Part shown: positions 1 through 64,000 of the stretch, piece after piece
Position numbering within the stretch: the first letter of the stretch is position 1
Layout of the letters: each line of letters begins with the position of its first letter
IMG/VR virus record: IMGVR_UViG_2913167280_000003
Location: 27,299 to 91,298 of that record
Reading direction: 5' to 3' (one strand)
DNA from: a virus
Lineage: Duplodnaviria; Heunggongvirae; Uroviricota; Caudoviricetes
DNA length: 64,000 nt
Program-made: the position numbers and the translations under genes
Notes under the pieces: model-generated
Databases searched by the model: none
What the model saw: only the letters and a program-made list of their open reading frames with translations
Told to the model about the DNA's origin: nothing

Positions 1-1042
1 ACTGACTTTTATTTGGATGCCATCCTGAAATAAATATCTTATTGATATTCTGAACATTATAAGCACCATCTAATTTCTCTTGCTGGCCCTCACCCCAAGC
101 TTTTACCCAGGACAGGCCTGGGATGTTACGCACCAGAAAATACGTATAGTCCCCGCCCCATACGACCTGATCATCATAGGCAAGGTAATATTGTGCACGG
201 TTACGTGTGATCTCCGTTGTTTCGGCATCGGTACCGGCGGTTATAGGTGTCGTTGTCTTAACTGAAATCGAGTTAGCTAAATTAGCCGCAGAATCGACAG
301 GCGTCAGATTTTGGCCAGCAACCAGAGTTATATCGCCGTTGGTACACCAGACCTTAAGCGTAATTGTCGAACCTTCCGGCGGTATTTGCCCAATTAGTCC
401 ATCGCCGAATCGAACGCCCAACTGTTCGGATGGTTTATAAAACTCAACATAGACCTGGCTTTTACTACCAGCTAACCGGAACATAGTGCTGGAAGACCAC
501 TGCGTAGTCTTACCATCGGTCGTCACGAATACTTCCAGCTTATAGCAGACAGCAGTGAGAGCCTTTGATAATACGACTTCCAGAAATTCTTTGGCCGCCG
601 TAACGGTATATGTCACCTCCTGAATTTCCAACTGCGCCACTTCTACCGTACCGGCGCCGTCAACCAATCTGCATACATCCATAGTCATGTAAGGGTACTG
701 GTCGTCAGATATTAAAGGCGTGTTTTTGGGGATTACCGCTGGGGCATCTTCACTTGTGGCTGTGATCTCAACCATCCCCGATGACGGTGTTGGTTTGGTA
801 CCAACGTAACTGTTCGTTTCTGCCGCTGCCAGGATAGAGGAACGCCGCGTCGCGGTCGATATAAAGCCTTCAGCCAGCGCCGCATCGGCATACTGAAAGC
901 ACCTGTATACAATCTGGGTAATAAACAATGTCAGCATCGAGACAAATTGAGAGCCGACAAACTTCGACCAGAATGAATCTTTCTCGACAAGCTCTTCAAA
1001 CTCTGCGCGAATACTGTCTTTAGTCGGTGTTGTTTTACTCAT
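1..1042 (-). CDS. virion (tail/baseplate) protein, N-terminal part only; gene runs off the window start
   Basis: Minus-strand ATG at 1042-1040 (MSKTTPTKDSIRAEF...) overlapping the stop of the upstream ORF; frame open to position 1; same strand block as sit. Confidence 0.45.
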   Translation of the reverse strand, partial: MSKTTPTKDSIRAEFEELVEKDSFWSKFVGSQFVSMLTLFITQIVYRCFQYADAALAEGFISTATRRSSILAAAETNSYVGTKPTPSSGMVEITATSEDAPAVIPKNTPLISDDQYPYMTMDVCRLVDGAGTVEVAQLEIQEVTYTVTAAKEFLEVVLSKALTAVCYKLEVFVTTDGKTTQWSSSTMFRLAGSKSQVYVEFYKPSEQLGVRFGDGLIGQIPPEGSTITLKVWCTNGDITLVAGQNLTPVDSAANLANSISVKTTTPITAGTDAETTEITRNRAQYYLAYDDQVVWGGDYTYFLVRNIPGLSWVKAWGEGQQEKLDGAYNVQNINKIFISGWHPNKSQ

Positions 1043-1398
1043 AGCACCACGTCCTGTGTGATAGTTATATCCCTGATACGAATGGATATTTTCAACTTAT
1101 CAAAAGCATCCCCCTCGGCTACTGACAAGCCAGAAATCGGTATGTCGGGTAAATCTACCGTCAGTTTTTGCAATAGCATTGCCTCAACCGCAATTTGAAC
1201 ATGCGACAAGTTGGTCGGTTCGTGTTTAAACTGCGGTAAAACATTGCCCCATGACGGATCGCCGTATACCTCACCCTGATAAGTGTTTAGCCACTCATAT
1301 AAACGAGCGCCCCAGGCCTCCTCCTGGGACTCATACGTTTTTACGCCGGATAACTCCAGCGTCAGCAAAGGATCAATTTCGTTATTGTTGGCCATCAA
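1039..1398 (-). CDS. small virion morphogenesis protein (119 aa)
   Basis: ORF in track; 4-bp overlaps with sit stop and with the next gene start indicate translational coupling in a late operon. Confidence 0.5.
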   Translation of the reverse strand: MMANNNEIDPLLTLELSGVKTYESQEEAWGARLYEWLNTYQGEVYGDPSWGNVLPQFKHEPTNLSHVQIAVEAMLLQKLTVDLPDIPISGLSVAEGDAFDKLKISIRIRDITITQDVVL

Positions 1399-4300
1399 TC
1401 AACTCTCGCGTAGTCATTCATCAACGGATCATCAATTGACAGTGGTACCGTGCGCATAACGCCCGGCTGAGGCGTGCTGACCTTTACGACAGTTCCCTGG
1501 CCTTTCGCCGAGTCTTTGGTGTGCTCTTCAATCCTGGCAAGCAATGAGGTCATCTGCGCAAACAGCCGCTTCGTTTCACCATCAAGTGAAACGGTATTAT
1601 CAGCCAACTGCATTGTCGGCTTGGCACCGGAACCGCCTAGGTCACTAATAACCTGCCCGTCTATCTGCATACGACCAGTTGGTTGCTGCAAATCGTTGGC
1701 GACAGTCGTCACTTGCGACGTGGTGGCTGGTTCAGGCGCATTACTTTTCCGCATCCCCGGCGCGTTGCGGACTTTATCGAACAGCCCATCTATCCCCATT
1801 TGTGCGCCGAGCTGGTCAAAGTAACTTGAGTTGTTAGCAACCGGACGCGCCTCTTCAACTGGCATAGGTGTATCAACATACACATTGCCAGCTGCCGTTG
1901 CGGTTCCCTTTCCTCGTGCACGTTCTTCGAGGGTTCCCTGGACGACTTCTCGACGCATCCCCCGGCCATTCATAAATTTGTTGACCAGATCGTTAACGCC
2001 AACAGCATTGCCGATTTTGTCTACCAGACCGTCTTTCTCAAACGGGCTATCACCAGGGGTAAACGCCAGGCCAGTAGACTGATCGATAACGGCGTTATCA
2101 GGCAGTGGTCCCATCACTCCAGATTGCGCCCCACCCTGTGCTCCTGCTCCAGGTGTATAGATTTCACCACCTAAATAGCGAGCACGATGAGTATTGACCT
2201 TGATCGCATACTCGCGGTTTTCCTTCGATAAGTCACCGGTGCCTTTTTTCCACTTATTAATAGTGCCAAACCCTGCGTTATATGCAGTGATGGCCTCGTT
2301 TAAGTCTCCATTGGCTTGCTTCAGATACTTGCTCATGAGAAGAGCCGCAGCTTCTGCCGATTTCACAGGATCAAACGATTCACCTTTAGCTAAGCCAGTC
2401 TCTTCACGAGCAATGCCCGTGAACTGAAACATCCCTAGAGCACCAGTTTGGGATTTTGCGTACGGATTACCACCAGATTCAGTTGCAGCAATCGCGTAAA
2501 GAGTGCCTTCAGGAAGACCATATTTATTCTCTAGTTCAGCAAAATACGGAGCTAACTTATCGAGATTTGCCTTACCTTCAGCGCCAAGGCTTCCGACTTT
2601 TACATCTAAGTTGCCATTATTGTAGGTATCAGCAGCTTTCTGAATGTCATTCCTAGTGCCGGTGGTATTACGCGACGATGATGACGAGCTATTTTGTCCA
2701 ATAGCTGTATCAATTTTCCGCACCGCGCTATTGCCCGTTTCTACGGCATTTGCATTGATAATCTGATTGGCAGTTTCTTTAACTGTTTTATTGCTATCTT
2801 TCGCCGTGTCCAGTGCCGCATTTATCACGCGGGTAGCAATATTAGTCTGTTTGGCATCGGATTCAGTTTTAGAATCAGATGTCTCCTGGTGGCTATTAAC
2901 CGGAGCTTTTAACTCTGGAGTGATTTCTTTTGCATTAGCCTCGCCGATCGGATTGGGTATTTTTGATACAATCATTGCCGCAGGGGTATTTTTAACGGCA
3001 TCAACCGCTGCATCTAATGCTTTACCGGGTAAATTTTTAACCCCATCCCAAATATTACCAGCCGCCTCTTTAATGTGTTTCCCTGGGTTCTTAATGAAGT
3101 CAATTGCACTATCAATTGCATCACTGAAAACCTGTTTCAGGTTATCGACAGTAAAGAAGTCTTTTATGGCATCCAGCTTTTCAAGCAACTTATTAGATGT
3201 ATCGCTAAACCATGCTGAAACAGCATCACCAATCTTTGCTGTGTAATCATCGAACTTGGTAGAAATGGTGTCGCCAATGTTAGAAATATATGTTTCTAAG
3301 TTGGTAATCCCACTATCAATGGCCTGGGCAATACTTTCCGTCGAAAATGATTGCAACATATTGCCGATATCCTCAAATCCAAGTGATTTGAGAACATCAC
3401 CAATAGCACTGCTAATACCAGATACCAGTCCCCCCATATCGAGAACATTGGCTAACGTATAAGCGGCTTTTTGCTGGAATGACGGATCTTGTCCTGATTT
3501 AAGCCCAAACGCTCGACGTTGCGCTTCTGTATCATTCCAACCGGTTACCGCATCATAAATACCTCCAGCCACTGTGCCGACTAGGGGAATTGCGCGTAAC
3601 GCCCCTTTACCAACTGCCTTTAACCCCAGTTTACCAGCTGCCCGGGCAGCCAAATCTCCGCCTTCATGGGCGAGAGTCTTCTTGCCCCCACCGCGTAGCA
3701 TTCCTACGAGTTTCTTTGCCCCCAGAGCGCCAAAAGCGAGTGCTCCCGCTTTTTTCAGCATGCCACGCCCCATTAATAACGACGCGACGCCTCCGGCCCC
3801 CTTCCCTAACAGGCTAAATAATTTGGACAGCAAGCCGCCCTTCTTTTTCCCGGTGTTTTTGCCTATCTGTTCAAGGGCGCGGAGAATCTTGTCATTGCCC
3901 TCTTTAATTTCGCTGGTCTGATCCTGAAGTTCCTGAACCGTCCGTTTTTGGGTGTTAACCTGAACGACATCGGCACTACTTTGCGATTTACGCCTAAAAA
4001 AACCTTTTCTACGGCTGTTATCGTCATTGCCACGAATCACATCAGCAATAGACTTTCTGGCACCATTAAGCGATCCGCCAACTTCTTTTGATATCCCGCC
4101 AAGCTCTTTTCCCGCTGCCCACAATGGGTCAGCAACGGCATAACCTAAAGCATCGACGGCACGAGTCTCTGAAGGGTTACCTATACCTTCAGCTACTTTT
4201 GACAGTTTTTTTAATAAACCTGATTCAGCATTTAGACGCTCATCATCCTCTTTGCGCCTGGCCTTTTCAGCGCGTTCAGCACGGGCATCTTCCGATGCGG

Positions 4301-4787
4301 CCTTACTCCCTGACTTTCCAATAAAACGACCACGCGCATCGCGTTGGTTTTGGCTTTTTTGCGTACCGCCTTTTTGACCAAACATTTCGCGGGCGTGTTC
4401 GGCTGCTTCGGTCCGTTGCGCCTTTACATCTTCTGTTATAGCCTTCCTGCGTCGTTTTTTATCCTTTCGCGTAGTTGATTTGGCCTGCGGTTCCTGTAGA
4501 GCAACATCCTCCTGAACTACACGAGGAACGTCCCCTAAATTAAGCCGTTTCATTGCCTCAACAATAGGGTCCACTGATGGCGCTTTGGCCACAAAGTCTG
4601 GCTGGGAATGTTCGATTGTGCGATTTAATGCCGACACACTGCGAGAGACAGGATCAACAGTTGCAACTCGCCCCCCTTTCAAATCTTCAACAGCTTCCCG
4701 AATACCTGCAAGCTCTTCCAGCTCTTTTGCGCTGGCGGTTTCAACCGTCCTTATCACATCGTCAATGTTGGCGTTTTTTCTTTCCAT
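1395..4787 (-). CDS. sit: Sit-like tail tape-measure/injection protein with lytic transglycosylase domain (1130 aa)
   Basis: SLT motifs (AIAATESGGNPYA, GALGMFQF) inside a 1130-aa Ala/Gly/Lys-rich protein; size and position fit P1 Sit. Confidence 0.8.
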   Translation of the reverse strand: MERKNANIDDVIRTVETASAKELEELAGIREAVEDLKGGRVATVDPVSRSVSALNRTIEHSQPDFVAKAPSVDPIVEAMKRLNLGDVPRVVQEDVALQEPQAKSTTRKDKKRRRKAITEDVKAQRTEAAEHAREMFGQKGGTQKSQNQRDARGRFIGKSGSKAASEDARAERAEKARRKEDDERLNAESGLLKKLSKVAEGIGNPSETRAVDALGYAVADPLWAAGKELGGISKEVGGSLNGARKSIADVIRGNDDNSRRKGFFRRKSQSSADVVQVNTQKRTVQELQDQTSEIKEGNDKILRALEQIGKNTGKKKGGLLSKLFSLLGKGAGGVASLLMGRGMLKKAGALAFGALGAKKLVGMLRGGGKKTLAHEGGDLAARAAGKLGLKAVGKGALRAIPLVGTVAGGIYDAVTGWNDTEAQRRAFGLKSGQDPSFQQKAAYTLANVLDMGGLVSGISSAIGDVLKSLGFEDIGNMLQSFSTESIAQAIDSGITNLETYISNIGDTISTKFDDYTAKIGDAVSAWFSDTSNKLLEKLDAIKDFFTVDNLKQVFSDAIDSAIDFIKNPGKHIKEAAGNIWDGVKNLPGKALDAAVDAVKNTPAAMIVSKIPNPIGEANAKEITPELKAPVNSHQETSDSKTESDAKQTNIATRVINAALDTAKDSNKTVKETANQIINANAVETGNSAVRKIDTAIGQNSSSSSSRNTTGTRNDIQKAADTYNNGNLDVKVGSLGAEGKANLDKLAPYFAELENKYGLPEGTLYAIAATESGGNPYAKSQTGALGMFQFTGIAREETGLAKGESFDPVKSAEAAALLMSKYLKQANGDLNEAITAYNAGFGTINKWKKGTGDLSKENREYAIKVNTHRARYLGGEIYTPGAGAQGGAQSGVMGPLPDNAVIDQSTGLAFTPGDSPFEKDGLVDKIGNAVGVNDLVNKFMNGRGMRREVVQGTLEERARGKGTATAAGNVYVDTPMPVEEARPVANNSSYFDQLGAQMGIDGLFDKVRNAPGMRKSNAPEPATTSQVTTVANDLQQPTGRMQIDGQVISDLGGSGAKPTMQLADNTVSLDGETKRLFAQMTSLLARIEEHTKDSAKGQGTVVKVSTPQPGVMRTVPLSIDDPLMNDYARVD

Positions 4788-4868
4788 GATCTTATCGCCT
4801 ACCGCTTCGGTTTAAGTTTTTCTTCCAGTTTCTCCAACAGGAAAAACGCATAGGATTCAGTGAGCCTT

Positions 4869-5750
4869 TCAGCGTCCTGAATCGGTATACCCCCATACAA
4901 AACCAGGTTGGACACTAAGGTCTGATAGCTTTTCAATCCCCACCTGTGGAATGAAGTCGGTAGCCCGAAAGGGCACCCACAGACGGGTATACGCACCCTC
5001 TGTGGACTCCTTTGTATCCTGGTTTGGGCATTTGTGCGGCGGGAGACGAAGTCGCATTTCGCCTTTATCGATGTAGCACGGTAAACCATGTTCGAGCTTT
5101 TCATGAGCCAGCCGGATGTGTGCCGCCAGCTTCATAAATTCAGTATCAATGGCCATCCGTTTGATCGTTTCATAACGACGCTCAGCCTGCTCTTCACGAG
5201 TACCGCTAACATCGTTATAAAGTTCACACTGATAAGCGAATTCCCAAAAACGCAAATCAACGATCGCTTCTTTGAATTCCGCGTCGTCTTCAGGTGGCAA
5301 TGCTGCACGGCGCATCCCCAGCATTTCCATTGCCCAACCATCAAGCGGCACGATACGCCATTGATAAGGCACGCCCTCTACAGACACCTCAATATCGTCA
5401 ATGAACGGTTCCACTTCCAGGACCTGGATATCTTCAGCCAGAGCATTCATATCGCAATCGTAATAATGCTCTTTACCGCAATGTTTACAGGTGTAGGTAA
5501 ATGTCTCGATCGGTGTTTCGCGGGAGCCAGTAAATATCCACCATAACGCGGTAATCCGGTCCTGTGCCGTCCATTTCAGTGGATCATGTTTCGCAGGTTC
5601 AGCCAGCAAGGCTTTTAAATACGCCGTTGTTTGCTGTTCTTGTTCCTCCGGTGTTATCGAGTTGAAACGCATCGCATCAGCAATATTTGGCTGACGGAAC
5701 TGGATTAATTCAGTTGGCCGCGATGGTAGAGGGAAAAGGGGTAAAAGCAT
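4869..5750 (-). CDS. hypothetical virion morphogenesis protein (293 aa)
   Basis: Long ORF in the minus-strand structural block between sit and tail genes; contains CxxC pair (CKHCGKEHYYDC); no family recognised. Confidence 0.5.
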   Translation of the reverse strand: MLLPLFPLPSRPTELIQFRQPNIADAMRFNSITPEEQEQQTTAYLKALLAEPAKHDPLKWTAQDRITALWWIFTGSRETPIETFTYTCKHCGKEHYYDCDMNALAEDIQVLEVEPFIDDIEVSVEGVPYQWRIVPLDGWAMEMLGMRRAALPPEDDAEFKEAIVDLRFWEFAYQCELYNDVSGTREEQAERRYETIKRMAIDTEFMKLAAHIRLAHEKLEHGLPCYIDKGEMRLRLPPHKCPNQDTKESTEGAYTRLWVPFRATDFIPQVGIEKLSDLSVQPGFVWGYTDSGR

Positions 5751-5764
5751 CCTTGCTCCTTAAT

Positions 5765-6376
5765 TTAAAGCGAAAAACTAAAGCCCAGAAGGGAAGCCAA
5801 AGAACTTGAGGATTGGTTAAACGTGCTGTGCAATGCGAAGGTCATTGGGAATGACTTAAATTCCGTAACCTGATCCCGTGCATAGGTGACATCGCCGGTA
5901 GTGATCGGGAATACCGTCATCTCATTTTCCAGTTTTGTTAAACCGGAAGACAGCAACCGATAAATACGCACATTGAGCAAATATTTAGACGGTATGTTCC
6001 CGGTACCGTCCGGATTGATCACCCGACTTTTTGCCGTTTTAAACCAGTCCAAAACGAGGCCATCAACGGTATCCCTGACCATCATTGTTATCTGCCCAGG
6101 CGAACGCTCCGTTGGCTGAAGAATATTCCCTCCGCCGATTTTAATCGTTTCATATTCGATGCTGTAATCGTGGTAGGTAATGTCTTTAGCAAAGAAGTCT
6201 GCCCCCTCCAGTCCATCAACTTCGACAGAGAACTGCCATCCTTGCGCGAACAGCATTTTGTTCATGATGATTGACGTCAGCTTACCGACTTCCCGCTCAC
6301 CAACGCCGGAGCCAAATAATGTCGTCGTAAATGCCGAAGATACATAAGACTTTACTGATGCAACATTAAGTCCCAT
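5765..6376 (-). CDS. hypothetical tail structural protein (203 aa)
   Basis: ORF tightly packed (10-bp gap to next gene) in structural operon; no motif recognised. Confidence 0.5.
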   Translation of the reverse strand: MGLNVASVKSYVSSAFTTTLFGSGVGEREVGKLTSIIMNKMLFAQGWQFSVEVDGLEGADFFAKDITYHDYSIEYETIKIGGGNILQPTERSPGQITMMVRDTVDGLVLDWFKTAKSRVINPDGTGNIPSKYLLNVRIYRLLSSGLTKLENEMTVFPITTGDVTYARDQVTEFKSFPMTFALHSTFNQSSSSLASLLGFSFSL

Positions 6377-6386
6377 ATCAGCCCCC

Positions 6387-7004
<618 letters not shown>

Positions 7005-7106
7005 TCCATTGAGTGGGAATATTGCCGTCTGGGAGTAATATGGTATCATTAAGTTAGAGTAGGTAGTGTAGATGGAATGAGGAGTATCATATGGTTATCA
7101 CACAAT

Positions 7107-7136
7107 CAGGTTGCTTTGAGTCAGGTTGTTTTGAGT
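7107..7136. repeat. tandem 15-bp direct repeat (CAGGTTGCTTTGAGT x2, one mismatch)
   Basis: Seen directly; sits just upstream of a terminator hairpin in the divergent intergenic region. Confidence 0.7.
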
Positions 7137-7147
7137 AAAACAATAAA

Positions 7148-7172
7148 ACGCCCTTTAATGGGCGTATTTTTT
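7148..7172 (+). terminator. intrinsic terminator-like hairpin (ACGCCC-TTTAAT-GGGCGT followed by T-run)
   Basis: 6-bp GC-rich stem followed by ATTTTTT; 10 bp upstream of the 7183 ATG. Confidence 0.55.
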
Positions 7173-7182
7173 AGGATTTAAA

Positions 7183-8076
7183 ATGCATTCTTTACAGAAA
7201 TACATAAAACATAAATATACTCACTTAACTTTTTTTCTCTCATTACTTTTTTTCATGATATTTGAATCGCGAGAAGATCTTATCAAGAAAATATTATCTT
7301 TTTCTCTCAATGAAGTTTTACCATTCTTAATGTTTGCGTTCTTCTCCGTATTTATCAGCATAACGATAAAGGAAAAGATAGCAAAGAAATACCCAGAAAC
7401 AAACGATGGGATTACCATTATAGCTTTAATCTTTGGTGTAACACTATATAGTGTGTTTATCTTATATTATTTATATGGTGATGTATACCAATCCACAATT
7501 GCTTTACTTATAAGTTCTGTGCTACTTGGTTCTGGGTGGTGGGTTCAGGCTACTGTGAGTAAAGTAGCCGCAAGAAAATCACACACCTTAAATACACTAA
7601 TGAATCAAAGAAACAGTGAATTATTTCACAAGAAAGTTTCATCGGTAGCGAATACGTTCGGGCTTAGAAAAACCATAAATGAAATTATTGCCAAACAAAG
7701 ACTTGTCCCAAATGATAAAGATTTAAAAAATAAAAAGGTCCATGATGAATACATATCAGCAGGTAATGATATGTTCTTCGTTCTTAATTATTATGAATTT
7801 ATCTGTTCAGGAATAATAAATGGGGACTTTGATGAAGATTCAATGAGAGAATGTCTTGGACAAATTGTTCCAGGTCTCGAAGTTAGAGCATTTCATTTTA
7901 TAAGAATTGCAAGAGAAATTTCAGGGAGTAGCTGCTTCTGTAATTTTGTCGCTGTTTCAGACAAATGGTCTACTAATGGAGGCTCTCTTATTCTCAGACA
8001 CGAGAAAGGAGAACCTGTGATTAATAACCTGACCCATTGCTTTGAAGAAACAGACTGTTTTAACATAACTTCTTAA
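7183..8076 (+). CDS. AT-rich accessory membrane protein, about 4 predicted TM helices plus ~170-aa C-terminal domain (297 aa)
   Basis: Hydrophobic segments LTFFLSLLFFMIF, LPFLMFAFFSVFISITI, ITIIALIFGVTLYSVFILYYLYG, IALLISSVLLGSGWW; AT-rich composition unlike flanking backbone; hairpins on both sides. Confidence 0.6.
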   Translation: MHSLQKYIKHKYTHLTFFLSLLFFMIFESREDLIKKILSFSLNEVLPFLMFAFFSVFISITIKEKIAKKYPETNDGITIIALIFGVTLYSVFILYYLYGDVYQSTIALLISSVLLGSGWWVQATVSKVAARKSHTLNTLMNQRNSELFHKKVSSVANTFGLRKTINEIIAKQRLVPNDKDLKNKKVHDEYISAGNDMFFVLNYYEFICSGIINGDFDEDSMRECLGQIVPGLEVRAFHFIRIAREISGSSCFCNFVAVSDKWSTNGGSLILRHEKGEPVINNLTHCFEETDCFNITS

Positions 8077-8082
8077 TATTTT

Positions 8083-8109
8083 GTAACCCATAATCGCTTT
8101 ATGGGTTAC
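8083..8109 (+). terminator. hairpin downstream of the 297-aa gene (GTAACCCA...TGGGTTAC)
   Basis: 8-bp perfect stem with 11-nt loop; no strong T-run, so terminator function uncertain. Confidence 0.35.
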
Positions 8110-8130
8110 GTTAAATTTGCAATAAAAAAA

Positions 8131-8311
8131 TCAATCGCCGGGCTTTAAGCATCCATCGTTTTTGGCTTGTTGATATAACTTACTTAGCCCAGAAAGAGGG
8201 AATGTGGCAATTTTTTCATTATCAACATAAGCATCAATCACATTAGCATTTGAATCTGCTGCATCCTGCCAAAAGGCATACCACCAAGAATCTCCAACCA
8301 TTGACCCAAGA
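8131..8311 (-). pseudogene. remnant of a paralog of the 154-aa gene (C-terminal ~57 codons only)
   Basis: Minus-strand translation ...DSWWYAFWQDAADSNANVIDAYVDNEKIATFPLSGLSKLYQQAKNDGCLKPGD* aligns with C-terminus of ORF 9673-10137 (...REWYSFWKSASATKEKNMDVYIG...SSIYKEAKNDGCLK); no intact N-terminus. Confidence 0.45.
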
Positions 8312-8400
8312 GGGATTTGACGTCTTCGAGTAATTGTCGTTGTGTCATTGACACCTCGTAGAATCTGGTGTGTTAACCGATTCTACGAGTTATCATTTGT
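8312..8400. repeat. ~88-bp direct repeat copy 2, including duplicated start codon and 12 codons ([12 protein letters not shown]) of the 188-aa gene
   Basis: Near-identical to 6917-7004; the duplicated start at 8346 is followed by a stop after about 36 codons. Confidence 0.85.
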
Positions 8401-8501
8401 TACCGGTCAGTCTACACATTTCAGATGCTGCGTTAAAAAACTCAAGAGCTTCAAGTAGCATATCGTCATCAACACCCAGCCCGAAGATGCTGAGATAAAA
8501 T

Positions 8502-9686
8502 TCAAGCTTTAAGAGGCTTTGTGTATGTTCGTGTAATCCATCCAGTAATAAACTCGTCCCCTGATTTAACCTGCACGAAAAGCCATTGGCGATCTTTTTT
8601 ATCTAAAATAGCAACAATTGTATTTTTACCAATGCACTCTATCACTTCACTATTTAAAGAAGGACTGACATGTAATCTTACATTATCACCTGTTATAGCT
8701 CTAAAATTATTAAGATCCTCCCACTGAATATCTTTATTTTCTTGTGTTAGCTTTTGCTTAGATATTGGCTTATCCTCATTTAGGGATAGAATATATGATT
8801 CCATCCCGTAAATTTGCGATAATGTTTTTTCTTTCGCATAATCAGTTATAGCGCCAAGAAATACTTGACACAAAATCCACAGAAGAAAAGTCTGAACAGG
8901 AGAAGGAAGCGCCTTAAATGAATCAATAAACGTCGAACTAGATTTATTTAATCCTTTGTCTTGAGCATCACTTTCAGTGTGTGATGTTTCAATGGCACCT
9001 TCGATATAAGCCTGTGCAATTGTTGAAAGACCTTGCTCCATTATTTGATGAAATGAAGCCTTTTGTGCTTGAGTATATTGATTTAATAATTCTTTTATTT
9101 CATTGTTTAAATCTATCTTGTGAGTTACATTTTTCCGCAATTCATTAAGCATTGCTTGCATGTTATTCAAGCCAGCTTGCTTATTAAGCATCTCGAACTG
9201 GTTTCGTAACGGCATAGCTATTTCGGCCTGTTTCCTTAGCATTTGAATGTGTTTATTTGCATCATGAGTGGAAAAAGCCTGAGCCTGTTTCTGTAAAATA
9301 TCAATATGTTTACGAAACTCGTTGCCTATTCCTGCCAGTTTCGGCATATTCTCAAACTGTTTTCGAATAGAATCACTAACTATGGATTGCAAATTAAATC
9401 TTGCTATTTGTTCTTGAGCTAGCTGTCCTATTCTTAACTGTTTTTGCAAGTTTGCCATATGTTCTTTATACGATGGAATGATTGCGTTTTTTTGCAGTTC
9501 CGCCAACTGTCTAACCAAATTATTAGAAGCATAATCTGATTTTAATAAATCACTTACCGATTTATATTCGGGCATTTTGATTTTATTTAAATCATCACGC
9601 CAAGTAATATTTGAATCTTTATTATAAAGATCGCTTACTGAGCCAAGAGCAAGTTTTTTAATGTCCTTCACTTTATTCACCGTCAT
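8502..9686 (-). CDS. accessory protein with helical repeat region and C-terminal SH3-like domain (394 aa)
   Basis: Repeated helical motifs (LQKQAQAF, MLRKQAEIA, MLNKQAGL) and C-terminal segment NVRLHVSPSLNSEVIECIGKNTIVAILDKKDRQWLFVQVKSGDEFITGWITRTY resembling bacterial SH3 domains; AT-rich. Confidence 0.6.
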   Translation of the reverse strand: MTVNKVKDIKKLALGSVSDLYNKDSNITWRDDLNKIKMPEYKSVSDLLKSDYASNNLVRQLAELQKNAIIPSYKEHMANLQKQLRIGQLAQEQIARFNLQSIVSDSIRKQFENMPKLAGIGNEFRKHIDILQKQAQAFSTHDANKHIQMLRKQAEIAMPLRNQFEMLNKQAGLNNMQAMLNELRKNVTHKIDLNNEIKELLNQYTQAQKASFHQIMEQGLSTIAQAYIEGAIETSHTESDAQDKGLNKSSSTFIDSFKALPSPVQTFLLWILCQVFLGAITDYAKEKTLSQIYGMESYILSLNEDKPISKQKLTQENKDIQWEDLNNFRAITGDNVRLHVSPSLNSEVIECIGKNTIVAILDKKDRQWLFVQVKSGDEFITGWITRTYTKPLKA

Positions 9687-10137
9687 CTTGCTTTAAACAC
9701 CCATCATTTTTAGCTTCCTTGTAAATACTTGAAATGCCATCAAGAGAGAATGATGTAATTCGACGCGATCCGATATATACATCCATGTTTTTTTCTTTTG
9801 TGGCTGACGCTGACTTCCAAAAAGAATACCATTCCCTACGATTAGGAGAAGTGTTTTGCGTGCCAATATTAAAACTATCCGAACCAACAATTAAAGTAAT
9901 TACATCTGCTTTACGAGAAATTGTGTCGCGTGTAGAAAAATCGGCATTCTCTTTTCCTCCGCTTACATACAAATTTCTTCCAGCGATATGGTCTTCAGAA
10001 CCATCCCTTGCACCAGCATCACAAGAAAAATTAATTGTATAGCCATCCTCATGACATGCTCCGGCAAAGCGCCTCATTTGACGCTCCTGTTGACCATCTT
10101 GTCTTAACTGGAATTTAAATGCTTGTAGTCGTTTCAT
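9673..10137 (-). CDS. accessory protein of unknown function (154 aa), first gene of two-gene operon
   Basis: ORF overlapping downstream gene by 14 bp; a degenerate partial copy exists at 8131-8311. Confidence 0.55.
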   Translation of the reverse strand: MKRLQAFKFQLRQDGQQERQMRRFAGACHEDGYTINFSCDAGARDGSEDHIAGRNLYVSGGKENADFSTRDTISRKADVITLIVGSDSFNIGTQNTSPNRREWYSFWKSASATKEKNMDVYIGSRRITSFSLDGISSIYKEAKNDGCLKQDDGE

Positions 10138-10299
10138 CCCACTATTTTAAACAAAAACAGTTAGGTGGAGAACCGCGCCTTATATCCCCACCCTGAAGGA
10201 CGGGGTTTTACGGCGCACCGGATAACTCATTTAGGGTACATATTTTCGCCTTTAAAAAAAAGAGGTTATTAGATCCATTTGTGTATTTATTAAACAGAT

Positions 10300-10316
10300 A
10301 ATGCTCTAATAAATTT
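10300..10316 (+). promoter_or_regulatory. C1 operator-like site (AATGCTCTAATAAATTT), Op51 position upstream of immI
   Basis: 16/17 match to the P1 C1 operator consensus ATTGCTCTAATAAATTT; upstream of c4/icd/ant. Confidence 0.75.
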
Positions 10317-10489
10317 GTATTTTTAAGTCGCGAATGCTATCTTTTCGCATCATATTGACCTTTTAATCGTTCAGGCTTATAGTTCCGCCGTCGTAGCAAA
10401 TTCTGCGACCAGGTTTGACAGCCTGAAAACTTACGCGGACAACCGCACATTTCCGATATTGCGGTATTTTTGTGTCCGTAAAACCACGT

Positions 10490-10575
10490 TACGCCCGAAT
10501 TATGGTGGGGCGTGATGGGGAGGCTTCGGCCTGCTGGTTTCGTAAGTGCCAGTCTGTCAACCCTGTCACGTCCTG
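10490..10575 (+). ncRNA. c4: c4-like antisense RNA (immI repressor RNA); exact ends not determined
   Basis: Contains a' CGTAAGT (10541-10547) and b' CTGTCAA (10554-10560), complementary to b1/a1 (TTGACAG 10415-10421, ACTTACG 10429-10435) and b2/a2 (10584-10590, 10612-10618); a2 overlaps the icd RBS. Confidence 0.55.
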
Positions 10576-10629
10576 CCACCTGTTTGACAGCGGGTCGCAG
10601 GTTGTTTATCAACTTACGAGGCCGTAACT

Positions 10630-10851
10630 ATGGTTAATGCCAATCCTTGCGCACGCCAAGAATTCATCTGGCGTTTCTATTCCTGTAAAAAACACCACTA
10701 TCACTTCGTTATCGCAGCAACAGAAGACGAAGCACGCTCTCAATTGCCTGATGGCCCCTGCATTTTTACTGCCCGTTTTTCGACTAACTCGCGCAATTCA
10801 CTTAGTTACTGGAACCTCCCCTTCTCTGCCGACGTTCAGGGGGTTTTATGA
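10630..10851 (+). CDS. icd: Icd-like cell-division interference protein (73 aa)
   Basis: 73-aa ORF immediately downstream of c4 target a2/b2, stop overlapping ant start (ATGA); arrangement as in P1 immI. Confidence 0.65.
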   Translation: MVNANPCARQEFIWRFYSCKKHHYHFVIAATEDEARSQLPDGPCIFTARFSTNSRNSLSYWNLPFSADVQGVL

Positions 10852-11885
10852 AAAAACCTCTCGTCACCCGGAATGAAATAGCCGAAGCGGTCGCCCTGCA
10901 TACTGCCTGTATGCCGACACGGGAGATCCCCGGCGCAATTGCCAACTACTTCATGATAACCAGGCGTTTTTATACCCGAACAGATAAGGCTGTGATCAAC
11001 AGGCTACTGATAGCCGAGATCAGGGATTATTTGATTGAACAAGGACGTCTACGTTACGCAACAGTGGCAGCAGAAATGAGAAAGGAGGCACATAGAATGA
11101 CCGGTAATAATTTGAATGTTGAAAAACCAGCACCTGTTACGTCAGCTACGCCAGCACCAGCCGTGAATATTATCCCCAACACCGGAGACACAATCGACAG
11201 CCTGACACTGTTAAAGATGGTCAATGAAGCGCGTAAGTTATGTGGGGAACCAGAGGTTCGGAACAACAAATTCATCGAAAAAATACTCGATGAGCTTGAT
11301 GGTGAGCACTACACAAAAAGTGTAGTGGAAAAAATGAACAAAACATCAATGCTTGTCATAACCATGACCTACAAACAAGCCCTGCGAGTCGCCGCGCGCG
11401 AATCAAAAGCTGTCCGCCGTTCGCTGATCGACAAACTGGAAGAATTGCAGCAGGCAAACTCCCCTACCCCATCGATCCCCCAAACATTACCAGAAGCCCT
11501 ACGCCTGGCTGCCGAGTTGGCAGAACAGAAAATGCAGCTGGAACAACAGCTGGTGGCCGCAGCCCCTAAAGTCGATTTTGCCGACCGGGTATCAGTGGCT
11601 AATGGAATCCTGATCGGGAACTTTGCAAAGGTCGTTGGACTGAAGCAAAACGCCCTTTTCTCATGGTTGCGCCAGAACGGCATTCTCATGGCTTTTGGTG
11701 CGCGCAAAAACGTACCGCGCCAACAGTACATCAACGCCGGGTATTTCACGGTGAAAGAAGTGGTGCTGGATGATGAAAATGGCTACCAGATACGGCTGAC
11801 GCCCCAATTAACGGGTAAAGGCCAGCAGTGGTTAACTCGTAAGCTACTTGCTACTGGTTTGTTAAAACCAGTAGCAATAGGTTAA
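10848..11885 (+). CDS. ant: antirepressor Ant (345 aa)
   Basis: Position after icd; C-terminal domain (PEALRLAAELAEQKMQLEQQLV...GKGQQWL) is the KilA-C/ANT-type domain shared with the KilA ORF at 12049. Confidence 0.7.
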   Translation: MKKPLVTRNEIAEAVALHTACMPTREIPGAIANYFMITRRFYTRTDKAVINRLLIAEIRDYLIEQGRLRYATVAAEMRKEAHRMTGNNLNVEKPAPVTSATPAPAVNIIPNTGDTIDSLTLLKMVNEARKLCGEPEVRNNKFIEKILDELDGEHYTKSVVEKMNKTSMLVITMTYKQALRVAARESKAVRRSLIDKLEELQQANSPTPSIPQTLPEALRLAAELAEQKMQLEQQLVAAAPKVDFADRVSVANGILIGNFAKVVGLKQNALFSWLRQNGILMAFGARKNVPRQQYINAGYFTVKEVVLDDENGYQIRLTPQLTGKGQQWLTRKLLATGLLKPVAIG

Positions 11886-11962
11886 CAAAAGAAAAAACCT
11901 GCCAGCGAACTGGCAGGTTTCTGAGCAGTTCGACCAACCCGATCTGGATCGAGTTAGAAAAA

Positions 11963-11979
11963 TTTGCTCTAATAAATTT
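11963..11979 (+). promoter_or_regulatory. C1 operator-like site upstream of kilA (Op53 position)
   Basis: TTGCTCTAATAAATTT core seen directly; about 70 bp upstream of the kilA start. Confidence 0.7.
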
Positions 11980-12048
11980 CGTTTTCTAAGTGCAAAGAAT
12001 CACCATTTCGAGCTGGTGATTGAAGGTTGATGCAAATTTGGAGAAAAA

Positions 12049-12849
12049 ATGCAACAAACATTCAATGCGGATATGAATATATCAAACCTTCATCAAAATG
12101 TCGATCCTTCAACCACTCTACCTGTTATTTGTGGTGTTGAAATTACGACCGACCGCGCTGGCCGTTACAACCTTAATGCTCTACACAGAGCGAGCGGACT
12201 CGGTGCCCATAAAGCGCCAGCTCAATGGCTAAGAACGCTGTCAGCCAAACAGCTCATTGAAGAGCTTGAAAAAGAAACTATGCAGAATTGCATAGTTTCG
12301 TTCGAAGGCCGTGGCGGCGGCACTTTTGCCCATGAATTGCTCGCTGTGGAGTACGCAGGCTGGATTTCTCCCGCGTTTCGGCTGAAGGTAAACCAGACAT
12401 TTATCGACTATCGAGCCGGAAGATTACAACCAGCTATTCCGCAGAGTCTCCCTGAAGCACTCCGTTTGGCAGCCGACCTGGCAGAGCAAAAGCAACGCCT
12501 GGAGCAAAAAATGCTTATGGATGCCCCTAAAGTCGAATTCGCCGAACGCGTTGCTACCGCCAGCGGGGTTCTAATAGGCAACTATGCCAAAGTGCTCGGC
12601 CTGGGCCAAAACTATCTCTTCACCTGGTTGCGTGATAACGGAATTCTGATCGCAACCGGTGAACGCAGGAACGTCCCCAAACAAGAATACATCTCTCGTG
12701 GGTACTTCACCCTCAAAGAAACCGTGATCGATACAAGCAACGGAAGCAGGATTTCTTTCACGACTCGTATAACCGGCAAAGGTCAGCAGTGGCTGATGAA
12801 GCGATTGCTTGATGCTGGTGTGCTGGTACCTGTCGCGGCAACGCACTAA
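12049..12849 (+). CDS. kilA: KilA (KilA-N plus KilA-C domains, 266 aa)
   Basis: 266 aa as P1 KilA; KilA-N-like N-terminus (VICGVEITTDRAGRYNLNALHRASG) and ANT/KilA-C C-terminus; followed by repL. Confidence 0.8.
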   Translation: MQQTFNADMNISNLHQNVDPSTTLPVICGVEITTDRAGRYNLNALHRASGLGAHKAPAQWLRTLSAKQLIEELEKETMQNCIVSFEGRGGGTFAHELLAVEYAGWISPAFRLKVNQTFIDYRAGRLQPAIPQSLPEALRLAADLAEQKQRLEQKMLMDAPKVEFAERVATASGVLIGNYAKVLGLGQNYLFTWLRDNGILIATGERRNVPKQEYISRGYFTLKETVIDTSNGSRISFTTRITGKGQQWLMKRLLDAGVLVPVAATH

Positions 12850-12878
12850 CAGACGTAGTAAGAACCACCAGCATTGTA

Positions 12879-13724
12879 ATGCTAGCTAAAGTCACTTTCC
12901 TGAGCTGTATAACGATGAGCGATTTTACTTTTTCTGGCTATGAATTGGCCTGCTTTGTAACACACTCCGGTCTATCCCGTAGCGCCGGGCATATCCTGTC
13001 GCAATGTGCAAATCTCGCGGCAACAACCAGTGAATACTTCATTCATAAGCCTCACCGCCTGATCGCGGCAGAAACAGGTTATAGCCAATCAACCGTCGTT
13101 CGTGCATTCCGTGAAGCTGTAAACAAAGGAATCCTGTCTGTAGAGATTGTTATCGGCGATCACCGTGAACGCCGTGCTAACCTGTACCGGTTTACACCAT
13201 CCTTTTTGGCCTTCGCACAACAAGCTAAAAACGCGCTGACTGAAAGCAAATTAAAGATCTCTTCAGCCGCAACCAAGGTTAAAGCTGTTCTCGCTAAGAC
13301 ATTGGCTTTATTTGATTTTTTATCCACACCCCCATGTCAAAATGATACCCCCTCCCCCTGTCAGGATGACGTGGCAATAAAGAATAAGAAGTCACAAGTT
13401 AAAAAAACAAAAAGATCAGTTTCCGGCGGTGCCGGAACGACCAGACTCAAAAAATTGACTTCATGGATCGCTGAGGCAAAAGCAAAGGCTGACAATCTGC
13501 GGTTATCCAAAAAACGCGCTCAAAAACATGAGTTCAAGCAGAAAGTAGAGGCGGCTGCGCGGAAATATGCTTACCTGAAGAACAAGCGTTCGCCTGATAT
13601 TGGCGGGATATCAAACTTCGATAACCTACCGCATTGCATGACGGTAAACGAAGCTCTTAATGCGGTTTTAGCCAAAAATAAAGATAACGAACAATGGGGT
13701 ATACCGGCGGGATTCAGAGGGTGA
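12879..13724 (+). CDS. repL: RepL lytic-replicon initiator (281 aa); oriL expected inside
   Basis: 281-aa ORF directly after kilA, same size and order as P1 kilA-repL. Confidence 0.75.
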   Translation: MLAKVTFLSCITMSDFTFSGYELACFVTHSGLSRSAGHILSQCANLAATTSEYFIHKPHRLIAAETGYSQSTVVRAFREAVNKGILSVEIVIGDHRERRANLYRFTPSFLAFAQQAKNALTESKLKISSAATKVKAVLAKTLALFDFLSTPPCQNDTPSPCQDDVAIKNKKSQVKKTKRSVSGGAGTTRLKKLTSWIAEAKAKADNLRLSKKRAQKHEFKQKVEAAARKYAYLKNKRSPDIGGISNFDNLPHCMTVNEALNAVLAKNKDNEQWGIPAGFRG

Positions 13725-13761
13725 TAGATTGCTCTAATCTGGAGTCACCTGGCGTTTTCAG

Positions 13762-14019
13762 TTGAGATCGGAGATGCAATCTGATTTTTTACAGTTAGCG
13801 ATCGCTTTTACAGGATATGTTTGCATTGGCTTCTGTGTATACATGATCAGCCGAAAAATGCTTGTCGATATCGACCGCAAAGAACGAGCAGAGGAAATCT
13901 TAGTATGGATTTTCTTTGGCGCGGTCTGGCCATTAGGGATCATGTTTGCTGCAACGTTTCTTCTGATGTGGATATTCACCATTCCAGGTGATTTATATAG
14001 AAAAAAAGCCAGACATTGA
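13762..14019 (+). CDS. possible small membrane protein (85 aa, 2 hydrophobic segments)
   Basis: ORF with two TM-like stretches (FLQLAIAFTGYVCIGFCVYMI, ILVWIFFGAVWPLGIMFAATFLLMWIF); an antisense ORF overlaps, so coding strand uncertain. Confidence 0.3.
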   Translation: MRSEMQSDFLQLAIAFTGYVCIGFCVYMISRKMLVDIDRKERAEEILVWIFFGAVWPLGIMFAATFLLMWIFTIPGDLYRKKARH

Positions 14020-14201
14020 TACAATCGCTGCGGGTGCTTGAGGCTATCTGCTTCAGGCACTACCCGACAAGCAGATAGAAGAAAGCCCCAGATAACATTA
14101 CGCGTCCTGCAAGACGCTTAACATTAATCTGAGGCCATATCTATGCTTAGCATACGTAGATTAGCCCTCTCCCCTTTTTAGGAGCAAGGAATTTTTTACT
14201 G

Positions 14202-14834
14202 CTATGCCGCCTTTCCAATTATGGATTCAGCGACCAGAACAACCCCATGCTTACTTCTATCTGGGTGTTCACTCCATATCTCGGATTCAGGAATACTTAC
14301 CCCGTCATAGCAAACACGTTCGCCGTCAAACGGGTAATACTGAGCGGCATCGGTGTCGAGGATAAACACTTTTAGCTCGGAAGAGCGACGGGCGATGTGT
14401 TGCCAAAGAGCTTTTCCACCTTCGTATTGCTCATTATCACTGAGCAAAACAACACCAGCTTTTGAGGCTACGGTTTCGTAAACAAAAGTAGCTAAACCGA
14501 CATCCCGGACGGTTCCATCAACCACGATACCTTCAATCTGGGCAACATCGCTATCCTCCCAGAACTTCCTTACAAGTACGCCTTCAAGCTGCGGGCGACG
14601 TTGAAGTTCAAGAGTAGCGACAACCTTATGGCGCATATCACCATCGATAACAGAAGGCGCAGCCTCTATTACAGCTGCAAATGGGGTTTTGGAATCCCAT
14701 ATAACCTGGTAAAGCACACCCTGGATGGTAACTCCGTCCAGGATCGAAAATCGACGAGCGACAGTACCCGGGGAGTACGACATTGGAATCACAGCCATTT
14801 TAGAGTCCCCCTTTAACAGTACAGGCACAAACAT
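14202..14834 (-). CDS. hypothetical protein (210 aa; possibly starts at internal Met MAVIPMSY)
   Basis: ORF in track; no motif recognised. Confidence 0.45.
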   Translation of the reverse strand: MFVPVLLKGDSKMAVIPMSYSPGTVARRFSILDGVTIQGVLYQVIWDSKTPFAAVIEAAPSVIDGDMRHKVVATLELQRRPQLEGVLVRKFWEDSDVAQIEGIVVDGTVRDVGLATFVYETVASKAGVVLLSDNEQYEGGKALWQHIARRSSELKVFILDTDAAQYYPFDGERVCYDGVSIPESEIWSEHPDRSKHGVVLVAESIIGKAA

Positions 14835-14921
14835 CTACCTCAATAATTGTAGTTTATTAGAACATTAATAATCTAACATAAAACTCAAGACAATGTTATC
14901 GATGCATTCTTATATAAAATA

Positions 14922-14950
14922 GTTATAAAAAAAGCTCCCGAAGGAGCTTT
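14922..14950 (-). terminator. intrinsic terminator (AGCTCC-loop-GGAGCT with flanking A/T runs, potentially bidirectional)
   Basis: Minus-strand reading gives hairpin followed by TTTTTTT directly after stop of gene 14970-15479. Confidence 0.65.
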
Positions 14951-14969
14951 AAAATACAAGGGATGACTC

Positions 14970-15479
14970 TTAATCCCACTCAATCCAGTTGTAGACGATA
15001 CGAAGTGACGGGCGCACAGCGGCAGTCACATCTTCGGTACTAAAGTCGATTGCATCACAGTAGATCTTGCAGTCCAACATTTCAATTGTTGTAGCAGCTT
15101 TTGTCACGGCGTTAACCCCGGAAGATTTGGATTCAGGGGTCGCAGCCATCGTGATATCAACATAGTCCTTCGCCGCAATGCGATCTTTAATGAACTGAAG
15201 AATATCGCCTTCGATAGTCTCCACGCACTGGACCTGGATTTCCCCGGAGTTACGGATTGGACCGTGCTGGTTGAACTTCACACCATTCGGACCATAGTCC
15301 TCCACATCCTCGCGGGTCATTTCAGGGATCTGCGACGAGCGGACCAGTACGCTGATATCTTCATGGCCTGCAAAAGTGAGCTGGAATTCAGAAGATACGA
15401 GTCGTTCGCCTTTGGCCGCGTTGGCAGTATAGCGGCCCTTAATAAATTTACGGTTTCCCTTAGTGTTATTGTGTCCCAT
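14970..15479 (-). CDS. hypothetical virion protein (169 aa)
   Basis: ORF in minus-strand late gene block; followed by terminator. Confidence 0.5.
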   Translation of the reverse strand: MGHNNTKGNRKFIKGRYTANAAKGERLVSSEFQLTFAGHEDISVLVRSSQIPEMTREDVEDYGPNGVKFNQHGPIRNSGEIQVQCVETIEGDILQFIKDRIAAKDYVDITMAATPESKSSGVNAVTKAATTIEMLDCKIYCDAIDFSTEDVTAAVRPSLRIVYNWIEWD

Positions 15480-15490
15480 ATAAAATCCTT

Positions 15491-16072
15491 TTACTGGAAC
15501 GCCCGAATAATATCGGAGCTGTTATATATCGAAGAACCGGTCAACTGGAGGTTGACGGTGTTTTTCAGGAAATGCCCATTACTATCCCTGGGGGCATCGA
15601 GATCGAAACTAAGGTCCTGGATAGCGACATCAATGATGTTGATCCGGCGACCAATGTTTAGCGTCACACGCTCCGGGATTCGACCACCAATACTGGCGTC
15701 TTTAAGTTCCGGGCTAATCATTGCTGACAACGCGGCGATAGCACCTGAAACTTCCGTATATGGGTTAAACAAAGCAATGAAAGTTACTGGCAGCGTGAAA
15801 GTCGGCGGTGTCCCCCCTTCCCAAACCATTAAGCTGTTCCAACGGGCAACTGACGTTGTTTCAGTACCAACCTGCGCAAAACCACTGAAGGCACCAGCAA
15901 CAGAACCCATAGACATACCGGTAAACGGCGCTTCCCAATTCTGGGCCAGATTCATTGCCGCCCCCTGGCTGATATATCCGGTAACCTGGTACTGAGAGTT
16001 CGTTAAAGTAACTTTCAGAAATGGCGATACACCGTCAGCCTGGCTGTAAACCCCAAAAGGTATAGGTACCAT
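15491..16072 (-). CDS. hypothetical virion protein (193 aa)
   Basis: ORF in minus-strand late gene block. Confidence 0.5.
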   Translation of the reverse strand: MVPIPFGVYSQADGVSPFLKVTLTNSQYQVTGYISQGAAMNLAQNWEAPFTGMSMGSVAGAFSGFAQVGTETTSVARWNSLMVWEGGTPPTFTLPVTFIALFNPYTEVSGAIAALSAMISPELKDASIGGRIPERVTLNIGRRINIIDVAIQDLSFDLDAPRDSNGHFLKNTVNLQLTGSSIYNSSDIIRAFQ

Positions 16073-16107
16073 TCAAGTTAAAGGCCGGAGTTCTCCGGCC
16101 TCCTCCT

Positions 16108-16920
16108 TTAGCCGAGGCGCTTACGGCGCAGTTTCATTGACTTTTTGCGGGCCAGTTTTGCCGCGCCGGTCTGGGCTTTACGACGCGCTTTTTTCAGCGC
16201 CGATTTTTGAGCCGCAGTCAGACGTTTTTTACGCAGACGTTTACGGATGAGCTTGATCTCACCGTTACGAACAACCTTCTTAAATGCTTCAGTCAGCATT
16301 TCATCAGAAGTGCCAGCAACAACAAACGCCGCTTCCAGTTCGTCGCGGTCGTCGCTATCCAAACCAGCGATAGCGGAACCAACATCAGCAGCTGCGTCGT
16401 CGTCTTCATCGTCGGCCAGTGCTTCGATCAGGTCATCATCTACACCGCATGCTGCGAGGAAGTCAGCAACATTTGCCCATGCTTCGTTATAGGCATCGTC
16501 CTGTTCTTCTGTAACTTCGGTGTCGTCGTCAGAGATACCAGCAATAGCCTGAACGAAACCATCAAGGGAGTCGAAAGTCAGATCACCGCTATCAGCCCAG
16601 GCGAAAACGGCATCGGCCGCATTACTCAACGCATTCTGCATAGCACTTCGATTTGCAGCTTCCAGAATCATCTTGTGCGCCTGTTCGACGGTCCATTCTT
16701 TACCATCTTTTCCTTCCAGGATTTGCTCAGGTGCCGGGTCAGATTGAACGTTCTCGTTAATCTGTGCCGCCGGTTCCGGATTATTATTAATCACCGGTTC
16801 GGTTGGCGGTTGGGCACTTGCACGGGCAGATTCCATCAACTGAACCGGATCAGCGTTCAAAGCGAAACGGGACAATTCATTCCCCAAAAATGCCCCGGAT
16901 TGAAAAAAGTTTTTGCTCAT
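16108..16920 (-). CDS. hypothetical virion protein with acidic core and strongly basic C-terminal tail (270 aa)
   Basis: Asp/Glu-rich centre, C-terminus KLIRKRLRKKRLTAAQKSALKKARRKAQTGAAKLARKKSMKLRRKRLG. Confidence 0.5.
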   Translation of the reverse strand: MSKNFFQSGAFLGNELSRFALNADPVQLMESARASAQPPTEPVINNNPEPAAQINENVQSDPAPEQILEGKDGKEWTVEQAHKMILEAANRSAMQNALSNAADAVFAWADSGDLTFDSLDGFVQAIAGISDDDTEVTEEQDDAYNEAWANVADFLAACGVDDDLIEALADDEDDDAAADVGSAIAGLDSDDRDELEAAFVVAGTSDEMLTEAFKKVVRNGEIKLIRKRLRKKRLTAAQKSALKKARRKAQTGAAKLARKKSMKLRRKRLG

Positions 16921-16929
16921 TGTATTCCC

Positions 16930-18519
16930 TTACTTAATAAGCAGCGGTACGCCCTGGATACGACGGGCTACACCTGTCGGGCAGCAGGCCCAGACCACTT
17001 CCCATTTATCGAATTCCGCCTGCGTAACTTTCAGCACATACGGTTCTGTACCGTCAGCATCCGGATCACGAGGAGCCACCAGAGCGCCGGAGGCAACAAA
17101 GCGATCTAAAAGTTTGGTCATCCCTTTAGTCAGGCCAGCCGCAGTAATGCCGTCCGGGCTATGCTTCATCTGTCTGGCTAACTGGACAAAGAAACGGCTG
17201 ATTGCGTTCATCAGGGATGGGACGTGCTGGAAGTGCAGATAGTTATCCTGCGTGCAGCAAGTTAGAGCGTCGTCGATGATCATCTGGCCAGAGGTGCCCA
17301 CAGATACTTTATTCAGACGGCCCTTAACCATTGCTTCTTCGTCCGGGGTATCTTCCGGATACAGCGGTTGAATTGATGCACGAGCAATGACGGCACGTTC
17401 TTCACCAGCCGGTGAGTAATGCCAACCGCCGACATCGGAATTTTTCTTAACGCCACGGGCTTTTGCCGCATACGCCGTGCCAGACAAACCGAAGACCACA
17501 CGGGATTGGGTCCATTTGTCTTTGCAGGAGAACGGGTAGTGATAGAAAGCACAGCTTACATAATCGGTACCAAGTAAACCGGTATCTTCAACAGCAGAGA
17601 GCGCTTCCGTATACGTCAATGTCGGTTTGACATCAAAGAAGCCATCAATCAGGCGATCAGAACAGATATTACCTAACGCGGTGATCGCCGCATTGTCATA
17701 GCAACCCAGGCCGAGAACAGCGGTGTACATGTACGGCGCATTGTTCAGCACCTTAACCGCACGCAGGTAGGCTTCGGTGGAGATTTTCGACTGATCGCCG
17801 TTGGTACCGCCAGTGAACGCCAGTGATTTTTTATTTGTTACTTTCGCGGTCGAAATCAGCTCTTCATTAACAACCGCGCGCAGATATTTAGAACGGGCTT
17901 CCAGAGCCGTAGGCAGATAACACAATCGGCCCATATCATCTTTCGCTTCTTCCGCCAAAGATACAATATGTGTCTCCAGGGTCGTAACCACACCGAGCGA
18001 AGTCGTCTGGGTCAGTTTCAGGAGGAAGCGTTCATTACCTGCGCTGTCCGCAGCTGCCGTTTCGATGGTTAACTCACGCGTAGGTGAAACGCATGGGTCG
18101 CCGTCATCAACGTAGATCGCAAAGGCTTCGCCGCTATCAAGTTCAATTTCAGAACCGTATGGCAACGCGCTGTAAGCCGGTTCGCCTGATTCATCGAACA
18201 TGATAATCGGGAACTTCGCATCATCCGGAACAGCACGAACAACGTAACCAGACGTTTGCTGAATAGCTTCGTACACATGACGAATTGATTCGAACTGTGA
18301 GCCGGAAGACGGTTTCAGCGGTTCGCCGAGAACATCTTCGTAATTGGACTCAGTAACAGCGAGAACAGTAAACGGCTTGCCACGCGCAAATACGCCAATA
18401 CCAGCCCATAAGCTGCTATTTAATGCCACACCGGTAGATAACGTCGCATCGGCATTGATCGGGCTAACCGCGACGCCGGATGCATTACCTAATGACTGTT
18501 GAATTGAATATTGAGACAT
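16930..18519 (-). CDS. tail sheath-sized structural protein (529 aa; P1 gp22 position)
   Basis: Size and synteny only (second gene upstream of parB on the opposite side of parS). Confidence 0.5.
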   Translation of the reverse strand: MSQYSIQQSLGNASGVAVSPINADATLSTGVALNSSLWAGIGVFARGKPFTVLAVTESNYEDVLGEPLKPSSGSQFESIRHVYEAIQQTSGYVVRAVPDDAKFPIIMFDESGEPAYSALPYGSEIELDSGEAFAIYVDDGDPCVSPTRELTIETAAADSAGNERFLLKLTQTTSLGVVTTLETHIVSLAEEAKDDMGRLCYLPTALEARSKYLRAVVNEELISTAKVTNKKSLAFTGGTNGDQSKISTEAYLRAVKVLNNAPYMYTAVLGLGCYDNAAITALGNICSDRLIDGFFDVKPTLTYTEALSAVEDTGLLGTDYVSCAFYHYPFSCKDKWTQSRVVFGLSGTAYAAKARGVKKNSDVGGWHYSPAGEERAVIARASIQPLYPEDTPDEEAMVKGRLNKVSVGTSGQMIIDDALTCCTQDNYLHFQHVPSLMNAISRFFVQLARQMKHSPDGITAAGLTKGMTKLLDRFVASGALVAPRDPDADGTEPYVLKVTQAEFDKWEVVWACCPTGVARRIQGVPLLIK

Positions 18520-18578
18520 AACTTTTCCTGTTATGCGCCCCCGCGGGGGCGCTATGTTAAACGGAGAGCTTCCCCTGA

Positions 18579-20306
18579 TTACTCAGAGTCACCAGCATCA
18601 ATCGTGTTACCGGTCAGGAAGTTAATTCCGCCATTTTTGGCCATAGTCAGAGTTACACGGGTGAAGTAGTCAGCACCGTTGCGTGGATGCATATCGTTGA
18701 TAGCAGAACCCCACAGAGTGGTTCGGTTGACCAGTGCCGGGGTGGTCGGATGCTGGAATGGGATAGCTGGGACCGCATCACCAGTCACGAAGCCTGCCTT
18801 GCCCGGATTTTCATCACGGACGTAGCACAGCACATCCATCGGGCTGAACTGGATACCTTCGGCGGTCAGGTTCGTGCAAATACCCTCAGGTACTTCGTAC
18901 ACCTTCACGTTACCGAACAGGGTGCCGATGAAGTGAACGTACGGAGTCTGGGTATAGTCTTCAGCTGGCTGGAAGAAATCCTTCGGAAGCTGTTTGAAGA
19001 AAGATGCTGCATCAGCACCAGCAAACATCCCCATCGCACCAGAAGATTTAACGCGCTCAATAATGTCGCGATATACAGTCTGGAATTTGCCGCGAATGAT
19101 GGTTGCCCATACATCAAAGGATTGGTTAACCGGCAGAGCGATGTCAAAGGAGTCGGTCGCAAGAGTACGCCAGATCATGATGCGAAGACGCAGCATATCC
19201 TGTTCATGAGACAGGTATTCCTTCAGGGTGCGGAACTGTAGGGAACCCAGGTCCAGACCAAACTCACGCTGTGCTTCATACGCCGCCTGTACCGTGTGCT
19301 CAGCCGCGATAACGAACTGGCTTGGGAACAAGGTGTATTTCTTCATTTCGTGGTTGATCAGCGGGATAAGCTCAGGAGCGGCTTCAATATTGATTTCCGT
19401 CTCAATTGCGATCTCAGTGCCTTTATCCGGCGCTTTGGAGAACGACAGGGCAATCTGACCAATGTTGTAGTTCAGAGAGCAGGTAACAGTGATTTGCTCC
19501 CCAGCAGCATTAGTAAACGAGTGAAGTAGGCTGCCGGAGCCGTTATCAACAACAGACTTAATACGGTTAACGTAGATGTTAGTGCGACCTTTGCGAATTG
19601 GGACATTCTGGCCTTCGAAGTCTTCCATCTTGAAGGTTGCGGTTTTGCTGGTGCCATCGGAGCTTGCCACCAGCACATAGCGGCGGCGTAACTGGCTGTA
19701 CACACCAACGGACTGCATGTCCAGAACATCACCAGCAGCATAAGAACCAAAAGAAGAACCCGCCACGTTAAAGACTTCGTAGATGTCGGACTGGTCACGC
19801 GTAACCGGAATGAAGGTACACGCATCAGCGGTAGCTGCCCCCAACTGAACAGGCAGGATCATCGCCAGGAATAAAGGCAGACGCATAACACCGTCAGAAA
19901 CACTCATCATCTCTGCCGCGACTGATTCCAGCATCGCTTTATTGGTGGAGTCCATGCTATTGCGGGTGGACTCAATCAGGCAGTTTTCCAGCGTCTGGTG
20001 GCAGGAGGCCAGAATTTCCGGACGCGGCATAGATTTATGTGTTGCGGCATAGTCAGCCAGTGCACTTGCCCATGCGGTAGCAATTTGAGCGGTGGCATTA
20101 TCAGAAATACCCGCAAAAATCGGGTCTTTGCGTGCAGCTTCAAGGATAGATGCGGCACGCGCGGCATCATCTTTGATGAATTGGTTATCAGTACCGAACT
20201 GTGCTGTACTTGCCCAGCCAAGAACGGCTTTAGAGCGTTTTGCGATATCTGCAATACGATTCTGGTATTCGCGTAAGTTACTCAAGTTACTCTTCCTTAA
20301 ACACAA
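18579..20306 (-). CDS. major capsid-sized structural protein (575 aa; P1 gp23 position)
   Basis: Size and synteny only (adjacent to parS/parB as P1 gene 23). Confidence 0.5.
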   Translation of the reverse strand: MCLRKSNLSNLREYQNRIADIAKRSKAVLGWASTAQFGTDNQFIKDDAARAASILEAARKDPIFAGISDNATAQIATAWASALADYAATHKSMPRPEILASCHQTLENCLIESTRNSMDSTNKAMLESVAAEMMSVSDGVMRLPLFLAMILPVQLGAATADACTFIPVTRDQSDIYEVFNVAGSSFGSYAAGDVLDMQSVGVYSQLRRRYVLVASSDGTSKTATFKMEDFEGQNVPIRKGRTNIYVNRIKSVVDNGSGSLLHSFTNAAGEQITVTCSLNYNIGQIALSFSKAPDKGTEIAIETEINIEAAPELIPLINHEMKKYTLFPSQFVIAAEHTVQAAYEAQREFGLDLGSLQFRTLKEYLSHEQDMLRLRIMIWRTLATDSFDIALPVNQSFDVWATIIRGKFQTVYRDIIERVKSSGAMGMFAGADAASFFKQLPKDFFQPAEDYTQTPYVHFIGTLFGNVKVYEVPEGICTNLTAEGIQFSPMDVLCYVRDENPGKAGFVTGDAVPAIPFQHPTTPALVNRTTLWGSAINDMHPRNGADYFTRVTLTMAKNGGINFLTGNTIDAGDSE

Positions 20307-20339
20307 GGCACTTGTGTGAATCCCTTTTCGGAAGAGATT

Positions 20340-30232: not shown

Positions 30233-30698
30233 CAGGGTTTTCGTCATGGTTAGCGACTTTGCGGCGGTTTAGAAACTGACCATTAAAGTAAATGCAAACG
30301 ATGATCTGATGATGGTAGCGGCCTAAGAAGCCTGACGCCACGGGGTATGAGTCGTCCCCCGTCAAAAAATCGACCGCAGAGTGTCCCCGTCTGTGTATTA
30401 GGGAACGGGGAGGCATAACAGGCAAGGGCGCTGGTTCGATTAACCAGATGAGCGAGAAGGGGCCATCTCTTTGGTCAGCGTCCTTACCTGTTACGTCCTT
30501 TTTCATTCGGCGTAACAGCAATTGCTTTTAGTAATTTGAGGATAATTTCTTACTACGGGTATATCCCGTCATGCTGAAAGCGCTAATCACGCTGGAAGCC
30601 AGGGTTATGCATCCCCTGTTACCGAATTGCAGCTAGGGCGCGGTGCGCCGAAAAGCATACGGAGGTGGAAGCCCTCGCCGGAGACGTACCCGGCAAGT

Positions 30699-30741
30699 GA
30701 TGGTGTAGCTCAGCGGTTAGAGCGTCTGCCTTGTAAGCAGT
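30699..30741 (+). tRNA. 5' portion of a tRNA-Thr(UGU)-like gene (acceptor 5' strand, D-arm, anticodon arm)
   Basis: GATGGTG-TA-GCTC-AGCGGTTA-GAGC-G-TCTGC-CTTGTAA-GCAG: canonical D-arm and anticodon loop CTTGTAA; sequence then diverges from tRNA. Confidence 0.4.
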
Positions 30742-30750
30742 GGGATACTG

Positions 30751-31170
30751 ATGAAAATTTGTAGCAAATGCAAAGCACTAAAACCTGCTTCCGATTTCCA
30801 TAAAAACAAAGGAAAGAGCGATGGCCTGCAAAATATTTGCAAGGTGTGCGCCAAGGAAAGAGATGCTCTGAGTTATGCAAGCAATGAATCAAGGCGCCGG
30901 CTTATAAAGTTAACAAGAACGAGAAAAACAAGCTCAAACCGTCAGTTTTTATCTCGTTATAAACGCTTCATCGGGTGCCAAAATTGTGGAGAAAAAGAAC
31001 CTATAGTTCTGGACCTCCACCATGATAACCCTGGCGGCAAAGAAGGCGATCCTTCTAACCTATGTAGTCGATCTCGAAAGCGACTTAAGGAAGAAGTAAG
31101 GAAGTGCATTGTCCTCTGTGCGAATTGCCACAGAAAAGTCCACGCAGGTTTATTGGATATAAAGAAATAG
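30751..31170 (+). CDS. HNH endonuclease (139 aa) with N-terminal Cys-rich zinc-finger-like region
   Basis: HNH motif (LDLHHDNP...NLCSRSRKRL...CANCHRKVH) and CxxC pairs (CSKC, CKVC, CQNCG). Confidence 0.7.
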   Translation: MKICSKCKALKPASDFHKNKGKSDGLQNICKVCAKERDALSYASNESRRRLIKLTRTRKTSSNRQFLSRYKRFIGCQNCGEKEPIVLDLHHDNPGGKEGDPSNLCSRSRKRLKEEVRKCIVLCANCHRKVHAGLLDIKK

Positions 31171-31202
31171 CTACGGCGGTTCAATTCCATCAACCATCAC
31201 CA
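31171..31202 (+). tRNA. putative 3' portion of the same tRNA (T-arm, acceptor 3' strand, CCA)
   Basis: GGCGG-TTCAATT-CCATC T-arm (4/5 pairs), AACCATC pairs 6/7 with GATGGTG at 30699, discriminator A, encoded CCA. Confidence 0.3.
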
Positions 31203-31376
31203 TATACCAATGTGATGATTCTGCCGGTACGACTCTGACATCTATTCCTCGAAACGGAGTGCACAACAGATAAGAGCATTTGTAGAGTTCGACTCTCTAC
31301 CGTGGGCTTTTTCCCGCGATGTGCGCCATAGATGCTCTTTCCGTTGTGGCGAATGCGGCTGAGCGCACGCGGGGAG

Positions 31377-31790
31377 ATGAAAAAGAAACATCTGTTGATT
31401 GCTGGTGACGTGCTGTTTGCCCTGGTTGCGCTCAGCTTGTGCGACCGTGACGGCCCGGCACCGGTAATCGTCGCTCAGCCATCCGCGCCGGGAGGGGGCC
31501 ACTATTACGATAACAGCGGGGTCTTCAGCGACTTGCTGATGGGACACCTGATGAGCGGTGGTGGCTATGGACACAGCAGCAATATCAACATCACGCATCA
31601 TACGACCGTCATTAAAAACTACCATCCGGCGCCGCGCTACAACGCCACCAGCGACCAAACGCTATTATGGCTCCAGCTCGTTCGCGCGCCGCTCAACCGT
31701 TACGTCGCCTCCGATGCGTTATATCCGTCCGAGCTAGAGCCGCCACTGATGGTTATGCCCCTCCATCGTGGGGCTGTTTATTTGCCGTAA
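31377..31790 (+). CDS. putative lipoprotein (137 aa; Plp-like)
   Basis: RBS GGGGAG, start MKKKHLLIAGDVLFALVALSLC with lipobox L-S-L-C; Gly/His-rich mature part. Confidence 0.6.
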   Translation: MKKKHLLIAGDVLFALVALSLCDRDGPAPVIVAQPSAPGGGHYYDNSGVFSDLLMGHLMSGGGYGHSSNINITHHTTVIKNYHPAPRYNATSDQTLLWLQLVRAPLNRYVASDALYPSELEPPLMVMPLHRGAVYLP

Positions 31791-32463
31791 CACTCTTCTG
31801 GTTAGGGCTAATTGAGCCAACATCATTTTGCGTAGTGTTAACCTTTTCCCCTGGCACGGTTATATCTACCATTTTATAAAGTCCTTTTCTCAGACCTGTT
31901 ACGGCATCACCGTTAAAGAGTCCCCATATTGCAAACAAAAGGCCTATTGAGAAGGCTGTGGCAAAAAGTTTTGGTACACCAGAAAAAAGAAATTTTAATA
32001 TGGCAATCCCATAGACTTGGGCACATTCCCAAAACCCCACGGGTTTCTTTATTTGCTTGCTGTATTTTTCTGCACCTTTAACCAGCTGCTTTATAGCATT
32101 TTTGTTTGCCTCATCTTTCTCTTTCTGGAGGGCTTTGATTTGGTTTTGATAAATATTCTCTTGCTGCTCAAAAATTGTTTCTAACCTTGTCTGCAACTCG
32201 TTGTTGACGCCAGAAACGTATCCATCTAAAATTTCCTGTGCGCTTCTTTTAAATACTTGAAGCTGCCTCGGTGACTTGAGGCATTGATCGTGGTAGGCCG
32301 CAAGCTCAGCCTCAATCTCGTATTCTTTTTTACCGGCCGCGCGAGCGTTACGAGCTATTTCGTCCTTAAAACCTTTATAAACCGCATACGAAAGAAGCTG
32401 CTCAATATTATTTGGATCTTTTACCAGCTCAGTAAAAATCCATTTCTTTGTTTGCTGAGTCAT
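31753..32463 (-). CDS. AT-rich accessory membrane protein (236 aa; soluble helical N-domain, 2 TM near C-terminus)
   Basis: Helical charged N-terminal 150 aa, then hydrophobic segments (VYGIAILKFLFSGVP, FATAFSIGLLFAIWGLF); AT-rich. Confidence 0.5.
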   Translation of the reverse strand: MTQQTKKWIFTELVKDPNNIEQLLSYAVYKGFKDEIARNARAAGKKEYEIEAELAAYHDQCLKSPRQLQVFKRSAQEILDGYVSGVNNELQTRLETIFEQQENIYQNQIKALQKEKDEANKNAIKQLVKGAEKYSKQIKKPVGFWECAQVYGIAILKFLFSGVPKLFATAFSIGLLFAIWGLFNGDAVTGLRKGLYKMVDITVPGEKVNTTQNDVGSISPNQKSVTANKQPHDGGA

Positions 32464-32516
32464 GTTTCACCACAATAAAAAAGCCACTTCAAAGGAGCTT
32501 GTAAATATCACGTTGG

Positions 32517-32849
32517 TTACGCTTTTTTATTTTTACGAACCTGATTAAACGATTCTTGAATATATTCCCGCCCGCTGCTCTGTGATAGGACGGACATTGC
32601 TAATTGACGAGACAGGCTGGAAGCCTTTGCATCCCGTGCTGATGCAGCTGCTACTTTACGGACAGTTTGGCTATCGCCTTTACGACTAACTTCATTTTTT
32701 TTGCCTGCAATCACGCCTGCAACGGCAGCCTTTACAAAGGCCGTTTTGTTAGTAACAATTTTTTCCGCAGCGACCGTCGCCACGGCATTCTTCGAAATTT
32801 TACGAATTTCTTCCGGGCTGAGGGCTGGCATACGACGAACTGTGGTCAT
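32517..32849 (-). CDS. small basic Ala-rich protein (110 aa)
   Basis: ORF in track; Lys/Ala-rich; no motif recognised. Confidence 0.4.
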   Translation of the reverse strand: MTTVRRMPALSPEEIRKISKNAVATVAAEKIVTNKTAFVKAAVAGVIAGKKNEVSRKGDSQTVRKVAAASARDAKASSLSRQLAMSVLSQSSGREYIQESFNQVRKNKKA

Positions 32850-32966
32850 TTTTCGCTCCTCTTTACTTCTCCTCAGTCTAACATTTGCGAAAATATTTGT
32901 ATATTTTTTAGCGCGCTTTATATGGGATTGTGGGAGGCGCTTTCAGGGCCAAAAATCATTATCGAA

Positions 32967-36089
<3,123 letters not shown>

Positions 36090-37307
36090 TTATCCTTTCC
36101 GTTTACGGGCTTCGTTAATTTGCGTCTCAAGAATGCTTCGCGCCTGCGCGGTGGCGGCGGCCTTGTCCATTCCCTGACTCATGAAAAACTTTATGAGGTT
36201 GTTCGCCTGCGTTTGCAGGGCTTTTTTGAGAGCGTCGGCTTCAGCGCGAGCCAGGGCCTCCCTCACCCGCGATGCTTTTAGTTCTGCATTCTTTCTGTTT
36301 GCCGTGGTGCGAGCTTTTTTTAACAACCTGCGAACGTTGTCGGTGGCGCTATCTTTGGCGCGTAGTTTTTTGCCTAATGCGTCCTGAGATTTCAGATACA
36401 GCTCATACTCACGCGCAGCTTTAGCCTGATCCGTCGTTGTTGTCCGGTTGCGCGCGAGCGATTTAGCCAGTTCGCCTTTGAAATAGGTTGTTGTCTTCCG
36501 CTTGTCATCGCCGAAGGCCACCTGTTCAGCTGCTTTTTCCAGGGCAATAATGATGGCCTTGTGCCATGTGGGAGACTGAAAACGCGTCATAGCGTGCAAA
36601 ACATGTTTGCAGGCCACTCCAGTCAGATCAGGGTTGCGGATTTTGGGGAATGCATACTCTTTTGGCGGCGCGACAGCATAGTTACCAGCCGTGGACATAT
36701 AGCGGAACCAGTATTGATGGCGTCCACAATCACAGTCGAAAGATACCCGGCCCTTGCAGAGTTCGGCAGCTATTCGGGCTTTTTTCGCTCCGTCTTCAGC
36801 AATATCCTCAACGGCTTTATCCCATTCCTCAAATCGAATTCTGACGCGGTGATGCTGGTGGACCGACTCATCCGAGGCATTAACAGATATCAATGCAAGG
36901 TTGTGTTTTAGCCCGAGAAATGTCGCGGCTTTTATCCCTGTGCCATCAGAAACTTTGTTGTTAGCGCGTTTTATATCAATGCTGGTGGACTGCGCCACCA
37001 GCTGAGCATAGGTAATGCCGGGTACCGTGCTCTTGAATTTGGTTTTATGAGCCTGCCTTGAGGTGTTGAAACTGCGTATATCTTCGGGCGTAAAGTAGGT
37101 GCCATCTTTCTTTTTTCCAAGATTGAGGAATGCGTCAAGTTCGCGGTTACGCATCCCCATAATCCTTGGGGTGAGTGTACGCCGCGCGTTTCGCCGATTC
37201 TGACGCTGCTGTTTACGGATAAGATCGAAGACCTTGTTAAAGTCTTTTGCACTTAATCCATCAGTCTGATAGCGACCAAGGTTGTCGCGAGCATATTCAG
37301 TTGGCAT
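36090..37307 (-). CDS. late protein with SWIM-like zinc finger (CDCGRHQYW...CKHVLHA) and basic helical C-terminus (405 aa)
   Basis: CxC...CxH pattern and Lys/Arg/Ala-rich C-terminal region. Confidence 0.5.
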   Translation of the reverse strand: MPTEYARDNLGRYQTDGLSAKDFNKVFDLIRKQQRQNRRNARRTLTPRIMGMRNRELDAFLNLGKKKDGTYFTPEDIRSFNTSRQAHKTKFKSTVPGITYAQLVAQSTSIDIKRANNKVSDGTGIKAATFLGLKHNLALISVNASDESVHQHHRVRIRFEEWDKAVEDIAEDGAKKARIAAELCKGRVSFDCDCGRHQYWFRYMSTAGNYAVAPPKEYAFPKIRNPDLTGVACKHVLHAMTRFQSPTWHKAIIIALEKAAEQVAFGDDKRKTTTYFKGELAKSLARNRTTTTDQAKAAREYELYLKSQDALGKKLRAKDSATDNVRRLLKKARTTANRKNAELKASRVREALARAEADALKKALQTQANNLIKFFMSQGMDKAAATAQARSILETQINEARKRKG

Positions 37308-37316
37308 TCAATTCCC

Positions 37317-37694
37317 TTACGCAATGGATAATGTCCCTATTACCTGGCCGTCATATTGGAAATGGCGAATCATTTCGCGGACCCAGGTGGCAGGTGGGAG
37401 TTTTAATTTTTTGCCAACAGTCATGCCCTGAGATTCATCCTCAAGCCCGGCGGCGAGCGTCACTACCCAGCGTAGCTCTGCTATGCCCCACATACGGTAA
37501 GCCAGCAAATCCGGGCGGTATTGCTCATCGGGAAGAACGTAATAAATCGTCAGATTCTTGTCGTTCGATTCACACATAAGCATCACCTCTTTGCGCAGCT
37601 CTGCCCTGAGTATTGGATCGGCTATGTTGCGGTCGTCATACCGTGACAGAGGATATTGCTGGGTGCTTTGGGTTGTTGTGATTGATGTAGCCAT
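37317..37694 (-). CDS. first gene of minus-strand late operon (125 aa)
   Basis: ORF preceded by leader motif shared with the operon starting at 6953. Confidence 0.5.
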   Translation of the reverse strand: MATSITTTQSTQQYPLSRYDDRNIADPILRAELRKEVMLMCESNDKNLTIYYVLPDEQYRPDLLAYRMWGIAELRWVVTLAAGLEDESQGMTVGKKLKLPPATWVREMIRHFQYDGQVIGTLSIA

Positions 37695-37766
37695 AGTCAG
37701 CCTGCCAGAAATAGATGATGGTGATTCTACTGCTAGTCATTTGTTGAATGTTTAACTCAATAAAAG

Positions 37767-37783
37767 AAAATTATTAGTGCAAT
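37767..37783 (-). promoter_or_regulatory. C1 operator-like site, diverged (AAAATTATTAGTGCAAT on + strand)
   Basis: 15/17 match to reverse complement of consensus; in divergent intergenic region 37695-37840. Confidence 0.5.
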
Positions 37784-37840
37784 TTTGATTGTGAAATGTA
37801 TCATTCTGCCCTTAAGTAGGTTCTTCACGAGGAAACAAAA

Positions 37841-38086
37841 TTGGCAGAACGTGTTGATGATGCAGAGCGGAGCATGAATCAGTTAGAAGCTCTCAAAGAC
37901 ATGGCCATCGATAACATCAGAAAGCAGGCACAGGTCGTGAGCCAGGTATTTACAGGGAAGTGTCGGTACTGCAATGAACCGATTGAATCCGGCATCTATT
38001 GTGACGCTGATTGTGCGCAATGGCACAGGGAAGAGCAGGCAGCAAAACAGCGTAAATATGGCATGCGACCGGCAGAGTTTGACTGA
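37841..38086 (+). CDS. TraR/DksA-family C4 zinc-finger protein (81 aa)
   Basis: C-terminal CRYCNEPI...CDADC four-Cys motif in small helical protein. Confidence 0.55.
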   Translation: MAERVDDAERSMNQLEALKDMAIDNIRKQAQVVSQVFTGKCRYCNEPIESGIYCDADCAQWHREEQAAKQRKYGMRPAEFD

Positions 38087-38088
38087 TT

Positions 38089-38667
38089 ATGTTGCGCTTT
38101 ACTGAGGAAGAGTTTCAGGCTTTTAGTGAACGTAGAAATAAGGGGTGGTCCAGGCCAAAAACCAAAAAGGATCCATTCTTATCGCTTGCACCGGCAAAAG
38201 AAGTTTCGCCACATGCGAAGGCGCTTGCAGCACTGGCAAAGAACCCAGACCTGCGCGACGGAAATTGCGAGCACTTCGAACAGGTTTTCATTTTTGATTA
38301 CTTCGAACGCAAGCACCCTGAAATCTATGAGTTGTTGCATGCAACGCCTAACGGAGGGAAACGTTCAAAAGCAACCGCCGGGAAAATGAAGGCTGAAGGG
38401 CAGAAAAAAGGTTATCCGGACATGAGTCTCGATAAAGCATGCGGTATTTATCACGGTATGCGAATTGAGCTTAAAGAACCAAATGGTAAAGCCCCGACGA
38501 AAGAGCAGATCGCCTGGATGTGCAGGCTTAGAGAGGAAGATTACTACGTCGTTCTTGCGTATGGTGCAGAACAAGCGATTACCGCCATCCTGGAATACAT
38601 AAGCCTTAAAAAGGGTGAGGCTATTGAGCATGTATTGAACGGCGATAAGTGGTTGTACGATGCGTAA
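38089..38667 (+). CDS. VRR-NUC-like nuclease domain protein (192 aa)
   Basis: Motifs KGYPDMSL...GMRIELKEPNGKAPTKEQIAWM typical of VRR-NUC fold (by memory). Confidence 0.5.
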   Translation: MLRFTEEEFQAFSERRNKGWSRPKTKKDPFLSLAPAKEVSPHAKALAALAKNPDLRDGNCEHFEQVFIFDYFERKHPEIYELLHATPNGGKRSKATAGKMKAEGQKKGYPDMSLDKACGIYHGMRIELKEPNGKAPTKEQIAWMCRLREEDYYVVLAYGAEQAITAILEYISLKKGEAIEHVLNGDKWLYDA

Positions 38668-38673
38668 AATAAT

Positions 38674-38690
38674 AAATTAATTAGTGCATT
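38674..38690 (-). promoter_or_regulatory. weak C1 operator-like site (AAATTAATTAGTGCATT on + strand)
   Basis: 14/17 match to reverse-complement consensus. Confidence 0.35.
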
Positions 38691-38863
38691 TATGCTCTTT
38701 GAGATAGCGAACATTAACATCGGGAGAATAATCGTGTCATCCAAGGTTAATTATGAATCGCTGGCATCGGTCATGCCGCGTAATGAACAGGAAGCAGATG
38801 CTGTAGTGGACCCGGTAATCGCTGAAATGAATGCTCGCCTGGAGGCTGAATTTGCAGCTGAGA

Positions 38864-39493
38864 ATGAACATACCACCCAGGGCGACTAGGACTGTTTTTT
38901 GTATCGGCAGCGGCCCATCACTCACTCGCGAGGACTGTGCTGCTATAGAAAAAACTGGCTGTTCAATCATCGCTGTTAACAATTCCTGGCAGATGTTCGA
39001 TGACATTTATGCCTTATACGCAGGTGATTTGTCATGGTGGAAGCAATACGGATCCACCATACCGGGAGGGAGATTCCGCAAAGTGACAGCCAACCTGGCG
39101 GCGGCGAAATCATTTTCGTTGGAGTACAGGCGATATTGTGGACCGGCGGAAGGGGTAAATAGCGGCGCGCAGGCTATCAGTCTGGCGGCTGAATCGGGGG
39201 CTGAAGTAGTTGTATTAGTCGGCTATGACTGTTCCCTGCAAAACGGCCTTCATTGGCATGGCGCGCACCCTCAAGCACTACGGAATCCAACGCAGGTGTC
39301 AATTTCAAAATGGCAACAGCAGTTCCTGGACACCCGCAAAAAACACGCAGATTTACATATTTTGAATGCAAGTAGGAGCAGTGCAATTCAATGTTTCCCA
39401 AGAATAAATTTAGAGGCAGTGATCGCGTTATTATCGTCGGCAGTGGCCCAAGCGCCGCAAACTTTGTTGCGCCGCGCGGAGTGCCGATTATAG
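38864..39493 (+). CDS. GSGPS-motif Rossmann-like protein, paralog 1 (start uncertain; DUF115/MAF-like guess)
   Basis: VFCIGSGPS...IIAVNNSW...NSGAQAISLAAESGAEVVVLVGYD parallels motifs of the next ORF. Confidence 0.45.
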   Translation: MNIPPRATRTVFCIGSGPSLTREDCAAIEKTGCSIIAVNNSWQMFDDIYALYAGDLSWWKQYGSTIPGGRFRKVTANLAAAKSFSLEYRRYCGPAEGVNSGAQAISLAAESGAEVVVLVGYDCSLQNGLHWHGAHPQALRNPTQVSISKWQQQFLDTRKKHADLHILNASRSSAIQCFPRINLEAVIALLSSAVAQAPQTLLRRAECRL

Positions 39494-40017
39494 CGGTCAA
39501 TGGGGCCATCGACTGGCTTAACCGCGCTTCTTATTTTTTCACCCTTGATCCATCACCAGACAATATGCGGCGTGTTGGTCGTGGGCGCCGTCGCCGTGGT
39601 GTTTGTTATTGCATGGCGCTTCCTGATGTTAAAGAACGTGAAGTCAGAGACGGCGTTCTGTGCTTCCGTCGTGTGGCTGAGCGCGGCACGGAGCCAAAAA
39701 ATACGAATTCTCCCGAGTGGTGGGCGTGGCGCTGGTCCGCACATTTCGGTCTTTGCGAAGATGTGAATGAAATTGCCAGCGGCAATAGTGCATATGGTGC
39801 TCTAAACCTGGCTTTCCATATCGGATTCAAACATGTCGCCCTGGTGGGCGTGGACGCTACACAAGAACCACGCGTTCATTCCGGCGGCACGCCAAAAAAT
39901 CTAAGTCACCTGCCTTTGTTATTCCAGTCAGCGCGTGAGCAGATTGACGTTGTTTCATGCGGGAAAATGGGAGGTATTCCGCAGATGACTCTTAAAGAAT
40001 GGCTGAAGAATACATGA
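39391..40017 (+). CDS. GSGPS-motif Rossmann-like protein, paralog 2 (208 aa)
   Basis: VIIVGSGPS...[10 protein letters not shown]...[26 protein letters not shown]; paralogous to preceding ORF. Confidence 0.5.
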
Positions 40018-40691
40018 TGGCACCCACAATTTATCACCGTATCGACGGTACCAAATACAGGAATGTCTGGGTTGTTGGTGATCTGCATGGTTGCTACACC
40101 AGACTGATGTCCGAACTCCATCGTGTGGATTTTGACCCTGCGCAGGATTTACTGATATCGGTCGGCGACCTTATCGATCGCGGCACCGAAAATGTGAAAT
40201 GCCTGGAGCTATTGCAGATGCCATGGTTCAGAGCGGTCATGGGCAACCATGAGCGGCTGATGATTGATGCGTTAAGCCCTGATGGCAATGTGAATAATTG
40301 GCTAATGAATGGCGGACAATGGTTCTTCATGCAGGACACCGATCAGGAAATATTAGCCAGGGCGCTGGTGGAGCTGGTAAGACGACTGCCCTATATCATT
40401 GAGTTGAACACCGGGCAAGAAACTATCGTTATAGCCCATGCCGACTATCCGGATAATGAATATCAATTCGGTAAGGAGGTGCCGCTTTTCAACGTTGTCT
40501 GGGCGCGCGAGCGTATCAGTGATTCGATGGATGATATTGGTGGCGAAATTTCGGGCGCAGATCGTTTTATCTTTGGTCACACTCCGGTGAAAAGCCCGAA
40601 GACATTCTGGAATCAGCATTATATCGACACTGGTGCCGTATTTTGCGGAAACCTTACATTGATGAAAGTGAAAGGTTATGGTGCAGCATGA
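39999..40691 (+). CDS. calcineurin-like Ser/Thr phosphatase (PP-lambda family, 230 aa)
   Basis: Metallophosphatase motifs VVGDLHG, GDLIDRG, GNHE. Confidence 0.7.
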
Positions 40692-41389
40692 AGATTGCTT
40701 TAGTTCTTCGCTCTGGAGGCGACTATAACGCTTCCGATGTGCAGTGGCTGGTTAATCAACTGCCAAAAGGCTATGAAATTATTTGCCTGACAGACCTGAA
40801 GCGTTTACATGTACCTGGCGTCAAAGTTGTCCCATTGATCAACCAGTGGCAAAAGTGCCGTGGCTGGTGGGCGAAAATCGAGTTGTTCCGACCTGATATA
40901 ACCGATGATCTGTTCTATCTGGATTTGGACACGGTTATTGCCGGTGATATACGCCCAATCCTTGAGAATCCACCAACCAGCTTCACCATGCTTAGGGATT
41001 TTTACCATCCACAATATCGTGGCAGCGGTGCCATGTGGATACCAAATAGTGTAAAAGCGCATATCTGGAGTGCATTCTGGCAAGATCCGGAAGGTTGGAT
41101 TGCTCGTTGTGTTACAACTGAGTGCTGGGGGGATCAGGGGTTCTTGCGAAAGGTTATGGGCGATGACACACCAGCATTTCAGGATCTGTATCCGGGATGG
41201 TTTGTAAGTTACAAGGCCGATGTTGTGGAACCTGGTTCGAAATATGCAAGCGCGCGTTACTCCAGGGGGAATGGGGCATTACCAAAGGACTGCCGAATAA
41301 TCTTTTTCCACGGCAAACCGCGACCTCGCGAAGTGTCAGAGGATTGGCTTCCACTCATTAGCGCGTTTTTTGAGCAAGAATCAGAATAA
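40688..41389 (+). CDS. DxD-motif glycosyltransferase-like protein (233 aa)
   Basis: ATGA overlap with phosphatase stop; [13 protein letters not shown]xD-type motif. Confidence 0.45.
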
Positions 41390-41390
41390 T

Positions 41391-41407
41391 ATTGCTCTAA
41401 TAATTCC
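41391..41407 (+). promoter_or_regulatory. C1 operator-like site (ATTGCTCTAATAATTCC)
   Basis: Consensus core seen directly after stop of gene 40688-41389. Confidence 0.7.
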
Positions 41408-41419
41408 ATATTTTTAAAA

Positions 41420-41448
41420 CGTGATGTACACTCATCACGTTTTTTATT
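41420..41448. terminator. hairpin CGTGATG-TACACTC-ATCACG flanked by A-run and T-run (bidirectional terminator-like)
   Basis: Seen directly between two oppositely oriented operator copies. Confidence 0.5.
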
Positions 41449-41456
41449 AGAGCAAT
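41440..41456 (-). promoter_or_regulatory. C1 operator-like site in inverted orientation (TTTTTATTAGAGCAAT on + strand)
   Basis: Reverse-complement consensus core. Confidence 0.65.
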
Positions 41457-41470
41457 CTACAAGGTGCACT

Positions 41471-41689
41471 ATGTGGCCATTCCGACGGAAATATCACTAC
41501 TGGCTGATCGCCTTTGTTACGCCGACCGGCGGTATCAGGCATGTCATCACCAGGTATCGCAACAAGAGACTCACCTTAGCCAGAATTTTACAGGCTGCCA
41601 TAGGTGAGGGACTGGATACAAATTGCGTAGTCCTTCCACCTTCATATTTAGGAAAAATGACCGAAGCACAAGCTAATACGGAACTTTGA
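41471..41689 (+). CDS. small ORF (72 aa) coupled to downstream gene
   Basis: Stop 1 bp before the 41691 ATG; no motif recognised. Confidence 0.3.
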   Translation: MWPFRRKYHYWLIAFVTPTGGIRHVITRYRNKRLTLARILQAAIGEGLDTNCVVLPPSYLGKMTEAQANTEL

Positions 41690-41690
41690 A

Positions 41691-64000: not shown

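Follow-up and report, generated by a model that had tools for sequence, protein, structure and literature searches.

Two sites that share the motif GATTCTAC-N5-GTCATTTGT in a 64-kb window of viral DNA (the window being the whole stretch of 64,000 nucleotides that was analysed) are almost certainly the core elements of two late promoters of P1: LPsit, which serves the pmgC/sit tail operon, and LP26, which serves the gene 26 baseplate/tail operon. The element is already known and annotated in P1, and its exact recovery here is a rediscovery that matters little. At LPsit, however, the promoter is built into a conserved hairpin, and folding and comparison suggest that the arrangement could serve as a translational insulator, a P1 counterpart of the device at the T4 genes e, soc, 49 and I-TevI; we regard this as a serious possibility that stops a little short of probable. 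No description of the LPsit inverted repeat was found in the literature searched (the name LPsit led to one relevant preprint, which holds no mechanistic detail), and the repeat may be new.

By its sequence, the window belongs to a P1-like phage-plasmid about 95-97% identical to P1. Its collinearity with P1 (AF234172.1) runs from P1 position 39594 to the record end and on to 2651, with 92-96% identity in most aligned blocks. The P1 counterpart is replaced at window positions 7186-10221, 13739-14927, 30725-33104 and 43156-54625, and the par region has only 65% identity to P1. The segments that lack a P1 counterpart, or reach 65% identity in the case of the par region, comprise the last three of these intervals together with 21528-22459 and the sequence beyond 63433. 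Equivalents of the P1 promoters LPhot and LPmat were not found in the window by weight-matrix scan and P1 alignment, which is attributed to these large segments without P1 counterpart or with par-type divergence. The gene for the late promoter activator, lpa, is present (Table 1). A C1 operator-like site with three mismatches to the operator consensus lies upstream of it at 55889-55905, and an operator Olpa is annotated in the P1 record. The matches confirm a late regulatory circuit, from C1 through lpa to the Lpa boxes, that appears intact in this P1-like element.

A pattern search for GATTCTACNNNNNGTCATTTGT recovered the motif exactly at 6984-7005 and 37723-37744 of the + strand, about 30 nt before the ATGs of pmgC (6953) and gene 26 (37694); an earlier note on this DNA had described it as shared by these two sites and as lying upstream of the first start codons of two minus-strand operons, and both statements hold. 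The minus-strand form of the motif is ACAAATGAC-N5-GTAGAATC. A further copy with one mismatch, overlooked in the earlier reading, was found at 8379-8400, and one with three mismatches at 20336-20357 corresponds to LP23. Four matches were therefore obtained at up to three mismatches against 0.24 expected, a number that none of 100 shuffles reached. When the frequency in coding regions was checked, as the earlier note had proposed, the half-motifs GTAGAATC and ACAAATGAC were confined to these promoter sites throughout the 64 kb, with no scatter in coding sequence.

The P1 record AF234172.1 (the same as NC_005856) annotates the late promoter LPsit at 46608-46626, upstream of pmgC (-10, 46608-46613; -22 region, 46618-46626), and the late promoter LP26 at 78485-78503, with a -22 box common to the divergent LPpmgL. 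The window motifs align exactly onto these features, which settles the suggestion of a late-promoter or activator recognition element in its favour. Their common minus-strand form is AAC-AAATGAC(T/A)A-N4-TAGAAT, i.e., a 9-bp box near -22, a 4-bp spacer and a sigma-70-type -10; the hexamer TAGAAT, of the TAnnnT type, is present on the minus strand at 6985-6990, 8380-8385 and 37724-37729. The sites occupy the same positions as in P1 (before pmgC, and between gene 26 and pmgL) and have the same architecture, the LP26 box is identical, and the same activator gene, lpa, is found in the genome. In contrast, the LPsit box differs from that of P1 at one base (AAATGACAA here, AAATGACTA in P1), and in the window LPsit recurs 1.4 kb upstream with a truncated pmgC, and other genes take the place of the P1 sim genes. 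A sigma-70 consensus scan of 6800-8700 detected no minus-strand promoter that combines the -10 of LPsit or of its duplicate with a -35 hexamer placed 16-18 bp away; inspected by eye, the six bases that lie 17 bp before the LPsit -10 are CTCAAT. The experimental status of LPsit and LP26 appears to rest on the GenBank annotation and secondary citations.

In P1, Lpa (gp10) is produced once C1 repression of lpa is lifted, and DNA-bound Lpa recruits E. coli RNA polymerase via the host protein SspA, by which the morphogenesis, lysis and packaging operons are turned on late in infection. Lpa is a sequence-specific DNA-binding activator that acts with RNA polymerase-associated E. coli SspA (PMC1891329), and the late morphogenesis, lysis and packaging genes of P1 need it (PMC8198154). 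At LPsit and LP26, Lpa would bind the 9-bp box near -22, next to a sigma-70-type -10 and with no -35 element, and we infer that both promoters depend on Lpa in the window genome.

Table 1. Coordinates of promoter elements, repeats and genes in the window
Feature	Position	Strand	Remarks
pmgC, first gene of the sit (tail) late operon	6387-6953	-	97.9% identical to P1 PmgC (tblastn)
3' arm of LPsit repeat (core GATTCTACGAG, 6960-6970)	6954-6970	-	covers pmgC Shine-Dalgarno GAGG, 6959-6962
5' arm of LPsit repeat (core CTCGTAGAATC, 6984-6994: spacer, -10 and 1 nt)	6984-7000	-	overlaps box, spacer and -10
LPsit	6985-7006	-	weight matrix >=17
-10 hexamer TAGAAT of LPsit	6985-6990	-	homologous to P1 minus_10_signal 46608-46613
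-22 box (Lpa recognition element) of LPsit, AAATGACAA	6995-7003	-	homologous to P1 46618-46626
Duplicate of LPsit, hairpin and first 14 pmgC codons	8308-8400	-	box AAATGATAA 8390-8398; -10 8380-8385
LPsit duplicate	8380-8401	-	weight matrix >=17
LP23, AACAAGTGACTTTCAATAAAAT, canonical box	20337-20358	-	weight matrix >=17; identical to P1 predicted late promoter LP23, 58825-58846
Late-promoter-like site AACAAGTGACTGGTGATAACCT inside gene 7 (35358-36086)	36019-36040	-	matrix score 21
Gene 26 (baseplate), first gene of the 26-25-7-24-6-5 late operon	37317-37694	-	
LP26	37724-37745	-	weight matrix >=17
-10 hexamer TAGAAT of LP26	37724-37729	-	homologous to P1 78485-78490
-22 box AAATGACTA of LP26, common to divergent LPpmgL (+)	37734-37742	-	homologous to P1 78495-78503
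-10 of divergent LPpmgL	37747-37752	+	AATGTT here, AATATT in P1; P1 annotation 78508-78513
C1 repressor operator O26, adjoining LP26 and LPpmgL	37767-37783	-	P1 annotation; operator consensus with 2 mismatches
lpa, late promoter activator gene	55976-56428	+	148/150 residues identical to P1 Lpa (99%)
LPpac, GACATGTGACTTTCGTTACCCT	56457-56478	+	weight matrix >=17; identical to P1 LPpac

The eleven late promoters annotated in P1 (LPmat, LPpro, LPlyz, LPdar, LPs, LPsit, LP23, LP26, LPpmgL, LPhot and LPpac) were extracted and gave the consensus (a/g)AC-AAGTGACTT-N4-TAnnnT, with AAGTnACTT, a 9-bp palindrome, as the box. When the window was scanned with a weight matrix derived from these P1 sites, six matches reached the cut-off score of >=17 against 0.017 expected (Table 1). 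Scores were 19.6 for LPsit (AAATGACAA), 17.7 for its duplicate (AAATGATAA) and 25.4 for LP26 (AAATGACTA), all at the correct spacing. The three boxes match the palindrome at 5-7 of 9 positions, that of LPsit at only 6 of 9, and the same promoters in P1 are likewise imperfect. The Lpa-box motif offers a clean means of annotating late operons in P1-like phage-plasmids.

Within the P1 set, LPsit and LP26 are consensus members that carry AAATGACTA and GTAGAATC. They alone do so, which explains why the earlier note saw them as a pair and passed over LP23 and LPpac. The promoters of the general P1 consensus (LPs/Ps, LPdar, LPlyz, LPpro, LPmat, LP23 and LPpac) agree with LPsit and LP26 in spacing, in the TGAC core and in having a TAnnnT-type -10, whereas the latter two are set apart by the half-sites AAAT and ACTA, with one mismatch in each half of the palindrome, and by the near-consensus -10 TAGAAT. 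The comparison with the P1 late consensus that had been proposed thus places both sites in the same promoter class, but the exact motif is limited to these two, the others carrying the related AAGTGACTT-N4-TAnnnT. The sub-variant itself probably carries no meaning. Upstream of gene 26 in Cronobacter phage JK004, whose gp26 is 85% identical, the promoter reads AACAAGTGACTCagcaTACAAT, with the canonical box AAGTGACT, and different lineages have LPsit boxes of the form A(A/C/T)ATGAC(A/T)A; the additional identity that LPsit and LP26 show in P1-type genomes is hence not a conserved one.

The site inside gene 7 lies 46 nt into the gene, scores comparably to the annotated LPdar and is identical in P1 (76780-76801), though unannotated there. 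Genes 24, 6 and 5 could have an internal late promoter here; alternatively, the site could be an Lpa box without function. Two weaker late-promoter-like matches, both conserved in P1, are on the minus strand: one at 25308-25329 (P1 63962-63983; score 12.8), some 20 nt ahead of a ppfA-like gene whose start reads AGGAGG-ATG, and one at 12879-12900 (P1 50726-50747; score 14.2), antisense at the start of repL.

Two other accounts of the shared motif fare poorly. The notion of a chance resemblance between sites with no common function can draw only on the small number of copies; 17 specified bases are matched exactly twice in 64 kb, the matches at up to three mismatches far exceed expectation, and both sites fall on annotated promoters. 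The match statistics and the P1 annotation refute it, and its probability is negligible. The earlier note had also placed the motif in the transcribed leader and had offered a conserved leader hairpin as an explanation. A hairpin or leader element inside both late mRNAs, acting on stability, processing or translation, would be consistent with the distance of about 30 nt from the start codons and with the inverted repeat that contains one copy. Yet the motif is the promoter itself (-22 box, spacer and -10) and, since it includes the -10 hexamer, lies upstream of the late RNA start. In addition, LP26 has no inverted repeat, its effect on ribosome-binding-site opening in read-through RNA is no different from that of shuffles in the window (p = 0.29), and an Rfam scan of the LPsit and LP26 sites returned no family. 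The leader hairpin fails for the late transcript, as its 5' arm (spacer and -10) is upstream of any LPsit start, and an element of this kind in the late mRNAs is very unlikely.

The 11-bp inverted repeat that the earlier note had reported at the first site is present, formed by CTCGTAGAATC (6984-6994) and GATTCTACGAG (6960-6970), and it extends to 17-nt arms in which 15 of 17 positions are complementary. In the mRNA sense the region reads TGACAACTCGTAGAATC-GGTTAACAAACCA-GATTCTACGAGGTTTCA-ATG, and the 3' arm stops one base before the pmgC ATG (6953). Because the 5' arm consists of sequence from the box, spacer and -10, it is absent from RNA initiated at LPsit; the hairpin can form only in RNA begun further upstream, since the 5' arm precedes the LPsit start site. 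Folding agreed with this geometry: the long, upstream-initiated RNA folded the hairpin, with a minimum free energy of -24.1 kcal/mol (z = -2.56), and in a short RNA starting 7 nt after the LPsit -10 the ribosome-binding site was unpaired. The cost of opening positions -15 to +2 was calculated for both RNAs, with shuffled upstream sequence as the control (Table 2). In the window the long RNA required 18.6 kcal/mol and the late RNA 6.1, no shuffle reached the observed value, and the same pattern was obtained for P1, the duplicate, JK004 and a Salmonella plasmid.

Table 2. Energy (kcal/mol) required to open positions -15 to +2 at LPsit
LPsit copy	Long RNA	Late RNA	Shuffled upstream sequence	p
Window	18.6	6.1	6.5 +/- 1.3	<= 0.01
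P1	17.6	6.1	6.4 +/- 1.25	<= 0.01
Window duplicate	15.9	9.1	9.2 +/- 1.1	<= 0.01
JK004	22.0	4.9	8.3 +/- 2.3	<= 0.01
Salmonella plasmid	16.2	7.5	8.4 +/- 1.8	<= 0.01

By eye, LPdar, LP23 and LPpac had looked similar to LPsit before the opening-energy test was applied. In that test LPdar was marginal (p = 0.08) and the other nine P1 late promoters, LP26 among them, were no different from shuffles. Pairing of a -10-proximal arm with the Shine-Dalgarno sequence was consequently rejected as a general property of P1 late promoters, LPsit being the only clear case. Two further candidate roles for the repeat were also discarded: a mirror-image + strand late promoter built on the TAGAAT of the 3' arm has no box at the right spacing and no matrix match, and a terminator is contradicted by JK004, where the hairpin has no U tract.

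Conservation of the hairpin was assessed in P1-type leaders from 80 IMG/VR loci and four genome contigs, which yielded 19 leader variants. The 22 core stem positions were invariant among these variants and 4 of the 13 loop positions varied; the 80 IMG/VR loci are 97-99% identical and accordingly display loop variation only. A more distant form was found in JK004 (PmgC 75% identical) and five Salmonella plasmids, ACA(C/T)ATGACAA-CTCG-TAAAAT-CGG-(C/T)TGAAGAT-CCG-ATTTTA-CGAG-GTTGGC-ATG, which makes a perfect 13-bp stem with a loop unrelated to the P1 type. There, the change of the -10 from TAGAAT to TAAAAT is matched in the 3' arm by a change from ATTCTA to ATTTTA, a compensatory replacement of G-C by A-U (alignment pair 18-40: G-C in 10 rows, A-U in 2). 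Besides this single double change, JK004 and the Salmonella plasmids show gains at the stem end, and one arm spacing is 1 nt shorter. In the alignment, pair 23-35 is unpaired, G-C or U-A, and pair 24-34 tolerates G-U. Across the alignment 94.9% of cells were paired, against 29-46% when the partner was slid by 1-3 columns. The compensatory evidence is suggestive rather than conclusive and amounts to one independent event; PLSDB contains only eight P1-like plasmids whose PmgC falls in the range of 60-90% identity. Homologues from more distant genomes were uninformative on covariation: in Serratia and Pantoea (58-61% identical) pmgC directly adjoins the preceding gene or overlaps it and lacks a promoter, and phage D6 (52%) has a terminator ahead of pmgC and shows no P1-type box at that place or upstream of gene 26.

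These observations suggest, as an addition to the promoter reading, that the LPsit hairpin in upstream-initiated RNA sequesters the pmgC Shine-Dalgarno sequence and that late RNA bypasses it, a proposal to which we give nearly even weight. Transcripts from the variable, co-oriented sim-type region would fold the hairpin and leave pmgC untranslated, while Lpa-driven late transcripts would begin inside the loop, lack the 5' arm and allow pmgC to be translated. The proposal draws on the placement of the arms, the 5' arm being made of the spacer and -10 that LPsit RNA excludes and the 3' arm lying over GAGG and ending 1 nt before the AUG; on the difference in opening cost between long and short RNA; and on the stem itself, invariant in the P1-type variants and kept in JK004 and the Salmonella plasmids despite the unrelated loop. 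A co-oriented upstream ORF was present in all of the IMG/VR and genome loci, and in about half of them it stops 6-28 nt short of the box and no terminator intervenes, which makes read-through structurally expected at these loci. Against this, only a single independent compensatory event was seen, each arm is partly constrained by the -10 or the Shine-Dalgarno sequence in any case, and the effect is not general for P1 late promoters. Both P1 and the window also have a terminator upstream of LPsit (7148-7165 in the window); with this terminator and a divergent neighbouring gene, read-through in the window may be small. The main alternative is that the repeat is a DNA-level operator, at which a dimeric phage or host protein bound to the 11-bp arms would block the -10. 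The perfect 11-bp palindrome overlaps the LPsit -10, and the compensatory change in JK004 preserves DNA symmetry as well as RNA pairing. However, no P1 regulator of such specificity is annotated, the C1 operator consensus is absent at LPsit, and the arm sequence occurs elsewhere in the window only as part of the LP26 -10. The arm spacing differs by 1 bp between lineages and the spacer sequence is unrelated, the G-C to G-U changes tolerated at the stem end fit RNA better than DNA, and an operator does not explain why the 3' arm sits exactly on the Shine-Dalgarno sequence. An operator is considered improbable.

The hairpin that hides the ribosome-binding site has a precedent in T4, where the genes e (lysozyme), soc, 49 and I-TevI each have a late promoter embedded in a hairpin of this type (PMC3014915). 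In the gene e-type device, as at LPsit, the late promoter overlaps the DNA of the 5' arm, the Shine-Dalgarno sequence is within the 3' arm, and the hairpin can be folded only in upstream-initiated RNAs. The two differ in that the T4 promoter is a gp55/gp33 promoter and LPsit uses Lpa and sigma-70, and in that the LPsit case is known from sequence and folding. The upstream RNAs of T4 come from early promoters, whereas those at LPsit would originate from a temperate phage's prophage or early genes. If the proposal is correct, a temperate phage uses a T4-like promoter-in-hairpin device to silence structural genes on read-through RNA from an accessory region, and the insulator could account for module exchange that breaks exactly at the -22 box.

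The surroundings of LPsit are variable. In at least five unrelated upstream contexts, among the IMG/VR and genome loci, homology begins exactly at the LPsit -22 box, about 50 nt upstream of pmgC. In the window the sim genes of P1 are replaced by a DUF4760 gene and an SH3-domain gene (8502-9686); in many P1-like plasmids an SH3-domain gene is instead directly upstream of pmgC. A 93-nt direct repeat, 95% identical between its copies at 6913-7005 and 8308-8400, brackets the DUF4760 gene (7183-8076, + strand), and its upstream copy, which carries the duplicate LPsit, points antisense into that gene and heads a dead-end ORF of 36 codons (8238-8348, minus strand). The repeat looks like a recombination scar of module exchange at the promoter. 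Given the replacement of sim, the direct repeat and the differing upstream genes, LPsit is taken to be the fixed edge of a recombination-prone accessory region.

Comparable arrangements were noticed at two other promoters. In P1, at LPdar/lydA (31183-31230, outside the window), CCTCCT just after the -10 can pair with the lydA Shine-Dalgarno sequence AGGAGG, and opening would cost 14.5 kcal/mol in the long RNA and 8.7 in the late RNA (p = 0.08); LPdar is a possible second case, at a lysis gene, in which folding predicts a ribosome-binding site hidden on read-through RNA. The LP26 leader of JK004 (positions 447-503 of the locus analysed) has a hairpin of its own, tCCCGC-N11-GCGGGa, with the 5' arm between the -10 and the expected start and the 3' arm abutting the start codon. 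The calculated energy for opening is 13.1 kcal/mol for the long RNA and 3.9 for the late RNA (p = 0.04), and the hairpin echoes the LPsit arrangement at a different promoter.

Follow-up and report, generated by a model that had tools for sequence, protein, structure and literature searches.

A DUF4760 membrane-protein gene with a leader ORF and terminator in the sim slot of a P1-like phage-plasmid

Among the closest described counterparts of the locus analysed here are the simABC genes of phage P1. The two share the slot between LPsit/pmgC and c4-icd-ant, and both fit the description of accessory, envelope-directed cargo expressed in the lysogen. However, the sim genes run leftward toward pmgC and lack a leader-peptide/terminator unit, whereas the gene studied here, which encodes a DUF4760 protein, lies on the plus strand. 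SimC is secreted with the aid of a signal peptide, whereas the DUF4760 protein is a polytopic inner-membrane protein with a predicted cytoplasmic domain, and its K-rich N-terminus leads into retained helices rather than forming a cleavable signal peptide. When the protein was compared with the Sim proteins by BLASTP, the best E-value was 9.1 (SimC), and nothing was found for SimA or SimB.

The temperate-phage morons of Hendrix and Juhala resemble the locus in being autonomous units of deviant base composition that lie between backbone genes. Like the single-gene exclusion or abortive-infection proteins T4 Imm, P22 SieA and SieB, HK97 gp15 and lambda RexB, the product is a membrane protein, and DUF4760 genes recur at the ends of prophages and among tail genes. 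Pfam and PADLOC scans indicate no homology of the DUF4760 protein to any of these, and DUF4760 expression appears to be attenuator-gated rather than constitutive. Known attenuators (trp/his/pheA, pyrBI/pyrE, tnaC, ermK/cat/cmlA-type, speFL and mgtL) share with DUF4760 loci a Shine-Dalgarno sequence and short ORF with a terminator within tens of nucleotides. Amino-acid-level conservation of the leader, a tandem motif and a position directly upstream of the gene are shared as well. The DUF4760 loci differ in that their leader matches no Rfam family, in that no conserved antiterminator helix was found in them, and in that the gene to be controlled codes for a membrane protein of mobile elements, not for a biosynthetic or resistance function.

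The pmgC–c4 slot and its DUF4760 cassette

The window, by which we mean the whole 64,000-nucleotide stretch of DNA that was analysed, is collinear with P1 and P7 (pmgB-tub-pmgC-LPsit ... c4-icd-ant). The slot that holds the DUF4760 gene in the window holds simCBA in P1 and upf50.0/50.5 in P7, so the sim-equivalent position given in the original prediction is correct. Among 178 E. coli genomes with this junction, 46 carry the DUF4760 gene; the other cassettes of the slot code for proteins of the envelope, which have a signal peptide, a lipoprotein signal or TM segments. The features of the region are as follows.

6913 to 7005, direct repeat, no strand assigned: left copy of a 93-nt repeat, comprising the P1 LPsit late promoter and the first 13 pmgC codons
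7022 to 7049, plus strand: candidate sigma-70 promoter, TTGCCG, 16-nt spacer, TG-TATCAT (9/12 in a consensus scan, extended -10)
7080 to 7138, plus strand: leader unit, with AGGAG (7080-7084), 6 nt, and an ATG at 7091 that opens a 15-codon ORF (7091-7138), MVITQSGCFESGCFE
7148 to 7172, plus strand: upstream terminator hairpin, ACGCCC/GGGCGT with a 6-nt loop (7148-7165) and T6 (7167-7172), terminator-like on both strands
7183 to 8076, plus strand: DUF4760 gene, ATG start, 297 aa; predicted 4-TM inner-membrane protein with a cytoplasmic helical domain at residues ~120-262
8082 to 8110, plus strand: downstream hairpin with an 11-12 bp stem, after the DUF4760 stop codon and before the convergent remnant ORF
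8131 to 8301, minus strand: truncated remnant ORF (phrog_3429), the C-terminal 56 aa of a 158-aa signal-peptide protein
8308 to 8400, direct repeat, no strand assigned: right copy of the 93-nt repeat, 95% identical to the left copy, bordering a second cassette of the SH3-domain protein type

The position of LPsit was taken from the P1 annotation and alignment. The two copies of the 93-nt repeat flank the DUF4760 cassette. The remnant ORF is 96% identical to residues 103-158 of the L005 protein, and the 158-aa signal-peptide protein comes after DUF4760 in the simple cassette arrangement (NZ_CP023961).

An AT-rich ORF of 297 codons with a hairpin on either side had been predicted, and all of these elements are present at or close to the predicted positions. 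The GC content of the ORF is 32.6%, compared with 46-49% in the kilobases on either side, and its ATG is preceded by AGGA at 7173-7176. Among the P1-like DUF4760 copies, pN/pS is 0.09-0.17. The DUF4760 gene is a real, conserved accessory gene under purifying selection. Judged by its sequence and layout, the module is a moron, a low-GC unit of putative promoter, gene and terminator between backbone genes that is absent in some relatives.

The DUF4760 protein

The encoded protein belongs directly to Pfam DUF4760 and PHROG 21275 by score, by its invariant residues and by RefSeq identity. It matches PF15956 with E = 8.7e-14 and 52.3 bits against a gathering cutoff of 25, residues 120-262 spanning profile positions 13-141 of 141, and phrog_21275 with E = 1e-191, and it is an exact match to WP_130261321.1, annotated as 'DUF4760 domain-containing protein'. 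The family comprises 704 representative relatives, 295 of which have E <= 1e-10, and DUF4760 was the sole domain in every one of 130 diverse relatives that were scanned. Seven residues (G118, H134, R143, N202, E205, F206 and D217 in window numbering) are near-invariant, being conserved at 90% or more over the 130 representatives, and all of them occur in the window protein.

The four hydrophobic helices and soluble C-terminal domain that were predicted for the protein are evident both from hydrophobicity, with segments at residues ~14-28, 43-63, 76-98 and 103-123, and from an AlphaFold2 model (mean pLDDT 81.7), in which long helices at residues 11-28, 42-69, 71-98 and 103-143 are followed by a helical C-terminal domain. 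The net charge is +2.3 at the N-terminus, -0.4 in loop 1, +1.3 in loop 2, -0.6 in loop 3 and +3.7 after TM4. This pattern obeys the positive-inside rule and predicts an N-in/C-in topology with the DUF4760 domain in the cytoplasm; the predicted periplasmic exposure amounts to merely ~15 and ~5 residues. The 4-TM N-terminal extension marks a subfamily (23 relatives by word index), and many other family members have only one or two TM segments.

No family of the PADLOC-DB 2.0 defence HMMs matched the window protein at E <= 1, the single NCBIfam match was a chance one far below cutoff (E = 0.039, 13.2 bits versus 295.55), and the matching PHROGs are families of unknown function only. A sequence search against solved structures returned TM-segment noise alone. 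The structural search found no informative relative and no link to a solved fold. In the literature found under 'DUF4760', the gene is merely listed in a Serratia genomic island with no function described. We found no mention of PF15956, the WP accessions or the phrog id, no mention of DUF4760 in the literature on P1-like phage-plasmids and P2/P4 hotspots, and no link to the family in that on leader peptides, attenuation and anti-phage genes.

Leader ORF and terminator upstream of DUF4760 genes

The original prediction described the gene as terminator-insulated and noted a tandem 15-bp repeat upstream. The repeat is present (7106-7120 and 7121-7135, identical at 14 of 15 bases), but it is not a DNA-level element. 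Its units are codons 6-10 and 11-15 of the leader ORF, and they encode two in-frame Ser-Gly-Cys-Phe-Glu copies of a conserved leader peptide. A 34-codon ORF at 7077-7181 was considered as an alternative leader and ruled out, having neither a ribosome-binding site nor conservation. The upstream hairpin begins 9 nt past the leader stop codon, and since only 10 nt lie between its T-run and the DUF4760 ATG, there is no space for a separate DUF4760 promoter. The candidate promoter at 7022-7049 is the sole rightward promoter-like site from pmgC to the leader ORF. The hairpin thus separates the gene from its only plausible promoter, an arrangement that would gate the gene rather than shield it, and the repeat and the hairpin are better described as parts of the gene's own leader ORF and terminator unit than as independent insulators.

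The upstream hairpin has a folding energy of -11.8 kcal/mol (z = -3.0). The downstream hairpin, which is likely to form the 3' end of the module, has one of -15.6 kcal/mol (z = -4.5 on either strand) and is terminator-like on the plus strand. A terminator scan counted 3 candidates in the region versus 2.7 expected from shuffled sequence, no excess, and the significance of the hairpins therefore rests on their conservation and not on the scan.

That conservation extends across the family. A leader ORF followed by a terminator was found upstream of 41 of 58 DUF4760 loci, compared with 12 of 529 control ORFs; the 58 loci, from Enterobacteria, Pseudomonas, phages and alpha/beta-proteobacteria, are not phylogenetically independent, nor are their leaders. 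A hairpin and T-run occupy the equivalent position at homologous loci, with a median terminator-to-start gap of ~20 nt in 33 loci. Strong ribosome-binding sites precede the leaders, that of the window included, and in several lineages promoter-like sites lie 40-70 nt before them (for example, TTGAGC-16-TAAAAT at locus L007 and TTGGCA-17-TAAATT at locus L009).

The leader peptides are 8-29 residues long and have no signal sequence. Motifs among the 32 distinct leaders include (SGC[FLI][ED])x2-3, IGC[ED]E, EG[AT]GNG and DGIGDVI. Glycine occurs within the last 7 residues of all 32 (34% of controls) and [DE]x0-1G in 26 (6% of controls), whereas proline, found in 61% of controls, occurs in none; with 564 control small ORFs, Fisher p values for these differences range from 6e-15 to 4e-23 with kinship ignored. 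The number of motif copies per leader varies from 1 to 4, and the final copy always abuts the stop codon. The motif type follows the DUF4760 subfamily, with SGCxE in enterobacterial 4-TM proteins, IGCEE in Pseudomonas and EGxGNG in the alpha/beta-proteobacterial short forms. Because the codons vary synonymously under the conserved motif (Ser TCN/AGT, Gly GGT/GGA/GGC, Cys TGC/TGT, Leu TTA/CTT), we conclude that selection acts on the leader at the peptide level. A pattern scan of viral contigs for the double SGCxE leader returned P1-like contigs only, and the leader was not found before other gene families. We know of no leader that resembles this motif ([DE]x0-1G-x-G or SGCxE, C-terminal, no Pro).

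P1, 673R5 and every DUF4760-type P1-like plasmid that we examined have a hairpin identical to that at 7148-7172. P1 itself lacks a DUF4760 gene; its hairpin adjoins the simC stop codon, and its leader has decayed to a remnant. Sim-type P1-like plasmids without DUF4760 retain an intact leader and hairpin, and in these the leftward sim operon also ends at the hairpin, whose conservation in P1-like elements is therefore partly independent of DUF4760. The explanation that the hairpin is part of the backbone and merely terminates the leftward operon of the sim slot was dropped, as unrelated elements have their own leader and hairpin; in P1-like elements, the hairpin may serve both as the end of the sim operon and as part of the DUF4760 leader unit. 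The P1 sim region holds a fossil of the DUF4760 module, which bears on the origin of the classic sim locus.

The order of elements in the module (promoter-like site, 15-codon leader ORF, terminator, DUF4760 gene and downstream hairpin) suggests how the gene might be expressed, and the leader and terminator unit probably gates that expression. Transcription from the upstream promoter would mostly stop at the 7148-7172 hairpin, and the membrane protein would be produced only on terminator read-through. Read-through, in turn, would depend on how the ribosome fares at the Gly-containing motif that ends the leader, in a form of ribosome-dependent transcription attenuation. In the window, positions 7123-7133, in the last leader codons, can pair with 7144-7154, which include the 5' arm of the terminator (10 of 11 positions). 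Across loci, however, no conserved antiterminator pairing was found, and of the 27 loci that were folded, only a minority allow the 5' arm to pair with upstream sequence. In most DUF4760 loci, 12-18 nt separate the leader stop from the stem, probably too great a distance for direct melting of the hairpin by a terminating ribosome.

The evidence is equally compatible with the peptide being a trans-acting partner in what would be a new micropeptide–membrane protein system. In such a two-gene system, the micropeptide would act on or with DUF4760 as a ligand, substrate, antitoxin-like partner or exported signal, and the terminator would merely set a high ratio of peptide to membrane protein. A peptide-excess ratio of this kind is found in microcin C mccA–mccB and in many RiPP operons. 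Conservation at the peptide level, the covariation of motif type with DUF4760 subfamily, the strong ribosome-binding sites of the leaders and the failure to find a conserved antiterminator all agree with this reading, and the invariant R131, H134, R143 and R235 on the cytoplasmic domain could bind an acidic peptide. Against it, peptides of 8-29 residues without a signal sequence would be unstable in the cytoplasm, a motif in 1-4 copies with the last abutting the stop codon is more typical of cis-acting regulatory leaders, and sim-type plasmids keep intact leaders without DUF4760, while that of P1 has decayed. We consider a trans-acting micropeptide unlikely overall. If instead the leader acts in cis, it would represent a new leader-peptide family that controls phage, satellite and genomic-island cargo across Proteobacteria, and it would offer a handle on what these elements sense, with an inducing condition open to reporter screening. 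Annotation of the DUF4760 gene stops at a hypothetical protein; with the leader ORF and terminator found across the family, it becomes a testable regulatory system.

Genomic context of relatives and candidate functions

DUF4760 homologues follow the primase in a P4-like satellite, occupy the ends of prophages next to integrase or lysis genes, and, in one case, lie in a Serratia genomic island. The relative in Acinetobacter phage TRS1 is a moron flanked by the tail chaperone and tape-measure genes. Neighbours at other loci include Mrr, DUF5677, PD-(D/E)XK, HNH, Xre-type antitoxin, OLD nuclease, RloB+AAA, AbiL-type and toxin-antitoxin genes, a defence-type context that is anecdotal, comprising about ten loci with no background comparison. 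Going by these neighbourhoods, DUF4760 homologues are cargo of a satellite, of prophage ends and of defence-type islands. The self-contained layout that was originally noted fits what we found, a horizontally acquired accessory membrane-protein gene in the sim slot with relatives at the sites that temperate elements use for exclusion and defence cargo. The suggested membrane exclusion or abortive-infection function is favoured by the context of the relatives, whereas it draws nothing from the PADLOC models or from homology to Sim.

This context also bears on a function unrelated to phages. Inducible resistance genes (erm, cat, cmlA and ABC-F) have a short leader ORF and a terminator as their standard design, and the DUF4760 gene, with its 8-29-codon leader and intrinsic terminator on mobile elements, might similarly encode a membrane protein that is induced by translation stress or antibiotics and protects against a ribosome-targeting compound or another stress. 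However, it is found beside phage, satellite, integrase and nuclease-type defence genes and not beside resistance cassettes or integrons, and many members of the family possess just one or two TM segments. In addition, neither the window protein nor any of the 130 relatives scanned with Pfam has a transporter or enzyme domain. We regard the stress or antibiotic explanation as very unlikely.

A classical superinfection-exclusion function would liken DUF4760 to T4 Imm, P22 SieA and HK97 gp15, as a constitutive, weakly expressed inner-membrane blocker of phage DNA entry with a hairpin that just holds expression low. The gene occupies the exact simCBA slot, where other cassettes encode envelope proteins, and the TRS1 relative sits at the position of HK97 gp15. 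HK97 gp15 itself was considered as a homologue and ruled out, being an unrelated 62-aa protein. A family-wide leader and terminator would not be expected of a constitutive blocker, and the short predicted periplasmic loops and cytoplasmic position of the conserved domain also count against this function, which we find decidedly improbable. Given the lack of Sim homology, the opposite strand and the predicted cytoplasmic soluble domain, a Sim-like periplasmic block is unlikely. The predicted topology appears better suited to a cytoplasm-sensing, abortive-infection-like action.

The reading that we prefer, while giving it somewhat less than an even chance, is that the module is a moron, probably for phage defence or exclusion, in which leader-peptide-dependent read-through of the terminator would gate a putative membrane effector that faces the cytoplasm. 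From its genomic context, the DUF4760 protein would be a membrane effector, made only under certain conditions, that helps the lysogen to withstand other phages. If the protein is protective, a defence or exclusion gene is added to the P1 sim slot, with the slot documented as a cassette-swapping hotspot. More broadly, DUF4760 modules could constitute widespread, undescribed single-gene conditional membrane effectors of mobile elements, with a new type of arrest or regulatory leader peptide that senses a change in the translating ribosome, such as an infection-induced change in tRNA, metabolite or ribosome state. The locus would then be a phage-defence or exclusion gene that is wired to translational status via transcription attenuation. 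We put this forward as a rather improbable generalisation.

Relatives in Pseudomonas phages adjoin endolysin and spanin genes (Phage_lysozyme and DUF2514 genes at L009 and L010, and a glycoside hydrolase gene in phage Riah), as might be expected of a lysis-related, holin- or antiholin-like membrane protein. No Pfam holin family matched at E <= 1, however, and homologues are also found in the satellite and in non-phage islands, which makes such a role extremely improbable. The P1-like DUF4760 gene is far from the lysis genes, in a lysogeny-associated and immunity-proximal slot, and the Riah gene is on the strand opposite to the lysis genes. A prophage end beside the lysis genes is, moreover, a usual site of morons.

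The leader/terminator unit upstream of the DUF4760 gene

The DUF4760 gene is preceded by a compact set of features and followed by a second hairpin:

7022-7049: promoter-like site upstream of the leader
7080-7084: AGGAG, the Shine-Dalgarno (SD) sequence of the leader, preceding ATG 7091
7091-7138: leader ORF, reading MVITQSGCFESGCFE-stop
7106-7120 and 7121-7135: tandem 15-bp repeat, one mismatch between units
7148-7165: upstream hairpin (z = -3.0 versus shuffled sequence), with a T-run (T6) at 7167-7172
7183-8076 (+): DUF4760 ORF, 297 codons
8082-8110: downstream hairpin (z = -4.5 versus shuffled sequence)

The original prediction described a terminator-insulated gene with a tandem 15-bp repeat upstream. 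The repeat is present, and the hairpins on both sides of the gene are real, folding far better than shuffled sequence. However, the two 15-bp units coincide exactly with leader codons 6-10 and 11-15 and are coding sequence. The leader stop is followed by 9 nt, the hairpin with T6, AGGA and the DUF4760 ATG at 7183. As the upstream regions of homologues show, the repeat and the terminator are parts of one unit, and describing them as a tandem repeat and an insulating terminator was a misreading.

A homologue in a P4-like satellite of Erwinia rhapontici (46% identical protein) has MKKFDSGCFDSGCFD-stop, a distinct hairpin of its own with T7, and then the gene. In E. coli phage phi467, likewise, MKKTLTVGFGEG-stop and a hairpin precede the DUF4760 gene. 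A scan covered every locus whose upstream sequence was long enough (58, taken from genomes, viral contigs and metagenomes) and counted as a leader any SD-preceded ORF of 5-35 codons that ends at most 45 nt before the hairpin. A hairpin with a T-run lies within 60 nt upstream of the DUF4760 start at 45 of the 58 loci and is accompanied by a leader at 41, compared with 12 of 529 when the same leader and hairpin test is applied to other ORFs of 150 codons or more at these loci; these counts, and the leader counts below, include related loci and carry no phylogenetic correction. This conserved unit appears to be undescribed in the sources searched, and of all the results we consider it the one of greatest interest and the easiest to test.

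Among the 32 distinct leaders are (SGC[FLI][ED]) x2-3, MIITNSGCQE and (EHGAL) x4, the Pseudomonas motif M..IGC[ED]E, the phage leaders MKLETGVGAG (Riah) and ...ADGYGIG (Acinetobacter phage TRS1), and the alpha- and beta-proteobacterial forms M..EG[AT]GNG, M.R[IL]DGIGDVI and MRNDGIVGG. Glycine occurs within the last seven residues of all 32 (34% of 564 control small ORFs), [DE]x0-1G in 26 of 32 (6% of controls) and proline in none (61% of controls). The hairpin sequences have nothing in common between lineages. Codon usage in the leaders varies synonymously (Ser TCN and AGT, three Gly codons, both Cys codons, Leu TTA/CTT), indicating that selection acts on the peptide or its decoding, and not on the RNA sequence. 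The main rival to a gating function starts from the peptide itself, which would act in trans while the terminator sets stoichiometry only.

Ribosome-dependent transcription attenuation is known from the trp and his leaders, pyrBI and pyrE, tnaC, and inducible erm, cat and cmlA genes. These attenuators share the layout of the DUF4760 unit, namely a promoter, a short translated leader, an intrinsic terminator and the gene. Promoter-like sites also lie upstream of the leader in the Erwinia satellite and in a Pseudomonas phage or prophage locus (L009), and the gap between terminator and start codon (median about 20 nt) is too short for a promoter. By analogy, most transcripts would stop at about 7172, the DUF4760 protein would be made on read-through only, and read-through would depend on ribosome behaviour at the Gly-containing motif. 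This motif always abuts the leader stop codon, which mostly lies 12-18 nt upstream of the stem. Leader codons 12-15 of the window (7123-7133) are able to base-pair with the terminator 5' arm (7144-7154) at 10 of 11 positions; folding of the 26 other loci did not consistently predict comparable pairing, so an RNA switch is only a candidate mechanism.

The DUF4760 protein and its possible role

As predicted, the ORF is AT-rich (32.6% GC, compared with 46-49% around it) and encodes four hydrophobic segments, at about residues 14-28, 43-63, 76-98 and 103-123. An AlphaFold2 model (17 homologues, mean pLDDT 81.7) has long helices matching these segments, followed by an all-helical C-terminal domain. 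Net charge in the 17-sequence alignment is +2.3 at the N-terminus, -0.4, +1.3 and -0.6 in the loops and +3.7 after TM4. This obeys the positive-inside rule for an N-in/C-in topology, so the conserved DUF4760 domain should face the cytoplasm.

The protein matches Pfam DUF4760 over residues 120-262 (52.3 bits; gathering score 25) and phrog_21275, and is a new member of this known, uncharacterised family. PADLOC gave no matches, the single NCBIfam match was far below cutoff and due to chance, structure searches returned no informative relative, and we found no similarity to SimA, SimB, SimC or the P7 slot proteins. RefSeq WP_130261321.1 (Escherichia sp. E2593) is identical and belongs to a 90% cluster of 199 members, most of which come from plasmids of E. 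coli. The pN/pS values of 0.09-0.17 among P1-like copies indicate that the gene is functional. A word-index search found the full four-TM architecture in only 23 relatives; an exhaustive profile search yielded 704 representative relatives. All 130 representatives scanned contain DUF4760 and none a recurrent second domain; G118, H134, R143, N202, E205, F206 and D217 reach at least 90% conservation among them.

Close relatives lie at Pseudomonas prophage ends, downstream of lysis genes and adjoining the integrase; at the end of phage phi467, between recombinase genes; next to further integrases; in a Serratia genomic island; and in phage TRS1, where the gene, flanked by terminators, is a moron separating the tail chaperone gene from the tape-measure gene. 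In the Erwinia satellite the gene follows the alpha primase and is accompanied by an RNase-A-like toxin gene and a kinase/TPR pair. Genes within 5 kb encode, among others, Mrr-type restriction endonucleases, DUF5677, PD-(D/E)XK and HNH nucleases, an Xre-type antitoxin, an OLD-family nuclease and an RloB and AAA ATPase pair. This pattern fits cargo for conflicts between mobile elements, and from genomic context the suggested defence or exclusion role is plausible. Together with the cytoplasmic placement predicted for the conserved domain and the proposed gated expression, the context favours a conditional, abortive-infection-like membrane effector over a Sim-like entry block.

In the Erwinia satellite (L007), genes for a Ser/Thr protein kinase and a 545-aa TPR-like protein (909-3631, minus strand) follow the delta/Ogr gene. 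This position may be the canonical P4 hotspot, but the psu gene that would confirm this was not identified. Since the DUF4760 module sits at the opposite end, after the alpha primase, the satellite may have two cargo sites.

The slot between pmgC and c4

The following features lie around the DUF4760 cassette:

6913-7005 and 8308-8400: 93-nt direct repeat, 95% identical, LPsit and first 13 pmgC codons
8131-8301 (-): 56-aa remnant ORF, last 56 codons of a 158-aa secreted protein gene (phrog_3429)
8502-9686 (-): 394-aa protein with C-terminal bacterial SH3 domain (Pfam E = 1.2e-5; phrog_7086)
9673-10137 (-): 154-aa chimeric ORF
10377-10583: C4 antisense RNA and its a1/b1 targets (Rfam)

The window aligns collinearly with phage P1 and further P1-like phage-plasmids. 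With a 4.5-kb query around the DUF4760 gene, P1, P7, SJ46, RCS47 and others match at the two ends only (pmgC left, c4-icd-ant right), and the C4 RNA with its targets fixes the right border. P1 holds simC-simB-simA here on the minus strand, with the late promoter LPsit and pmgC downstream, and P7 holds upf50.0 and upf50.5. The sim-equivalent position proposed for the gene is therefore correct. All features of the original observation are confirmed, and its interpretation is partly supported: the gene is accessory membrane cargo of this slot.

DUF4760-type and sim-type P1-like elements share the same leader and hairpin, with identity running to the final hairpin base, and the sim cassette therefore appears to have replaced a DUF4760 gene just 3' of the hairpin. 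In P1 (2150-2264 of the P1 locus) and sim-type plasmids both directly adjoin the simC stop codon, and the hairpin now also ends the leftward sim operon. The P1 leader is broken (MVIT-stop, one repeat copy); it is intact in 673R5 and two plasmids of sim type. The classic sim locus appears to preserve the DUF4760 module as a fossil. The full cassette is present in 46 of 5426 complete E. coli genomes, plasmid-borne in all 46, and in about 30 PLSDB plasmids; a further 132 of the 5426 genomes have the leader/hairpin remnant alone. An IS1 terminal inverted repeat begins within the hairpin 3' arm (…TTTAATGGG, then TGATGCTGCCAACTTACTGAT…) in two IMG/VR P1-like contigs (L079, about 7620; L082, about 14460), so some P1-like elements also have IS1 inserted at the hairpin.

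The 93-nt repeat copies bracket the DUF4760 cassette. To the right of the second copy lies another type of cassette, comprising the genes for the SH3-domain protein and the 154-aa protein, which suggests that cassettes stack by homologous recombination in LPsit/pmgC homology. In the simple arrangement (e.g. NZ_CP023961), the genes that come after DUF4760 are convergent and encode a signal-peptide protein of 158 aa and a membrane protein of 116 aa. The 56-aa remnant is the C-terminal third of this 158-aa protein, now behind the duplicated LPsit copy. Plasmid p08_4358-1 has a larger duplication, pmgB'-tub-pmgC, at the site of the 93-nt repeat, again suggestive of cassette stacking.

The SH3-domain gene is another uncharacterised, fast-evolving slot cargo gene, its product being only 59% identical to the 357-aa version of related plasmids. 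Residues 20-154 of the chimeric ORF share 86% identity with a 168-aa signal-peptide protein found in related plasmids, but at its N-terminus the match is to the IS605 OrfB/TnpB HTH (Pfam E = 0.0016). At 10053-10222, about 170 bp lack a counterpart in P1 or p08_4358-1 and match HK97, HK106 and a Morganella phage. This is probably what is left of an IS200/IS605-family element that removed both the signal peptide and the neighbouring simA-domain gene.

What the first reader, a model, noticed from the sequence alone, without database searches (positions are those of the whole stretch)
8131..8311. Degenerate partial copy of the 154-aa gene fused to the duplicated operon start
The remnant C-terminus (...FWQDAADSNANVIDAYVDNEKIATFPLSGLSKLYQQAKNDGCLKPGD) parallels the C-terminus of ORF 9673-10137. 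This points to repeated exchange of 154-family cassettes at the hotspot.
Basis: seen in the sequence. Interest (0 to 1): 0.4.

Follow-up and report, generated by a model that had tools for sequence, protein, structure and literature searches.

The report
Gene remnant scar in P1 hotspot
The flagged stretch is a dead-end leftover (the last third) of a small secreted-protein gene, left behind when two alternative gene cassettes were stacked by recombination in the known variable "sim" region of a P1-like phage-plasmid; it is a real but ordinary recombination scar.

Summary
Window 8131-8311 (- strand) encodes 56-59 residues that align to the C-terminus of ORF 9673-10137 at 44% identity over 50 aa (E=1e-17; z=27 against 5000 shuffles).

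It is not a decayed copy of that neighbour. It is the clean 3' 181 nt of a different, divergent family member: a 158-aa gene (WP_001057312.1), 96-97% identical at DNA level, frame intact. That gene is full length in 53 of 57 PLSDB plasmids carrying it.

The window is a P1-like phage-plasmid. The locus lies between pmgC and c4/icd/ant, where P1 carries simABC, a published variable region.

The remnant is joined at 8311|8312 to an 89-93-nt second copy of the pmgC start plus the late promoter LPsit. The same junction precedes three different downstream cassettes in other plasmids. A probable intermediate (NZ_CP077484.1) has the full gene and the same duplicate.

The family is Pfam PF27224 YfjT: signal peptide, two invariant cysteines, function unknown.

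The remnant lacks the signal peptide and residues 1-~100. It is out of frame with pmgC'. It is most likely non-functional.

The "intact" 154-aa gene is itself a chimera: an IS609 tnpB N-terminus replaces its signal peptide.

Low interest.

The parts
6387..6953 (-). pmgC, first gene of the P1 late 'sit' operon (essential in P1); native copy
   Evidence: 97% DNA identity to P1/vB_EcoM-673R5 pmgC region. pmgC scored essential in the P1 CRISPRi screen (PMC10695390).
6913..7005 (-). Repeat copy 1: first ~13 codons of pmgC, its 5' leader and late promoter LPsit. By transfer from the P1 annotation, the -10 TAGAAT lies at 6985-6990 and the -22 box AAATGACAA at 6995-7003. A 17-nt inverted repeat lies at 6954-6970 / 6984-7000.
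   Evidence: the repeat finder D1 and I10; P1 annotation of LPsit; sequence comparison.
7183..8076 (+). DUF4760 membrane protein gene (297 aa), the usual partner of the full-length 158-aa gene
   Evidence: Pfam PF15956 E=8.7e-14; phrog_21275; adjacent to the full-length 158-aa gene in L004 and L013.
8082..8110 (+). Terminator-like hairpin after the DUF4760 gene, between the convergent DUF4760 gene and the remnant
   Evidence: Consensus scan only.
8131..8311 (-). THE FINDING: the 3' 181 nt (last 59 codons plus stop) of a YfjT-family gene of the WP_001057312.1 type. The mechanical ORF runs 8131-8301 (56 aa) from an internal Met.
   Evidence: Colinear with L004 2889-4897 at 97.2%; homology stops at gene nt 297. 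There are 8/181 differences, frame intact. 44% aa identity to ORF 9673-10137.
8308..8400 (-). Repeat copy 2: pmgC' (ATG 8348-8346, 12 codons kept) plus a duplicated LPsit (-10 at 8380-8385, -22 box AAATGATAA at 8390-8398). The junction lies at 8311|8312, with AAG shared by both parents at 8308-8310.
   Evidence: 95% to copy 1; junction alignments; three private substitutions in the window lineage; the out-of-frame 36-codon pmgC' ORF.
8502..9686 (-). SH3-domain protein gene (394 aa) of the downstream cassette
   Evidence: Pfam SH3_3 E=1.2e-5, just below the gathering score; phrog_7086 for the L003 homologue; 89.6% DNA identity to L003.
9673..10052 (-). YfjT-family part of the '154-aa' ORF. It corresponds to residues 43-168 of the full-length 168-aa gene; the signal peptide is missing.
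   Evidence: Alignments. Homology to L003 stops at window 10052.
10053..10137 (-). First 28 codons of an IS609-type tnpB/insQ, supplying the start codon of the chimeric 154-aa ORF
   Evidence: Pfam HTH_OrfB_IS605 residues 1-28, E=0.0016, below the gathering score. DNA match to insQ. Intact InsQ sits at the same site in L012.
10160..10225 (.). IS200/IS605 (IS609) end fragment
   Evidence: 93.9-97.0% matches beside tnpA of IS609 in thousands of E. coli chromosomes.
10377..10583 (+). Right conserved flank of the hotspot: c4-a1b1 targets (10377-10429) and C4 antisense RNA (10498-10583) of the immI operon
   Evidence: Rfam RF03163 and RF01695, above gathering scores.

Best explanation
The stretch is a non-functional recombination scar. 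It is the last third of a YfjT-family periplasmic-protein gene, the 158-aa allele that normally sits next to a DUF4760 gene. It was left behind when two alternative cassettes of the P1 sim hotspot (between pmgC and c4) were stacked in tandem.

Step 1 (inferred from an extant intermediate). An illegitimate crossover joined a DUF4760/158-aa/116-aa type plasmid to codon ~13 of pmgC in a plasmid with another cassette. This duplicated about 90 nt: the pmgC start plus late promoter LPsit.

Step 2 (inferred). A deletion of about 420 nt removed the 116-aa gene scrap and the 5' 296 nt of the 158-aa gene. This produced the 8311|8312 junction.

Step 3 (the outcome is shown; the mechanism is inferred). 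The module [DUF4760 - remnant - pmgC'/LPsit] now has conserved P1 sequence on both sides. Homologous recombination has since placed it upstream of at least three different cassettes, including the SH3 + '154-aa' cassette of this window.

The remnant has no signal peptide. It lacks the whole N-terminal beta-sheet region and one of the two invariant cysteines. It has no convincing ribosome-binding site and is out of frame with pmgC'. It is therefore expected to make no working protein.
For: Identity of the element: P1-like phage-plasmid, with pmgC-tub-pmgB-sit on one side and c4/icd/ant on the other. The sim region is a published variable region (PMC9603915).

Parent gene: window 6301-8311 is colinear with NZ_CP023961.1 at 97.2% and stops 181 nt from the end of its 158-aa gene. 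In PLSDB, 53 of 57 carriers have the whole gene and 4 have only the 181 nt.

Junction: the identical junction occurs in NZ_CP100532.1, NZ_CP069679.1, CP098993.1, NZ_OY757122.1 and NZ_JBXRYE010000003.1. It precedes DUF5384 + TraT-like, a second YfjT-type gene + 215-aa gene, or SH3 + 154-aa cassettes.

Intermediate: NZ_CP077484.1 and six more plasmids carry the full 158-aa gene, 106 nt of the 116-aa gene and the same pmgC'/LPsit copy starting at the same base. L007 equals it minus about 420 nt.

Gain or loss of the module: Logan contigs L008-L011 are 98-99% identical to the window in the flanks. They lack exactly one repeat unit plus the intervening DNA.

Non-function: the alignment and the AF2 model (pLDDT 88.4) show a signal peptide, seven strands at residues 27-97, and invariant C51 and C153. 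The remnant starts at about residue 100. The frame relation is shown.

Redundant copy 2 carries 3 private substitutions in 93 nt, whereas native copies are conserved.
Against: The remnant's reading frame is still open, and most differences from the full-length allele are synonymous (5 synonymous, 2 non-synonymous). On its own this would fit purifying selection. However, five of the differences are shared by all remnant copies, so they probably predate the truncation.

PGAP annotates it as a 56-aa hypothetical protein (WP_023154396.1).

The order of events is inferred from extant arrangements, not observed. The 11-nt imperfect repeat at the proposed deletion endpoints matches at only 7/11 positions.

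That two different left junctions share exactly the same pmgC end point could also mean a preferred break site.

No expression data exist.
Confidence: 0.85

Rival explanations
1. The 56-aa ORF is a functional small protein, or a C-terminal module kept by selection. For example, it might bind the same partner as full-length YfjT-family proteins, or act as a decoy.
For: The ORF is open in all copies seen. Substitutions are mostly synonymous relative to the full-length allele. It is annotated as a CDS by PGAP. The family's most conserved stretch, WY.FW...AKNDGCLK, lies in this part.
Against: It has no signal peptide, although every full-length member has one. It lacks residues 1-~100, including all seven N-terminal strands and the invariant C51. 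The sequence upstream of the ATG (CCCTCTTGGGTCAATG) has no clear Shine-Dalgarno motif. The window copy carries an R-to-P change near the C-terminus. It is rare: 4 of about 490 P1-like plasmids in PLSDB.
Confidence: 0.07
2. One reading: a local partial duplication of the neighbouring 154-aa gene that has since degenerated to 44% identity.
For: Same family and same C-terminal motif, about 1.4 kb apart on the same strand.
Against: The remnant is 96-97% identical in DNA to the 3' end of a different gene present full length in 53 plasmids. A global DNA alignment to the 3' end of the 154-aa gene shows only scattered matches. The remnant is colinear with that other gene's own neighbour, DUF4760.
Confidence: 0.02
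3. Assembly artefact: two co-resident P1-like plasmids with different cassettes were merged by the assembler at the shared pmgC/LPsit sequence.
For: The arrangement is rare and the join involves a sequence common to all P1-like plasmids.
Against: The left side of the junction lies inside a gene with no homology to pmgC, which repeat collapse cannot create. The same junction is present in several independently closed plasmids, and in NCBI and Logan assemblies from different samples.
Confidence: 0.02
4. The duplicated pmgC'/LPsit segment is the selected feature and the remnant is a passenger. A second late promoter upstream of the DUF4760 module would give late antisense transcription across DUF4760, or extra drive into the pmgC operon.
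For: Copy 2 retains the -10 TAGAAT and a near-intact -22 box. No - strand terminator was scored between 8380 and the terminator-like site at 7165-7148.
Against: Copy 2 in the window lineage has a substitution in the -22 box and two more nearby, as expected for relaxed constraint. The promoter scan is consensus-only. No transcript data exist.
Confidence: 0.1

Closest known systems
simABC superimmunity region of phage P1 ('variable region 4' of P1-like phage-plasmids)
   Same: Same genomic position between pmgC/LPsit and the c4-icd-ant immI operon. The genes there are non-essential (PMC10695390). The region is reported as highly variable among P1-like phage-plasmids (PMC9603915). At least two of the alternative gene products carry annotated or apparent signal peptides (SimC sequence; P7 upf50.0/upf50.5 sig_peptide features).
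   Different: None of the window's genes is homologous to SimC (hhalign probability 0.9%). The window carries two stacked alternative cassettes and a duplicated promoter segment instead of simABC.
YfjT/YkfB family (Pfam PF27224; phrog_3429), prophage proteins of E. coli K-12 CP4-57 and CP4-6
   Same: The precomputed PF27224 domain is found on the parent 158-aa and 168-aa proteins. phrog_3429 matches at E about 5e-70. NCBI uses the name 'YfjT/YkfB family phage-associated protein' at this locus.
Gene remnants and mosaic joints at phage 'moron'/accessory hotspots
   Same: A truncated gene sits at a junction between modules that are each found intact elsewhere. The modules are flanked by conserved core genes that provide homology for exchange.
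   Different: Here a short piece of an essential late operon's start and promoter was duplicated in the process and now serves as an internal homology block. I found no description of this for P1-like elements in the papers searched.

Membership tests
YfjT family (PF27224 / phrog_3429) | Significant sequence match to family members or profile | tested here: met
   Remnant vs the 154-aa ORF: E=1e-17. The remnant is 96-97% identical in DNA to the 3' end of a gene whose product hits phrog_3429 at 5.7e-70 and carries PF27224. The remnant alone gives no Pfam or NCBIfam hit in the local libraries.
YfjT family (PF27224 / phrog_3429) | N-terminal signal peptide (secreted/periplasmic protein) | tested here: not met
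   All 24 aligned full-length members start with a hydrophobic leader. The remnant begins at about residue 100. The 154-aa ORF has a tnpB-derived N-terminus instead. No dedicated signal-peptide predictor was available; the call rests on the alignment.
YfjT family (PF27224 / phrog_3429) | Complete domain with both invariant cysteines (C51, C153) and invariant W26/G33/W109 | tested here: not met
   The remnant keeps only W109 and C153. In the AF2 model, strands 27-97 are absent from the remnant.
P1 sim (superimmunity) genes | Homology to SimA/SimB/SimC | tested here: not met
   SimC vs the family profile: hhalign probability 0.9%. The window has no DNA match to P1 simABC; P1 homology is limited to 6301-7185, 8308-8401 and 10222-10900.
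P1 sim (superimmunity) genes | Position between pmgC/LPsit and c4 | tested here: met
P1 sim (superimmunity) genes | Confers exclusion of superinfecting P1 | not testable with these tools
   Needs a plating or transduction assay.
Pseudogene / recombination scar | Full-length parent exists elsewhere, the fragment ends at a junction with unrelated DNA, and translation signals are lost | tested here: met
   Parent present in 53 plasmids; junction at 8311|8312; no own RBS and out of frame with pmgC'.

The most novel reading that the evidence does not exclude
The ~90-nt pmgC'/LPsit duplicate is more than a by-product. It may work as a portable homology anchor that lets P1-like phage-plasmids stack and swap envelope-protein cassettes without touching the essential late operon. 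The small YfjT family has at least three divergent alleles concentrated at this one site. It may be a diversifying set of periplasmic superinfection-exclusion factors that replace SimC. The remnant would then be a footprint of an ongoing arms race at this locus.
Probability: 0.2. Interest if true: 0.45.

Novelty: new member of a known kind. Interest (0 to 1): 0.22.

Why it matters
The finding matters mainly for annotation and as a record of history. The 56-aa 'hypothetical protein' (WP_023154396.1) that PGAP calls in these plasmids is a gene fragment. The neighbouring 154-aa ORF is an IS609-tnpB::YfjT chimera without a signal peptide, so this plasmid probably has no working YfjT-family gene.

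The locus gives a clear, datable series of how accessory cassettes in the P1 sim hotspot are combined: single cassette, then stacked cassettes with a duplicated promoter, then an internal deletion, then cassette swapping.

It also points to the uncharacterised YfjT/YkfB family as a candidate envelope-acting function at the P1 superimmunity site. That idea can be tested by simple exclusion assays.

Tried and rejected
1. The remnant is not the 3' end of simC. Translation of P1 and 673R5 simC shows no similarity and hhalign is negative.

2. PADLOC, NCBIfam and the local Pfam copy gave nothing for the family. Only PHROGs and the precomputed PF27224 label name it.

3. A PDB sequence search with the family profile found nothing below E=0.07.

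5. I first read L015 as the same remnant in front of a fourth cassette. BLAST showed it is the window's arrangement with 22 gap positions breaking the gene calls, so that claim was dropped.

6. No record in the INPHARED phage collection holds the junction.

7. The literature search for YfjT/YkfB found only gene lists.

Full report
**1. What is at the coordinates**

It aligns without gaps to residues 103-152 of ORF 9673-10137. Identity is 22/50, positives 70%, E=1e-17. The Smith-Waterman score is 143, against 24.7 +/- 4.4 (max 53) for 5000 shuffles of the remnant, z=27. The similarity is far beyond chance.

Immediately 5' of the remnant on its coding strand, 8308-8400 repeats 6913-7005 at 95% identity.

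**2. Where we are**

The window is a P1-like phage-plasmid (Punavirus). Window 6301-7185 and 10222-10900 match P1 and relatives at 92-97%.

- ORFs 4869-5750, 5765-6376 and 6387-6953 are pmgB, tub and pmgC.
- Rfam finds the c4-a1b1 targets at 10377-10429 and C4 RNA at 10498-10583.
- The ORF at 10848-11885 corresponds to ant.

Between pmgC and c4, P1 carries simC-simB-simA. This is one of eight published highly variable regions of P1-like phage-plasmids (PMC9603915). In P1 the sim genes are non-essential, while pmgC is essential (PMC10695390).

The 93-nt repeat holds the first ~13 codons of pmgC, its leader and the annotated late promoter LPsit. The -10 is TAGAAT. The -22 box is AAATGACTA in P1, AAATGACAA in copy 1 and AAATGATAA in copy 2.

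**3. What the remnant is a remnant of**

Window 6301-8311 is colinear at 97.2% with NZ_CP023961.1 (L004). There the DUF4760 gene is followed, convergently, by a complete 158-aa gene (WP_001057312.1) and a 116-aa gene. Homology stops 181 nt before the end of the 158-aa gene.

The remnant differs from that allele at 8 of 181 positions: 5 synonymous, 2 non-synonymous and TAA to TGA. There is no frameshift or internal stop.

A global DNA alignment of the remnant with the 3' end of the neighbouring 154-aa gene shows only scattered matches. The remnant is therefore a truncated piece of a different, divergent family member. It is not a decayed copy of the neighbour.

In PLSDB, 57 plasmids carry this gene. 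53 have it whole and 4 have only the 181 nt.

**4. The junction and its history**

The parental sequences are CCCAAGA|TTGC (158-aa gene) and GTGAAGC|GGGATTTG (pmgC). The window reads CCCAAGA|GGGATTTG. The join is at 8311|8312, next to a shared AAG.

The identical junction occurs in NZ_CP100532.1, NZ_CP069679.1, CP098993.1, NZ_OY757122.1 and NZ_JBXRYE010000003.1. It lies in front of different cassettes:

- DUF5384 + TraT-like lipoprotein (L006, L014);
- a second YfjT-type gene, WP_001220697.1, + a 215-aa gene (L007);
- SH3 + '154-aa' (this window). The window is 100% identical over 10,171 nt to GCA_004212315.1 contig RHJM01000047.1. The same arrangement is present in three further contigs.

A probable intermediate exists. 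NZ_CP077484.1 (L013) and six more complete plasmids carry DUF4760, the full 158-aa gene and the last 106 nt of the 116-aa gene. These are followed by the same pmgC'/LPsit copy, starting at the same base, and then the WP_001220697.1 cassette. L007 equals L013 minus about 420 nt. The two breakpoints are preceded by an imperfect 11-nt repeat, TTGACCCAAGA / TTGATTCAAAC, matching at 7/11 positions.

Contigs L008-L011 are 98-99% identical to the window in both flanks. They lack exactly one repeat unit plus the DNA between the copies.

Only about 7 of 490 PLSDB plasmids with this segment have it twice.

The most economical reading has three steps:

- an illegitimate crossover stacked two cassettes and duplicated the pmgC start and LPsit;
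- an internal deletion then truncated the 158-aa gene;
- the resulting module, bounded by conserved P1 sequence, has since been moved or its downstream neighbour swapped by homologous recombination.

The extant arrangements are shown. The order of events and the mechanisms are inferred.

CP057476.1 (L005) shows an independent way of combining the same cassettes. It has a near-full 158-aa gene with two frameshifting indels, joined directly to the 3' flank of the SH3 gene.

**5. The protein family**

The 158-aa and 168-aa proteins hit phrog_3429 at about 5e-70 and carry the precomputed Pfam domain PF27224 'YfjT'. A recent PGAP annotation of this locus uses the name 'YfjT/YkfB family phage-associated protein'.

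The family is small: 35 clusters at 50% identity among 1.84 billion proteins.

An alignment of 24 members shows an N-terminal hydrophobic leader and invariant W26, G33, C51, W109 and C153. An AlphaFold2 model of the 158-aa parent is confident (pLDDT 88.4). It has seven strands at residues 27-97, a helix at 103-118, two strands and a short helix.

A role at the cell envelope, possibly superinfection exclusion like SimC, is an inference. It rests on the leader peptide, the conserved cysteine pair and the genomic position. It was not tested.

**6. Is the remnant functional?**

Probably not, for four reasons.

- It starts at about residue 100. It therefore lacks the leader, all N-terminal strands and C51.
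- The sequence before its ATG has no clear Shine-Dalgarno motif.
- The pmgC' ATG at 8348, which has pmgC's own translation signals, reads 36 codons in another frame and stops.
- In the window lineage, repeat copy 2 has three private substitutions: P3Q in pmgC', one base before the ATG, and one in the -22 box. All native copies are conserved, as expected if copy 2 is redundant.

The intact frame and the mostly synonymous differences are explained by divergence before truncation, because five differences are shared by all remnant copies. With so few sites this cannot be proved.

**7. A correction to the reference gene**

The '154-aa intact gene' is itself damaged. Homology to the full 168-aa gene stops at window 10052. 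Residues 1-28 match the IS605 OrfB N-terminal HTH (Pfam E=0.0016, below threshold). Window 10053-10136 matches insQ/tnpB of IS609, and 10160-10225 matches an IS609 end. NZ_CP183090.1 has an intact InsQ at exactly this site.

The deletion also removed the 'simA-domain' 163-aa gene that follows in complete cassettes. The same chimera is called as a 134-aa protein in other assemblies. This plasmid therefore appears to have no YfjT-family gene with a signal peptide.

**8. Verdict**

This is a real feature, correctly spotted, and correctly taken as evidence of cassette exchange. It is an ordinary recombination scar in a known variable region. It is not a degenerate copy of the neighbour.

Novelty is low: it is a new example of a known kind. 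Two modest points of interest remain. One is the duplicated late-promoter segment acting as an internal homology block. The other is the clustering of divergent YfjT-family alleles at the P1 superimmunity site.

Noticed in passing
window 9673-10225: The '154-aa' ORF is an IS609 tnpB(28 aa)::YfjT-family chimera lacking the signal peptide, followed by an IS609 end fragment. The deletion also removed the 163-aa 'simA-domain' gene present in complete cassettes.
   Followed up: yes
window 8502-9686: The SH3-domain gene is 394 aa here and 367 aa in otherwise 98-99% identical contigs L008-L011. Its 8308-9560 part is only 92.4% identical to them, which suggests a separate recombination tract. An internal 57-nt-spaced repeat lies at 9226-9312.
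   Followed up: partly
window 14032-14206: A sok antitoxin RNA (hok/sok-type) matches Rfam RF01794 at 87 bits.
   Followed up: no
window 7148-7165: A bidirectional terminator-like hairpin lies between LPsit copy 1 and the DUF4760 gene. It could stop read-through from the duplicated late promoter.
   Followed up: no
window 7183-8076: The DUF4760 protein (297 aa) has a hydrophobic-looking N-terminal half. It always travels with the 158-aa YfjT-type gene or its remnant. Its function is unknown and it has no PADLOC hit.
   Followed up: partly
L003 3962-4453; L007 4946-5593: The 'simA domain' proteins (163 and 215 aa) that accompany YfjT-type genes give weak sub-threshold matches to Pfam PTPlike_phytase (E about 1e-5, bits just below the cut-off).
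   Followed up: no
L005 (CP057476.1) 3187-3700: An independent composite: a near-full-length 158-aa gene with two frameshifting indels, joined directly to the 3' flank of an SH3 cassette without a pmgC'/LPsit duplicate.
   Followed up: partly
window 10848-11885 and 12049-12849: Two antirepressor-type paralogues sit in tandem (Ant and KilA-like), sharing a C-terminal ANT-like region by eye. This is typical of P1 immI but was not examined.
   Followed up: no

Follow-up and report, generated by a model that had tools for sequence, protein, structure and literature searches.

A probable intact D6-type copy of the P1 c4/immI antisense switch in a P1-like phage-plasmid

The immI locus of the phages P1 and P7 represents the closest described system, its mechanism, that of Citron and Schuster, being summarised in PMC8198154, PMC8546580 and supplementary file 1 of PMC2864571. 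According to PMC8546580, which cites Citron and Schuster 1990 and 1992, the precursor transcript of P1 and P7 is cut to a 77-nt RNA, its 5' end being generated by RNase P, and icd/ant is repressed in vivo. Upstream of c4 lies the c4-a1b1 motif, described in supplementary file 1 of PMC2864571 (Weinberg et al. 2010), where the letter a denotes the distal element TTGACAG and the letter b the site proximal to the ribosome-binding site (RBS). The GenBank record of P1 (AF234172) uses the same letters, i.e. TTGACAG is labelled a1/a2 and the RBS-proximal site b1/b2, with the upstream pair a1/b1 marked as 'putative'.

The window, i.e. the whole stretch of 64,000 nucleotides analysed here, belongs to a P1-like phage-plasmid; it is ~95% identical to many P1-like plasmids of E. 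coli and Salmonella. Its genes are arranged in the order sit, pmgB, tub, pmgC, cargo, c4, icd, ant1/2, kilA and repL, the region 10300-11885 being the immI operon. With P1 (AF234172), this operon shares the order of its parts, the operator, the promoters, the c4 scaffold, the a' allele and the a1/a2 targets. The C1 operator and both c4 promoters have the same sequence as the annotated elements of P1 (Table 1); the equivalent of P1c4, moreover, coincides in position with the P1 annotation, and its alignment columns are invariant. The stop codon of icd overlaps the start codon of ant1 within the tetranucleotide ATGA (10848-10851), and the start of ant2 is found in frame at 11097, with a conserved Shine-Dalgarno (SD) and ATG context. 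All of icd, ant1/ant2, kilA and repL are intact, free of frameshifts and 94-99% identical to P1, the values for KilA and RepL being 99% and 98%, respectively. A preliminary description of the locus had called immI intact, and this is borne out by the operator, the promoter, c4, the four targets, icd, ant1/ant2, kilA and repL, each of which is complete in the sequence.

Table 1 Features of the c4/immI locus and of the adjacent cargo region in the window
Feature	Position	Strand	Remarks
DUF4760 protein	7183..8076	+	
SH3_3-domain protein, 394 aa	8502..9686	-	
154-aa ORF	9673..10137	-	first 28 aa weakly match HTH_OrfB_IS605
C1 repressor operator AATGCTCTAATAAATTT, equivalent of P1 Oc4/Op51	10300..10316	+	identical to P1 AF234172 48140-48156
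P2c4 (P51a) equivalent, upstream promoter	-35 10314-10320, -10 10338-10343	+	
Sigma-70 promoter TTGACC-17-TATAGT, equivalent of P1 P1c4 (P51b)	10355..10383	+	10/12 matches in consensus scan
c4-a1b1 two-hairpin leader motif	10377..10429	+	Rfam RF03163; a1 in loop of second hairpin
a1 target TTGACAG	10415..10421	+	exact complement, pairs with a'; "b1" in the preliminary description
b1 target ACTTACG	10429..10435	+	exact complement, pairs with b'; "a1" in the preliminary description
Mature c4 antisense RNA, 77 nt	10504..10580	+	by homology to P1 AF234172 48343-48419
b' CGTAAGT	10541..10547	+	in hairpin loop 10539-10547; "a'" in the preliminary description
a' CTGTCAA	10554..10560	+	whole 7-nt single-stranded junction; "b'" in the preliminary description
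a2 target TTGACAG	10584..10590	+	exact complement
b2 target ACTTACG (10612-10618), overlapping icd SD GAGG	10612..10621	+	exact complement; pairing extendable to 10620
icd, 73 aa, predicted translational target of c4	10630..10851	+	95.9% identity to P1 Icd, 98.6% to P7 Icd
ant1, 345 aa, antirepressor of C1	10848..11885	+	Pfam ANT/KilAC domain 1.5e-30; 93.9% identity to P1 Ant1

Two heptamers within c4 and their exact reverse complements, one pair upstream and one pair downstream, had been reported in the preliminary description, and all six elements were found at the positions given there (Table 1). The letters a and b had, however, been exchanged with respect to the nomenclature of the P1 GenBank record and of Weinberg et al. 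2010; accordingly, the overlap with the icd RBS is real but belongs to b2 and not to a2. It concerns G10618, the first G of the SD sequence GAGG (10618-10621), located 9 nt before the ATG of icd. The complete 9-nt hairpin loop UUCGUAAGU (10539-10547) is able to pair with ACUUACGAG (10612-10620), thus covering the GAG of the SD. As far as single heptamers are concerned, TTGACAG is present nine times and CGTAAGT four times in the window, and ACTTACG occurs twice on the + strand of the entire 64 kb, both occurrences being the targets. The composite TTGACAG-N(5-25)-ACTTACG matches three times, i.e. in the two target pairs and in c4 itself on the - strand, against an expectation of 0.00 (0 in 100 dinucleotide-preserving shuffles).

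The Rfam scan of the whole window at the gathering threshold identified just one copy of the C4 antisense RNA (RF01695), located at 10498-10583, with 69.6 bits against the gathering score of 45 and covering the full-length model (1-87). The leader upstream of it matches a second family, RF03163 ("a1, b1 targets of C4"), with 55.4 bits against 46.7. The segment of the mature RNA folds at -42.8 kcal/mol (shuffle mean -27.6; z = -5.2), the minimum free energy (MFE) and centroid structures being in agreement. The fold has the shape of a Y, consisting of a 17-bp closing stem, a hairpin capped by UUCG and a second hairpin, and both the b' loop and the a' junction are fully unpaired in the two structures. 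The interval 10490-10575, for which a fold had been proposed earlier, gives the same picture, with the heptamers again single-stranded, i.e. the opposite of the outcome—heptamers outside single-stranded loops—that had been named as evidence against a c4 circuit.

If the 276-nt precursor is folded, a1/b1 pair in cis with a'/b', which fits a role of the upstream pair as competitor or mask. The icd leader alone (10576-10650) exhibits no significant structure (z = -0.63). It may be mentioned that at 10592-10618, directly 5' of b2, the leaders of the D6/SJ46 type read GCAGGTTGTTTATCAACTTACG and those of the P1/P7 type GCAGGTTGTTAAACCTG-b2. A small hairpin with CAGGTTG is possible in both types—at the non-significant level of the leader fold given above—and in the D6/SJ46 type its 3' arm extends over bases 1-4 of b2.

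In order to assign the immI specificity, the alignment with P1 and P7 proposed in the preliminary description was performed, SJ46 being included, and it was extended to D6, JL22, 813R1, 673R5, Ro157c2 and RCS47. The c4 scaffold is nearly invariant throughout, the variation being concentrated in a' and b', where any change is mirrored in both copies of the target. The b'/a' alleles are CACTAAC/CTGTCAA in P1, CACAATC/CTGCTAA in P7, CGTAAGT/CTGCTAA in SJ46 and CGTAAGT/CTGTCAA in D6 as well as in the window. The a' allele CTGTCAA is thus common to the window, P1, D6 and JL22, and the b' allele CGTAAGT to the window, SJ46 and D6. With regard to P1, a' matches but b' differs at five of seven positions, with corresponding changes in b1/b2, which places the window outside the P1 specificity group. 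P7 (AF503408) has the same architecture and scaffold and a closely similar Icd (Table 1), but differs in both a' and b' together with their targets, and the window does not belong to its group either. The Salmonella phage SJ46 (KU760857), 97% identical over 10300-10900 and with a P1-like backbone, shares the b' allele and the b1/b2 targets, its a' being of the P7 type, with matching a1/a2. It is only the D6 group into which the window falls with a', b' and the matching targets; the alignment thus assigns a specificity that is neither that of P1 nor that of P7.

The energies of the duplex between the b' loop and b2 point in the same direction. On the leader of the window, the cognate loop reaches -10.1 kcal/mol, compared with -0.9 for the loop of P1 and -4.3 for that of P7, and the whole matrix of loop duplex energies is sharply diagonal, with ~-10 kcal/mol for cognate pairs. 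For the 7-nt a', such energies are crude and discriminate poorly between the alleles; the matrix is not cleanly diagonal, since CTGCTAA has other possible partners in some of the leaders, and the a' energies were therefore not used as evidence for a' specificity. Given the D6 recognition alleles, it is predicted from the sequence that the element is co-immune with elements of the D6 type and that, at immI, it is heteroimmune with respect to both P1 and P7.

The likeness to D6 (MF356679) is close but confined. No difference is seen in the 87-nt c4 segment, made up of the 77-nt mature RNA and 10 nt of flank, or in the a2-b2-SD leader, and over 10400-10640 the identity is 99.2%, both of the mismatches (2 in 241 nt) being located in the a1/b1 leader outside the six elements. 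The homology detected by blastn, however, covers only ~10370-10752 and ends inside the icd of the window, the two Icd proteins being only 50% identical overall. D6 and the D6-like plasmids possess a different Icd C-terminus, a Roi/Rha-like antirepressor in place of ant1/2, and repL upstream of c4, unlike the window, where repL is found downstream. Judged by these comparisons, the locus is a mosaic, i.e. a D6-type c4 cassette on a P1-type icd-ant1/2-kilA-repL backbone. The same combination of a D6-type c4 with P1-type icd/ant recurs in no fewer than four further contigs (L011, L080, L089 and L093). Among the complete E. coli genomes, the c4/immI locus is carried by ~10% (536 of 5,426), and in 15 records the allele set of the window is matched at an identity of at least 99%. 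Counted by records, the locus is present in ~575 entries of PLSDB and ~550 RefSeq entries of E. coli.

Concerning the distribution of the alleles, searching for the c4 core by exact pattern, the loop being left degenerate, returned nothing from IMG/VR and a single Achromobacter metagenome-assembled genome (MAG) from the GTDB genomes; it was replaced by the retrieval of loci anchored on Icd. This yielded 127 loci from IMG/VR and metagenomes and, together with the loci known earlier, 130 c4 loci, over which the alleles were counted without de-replication. The b' element was present in six alleles and a' in two, with 11 of the 12 combinations seen: CACAATC (17 loci with a' CTGTCAA and 45 with CTGCTAA), CGTAAGT (6 and 26, respectively), CATTCGT (2 and 10), CACTAAC (7 and 9), CACAAGT (3 and 0) and CATGTAC (2 and 2). 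The combination of the window thus accounts for 6 of the 130 loci, redundancy included. The one remaining locus, from the Achromobacter MAG, has distinct alleles—CCTTTTAC for b' and CTGCAAA for a'—with matched targets. This distant c4 homologue, from the Achromobacter deleyi MAG JBEBWV010000114.1 (L004:3415-3692), has the common GGCUUCGGCC hairpin; as it is matched at the upstream as well as the downstream target pair, the two-site logic extends outside the Enterobacterales.

Pairing was counted in an alignment of 44 distinct 277-nt segments. For the internal c4 stems together with a'-a2 and b'-b2, 99.7% of the cells are paired, compared with 32-54% if the partners are slid by 1-3 columns; for the helices a'-a1 and b'-b1, the corresponding values are 98.4% and 27-40%. 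Taken helix by helix, the proportion of paired cells over the 44 loci is 99.0% for a1, 97.7% for b1, 99.7% for a2 and 98.7% for b2. Compensatory double changes affect six of the seven b pairs and two of the seven a pairs (8 of 14) in each target set, and the observed pairing values were reached in none of 500 shuffles. It should be pointed out that the internal stems of c4, being almost invariant among the P1-like loci, yield no covariation evidence in this set; for these stems, covariation is supplied by the broader model of Rfam and not by the shallow P1-like family. The survey provides natural compensatory-mutation evidence for all four pairings of c4 with its targets, a1/b1 included.

Some 97% of the loci have every allele matched in both copies of its target, the six sites being interleaved in the order a1-b1-b'-a'-a2-b2 with spacings down to 6-7 nt. 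With the a and b alleles assorting almost freely and the sites interleaved in this way, linkage alone cannot keep the copies matched. The simplest reading, based on these sequence patterns, is that selection maintains the pairing at each of the four sites, the 'putative' a1/b1 among them. A narrower reading would confine the regulation to b'-b2, leaving a'/a2 and a1/b1 without any role in the specificity of repression and involved at most in the processing of the precursor, its folding or its stability. It can draw on the facts that b2 alone touches the SD, that a1/b1 are 'putative' in the P1 record and pair in cis with a'/b' in the MFE fold of the precursor, and that the a' duplex energies discriminate poorly. 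We nevertheless consider it improbable, a' covarying with both a1 and a2 just as b' does with b1 and b2, and the near-independent assortment of interleaved sites being more than linkage can account for.

Mismatched loci were encountered only in four metagenome contigs (L098, L110, L129 and L136), in which a' or b' fails to match its own targets, upstream, downstream or both; for two of these, L098 and L129, the contig name gives a coverage of 2.6x and 4.2x, respectively. L098, for example, combines a b' of the P7 type with b1/b2 of the D6 type. These contigs may have arisen by chimeric assembly of P1-like elements residing together, or they may be natural immI-virulent recombinants; in the latter case, they would be derepressed for ant.

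All these results agree with the proposal, made already in the preliminary description, that the locus matches the immI mechanism of P1: the two Rfam matches, the stable fold, the covariation, the operator and promoter of P1 and the intact operon converge on it, and an intact D6-type copy of the P1-type c4/immI antisense switch is, with high probability, the best explanation of the locus. By analogy with P1, the promoter controlled by C1 would produce a single RNA carrying a1/b1, c4, a2/b2, icd and ant1/2. The c4 segment would adopt its Y-shaped, tRNA-like fold and be excised as a 77-nt molecule, in P1 by RNase P; the sequence around the processing sites of P1 is identical in the window. In the icd leader, the hairpin loop b' (CGUAAGU) would then pair with b2 and the junction a' (CUGUCAA) with a2; with its SD hidden in the b'-b2 duplex, icd would be blocked in translation. 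By translational coupling, the block would silence the Ant1/Ant2 antirepressor, and C1 repression, and with it lysogeny, would be kept. The upstream a1/b1 would bind the same elements of c4, whether in competition or by masking them in cis before the transcript is processed. Sequence, fold, family membership, covariation, operon integrity and allele identity are seen directly; that the element is transcribed, processed and repressive, and that it has the immunity type given, is what they lead one to expect. The locus is ordinary in kind, i.e. the known c4 switch of P1 with the recognition sequences of D6. Its identification provides the window with a complete secondary-immunity switch and a D6-like immunity type, which is useful for annotation and helps to predict which P1-like phage-plasmids may coexist or superinfect.

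With regard to the flanking regions, the homology to P1 on the left side of c4 ends at 10222, 9 nt into simA, and the segment 6954-10221 stands in for the simABC genes that P1 has in this place. The statement that the sim position carries different cargo was thus confirmed, the cargo coding for a DUF4760 protein and an SH3-domain protein (Table 1). The C-terminus of the 154-aa ORF (9673-10137) resembles a 56-aa ORF at 8131-8301. Related cargo, with identities of ~82-97%, is known from other P1-like plasmids; the closest of them, CP057476.1, has a 'simA domain protein' that the window lacks. From its position alone, a role of the cargo in superinfection exclusion or defence is plausible. The DUF4760 gene lies between the two copies of a ~93-bp direct repeat (6913-7005 and 8308-8400) of the pmgC-5'/LPsit late-promoter segment, an arrangement suggesting that this gene was inserted by recombination at the repeat sequence; the cargo may be driven by the duplicated late promoter. 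On the other side, directly after repL, the Rfam sok antitoxin (RF01794) is matched at 14032-14206 on the + strand with 87 bits, at the position where P1 has rlfA/rlfB, suggesting a hok/sok-type addiction module in the flank of the lytic replicon.

The replacement of the sim region, with its possible fragment of an IS605-family element, and the fact that many P1-like plasmids are rearranged (PMC6906374) could be taken to mean that the whole locus is a silent remnant, i.e. that the window derives from a P1-like element that has become defective and in which immI has ceased to be transcribed or required, the complementarity being merely inherited. This is very unlikely and the idea of a decayed remnant was rejected: the operator, promoter, c4, four targets and the genes from icd to repL are intact and without frameshifts, c4 and its targets are perfectly matched at six separate sites, mismatched versions having been seen only in low-coverage metagenome contigs, and the elements covary across the family. 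Chance complementarity in an unrelated structured region, for which only the recurrence of the lone heptamers in the window could speak, was discarded with near certainty in view of the ordered pair (three matches against 0.00 expected in the shuffles), the matches to two independent Rfam models and the covariation across the 44 loci.

Returning to the allele survey, it is conceivable—although we put it forward tentatively and think it less probable than not—that immI specificity in the P1/D6 family follows a two-module combinatorial code. If so, as many as a dozen immI groups, each heteroimmune to the others, would exist among natural P1-like plasmids, having arisen from fine-scale patch recombination, and the window would represent one of the rarer ones. 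The matched copies would then require selection on all three copies of each element, the 'putative' a1/b1 being no exception. No description of such a code was found in the literature searched, which did not extend to Gilcrease and Casjens 2018 (D6) and the primary papers of the Schuster laboratory; the combinatorial allele structure might be the only new aspect of the locus.

Finally, some single contigs contain two icd/c4 loci that differ in their specificity alleles, such as the locus pairs L015 and L050, or L094 and L132. Examples of records with two loci are IMGVR_UViG_2703718869_000013, SKEI01000056.1 and SKEX01000248.1, and they echo the second c4-icd region of the D6-like plasmid pYU39_89 (PMC6799933).

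Follow-up and report, generated by a model that had tools for sequence, protein, structure and literature searches.

A tmRNA-related RNA element occupies, to judge from its sequence, the 5′ third of an unannotated segment in a P1-like phage, and the same element is common to many unrelated phages. By computation, its 5′ half is antisense to the host tmRNA and its 3′ half copies the message part of a tmRNA, with coding-type conservation. We consider it an even call whether the element would dock on host tmRNA, mask the host tag template and offer its own. All coordinates refer to the window, by which we mean the whole 64,000-nucleotide stretch of phage DNA that was analysed; the features are collected in Table 1.

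The phage of the window is P1-like (Punavirus); positions 30020-30724 are 93% identical to P1 68674-69373 and 97% identical to SJ46. The P1 counterpart is annotated as the start of the C1-controlled ban operon, in the order dmt stop, P1ban/P2ban with operator Op72, the 'dicF-like region', ~455 unannotated bases, then trnA and trnT. Positions 30233-30698 (hereafter the segment) are precisely this unannotated stretch between the 'dicF-like region' and trnA. The segment starts directly after a terminator-like hairpin with its U-run and stops one base short of the 5′ acceptor strand of a tRNA at 30699. The annotated dicF-like stretch of P1 corresponds to ~30137-30238 and ends at this terminator, which was kept in 37 of 37 distinct P1-like sequences and retained at two loci (L028 and L042) despite a replaced upstream part.

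The original prediction had described the segment as GC-rich, free of ORFs and structured. No plus-strand ORF of 45 or more amino acids lies inside it, in agreement with the second of these statements. The sole sizeable ORF (146 aa, TTG start, minus strand, 30081-30521) is interrupted in P1 and most relatives, where a 4-nt indel disrupts the frame, and no CDS is annotated at the P1 counterpart. A conserved coding frame was not borne out; SJ46 has two hypothetical CDSs annotated there. The description as GC-rich is a weak one, since the 51.9% GC of the segment, in a window averaging 47.4%, is equalled or exceeded by 18% of tiles of the same size. Structure was confirmed both by folding (minimum free energy −174 kcal/mol, z=−3.15 versus dinucleotide shuffles) and by covariation across phage families, and we regard the latter as the real proof. 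Two hairpins that had been named are present, CGGGTATATCCCG at 30556-30568 and CTGTTACG/CGTAACAG at 30488-95/30511-18. A third, the T-arm-like CTGGTTCGATTAACCAG at 30431-47, is also there, with a T-loop look confined to the window and SJ46; P1 and most relatives have TGTGATTAA at this place.

Among the identities suggested for the segment, degenerate tRNA genes were not supported by ARAGORN, which reported nothing, or by the Rfam tRNA model, which gave 0 matches within 30233-30698 at E≤10; the only weak tRNA match nearby lies at 30706-30762. An origin-like element fared no better: there are no iterons, a single 10-nt two-copy direct repeat was found, and GC content is 52%. The segment is conserved in P1-like genomes, as had been proposed for checking. 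Inside the segment, the Rfam scan suggested alongside gave no tRNA match and weak matches, below the gathering score, to tmRNA_permuted (24.1 bits against 47) and beta_tmRNA. These were the only matches of the permissive scan there, and both align exactly on a short reading frame at 30294-30326. Each of ten other loci received a tmRNA_permuted or beta_tmRNA match at the same place, with 23-39 bits.

Table 1. Features of the element and its surroundings (window coordinates).
Feature	Position	Strand	Details
Terminator-like hairpin GCCCATCTTCGGGTGGGC and U-run	30207-30232	+	Terminator scan; closes the 'dicF-like' ban leader RNA
Antisense domain	30236-30281	+	Block-wise complementary to host tmRNA; RNAduplex versus E. 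coli ssrA
Block GGUUUUCGUC	30236-45	+	Pairs with tmRNA 96-105 (tag codons)
Block	30249-51	+	Pairs with tmRNA 93-95
Block GCGACU	30253-58	+	Pairs with tmRNA 86-91 (AGUCGC; A86 to resume codon G90 C91)
Block UUGCGGC	30259-65	+	Pairs with tmRNA 74-80 (PK1 3′ strand)
Block UUUAGA	30268-73	+	Pairs with tmRNA 65-71
Block CUGACC	30276-81	+	Pairs with tmRNA 57-62
A-rich single-stranded spacer AUUAAAGUAAAU	30282-30293	+	12 nt; U at −5, A at −4 from the resume codon
Tag frame	30294-30326	+	GCA AAC GAT GAT CTG ATG ATG GTA GCG GCC TAA = ANDDLMMVAA*
H5-like hairpin, stop codon in loop	30313-30340	+	30313-15/30338-40 and 30320-22/30330-32; covariation helices 1, 2
First H-type pseudoknot	30340-30374	+	Stem 1 30340-45/30357-62; loop 30351-54 GUCG with 30371-74 CGAC
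Second H-type pseudoknot	30376-30411	+	Stem 2 30376-80 GCAGA/30390-94 UCUGU; stem 1 30384-89 UCCCCG/30406-11 CGGGGA
X module, long hairpin	30415-30494	+	ATAACAGGCAAGGGCGCTGG 30415-34 with TCAGCGTCCTTACCTGTTAC 30475-94; inverted repeat, 18/19 bp
Two small hairpins	30487-30540	+	30487-95/30511-18 and 30520-25/30531-36; variable zone in P1-like phages
P1-lineage 3′ segment	30553-30698	+	Hairpins 30555-59/30565-69 and 30678-81/30690-93; highly conserved in P1-like phages

By sensitive blastn, the first ~190 nt of the segment (30235-30425) form the core of a family found in 322 phage records. The whole query was covered in only 20 P1-like records, while the others matched the first ~90-190 nt at 70-85% identity. 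Carriers include P1-like, lambdoid, N4-like, Vi1-like and T1-like phages, among them Ackermannviridae (phiEa2809, PS5), the N4-like Gamaleyavirus (ECBP1) and Drexlerviridae (SG01), and extend to Deseoctovirus C1, Jedunavirus, Roufvirus and more; their hosts comprise E. coli, Salmonella, Klebsiella, Erwinia, Cronobacter and others. Matches in other phages always fall within unannotated gaps, and the core is conserved far better than its flanks across unrelated phages. In SG01 only the core and one hairpin stand between ORFs. Searches for an exact pattern spanning the conserved part recovered at least 120 IMG/VR contigs but, among 185,579 species genomes, just 4, which marks the element as phage-borne and not as a bacterial tmRNA. 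It was present in 660 of 5,426 complete E. coli genomes (12%), where P1-like plasmids account for 582 copies and chromosomes for 140, all of them unannotated; 621 plasmid records have it too, likewise without annotation. The chromosomal copies belong to lambdoid prophages, where they directly follow PR′/6S RNA/tR′ between the Q antiterminator gene and holin S. Neither PGAP nor GenBank nor Rfam annotates the element.

The reading frame on which the Rfam matches converge has the properties of a tmRNA tag template. All 131 copies have 10 codons and a stop, in 38 distinct nucleotide versions whose entropy by codon position falls in the order 3 > 1 > 2. Changes are synonymous (GCG/GCU/GCA/GCC, GUU/GUA/GUC, CUG/UUG, with stops UAA/UAG) or conservative among D, E and N, and the C termini are Ala-Ala or Val-Ala; other phages have tags such as ANDDVVLMAA and ANEEMYLAVA. 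The preceding spacer is free of indels in 30 of 30 diverse sequences (columns 53-64 of alignment A1) and holds at a constant 12 nt, compared with 11 nt in E. coli tmRNA. Its U(−5)A(−4) corresponds to U85 and A86 of E. coli tmRNA, two nucleotides with an established role. Sequence inspection placed an in-frame UAG 8 codons before the tag and found neither AUG, GUG nor UUG in frame there, with CUG the only near-cognate codon; a Shine-Dalgarno sequence is lacking as well. This makes ordinary initiation unlikely, and we rejected conventional translation of the tag on these grounds and because an overlapping AUG frame is of variable length.

Downstream of the tag the resemblance to tmRNA continues in structure. 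The helices of the H5-like hairpin are 99% and 87% paired among copies, and four of four outer pairs have changed on both sides. The loop pairing of the first pseudoknot covaries (CCGA/UCGG, CCAG/CUGG, CCAA/UUGG, GUCG/CGAC), and stem 2 of the second has variants across the P1/N4/phiEa class (GCAGA/UCUGU, AUGGA/UCCGU, GUGGU/ACCAU, GUGGA/UCCAU, GGAGU/ACUCU). In the 30-copy alignment 89.9% of cells are paired, and sliding the partners lowers this to 33-47%; double changes occur in 15 of 23 pairs, and 0 of 500 shuffles were as good. PK1 and PK4 are absent, and the region upstream of the tag is instead antisense to host tmRNA. Two further helices were tried and discarded. CTTTG/CAAAG as a substitute for PK1 shifts register between families and breaks at one locus (L038), and its nucleotides are better explained as part of the tmRNA-pairing blocks. 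GUUUUCG with CGAAAA as a universal closing helix has its partner only in P1 and in loci with an upstream X hairpin.

RNAduplex predicted 38 bp and −46.3 kcal/mol between the antisense domain of the window and the real E. coli ssrA (L138). The paired blocks are colinear and antiparallel with tmRNA nt 57-105, which comprise the 3′ half of PK1 (the pseudoknot at nt 49-78 of E. coli tmRNA), the frame-setting A86-C89, the resume codon (G90 C91) and codons 2-6 of the tag. Pairing begins at tmRNA nt 54-57 in 43 of 43 distinct versions of the domain and ends at nt 102-108 in 38 of them, extending to 129 in the other five; the duplexes have a median of 38 bp and range from −36 to −50 kcal/mol. Of eight families tested against dinucleotide shuffles, six gave z between −3.6 and −7.3, and the two Ackermannviridae queries gave only −1.4 and −2.6. 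With two versions of the domain (L016 and L004) as queries, ssrA was the best target among 352 background pieces, the element's own complement excepted. For the G/U-rich domain of the window itself two unrelated background pieces scored equal to or above ssrA, and the duplex statistic of this domain is modest, with z=−3.6 against dinucleotide shuffles and about −2.4 when a 50-nt tile is used. The argument for antisense pairing rests on the colinear blocks and on their consistency across the family.

This consistency extends to individual columns. The strongly conserved 5′ domain has no convincing internal structure, and in alignment A1 (30 diverse copies) its invariant columns are the paired blocks and its variable columns the bulges. 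The phage variants GCGAC, GCGGC and GCGAU all still pair with AGUCGC through wobble (opposite G87 U88), the N4-type UUAU lengthens the pairing to U85, and the Ackermannviridae insert UCGUCGU is complementary to ACGACGA. When tmRNAs adjoining smpB were compared from Pantoea, Mixta, Hafnia and two metagenomic enterobacteria, the target region was almost invariant, which would account for the near-invariance of the phage domain. The single target polymorphism, G61/U61, is matched by phage CUGACC or CCGACC versus CAGACC (in an Erwinia phage) and CGAACC, with energy differences in the expected direction; at this one polymorphic site, and for a single Erwinia phage, the pattern is suggestive of host-phage compensation. 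The element pairs poorly with itself (−30 versus −46 kcal/mol with host tmRNA), because its own message departs from that of the host at the targeted positions (AAU·GCA...GAU GAU versus GUC·GCA...GAC GAA AAC). No further segment antisense to tmRNA rose above background within 30080-30750, and a search of RNase E CLASH tables returned no hybrid containing the element.

The element is not a tmRNA, because it has no tRNA-like domain. ARAGORN with default settings found no tmRNA in the window or in ~130 related loci, and Rfam gave no match to a tRNA-like domain in the whole window or beside ten other copies. As acceptor stems we tried the flanking 'X' strands, a downstream tRNA-like 'B' domain and the tRNA-like domains of Kuttervirus; none is universal, and no conserved G3:U70 occurs among the candidates. 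Closure of a standard tmRNA by an upstream X′ and a downstream X strand would give a G3:U70. It was rejected since the upstream strand is missing in P1, C1-type and other loci; compensatory changes at one locus (L070) support two local hairpins and not closure around the core. A permuted gene with an upstream acceptor piece was likewise rejected: there is no T arm upstream, and the 'dicF-like' part is replaceable. Calls made by ARAGORN at 80-90% of its default thresholds had 5′ strands at chance level, one of them in a promoter.

Beyond the core, we take 30415-30698 to be a structured spacer ahead of the tRNA, with the X module followed by P1-specific hairpins; RNase P probably cuts this spacer away from the tRNA downstream. 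The apex of the X module is variable over 40 nt (30435-74), and the T-arm-like hairpin straddles the junction of its stem and apex. In lambdoid, Ackermannviridae and siphovirus loci, homologous X hairpins are found flanking the core or downstream of it; the late leader of phage lambda has one right after tR′ without the core, and one P1-like locus (L030) recombines exactly at X. The first of the two small hairpins overlaps X′, giving an alternative pairing, and stems of these hairpins are compensated among P1-like phages (AAUUGC/GCAAUU versus GGUGCU/AGCACU). The P1-lineage 3′ segment had no homologue outside P1-like phages at blastn level and no Rfam match, and its end appears to coincide with the site at which RNase P would process the downstream tRNA. 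In the predicted centroid fold of the free RNA, its CGAAAAGC (30649-56) pairs with the 5′ motif GGUUUUCG. A long-range pairing of 30407-19 with 30604-16 was dismissed, as it shows no consistent compensation among P1-like phages.

The transcriptional setting differs between carriers. No sigma-70 promoter was found between the terminator and the element of the window, so that transcription here and in P1 would need read-through from the C1-controlled Pban. In lambdoid prophages the element would be transcribed from PR′ under Q antitermination. Lytic phages have a consensus promoter (TTGACA-17-TAGATT or similar) ~10 nt upstream, from which transcription would start; the element is thus an RNA gene in its own right in these phages, and there is no room for a 5′ acceptor strand.

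We propose that the RNA, produced during lytic growth, would anneal to host tmRNA and open PK1. The duplex would hide A86-C91, burying the host resume codon and tag, and would present the phage resume codon 12 nt from its end. A two-piece tmRNA would so be assembled in trans, with a phage template and, from the host, SmpB and an alanine-charged tRNA-like end. Proteins from rescued ribosomes would receive ANDDLMMVAA in place of ANDENYALAA; the minimum effect would be a block of host tagging. That such a chimera silences the host tag and appends the phage peptide to the products of stalled ribosomes is a reading we hold tentatively, with slightly more doubt than belief. It would explain together the missing tRNA-like domain, the conserved tag frame and the fixed spacer. 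The phage tags keep AAND but have lost both the Tyr and the final LAA of the host's ANDENYALAA; given what is established on SspB and ClpX, this may be expected to change the handling of tagged proteins. To our knowledge, decoding of a template merely base-paired to tmRNA has never been shown. Also weighing against the template swap are the terminator read-through needed in P1, the alternative pairing of the 5′ motif with 30649-56 and the absence of hybrids with the element from the CLASH tables searched.

The main rival of the template swap is plain antisense silencing, in which the RNA would block the resume codon or direct RNase III cleavage and so shut down host tagging. Its tmRNA-like half would never be decoded and would serve for stability, for mimicry of tmRNA partners (S1, SmpB, RNase R), or be an evolutionary leftover. 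The complementarity to tmRNA supports this reading just as well, and the duplex, with two 13-bp helices flanking a 1×1 mismatch, is a plausible substrate for RNase III; an imperfect 38-bp duplex of this kind could lead to silencing and not to a template swap. There are also precedents, since phage anti-sRNAs are an established class at the same lambdoid locus (PMC4104026) and a non-chargeable tmRNA fragment of phage DS6A is reported to inhibit host tmRNA (PMC4131195). Silencing leaves unexplained, however, why 10 codons and a stop stay constant in 38 versions with third-position and conservative changes, and why spacer length and U(−5)A(−4) are fixed; we consider it unlikely on balance. An autonomous phage tmRNA, delivering its message in cis after charging of an unconventional tRNA-like part, is improbable. 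The X module, the 'B-type' domain, CCA-ending Kuttervirus domains or the downstream tRNA could be charged. Indeed, several families have tRNA-like domains after the core (PS5; L105, L109), some acceptor-like stems end in NCCA, and at some loci ARAGORN assembles tmRNA calls once its thresholds are lowered to 90% of default. But no such domain is universal (P1 has hairpins only, SG01 the core between ORFs), the lack of a conserved G3:U70, the L070 compensations and the chance-level 5′ strands speak against it as described above, and the antisense blocks would go unexplained.

Two readings deny the element a role in trans-translation. It might be a passive leader or spacer of a tRNA operon, in which a captured tmRNA gene decays and both the tmRNA likeness and the complementarity are accidental. 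The element does lie upstream of tRNAs in P1 and many other loci, in a neighbourhood full of tRNA-like debris and HNH insertions. Many copies, however, have no tRNA within 1.6 kb and many have strong promoters of their own. Across unrelated phages, conservation of the core greatly exceeds that of the sequence around it, and the pseudoknot covariation and codon pattern point to purifying selection, making this explanation highly improbable. That the segment holds degenerate tRNA genes, an origin of replication or a missed protein gene is barely credible: in its favour can be cited the T-arm-like hairpin, the SJ46 CDSs and the 146-aa ORF, against which stand the empty ARAGORN and Rfam tRNA searches, a T-loop motif not conserved in P1, the lack of iterons, the 4-nt indel in the ORF and the lack of a CDS in P1.

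Compared with one-piece tmRNA (SsrA, RF00023), the element shares the GCA (Ala) resume codon with U(−5)A(−4) before it, a tag of 10 codons that starts with AN(D/E) and ends in a hydrophobic residue and Ala-Ala or Val-Ala, a stop codon in the H5 hairpin loop and pseudoknots further downstream. The element scores 24 bits, short of a gathering score of 47. In contrast to SsrA, an antisense domain replaces PK1 and helix 2, two pseudoknots follow the tag instead of three, and acceptor stem, T arm and CCA are missing, so that the element cannot be charged. The best Rfam resemblance is to the two-piece permuted tmRNAs of alpha- and beta-proteobacteria and cyanobacteria (RF01849-51, RF04321; UAAAUGC.AACGAUGA...). 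Like them, it is a coding piece without the 3′ tRNA-like half and would, as we propose, function only when base-paired to a second RNA. Permuted tmRNAs derive both pieces from one gene and pair them through acceptor stem and helix 2, whereas the proposed partner of the element is a complete host tmRNA, contacted at PK1 and the message region; no acceptor piece was found encoded near the element by ARAGORN in ~130 related loci or by Rfam in the window.

Phage genes that intervene in trans-translation have precedents in the tmRNAs of the mycobacteriophage Bxz1 group and Bacillus phage G and in the DS6A RNA, which consists of a tRNA-like domain only and is reported to inhibit host tmRNA (PMC4131195, PMC11915505). 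The former are complete tmRNAs and DS6A has the tRNA-like domain alone, whereas the element is the opposite fragment, with message, pseudoknots and an antisense arm. Surveys of viruses list complete tmRNAs or the fragment with only a tRNA-like domain, and none in enterobacterial phages.

The other parallel is with AgvB and AsxR, anti-sRNAs of EHEC prophages that, as proposed here for the element, base-pair with and antagonise a host non-coding RNA. Their genes lie 3′ of PR′ in the moron site, where the element has its chromosomal copies too, and their products are Hfq-bound RNAs of 51-60 nt with a variable seed of 14-18 nt and a conserved 3′ terminator region of ~42 nt (Tree et al. 2014, PMC4104026). 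The element differs in its length of ~190 nt, in the ~38 bp formed with tmRNA and in its message-like half, it has no sequence relation to them, and the P1 copy lies in the ban leader and not at PR′. Like DicF and the 'dicF-like region', whose leader transcript it would share, the element would be an antisense RNA carried by a prophage; unlike that region it lies downstream of the terminator and is unannotated, and it has no Rfam DicF match.

The element is thus built from known parts, and falls outside the architecture of both tmRNA (no tRNA-like domain, score below threshold) and anti-sRNAs. In literature on tag peptides, tmRNA-like or ssrA-like RNAs and phage tmRNA we found no description of it, and literature searches returned no natural antisense regulator of tmRNA and no RNA that replaces the tmRNA template in trans. 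We know of no natural antisense regulator of tmRNA, and a trans-assembled tmRNA would be categorically new if confirmed. The tmRNA-SmpB pair is the main ribosome-rescue and quality-control system in bacteria. If the template swap is true, at least eight unrelated phage lineages would reprogram the fate of proteins from stalled ribosomes. Either action, replacement of the template or silencing, would add a new layer to phage-host conflict over stalled ribosomes, relevant wherever host defences cleave mRNA or tRNA. The element also shows that tmRNA finders that depend on a tRNA-like domain overlook tmRNA-derived genes. With either action, a conserved non-coding block of the laboratory standard P1 would be explained, together with part of the 'moron' region in lambdoid prophages, and a natural design would be at hand to retarget or switch off trans-translation.

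Further 3' than the core element, the RNA that is half antisense to host tmRNA and half tmRNA-like, the window contains a split tRNA (30699-31205), within which the similarity to P1 breaks off at 30724. P1 has trnA(Asn) and trnT at this place, whereas the window has a Thr (TGT) anticodon arm. ARAGORN called no tRNA anywhere in the window.

Features of the window and related phage loci.
Feature	Sequence	Position
tRNA 5' part with Thr (TGT) anticodon arm	window	30699-30741
HNH endonuclease ORF between the two tRNA parts	window	30751-31170
tRNA 3' part (T-arm/acceptor)	window	~31172-31205
Second X module	window	31263-31349
tRNA-like domain, 101 nt, 3' of core	Salmonella phage PS5 (L131)	1386-1486
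tRNA-like domain, 125 nt, 3' of core	Salmonella phage PS5 (L131)	1492-1616
'B-type' tRNA-like domain	IMG/VR siphovirus contigs L105, L109	~+255 to +340 from core
T arm, then CAGCUCC-ACGA	lambdoid-type loci L016, L014, L045	~+270 to +330
X hairpin directly 3' of tR'	phage lambda (L137)	487-565 (lambda ~44786-44864)

tRNA-like domains also follow the core in other phages. In both PS5 domains the T arm is perfect and the CCA is encoded; neither domain was called by ARAGORN or is annotated in the PS5 record. The 'B-type' domain combines canonical D and T arms with the acceptor UGUGGUG/CGCCACA-A-CC, its anticodon arm being replaced by an insert of ~75 nt, and decayed versions are carried by lambdoid leaders, including that of lambda. 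In the three lambdoid-type loci CAGCUCC-ACGA matches the 3' end of E. coli tmRNA (CAGCUCC-ACCA) and is followed ~25 nt downstream by GGAGCUG. This segment resembles a permuted tRNA-like domain from a tmRNA in a decayed state.

The second copy of the X module, a long hairpin, consists of CACAACAGATAAGAGCATT, an apex holding the T-loop-like hairpin GTAGAGTTCGACTCTCTAC, and ATGCTCTTTCCGTTGTGG. It is near-identical to an X module in lambdoid late leaders (L136 and L014). The X hairpin of lambda is the same one and lies in a stretch without any annotated feature, and its 5' flank, CACAACA, is identical to the GcvB R1 target consensus, which is used by the prophage anti-sRNA AgvB (PMC4104026).

Upstream of the core, Rfam gave no DicF match in the annotated 'dicF-like' leader (30080-30232). 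Some P1-like phages (L028 and L042) have unrelated sequence in place of this leader, with the terminator hairpin and core unchanged. Elsewhere, at 10377-10583 and 14032-14206, Rfam matched regulatory RNAs expected of P1, namely C4 antisense RNA with its a1/b1 targets, an isrK-like match slightly under the gathering score, and a sok-type antitoxin RNA.

In one related locus (L044) an HNH-AP2-type homing-endonuclease ORF is inserted immediately 3' of the core, after the second pseudoknot. Together with the HNH ORF of the window, this suggests that homing endonucleases often target these RNA arrays.

Follow-up and report, generated by a model that had tools for sequence, protein, structure and literature searches.

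Homing endonuclease genes of the free-standing type are expected between genes, with those inside genes being cushioned by an intron or an intein. In the tRNA gene cluster of phage T4, SegB is a GIY-YIG homing endonuclease whose activity and homing have both been shown experimentally (PMC2330249). Another arrangement is that of cyanobacterial tRNA-fMet genes, whose group I introns carry endonuclease ORFs (reviewed in PMC3984707). In ‘fractured’ genes a homing endonuclease gene separates the halves of a host gene and is not enclosed in an intron (PMC2677866). The case dealt with here is likely to be that of an intron-less HNH homing endonuclease gene, of the free-standing type, copied into the body of a tRNA gene that a phage carries and that has been inactivated thereby.

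The window, i.e. the whole stretch of 64 kb that was analysed, is, judged by sequence comparison, a P1-like (Punavirus-type) phage-plasmid. Its dmt methylase gene ends at 30022, and what follows is homologous to the ban-operon leader of P1 (Table 1), the P1 counterpart of which holds the C1-controlled Pban promoters and operator together with a dicF-like region (P1 annotation, NC_005856). After this leader P1 has, in order, trnA (tRNA-Asn), 2 nt, trnT (tRNA-Thr), plp, upl, tciABC, trnI and ban (P1 annotation), and the P1 homology of the window breaks off 26 nt inside trnA. The original prediction was of a tRNA-Thr(UGU)-like gene split by an HNH endonuclease ORF, and the anatomy it gave was borne out. 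The tRNA 5′ part, with acceptor strand, D arm and the loop CTTGTAA, is present at 30699-30741 (GATGGTG-TA-GCTC-AGCGGTTA-GAGC-G-TCTGC-CTTGTAA-GCAG-T), a 139-aa HNH ORF does fill 30751-31170, and the acceptor strands, GATGGTG and AACCATC, pair at 6 of 7 positions as claimed, the mismatch being G7.A66. The 3′ part had been placed at 31171-31202; its T arm, acceptor strand and CCA are there (GGCGG-TTCAATT-CCATC-AACCATC-A-CCA, 31175-31202), with the four bases before them, CTAC, belonging instead to the end of the cassette. The label tRNA-Thr(UGU) suits the anticodon arm, and not the acceptor 5′ strand and D arm, which come from tRNA-Asn. This emerges from the alignment to the tRNA region of P1 that had been suggested with the prediction, in which homology runs to 30724, nt 1-26 are those of trnA and the anticodon arm agrees with that of trnT at 16/17 positions. 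Between tRNA nt 43 and nt 49 the insert amounts to 433 nt, 420 of which are ORF and 13 non-coding (9 before and 4 after the ORF).

Table 1. Features of the interrupted tRNA locus, in coordinates of the 64-kb window
Feature	Position	Strand	Basis or remark
Leader homologous to P1 ban-operon leader	30011..30698	+	93% identity to P1 68665-69373, match running to 30724
tRNA-Asn-derived acceptor 5′ strand, nt 8-9, D arm and nt 26	30699..30724	+	26/26 identical to P1 trnA nt 1-26
tRNA-Thr(UGU)-type anticodon arm, nt 27-42 (TCTGC CTTGTAA GCAG)	30725..30740	+	Matches P1 trnT and phage tRNA-Thr anticodon arm
TGGG, apparent remnant of nt 43-46 of E. albertii-type tRNA-Asn allele	30741..30744	+	Three-way comparison with Asn sequence of E. 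albertii plasmid L004
GGATACTG, cassette 5′ end and probable ribosome-binding site	30743..30750	+	Common to all five contexts
HNH endonuclease ORF, 139 aa; N-terminal CxxC...CxxC zinc ribbon and HNH (beta-beta-alpha-Me) domain	30751..31170	+	ATG 30751, TAG 31168-31170
CTAC, cassette 3′ end	31171..31174	+	Identical in five of five contexts
T arm, acceptor 3′ strand, discriminator and CCA	31175..31202	+	Phage tRNA-Thr type with three tRNA-Asn-type bases (A57, A63, T71)
Downstream flank of lambdoid-type tRNA-Thr gene, apparently brought in with cassette	31203..31261	+	Matches Klebsiella phage 5 LV-2017, L036 and L120
Hairpin module CACAACAG...CCGTTGTG, right-hand homology with P1-like plasmids	31262..31348	+	Fold and covariation

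The last two bases of the TGGG remnant are also the first two of the cassette, and some P1-like copies have GGATACCG in place of GGATACTG. At the other side, the flank at 31203..31261 is missing from P1-like plasmids that do not have the HNH gene, and from 31246 on the window has 92.9% identity to an E. albertii P1-like plasmid (L004). The hairpin module lies outside the cassette and is context.

The ORF product matches PHROG 2255, ‘HNH endonuclease’, with an E of 6e-39, the Pfam HNH model alone giving a weak match (E 0.25). In an alignment of 28 homologues the zinc-ribbon residues C4, C7, C30 and C33 are invariant, as are C76, C79, H90, H91, C123, N125, C126, H127 and H131, and the AlphaFold model of the 139-aa protein is confident (pLDDT 91.8); HNH motif, zinc-binding CxxC pairs and matching fold together place it among the HNH (beta-beta-alpha-Me) endonucleases. 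Contigs of lambdoid prophages encode proteins 86-87% identical to it. Compared with these the ORF has a dS of 0.44-0.49 and a dN/dS of 0.14-0.16 with substitutions spread along its length, a pattern of purifying selection that places the constraint on the protein rather than on any RNA structure overlapping the ORF.

The nearest phage homologues are those of ENT3 and DU_PP_I (63%) and ORF47 of Felix O1 (57%, tblastn E 1e-38), all free-standing in tRNA clusters and having their stop codon 1-8 nt before an intact tRNA. With Felix O1 the order is tRNA-Gly, HNH, tRNA-Thr(UGU), whereas FSL SP-107 has Gly and Thr separated by just 6 nt. More broadly, a tRNA is found no more than 1.2 kb away in 39 of the 80 viral loci that code for relatives, and in 22 of the 80, comprising nearly all the closer relatives, an intact tRNA starts at most 30 nt after the HNH stop codon. 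The relatives are intergenic, as is usual for a free-standing homing endonuclease gene; the present cassette is inside a tRNA gene.

It is also inside tRNA-Thr(UGU) genes on four contigs of lambdoid prophages, two of which were added by a metagenome scan, and in each the unit is the same, namely GGATACTG, the 420-nt ORF and CTAC. Two of these copies (L035 and L119) follow the Q antiterminator, and the other two (L036 and L120) an N6/N4 methylase. All five contexts have one and the same right junction, TAG-CTAC-T-arm, with a tRNA-Thr(UGU) 5′ half upstream in every one. The left junction reads CTTGTAA GCAG TG GGATACTG ATG in the P1-like window, CTTGTAT TGACCAA GGATACTG ATG in L035, CTTGTAA TGACCTA GGATACTG ATG in both L119 and L120, and CTTGTAA TGGCCAA GGATACTG ATG in L036. 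As the 6-7 nt between anticodon loop and ribosome-binding site thus vary by context (GCAGTG, TGACCAA, TGGCCAA or TGACCTA), the left junction is no single clean insertion point and some secondary change has to be assumed. The anticodon-stem 3′ strand and the variable loop (nt 38/39-48) are lacking in all four lambdoid copies. An insertion just 3′ of the anticodon stem, as originally proposed, describes the P1-like copy and not the lambdoid ones.

Empty counterparts of the locus exist. Klebsiella phage 5 LV-2017 has an intact tRNA-Thr(UGU) downstream of its late antiterminator gene, and the halves in L035 are identical to this allele and have its upstream flank also; the match runs to tRNA nt 37 and resumes at nt 48, with 439 nt in place of 10 nt. 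Filled and empty alleles of one locus are therefore to hand, and the downstream flank of the Klebsiella phage 5 allele recurs in L036, L120 and the window. Most P1-like plasmids have an intact Asn-Thr pair, the insert being present in 7 of 422 matching PLSDB records and in 4 of 439 matching E. coli genomes; the carriers found, about a dozen, are mostly near-identical P1-like plasmids. Presence in some and absence from others of otherwise matching loci, with L035 and Klebsiella phage 5 as one pair and P1-like plasmids with and without the cassette as another, is what a homing endonuclease gene leads one to look for.

A competing origin, with no targeted homing, is that an ordinary free-standing HNH gene of a phage tRNA cluster became caught among tRNA fragments through illegitimate recombination and then spread by ordinary recombination among prophages, the present arrangement being its scar. 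That relatives are normally between tRNA genes and not within them, that the left junction differs among contexts, and that the tRNA of the window is a patchwork (see below), are all in keeping with this. Such a history is nevertheless unlikely, given five different flanks with one 3′ junction. The 5′ halves differ solely at D-loop positions 16-17 (TA, AA, CT or CA), i.e. the interrupted tRNA-Thr(UGU) halves match local alleles within differing outer flanks, which is to be expected if resident alleles were invaded separately, and repeated invasion of resident genes predicts just such local-type halves in the five flanks. The identity of the L035 halves to an intact allele tells against a scar as well, and so does the purifying selection on a protein whose catalytic residues are intact.

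A standard ARAGORN run found 0 tRNA genes in the whole 64-kb window, and the covariance check put forward with the original prediction turned out unfavorably, with no group I or group II match and with a hit of the Rfam tRNA model that covers just the 5′ part and, at 25.2 bits, falls short of the gathering score, 29; at curated thresholds neither program finds the contiguous cloverleaf of a functional tRNA gene. ARAGORN does take the joined halves as a tRNA when run in intron mode or when given the sequence with the insert cut out by hand, and exact deletion of the window insert results in a call of a 75-nt tRNA-Thr. Annotation can be misled in another way: RefSeq NZ_CP046005.1, the record of a carrier plasmid, p1919D3-2, has a 99-nt tRNA-Thr that is made of the 5′ half and the start of the ORF, the practical consequence being at least one RefSeq record with a spurious tRNA-Thr at this locus and the HNH gene left unannotated.

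The original prediction spoke of an intron or a homing-endonuclease insertion. The insertion stands, the cassette being found in four other tRNA-Thr contexts; the intron finds no support. What the latter would entail is a self-splicing intron, group I or other, with an ORF for a homing endonuclease, and ligation of the halves to a working tRNA-Thr(UGU). The halves are collinear with the acceptor pairing described above, the intron mode of ARAGORN calls tRNA-Thr(tgt) at 30699-31202, a hand-made excision (30741/31171) is accepted, and the boundaries happen to fit the group I rule of a U before the 5′ splice site and a G as last intron base. Precedent is provided by the endonuclease-bearing group I intron of cyanobacterial tRNA-fMet (cited in PMC3984707). 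Even so, splicing of this type is very improbable. A cmscan with Rfam 15 at E<=10 gave no group I (Intron_gpI) or group II intron in the window at 29500-32500 or in L035 and L036, and the 13 nt of non-coding sequence, which bear out the remark that there is little room for a group I core, compare with about 200 nt or more of non-coding RNA that a ribozyme would take. Synonymous sites have been free to diverge along the ORF, the dS value arguing against a ribozyme that overlaps it, and the region as a whole shows no unusual folding (z -1.9).

The products of joining are no more favorable to splicing. Excision from the window yields not a canonical tRNA but one mismatched in three of four stems (G7.A66, T27.T43 and C51.A63), with a 4-nt variable loop. 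The intron-mode solution of ARAGORN borrows GCAGG from within the ORF and needs a 26-nt variable arm, and with the lambdoid copies the same mode gives nonsense anticodons (Gly, Trp); it was rejected. When deletion joins were tried exhaustively with ARAGORN, many tRNA-Thr calls resulted for the window, and for the lambdoid copies just four equivalent joins with a broken anticodon stem, the best of them having 2 Watson-Crick pairs and 1 G-U pair of 5. With nt 38/39-48 missing, no join of these copies yields a real anticodon stem, and excision could therefore restore no tRNA. A group I P1 helix formed from the CCAAGG downstream of CCTTG in L035 and L036 was considered and dropped, the sequence being CCTAGG in L119 and L120 and absent from the window.

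The P1-like copy is alone in keeping a whole anticodon arm. There is a very slight chance that in this copy the ORF-filled insert leaves the RNA by an unrecognised route and so yields a working mosaic tRNA-Thr(UGU). A ribozyme wholly within coding sequence, or cuts by host nucleases with ligation of the RtcB type, would be candidate routes. If true, there would be no earlier bacterial case of a tRNA intervening sequence that lacks a recognisable intron core.

That the pieces resemble tRNA by homology, and not by chance, is shown by several alignments. The anticodon arm is identical at 16/17 positions to that of P1 tRNA-Thr, and the 21-mer GAGCGTCTGCCTTGTAAGCAG is present in 22 intact viral tRNA-Thr genes. 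The 3′ piece with about 70 nt of flank has 84.8% identity over 99 nt (E 6e-27) to the intact tRNA-Thr(UGU) of Klebsiella phage 5 LV-2017, and by itself is identical at 25/28 positions to the allele of L035, L119, L120 and Klebsiella phage 5. Its three differences, at positions 57, 63 and 71, are all to the base of tRNA-Asn (chance P about 9e-4). Going along the window's tRNA, nt 1-26 are Asn, 27-42 Thr and 43-46 Asn again (TGGG, as in the allele of the E. albertii P1-like plasmid), and each of the stem mismatches of the joined molecule is at an Asn/Thr patch border. Because of these patches, and of mismatches at their borders, the window ‘tRNA’ is a recombination mosaic of P1 tRNA-Asn and a phage tRNA-Thr. 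The 6/7 acceptor pairing, both strands being largely Asn-derived, is a by-product of ancestry and not of selection. T71 pairs with A2 and can be read as a compensatory change, which counts against the explanation favored here; A63 disrupts a T-stem pair, and as a set the Asn-type changes are therefore not compensatory. Exact scans of viral contigs with the 28-mer and the 21-mer, and searches for the junction in viral, genome and metagenome collections, gave no uninterrupted allele of the window's mosaic tRNA, the returns being solely interrupted copies and unrelated intact tRNA-Thr genes.

Returning to a homing endonuclease gene with no intron, the mobile unit would be minimal, consisting of the ribosome-binding site GGATACTG, the 420-nt ORF and CTAC. 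Its landing site would be the stretch from anticodon stem through variable loop to T stem in a tRNA-Thr(UGU) allele, one that is almost unchanged among temperate enterobacterial phages, the P1-like and lambdoid ones included. To go by the family and by SegB (PMC2330249), the enzyme may cut an allele still free of the insert in a phage or prophage of the same cell, with repair of the break from the allele that carries the gene copying the cassette, and some flank, across. In lambdoid copies the cassette takes the place of nt 38/39-48, and in the window that of nt 44-48, in either case probably removing the recognition site and so protecting the carrier. Phage tRNA-Thr alleles have the segment GAGCG(C/T)CTGCCTTGTAAGCAGGATGTC(A/G)GCGGTTCGA in common, and E. 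coli thrU differs from it at many positions; since the cassette takes the place of part of this segment, and thrU diverges from it, both carriers and the host gene would be spared. Given the dispensability of phage tRNA genes, no intron would be needed.

For the window's lineage, a P1-like plasmid with the Asn-Thr pair, e.g. of the sort in E. albertii (L004), may have recombined with a lambdoid donor of an interrupted tRNA-Thr. The repair partner on the left would have been the neighboring, homeologous tRNA-Asn, with the crossover in the D arm where Asn and Thr are nearly identical, and on the right the crossover would have been in the CACAACAG module. Patchy repair of the homeologous heteroduplex could have left the Asn/Thr mosaic pseudogene, the 3′ part of P1's own tRNA-Asn and its tRNA-Thr being deleted in the process. 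No sigma-70 consensus site turned up at 29900-31900 in a simple search for promoters; by homology with P1, transcription of the locus is probably from the C1-controlled ban promoter.

Retention of the tRNA 5′ half in all five contexts might be taken differently, with the halves acting as RNA even when not ligated, either as a split tRNA put together in trans or with the 5′ half as a decoy or processing signal that helps the phage or expression of the HNH gene. The minimum free energy fold does pair both acceptor strands across the insert. This is the least probable of the readings entertained: lambdoid copies have no anticodon stem, damage to the T stem is seen in L036 as well as in the window, and bacteria are not known to have machinery that makes or uses split tRNAs. 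The keeping of halves already has an explanation in their service as homology arms for homing.

Other origins considered for the insert fared no better. A transposon or insertion sequence was dismissed, there being no transposase and, in a repeat search of 30690-31215, no terminal repeats or target duplication at the borders. An element integrated in a tRNA gene (attL/attR) was also rejected, as there is no integrase, the sole gene of the insert being the HNH ORF, and as the tRNA pieces are complementary halves and not duplicates. The TAGCT after the ORF was tried as U8-A9-G10 of a deleted second tRNA; it has no acceptor strand upstream and is treated as chance.

In the literature searched no description was found of a bare HNH gene inside a phage tRNA gene. 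That a member of a tRNA-cluster HNH family can sit bare in such a gene is understandable, since phages can dispense with the tRNA genes they carry. For one selfish gene, a tRNA-Thr(UGU) allele that is nearly unchanged in P1-like phage-plasmids, lambdoid prophages and other temperate phages would be a portable landing pad between unrelated phage families, and invasion by the cassette would explain the loss of P1's tRNA-Asn/Thr pair in the lineage of the window. Were activity to be confirmed, the product would be a tRNA-gene-specific endonuclease with a definable target of about 30 bp. The arrangement is a variant of known homing endonuclease biology and no new class of element.

The relationship to what has been described can be put as follows. 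The trnA-trnT locus of P1 (NC_005856) is in the same position as that of the window, directly after dmt, the ban promoter and operator and the dicF-like region; where P1 has a pair of intact tRNA genes with 2 nt between them, the window has one interrupted Asn/Thr mosaic. With the tRNA-fMet group I introns (PMC3984707) there is the likeness of a tRNA gene broken near the anticodon by an endonuclease-coding sequence that probably targets the uninterrupted gene. Those introns have a ribozyme core, insertion in the anticodon loop and splicing to a complete tRNA, whereas here no core was detected, there is no room for one, and parts of the exons are missing in most copies. The halves of the fractured genes encode split inteins, and the protein is restored by trans-splicing (PMC2677866); the window's tRNA has no known restoring route.

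Closest by descent are the kin of Felix O1 ORF47 (PHROG 2255), which belong to the same protein family, are on the same strand as the tRNAs and have a stop codon that abuts tRNA sequence, with the downstream gene often being tRNA-Thr(UGU) and with presence or absence varying among close relatives. They are between intact tRNA genes of virulent phages (Felixounavirus and Vequintavirinae), in contrast to the window gene, whose type is found in temperate phages (P1-like and lambdoid) and which is inside a tRNA gene that it destroys. SegB too is a homing endonuclease of the free-standing kind with its gene amid phage tRNA genes; conserved tRNA sequence, the T-psi-C motif, forms part of the site it recognizes, and recipients lose tRNA-region markers when it homes (PMC2330249). 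SegB is of the GIY-YIG type, lies between tRNA genes and has been seen to home, while the gene of the window is of the HNH type, lies inside a tRNA gene and is likely to home.

The HNH endonuclease ORF that interrupts the tRNA gene of the window has many relatives that reach 10-30 nt inside a downstream tRNA gene (L087, L095-L097, L101, L083/84, L086 and other viral loci among those compared). At several loci with tRNA-Thr downstream the overlap is 10 nt, which, judged from the coordinates, would place the HNH stop codon at the U8-A9-G10 (TAG) triplet of the tRNA. In the carrier plasmid p1919D3-2 (NZ_CP046005.1), the 99-nt 'tRNA-Thr' of RefSeq/PGAP (19240-19338, corresponding to window 30702-30800) consists of the 5′ tRNA half together with 50 nt from the start of the HNH ORF, itself unannotated there, and is an annotation artefact derived from the split gene.

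The cassette (ribosome binding site, HNH ORF and CTAC) is already in decay in some carriers, as the partly replaced, chimeric copy at L037 illustrates. There, unrelated sequence resembling the terminal part of an IS transposase gene stands in place of the whole 5′ tRNA part and about the first third of the HNH ORF, and what remains of the latter is a chimeric ORF of 134 aa. Downstream of the locus the P1-like lineage of the window is rearranged: P1's plp-upl-tciABC-trnI-ban is not continued, and 31332-33575 holds unrelated ORFs of 152, 236, 110 and 202 aa, 'hypothetical' in RefSeq, the sole match to a Cronobacter phage being a 228-nt stretch.

In the leader, between a dicF-like region and the tRNA locus, is a tmRNA-tag-like reading frame (window 30294-30326, + strand), GCAAACGATGAT...GCGGCCTAA, encoding ANDDLMMVAA followed by a stop. 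Its sequence is identical in P1 (L001 2780-2812), where it is unannotated. Weak Rfam matches at 30197-30364, tmRNA_permuted (24.1 bits, E 0.03) and beta_tmRNA, enclose it; ARAGORN detected no tmRNA there, and a literature search found no paper on the frame.

Also to be considered is a recurrent hairpin module positioned just downstream of phage tRNA-Thr genes. Its copies have constant outer arms, CACAACAG...CCGTTGTG, a stem of ~19 bp with six covarying pairs, and interiors of 45-65 nt that are wholly unrelated from copy to copy, some being T-arm-like. Comparison with Rfam gave no match. There is overlap between the P1 copy and the 3′ end of plp, a CDS annotated on the opposite strand, and more than 400 plasmids have a match (92-95%) to the copy of the window. 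It may be that the module is transcribed along with the tRNAs and yields a stable structured RNA, or that it is an inverted-repeat element at the level of DNA.

Positions of the hairpin module copies and of the damaged cassette
Feature	Source	Position	Remark
Hairpin module	Window	31262-31348	internal T-arm-like hairpin 31282-31300
Hairpin module	L001 (P1)	3339-3425	
Hairpin module	L003	1592-1659	
Hairpin module, two copies	L004 (E. albertii P1-like plasmid)	1165-1251 and 1657-1743	
Hairpin module, two copies	L022	403-491 and 538-621	
Hairpin module	L120 (lambdoid prophage contig with cassette)	3484-3585	
Damaged P1-like cassette copy	L037 (GCA_907172385.1 contig CAJSCP010000030.1)	1-260

Follow-up and report, generated by a model that had tools for sequence, protein, structure and literature searches.

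What do the genes pmgO, pmgP and pmgQ of P1-like phages do? A preliminary description of the locus had singled out four consecutive genes on one strand, and had proposed that they act in sugar or glycan chemistry on virion proteins, DNA or the host surface. In the window, i.e., the whole 64-kb stretch of DNA analysed, the four genes are found where they had been placed, all on the + strand, and a fifth small gene, pmgN/hdmA, heads the operon (Table 1). These five genes are the operon pmgN-pmgO-pmgP-ppp-pmgQ of phage P1, which in P7 is named hdmA-hdmB-hdmC-ppp-hdmD. DNA identity to P1/P7 is 96.6-96.8% and protein identity 97-99.5%; genes, gene order, operators and lengths are the same, and the cluster differs from those of P1 and P7 by point changes only. 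The comparison with P1 that had been suggested for this locus thus returns the same genes in the same order.

The operon and its labels

Table 1. Coordinates of the operon and its operators in the window.
Feature	Position	Strand	Basis or remark
C1 operator-like site, P1 Oppp (former Op83)	38674..38690	-	3 mismatches to operator consensus
pmgN/hdmA, first gene of operon	38692..38889	+	ORF; phrog_2350; annotated in P1 and P7
pmgO/hdmB, GSGPS motif, Maf/CstI/MptE fold	38831..39493	+	ORF
pmgP/hdmC, ancient pmgO paralog	39391..40017	+	ORF; phrog_2111, E 2e-131
ppp, lambda-type Ser/Thr protein phosphatase (NinI-like)	39999..40691	+	ORF; Pfam Metallophos
pmgQ/hdmD, GT-A fold, GT8-like	40688..41389	+	ATG start as annotated in P1
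Operator OpmgRa	41391..41407	+	operator match and P1 annotation
Operator OpmgRb	41440..41456	-	operator match and P1 annotation

By translation of open reading frames the whole operon occupies positions 38692-41389 of the + strand. An alternative in-frame ATG for pmgO at 38864 is the start used in the preliminary description, and for pmgQ a TTG further upstream, at 40643, is also open. PmgN is small and acidic, with homologs found only at P1-like loci. The genes had been placed between a late operon and an operator pair. The pair is present downstream, at 41391-41456, but the operon also has an upstream operator of its own, Oppp, and is thus more than a mere continuation of a late operon. Fourteen C1-operator-like sites are found in the window, against 0.25 expected by chance. 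Between OpmgRa and OpmgRb, at 41416-41444, the sequence folds into a hairpin of -13.4 kcal/mol (z -6.05), which is probably the operon terminator.

In P1 the module lies behind a C1 operator, between tail genes and pmgR/pmgS, and Oppp overlaps the predicted sigma-70 promoter PpmgN of the P1 annotation. Thus the operon is expected to be silent in lysogens; lysogenic conversion was considered and set aside, and the LPS profiling of lysogens that had been recommended as a check would be uninformative.

The genes themselves are already known, whereas the pmgO/pmgP/pmgQ module has so far been uncharacterised, and no functional study of the three was found in the literature. In publications they are labelled "putative morphogenetic function" and "head morphogenesis", both of which are guesses from position; the P1 operon has stood under a positional label alone since 2004. 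It should be noted that "norphogenetic protein" is a typing error passed on in databases, and that "phosphohydrolase" is a wrong label on PmgQ homologs.

Relationships of the encoded proteins

PmgO (220 aa) and PmgP (208 aa) display the GSGPS loops that had been noted, FCIGSGPSL and IIVGSGPSA respectively. A direct BLASTP comparison of the two aligns the N-terminal motif only (E 0.005), but profile-profile alignment of their families with hhalign gives a probability of 97.8% and an E-value of 8.9e-13 over 164 columns, and chance is therefore not the explanation of their likeness. They are distant paralogs of one superfamily, as had been claimed. Their nucleotide-binding fold is common to Maf flagellin glycosyltransferases, Campylobacter CstI/II and MptE/thiamine pyrophosphokinases, and PmgO is putatively a CMP-sugar-dependent glycosyltransferase. 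PmgP is the most conserved of the trio, with 328 homolog clusters and 600 representatives at E<=1e-3.

Tested against the MAF_flag10 / DUF115 / MptE-like family PF01973, both proteins have the GxGPS loop and the Maf-like core fold, but their scores, 22.2 and 20.4 bits, lie under the gathering cut-off of 34.6; some homologs carry a precomputed PF01973 match. With the Magnetospirillum Maf structure (PDB 5mu5) only 164 residues align to a chain of 632 aa, and the rest of Maf is without counterpart in proteins of ~200 aa each. In contrast to Maf, PmgO and PmgP form a paralogous pair and are unaccompanied by nonulosonic-acid synthesis genes. They were rejected as Maf flagellin glycosyltransferases proper, which have ~600 aa and additional domains that are absent here.

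The database name "alpha-2,3-sialyltransferase" comes from Campylobacter Cst-I/Cst-II (CAZy GT42), to which sequence similarity is not significant. The name is over-specific, since E. coli K-12 is not known to produce CMP-sialic acid. Membership in the WaaZ Kdo III transferase family (TIGR04437 / PF27901) was also rejected, with 13.6 bits against a curated cut-off of 200 and an hhalign probability of 16% for both families; a fused homolog matches PF27901 no more than faintly. Searches of PDB sequences with PmgO or PmgQ as single sequences were uninformative, the PmgP profile found nothing in PDB, and all matches of a fold search in BFVD are phage proteins that are either unnamed or MptE-like. 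The structure model was made of PmgO alone and not of the O-P fusion P0053. In MAFFT alignments on P0053 both families pile onto the C-terminal half, leaving the N-terminal domain without depth, because the two families are homologous.

PmgQ (233 aa) has the motif YLDLDT, and the DxD residues that had been pointed out, D79 and D81 of LDLD, are invariant among 69 homologs, as is K63; conservation is 90% or more at G148, D149 and H208. The DxD, a GDQG, the C-terminal His and the conserved Lys align with the matching motifs of Gat1 and GlyE. Its fold is GT-A, closest to GT8 structures. No Pfam match is found at E<=1, Glyco_transf_8 (PF01501) included, and it takes a profile of the PmgQ family to find GT8 structures (E 6e-7). 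PmgQ is thus GT8-like, not a listed member. It is shorter than glycogenin, Gat1 (acting on Skp1), GlyE (on the PsrP adhesin), LgtC and WaaJ/WaaO, with 12-16% identity to these. PmgQ is an enzyme of GT-A fold and GT8-like, its metal- and UDP-binding signature is complete, and it is probably a retaining UDP-hexose glycosyltransferase. Unrelated families for the two paralogs, and a DxD protein lacking a glycosyltransferase fold, had been named beforehand as outcomes that would count against the proposal; one superfamily and a glycosyltransferase fold were found.

Ppp is as it had been described. It displays the motifs GDLHG, GDLIDRG and GNHE, scores 58.7 bits with Pfam Metallophos (PF00149), for which the cut-off is 21.5, and aligns over its full length with the lambda Ser/Thr phosphatase (NinI, PDB 1g5b; E 1.7e-93, residues 11-229 on chain 3-221), every metal-binding motif of which it shares. 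Ppp is a relative of E. coli PrpA/PrpB but no equivalog, scoring 276.7 bits against 326 for NF008516 and 236 against 332 for NF007425.

A conserved pmgO-pmgP-pmgQ unit

A scan of genome contigs with the PmgP alignment was used for contexts outside P1; among viral contigs the best 80 matches are all P1-like, with 99-100% identity. Homologs of PmgO, PmgP and PmgQ are found within a few kb of one another, in varying order, in Enterobacteriaceae, Zhongshania, Methylophilaceae, Microbulbifer, Brevundimonas and Sinomicrobium, and are also grouped in phiNP, EP_H11 and XacN1. Fusions are of the types O-P (P0053), P-Q (P0301, P0367, P0439) and Q-P (P0352, P0387). From this conserved co-occurrence and these gene fusions it follows that the three are a true functional unit, recurring in unrelated phages. 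Neighbours in the relatives include SAM or FkbM methyltransferases, a GT-B enzyme, a Nucleotid_trans-like glycosyltransferase and GT9. The identified phage hosts are all Gram-negative.

The phosphatase gene does not belong to this unit. In the P1-like JK004 the synteny pmgL-M-N-O-P-Q-R-S is kept and ppp is missing between P and Q; in D6, ppp lies in a nin-like gene block without the trio; and no Ppp homolog is found within 8 kb of the non-P1 loci. Thus ppp, which adjoins the trio in P1-like genomes alone and not in all of these, is an independent passenger. The lambda phosphatase gene is in the nin region and has no glycosyltransferase neighbours, whereas here ppp is inserted between pmgP and pmgQ. 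The suggestion of glycan chemistry accordingly holds for three of the four genes, which are glycosyltransferase-type (two DUF115/MAF-type, one DxD GT-A), and not for the phosphatase.

Several copies of the unit are in structural blocks, with the capsid gene on one side and connector or tail genes on the other. In a Zhongshania prophage the order is TerL-portal-protease-capsid-[O-P-methyltransferase-Q]-connector-tail, and in Methylophilaceae P-Q lies directly 3′ of ORFs that match the Zhongshania TerL, portal, protease and capsid. In D3 and PAJU2 a PmgO homolog adjoins capsid or adaptor genes, and glycosyltransferase genes also lie within the structural block at the related loci of Brevundimonas and CcrColossus. 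A "structural protein" label on the PAJU2/Eowyn PmgO homolog could not be traced to data and was left out of the evidence. The one non-phage copy, in a Pseudescherichia chromosome, borders an adhesin island, in which an inverse autotransporter of 1173 aa is accompanied by three other Big_1 proteins.

Proposed function, alternatives and known systems

The reading we prefer, to which we give about an even chance, is that of a glycosylation module of three soluble cytoplasmic enzymes, with proteins as its probable substrates and an independent phosphatase beside it. No transmembrane segments are predicted in the three enzymes, and the best structural matches of the module are protein-glycosylating enzymes. 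PmgO, PmgP and PmgQ would jointly build a short glycan, in which PmgQ may transfer a hexose from a UDP-sugar and PmgO and PmgP may attach acidic keto-sugars, for which the host would supply the CMP-sugar; CMP-Kdo would be the sole such donor common to all Gram-negative hosts. In relatives the extra glycosyltransferases and O-methyltransferases might extend or cap the glycan. The acceptor would most likely be protein: for phages, proteins of the virion, and for the chromosomal island, Ig-like adhesins. Expression would follow C1 derepression, probably also by read-through from the upstream late promoter, and the modification should be dispensable for plaque formation in the laboratory. In its most specific form, two Maf-like and one GT8-like transferase would use host CMP-Kdo and UDP-hexose for virion O-glycosylation and would have been co-opted for the Pseudescherichia adhesins; that whole chain we regard as unlikely. 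If true, no Kdo-type glycosylation of proteins would have been described before, nor any glycosylation of virions in a classical coliphage.

The P1 module is not adjacent to the capsid gene, and several copies adjoin lysis or RNR/DNA polymerase genes and not capsid, which counts against the preferred reading, as does the insignificant sequence similarity to WaaZ. PmgO, PmgP and PmgQ were undetected in the P1 virion proteome, and single pmg deletions other than pmgA/B/C/G/R left plaques and anti-restriction unaffected (PMC9024508; PMC10695390). The cryo-EM report on the P1 virion at 3.2-3.7 Å (baseplate; connector 3.5 Å) does not mention glycan density (PMC12810830), and the published P1 proteome paper is likewise silent on glycans.

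That the trio modifies a host envelope glycolipid during lytic growth, either the LPS core or another lipid-linked glycan, is rather unlikely. That the hosts are all Gram-negative would be expected with LPS as acceptor no less than with CMP-Kdo as donor. One possible effect would be to hide the terminal glucose of the LPS core, which is the P1 receptor, and phage would then no longer be adsorbed by infected cells and debris. Yet the matches to WaaZ and WaaJ are weak (hhalign 16% and 36%), head-tail blocks are presumably transcribed late, leaving little time to remodel the outer membrane, and the non-phage copy flanks protein adhesins and not LPS genes. Known seroconversion genes lie near int/att and are expressed in lysogens, unlike genes placed in a head-tail block. 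It is improbable that PmgO and PmgP are instead ATP-dependent pyrophosphokinases, of the MptE/thiamine pyrophosphokinase kind with which they share a fold, in a module that acts on DNA or on a small molecule or nucleotide, e.g., in counter-defence. PADLOC gave no defence or anti-defence signal, and DNA as target, part of the earlier proposal, is without support and was set aside. The least probable is a single pathway of all four genes, in which Ppp might, e.g., remove the phosphate from a sugar-phosphate, or from an acceptor that is to be glycosylated. All four are in one operon between operators, and frames overlap by 19 nt (pmgP/ppp) and 4 nt (ppp/pmgQ, ATGA), but the separation of ppp from the trio in JK004, D6 and the non-P1 loci argues against it, as does the status of Ppp as a full-length ortholog of the lambda protein phosphatase.

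P1 is a standard tool of E. coli genetics, and resistance genes are commonly carried by phage-plasmids of the P1 type. What is new here is that pmgO-pmgP-pmgQ is recognised as one conserved, sometimes fused glycosylation module, with the phosphatase set apart. A vague annotation thereby becomes a testable idea, that phages of Gram-negative hosts glycosylate virions or other proteins as mycobacteriophages do, and such modification would matter for the way in which therapeutic phages are recognised by the immune system, for the masking of receptors and for the biology of adhesins. Mycobacteriophage glycosyltransferase genes reportedly decorate capsid and tail-tube proteins, a finding attributed to Freeman et al. 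in 2023. Mycobacteriophage virion glycosylation is echoed in a further paper (PMC11256854). The enzyme families there are others and the hosts are of Gram-positive type, and virion glycosylation is demonstrated there, whereas here it is a proposal. In mycobacteriophages too, phage glycosyltransferase clusters lie beside structural genes and are dispensable for growth.

Layout and control sites of the operon

The 3.1-kb stretch around the cluster is 96.3-96.8% identical over its whole length to P1, P7, RCS47, SJ46 and other P1-like elements. Its five genes, named pmgN, pmgO, pmgP, ppp and pmgQ in the P1 record and hdmA, hdmB, hdmC, ppp and hdmD in P7, are all intact in the window and have the same lengths as in P1. 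The pmgO start at 38864 read in the preliminary description is an in-frame ATG within the gene. The pmgO and pmgP frames overlap by 103 nt and those of pmgP and ppp by 19 nt, and the ppp and pmgQ frames overlap in an ATGA.

Genes and adjoining C1-operator-like sites of the operon in the window
Feature	Position	Strand	Product	P1 counterpart
C1-operator-like site	38674-38690	-		Oppp
pmgN	38692-38889		65 aa	pmgN
pmgO	38831-39493		220 aa	pmgO
pmgP	39391-40017		208 aa	pmgP
ppp	39999-40691		230 aa	ppp
pmgQ	40688-41389		233 aa	pmgQ
C1-operator-like site (paired with the next)	41391-41407	+		OpmgRa
C1-operator-like site (paired with the preceding)	41440-41456	-		OpmgRb

The whole window has 14 C1-operator-like sites where chance would give 0.25; two of them overlap at 30013-30040, and another pair is at 60627-60726. 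Exactly between the OpmgRa and OpmgRb counterparts is a strong hairpin (41416-41444) with a perfect 11-bp stem, a 6-nt loop and flanking runs of A and T (-13.4 kcal/mol, z -6.05). It is probably the operon terminator and looks like a bidirectional one; as the T run belongs to the stem, the hairpin escaped a simple terminator scan.

Upstream of the operon are pmgL and pmgM. In P1 they are transcribed from the late promoter LPpmgL, the region of which is 99% identical to P1 in the window. No convincing terminator was found between LPpmgL and pmgQ, thus late read-through into the operon is possible. At 37750 a single A-to-G change relative to P1 is seen in the annotated -10 hexamer of LPpmgL; the shared 160-bp LP26/LPpmgL control region is otherwise the same as in P1 save for one other base. 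Together pmgL and pmgM occupy 37841-38667. The pmgL product is a DksA-like zinc-finger protein (phrog_54) and that of pmgM a VRR-NUC/Holliday-junction-resolvase-like nuclease (PF08774, phrog_5702), and given these family matches “putative morphogenetic function” is probably a misnomer for this pair too. On the other side of the operon, pap (the P1 acid phosphatase gene) is disrupted at 43026-43620, having lost two internal segments of 58 and 12 bp by comparison with P1 and P7. Resemblance to P1 and P7 ends at ~43315 and gives way to AT-rich sequence (GC 0.29-0.33 at 43500-44750), thus the P1 Op88/pmgT region appears to have been replaced by foreign DNA.

Association of O, P and Q, and the position of ppp

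Twenty independent loci were scanned with profiles of the PmgO, PmgP and PmgQ families. The three genes or their homologs (O, P and Q) are found together in P1-like elements, in a Citrobacter rodentium lambdoid prophage (phage phiNP), and in prophages of Zhongshania, Brevundimonas and Sinomicrobium (Bacteroidota). Methylophilaceae (P-Q), Microbulbifer (O-P, on a cut contig) and Buttiauxella (Q-P) each show only two members, and gene orders across the loci are O-P-Q, O-Q-P, Q-P and P-Q. Carriers among isolated phages are EP_H11/IME392 and the jumbo phages XacN1, CM1, RAS14 and Xoo-sp13. On a Logan contig O and P are fused in one 376-aa protein, with Q following, and an exhaustive profile search found proteins with P-Q (P0301, P0367, P0439) and Q-P (P0352, P0387) fusions. 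Fusions in both orders, together with adjacency kept across phyla, are strong evidence that O, P and Q share a function. D3, PAJU2, a Hafnia prophage and Klebsiella phage Eowyn have a reduced variant made up of a PmgO-like gene, a gene for a 275-296-aa protein without known family, and a methyltransferase gene.

It had been proposed that all four genes from pmgO to pmgQ form one module. The fusions and conserved adjacency uphold this for O, P and Q, but ppp is not part of the unit. Among the 20 loci ppp adjoins the trio solely in those that are P1-like; it is absent at exactly that position from the otherwise syntenic P1-like Cronobacter phage JK004, and phage D6 has ppp without the trio, among nin-region-like genes. 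Ppp itself scores above the Pfam Metallophos cut-off and aligns as an ortholog with lambda protein phosphatase over its full length (1g5b, E 1.7e-93). Confidence is high in what the genes are, in the protein folds, in O, P and Q as one unit and in ppp being independent of it.

Enzyme families of PmgO, PmgP and PmgQ

Every motif noted in the cluster proteins by the preliminary description was present in the translations, and no transmembrane segments were found in any of these proteins. By BLASTP PmgO and PmgP match in the N-terminal motif only (E 0.005). A profile-profile comparison of 39 PmgO with 48 PmgP homologs gives 97.8% probability (E 8.9e-13, 164 columns, 24% identity), and the profiles point to real but ancient paralogs. 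Pfam MptE-like matches to both are sub-threshold. By fold alone, a role as pyrophosphokinases is possible for the pair. A suspected link to WaaZ (Kdo III transferase) was dropped, at 13.6 bits vs a cut-off of 200 and 16% in hhalign.

In PmgQ the LDLD motif supplies two (D79 and D81) of six invariant columns in a 69-sequence alignment. Structure comparisons gave 16.8 with Gat1 (Skp1 alpha-galactosyltransferase), 16.7 with glycogenin, 16.6 with GlyE, 16.4 with LgtC and 15.3 with WbbM, and the family profile matches 6mw5 (E 6e-7), GlyE (9e-5) and glycogenin (2e-4). The DxD, conserved K63, GDQG (G148-D149) and C-terminal H208 (in FHGxPRP) align with the GT8 catalytic signature. Since a Pfam search of PmgQ gave no match, the protein is classed as GT8-like and not as a listed GT8 member.

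PHROGs files PmgO as “alpha-2,3-sialyltransferase”, PmgP in an unnamed family and PmgQ as “glycosyltransferase”. Hundreds of PmgO and PmgP homologs carry the NCBI name “Norphogenetic protein”, a typing error of the P1 record, and some PmgQ homologs are called “phosphohydrolase”, apparently taken over from the adjoining ppp.

Genomic settings and proposed function

O, P and Q have neighbours of the kind usual in clusters that build glycans. Among them are SAM methyltransferases in Zhongshania, Brevundimonas, PAJU2 and Eowyn (and, by a precomputed Pfam listing, the Hafnia prophage), an FkbM methyltransferase in Sinomicrobium, a GT-B enzyme in EP_H11, a Nucleotid_trans-like glycosyltransferase on the contig with the O-P fusion, and NDP-sugar and GT9 transferases in CcrColossus. 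In the Zhongshania prophage, genes for TerL, portal, prohead protease and major capsid protein precede O-P-methyltransferase-Q, and head-tail connector, head completion, tail completion and tail tube genes follow. On a Methylophilaceae contig, P-Q comes directly 3′ of ORFs that match TerL, portal, protease and capsid genes of Zhongshania. The Brevundimonas module has the capsid gene on one side and, further downstream, a 1611-aa ORF on the other. The PmgO homolog comes after the capsid gene in D3, after the head-tail adaptor gene in PAJU2 and after two giant tail proteins in CcrColossus. Other copies are between lysis and terminase genes or adjoin RNR/DNA polymerase genes; the P1 operon is under a C1 operator and not beside the capsid gene. 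The PmgO homologs of Pseudomonas phage PAJU2 (ORF010, L107:5974-6543) and Klebsiella jumbo phage Eowyn (L109:4998-5570) are annotated “structural protein”; if this label rests on virion protein data, the enzyme would be packaged or substrate-bound.

The single clearly non-phage setting is a chromosomal island in five Pseudescherichia/Enterobacteriaceae genomes (loci L092-L096, e.g., L092:235-14419). Interspersed here with O, P and Q are a gene for a 1173-aa inverse autotransporter (IAT_beta and seven Big_1 domains), genes for three further Big_1 proteins (one with RCC1 repeats) and one for a 690-aa protein without family; a chromosomal MscS gene follows. The island is regarded as a candidate locus for adhesin glycosylation. 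That dedicated cytoplasmic glycosyltransferases are encoded next to autotransporter adhesins is well established, as in AIDA-I/Aah, TibA/TibC and HMW1/HMW1C.

These neighbours, with the positions in phages and in the adhesin island, suggest a soluble three-enzyme system that would glycosylate proteins, namely those of the virion in phages and the adhesins in the case of the island. A protein acceptor is put forward tentatively. Every identifiable host of the phage homologs is Gram-negative, a restriction that suits an LPS acceptor equally well; an LPS or other envelope acceptor is considered rather unlikely. PmgQ would be expected to use a UDP-hexose and the Maf/Cst-like pair PmgO/PmgP a CMP-activated keto-sugar. 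No sugar-synthesis genes accompany the module in the phage copies examined and, the identifiable hosts all being Gram-negative, the common host metabolite CMP-Kdo would be the most economical guess for the latter donor, albeit a doubtful one.

[quoted passage not shown] CRISPRi knock-down of pmgO, pmgP, ppp and pmgQ is consistent with the deletions; for pmgN the data conflict, in that knock-down cuts plating ~70-fold whereas deletion is reported as harmless (PMC10695390). The guide is near the Oppp operator and promoter, and knock-down may therefore have acted on the operon through polarity or regulation. The cryo-EM description of the P1 virion at 3.2-3.7 Å (baseplate; connector 3.5 Å) does not mention glycans (PMC12810830).

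These are known genes with existing annotations, and their present RefSeq/PHROG names already point towards glycosyltransferases; a literature search found no paper on their function. What is new is that O, P and Q are recognised as a conserved module with occasional fusions, which often lies within head-tail gene blocks and in one case next to adhesins, and that ppp is excluded from it. The closest structural relatives are Maf and GT8 enzymes. In function the nearest precedent is virion glycosylation by mycobacteriophages, with enzyme families other than those of O-P-Q.
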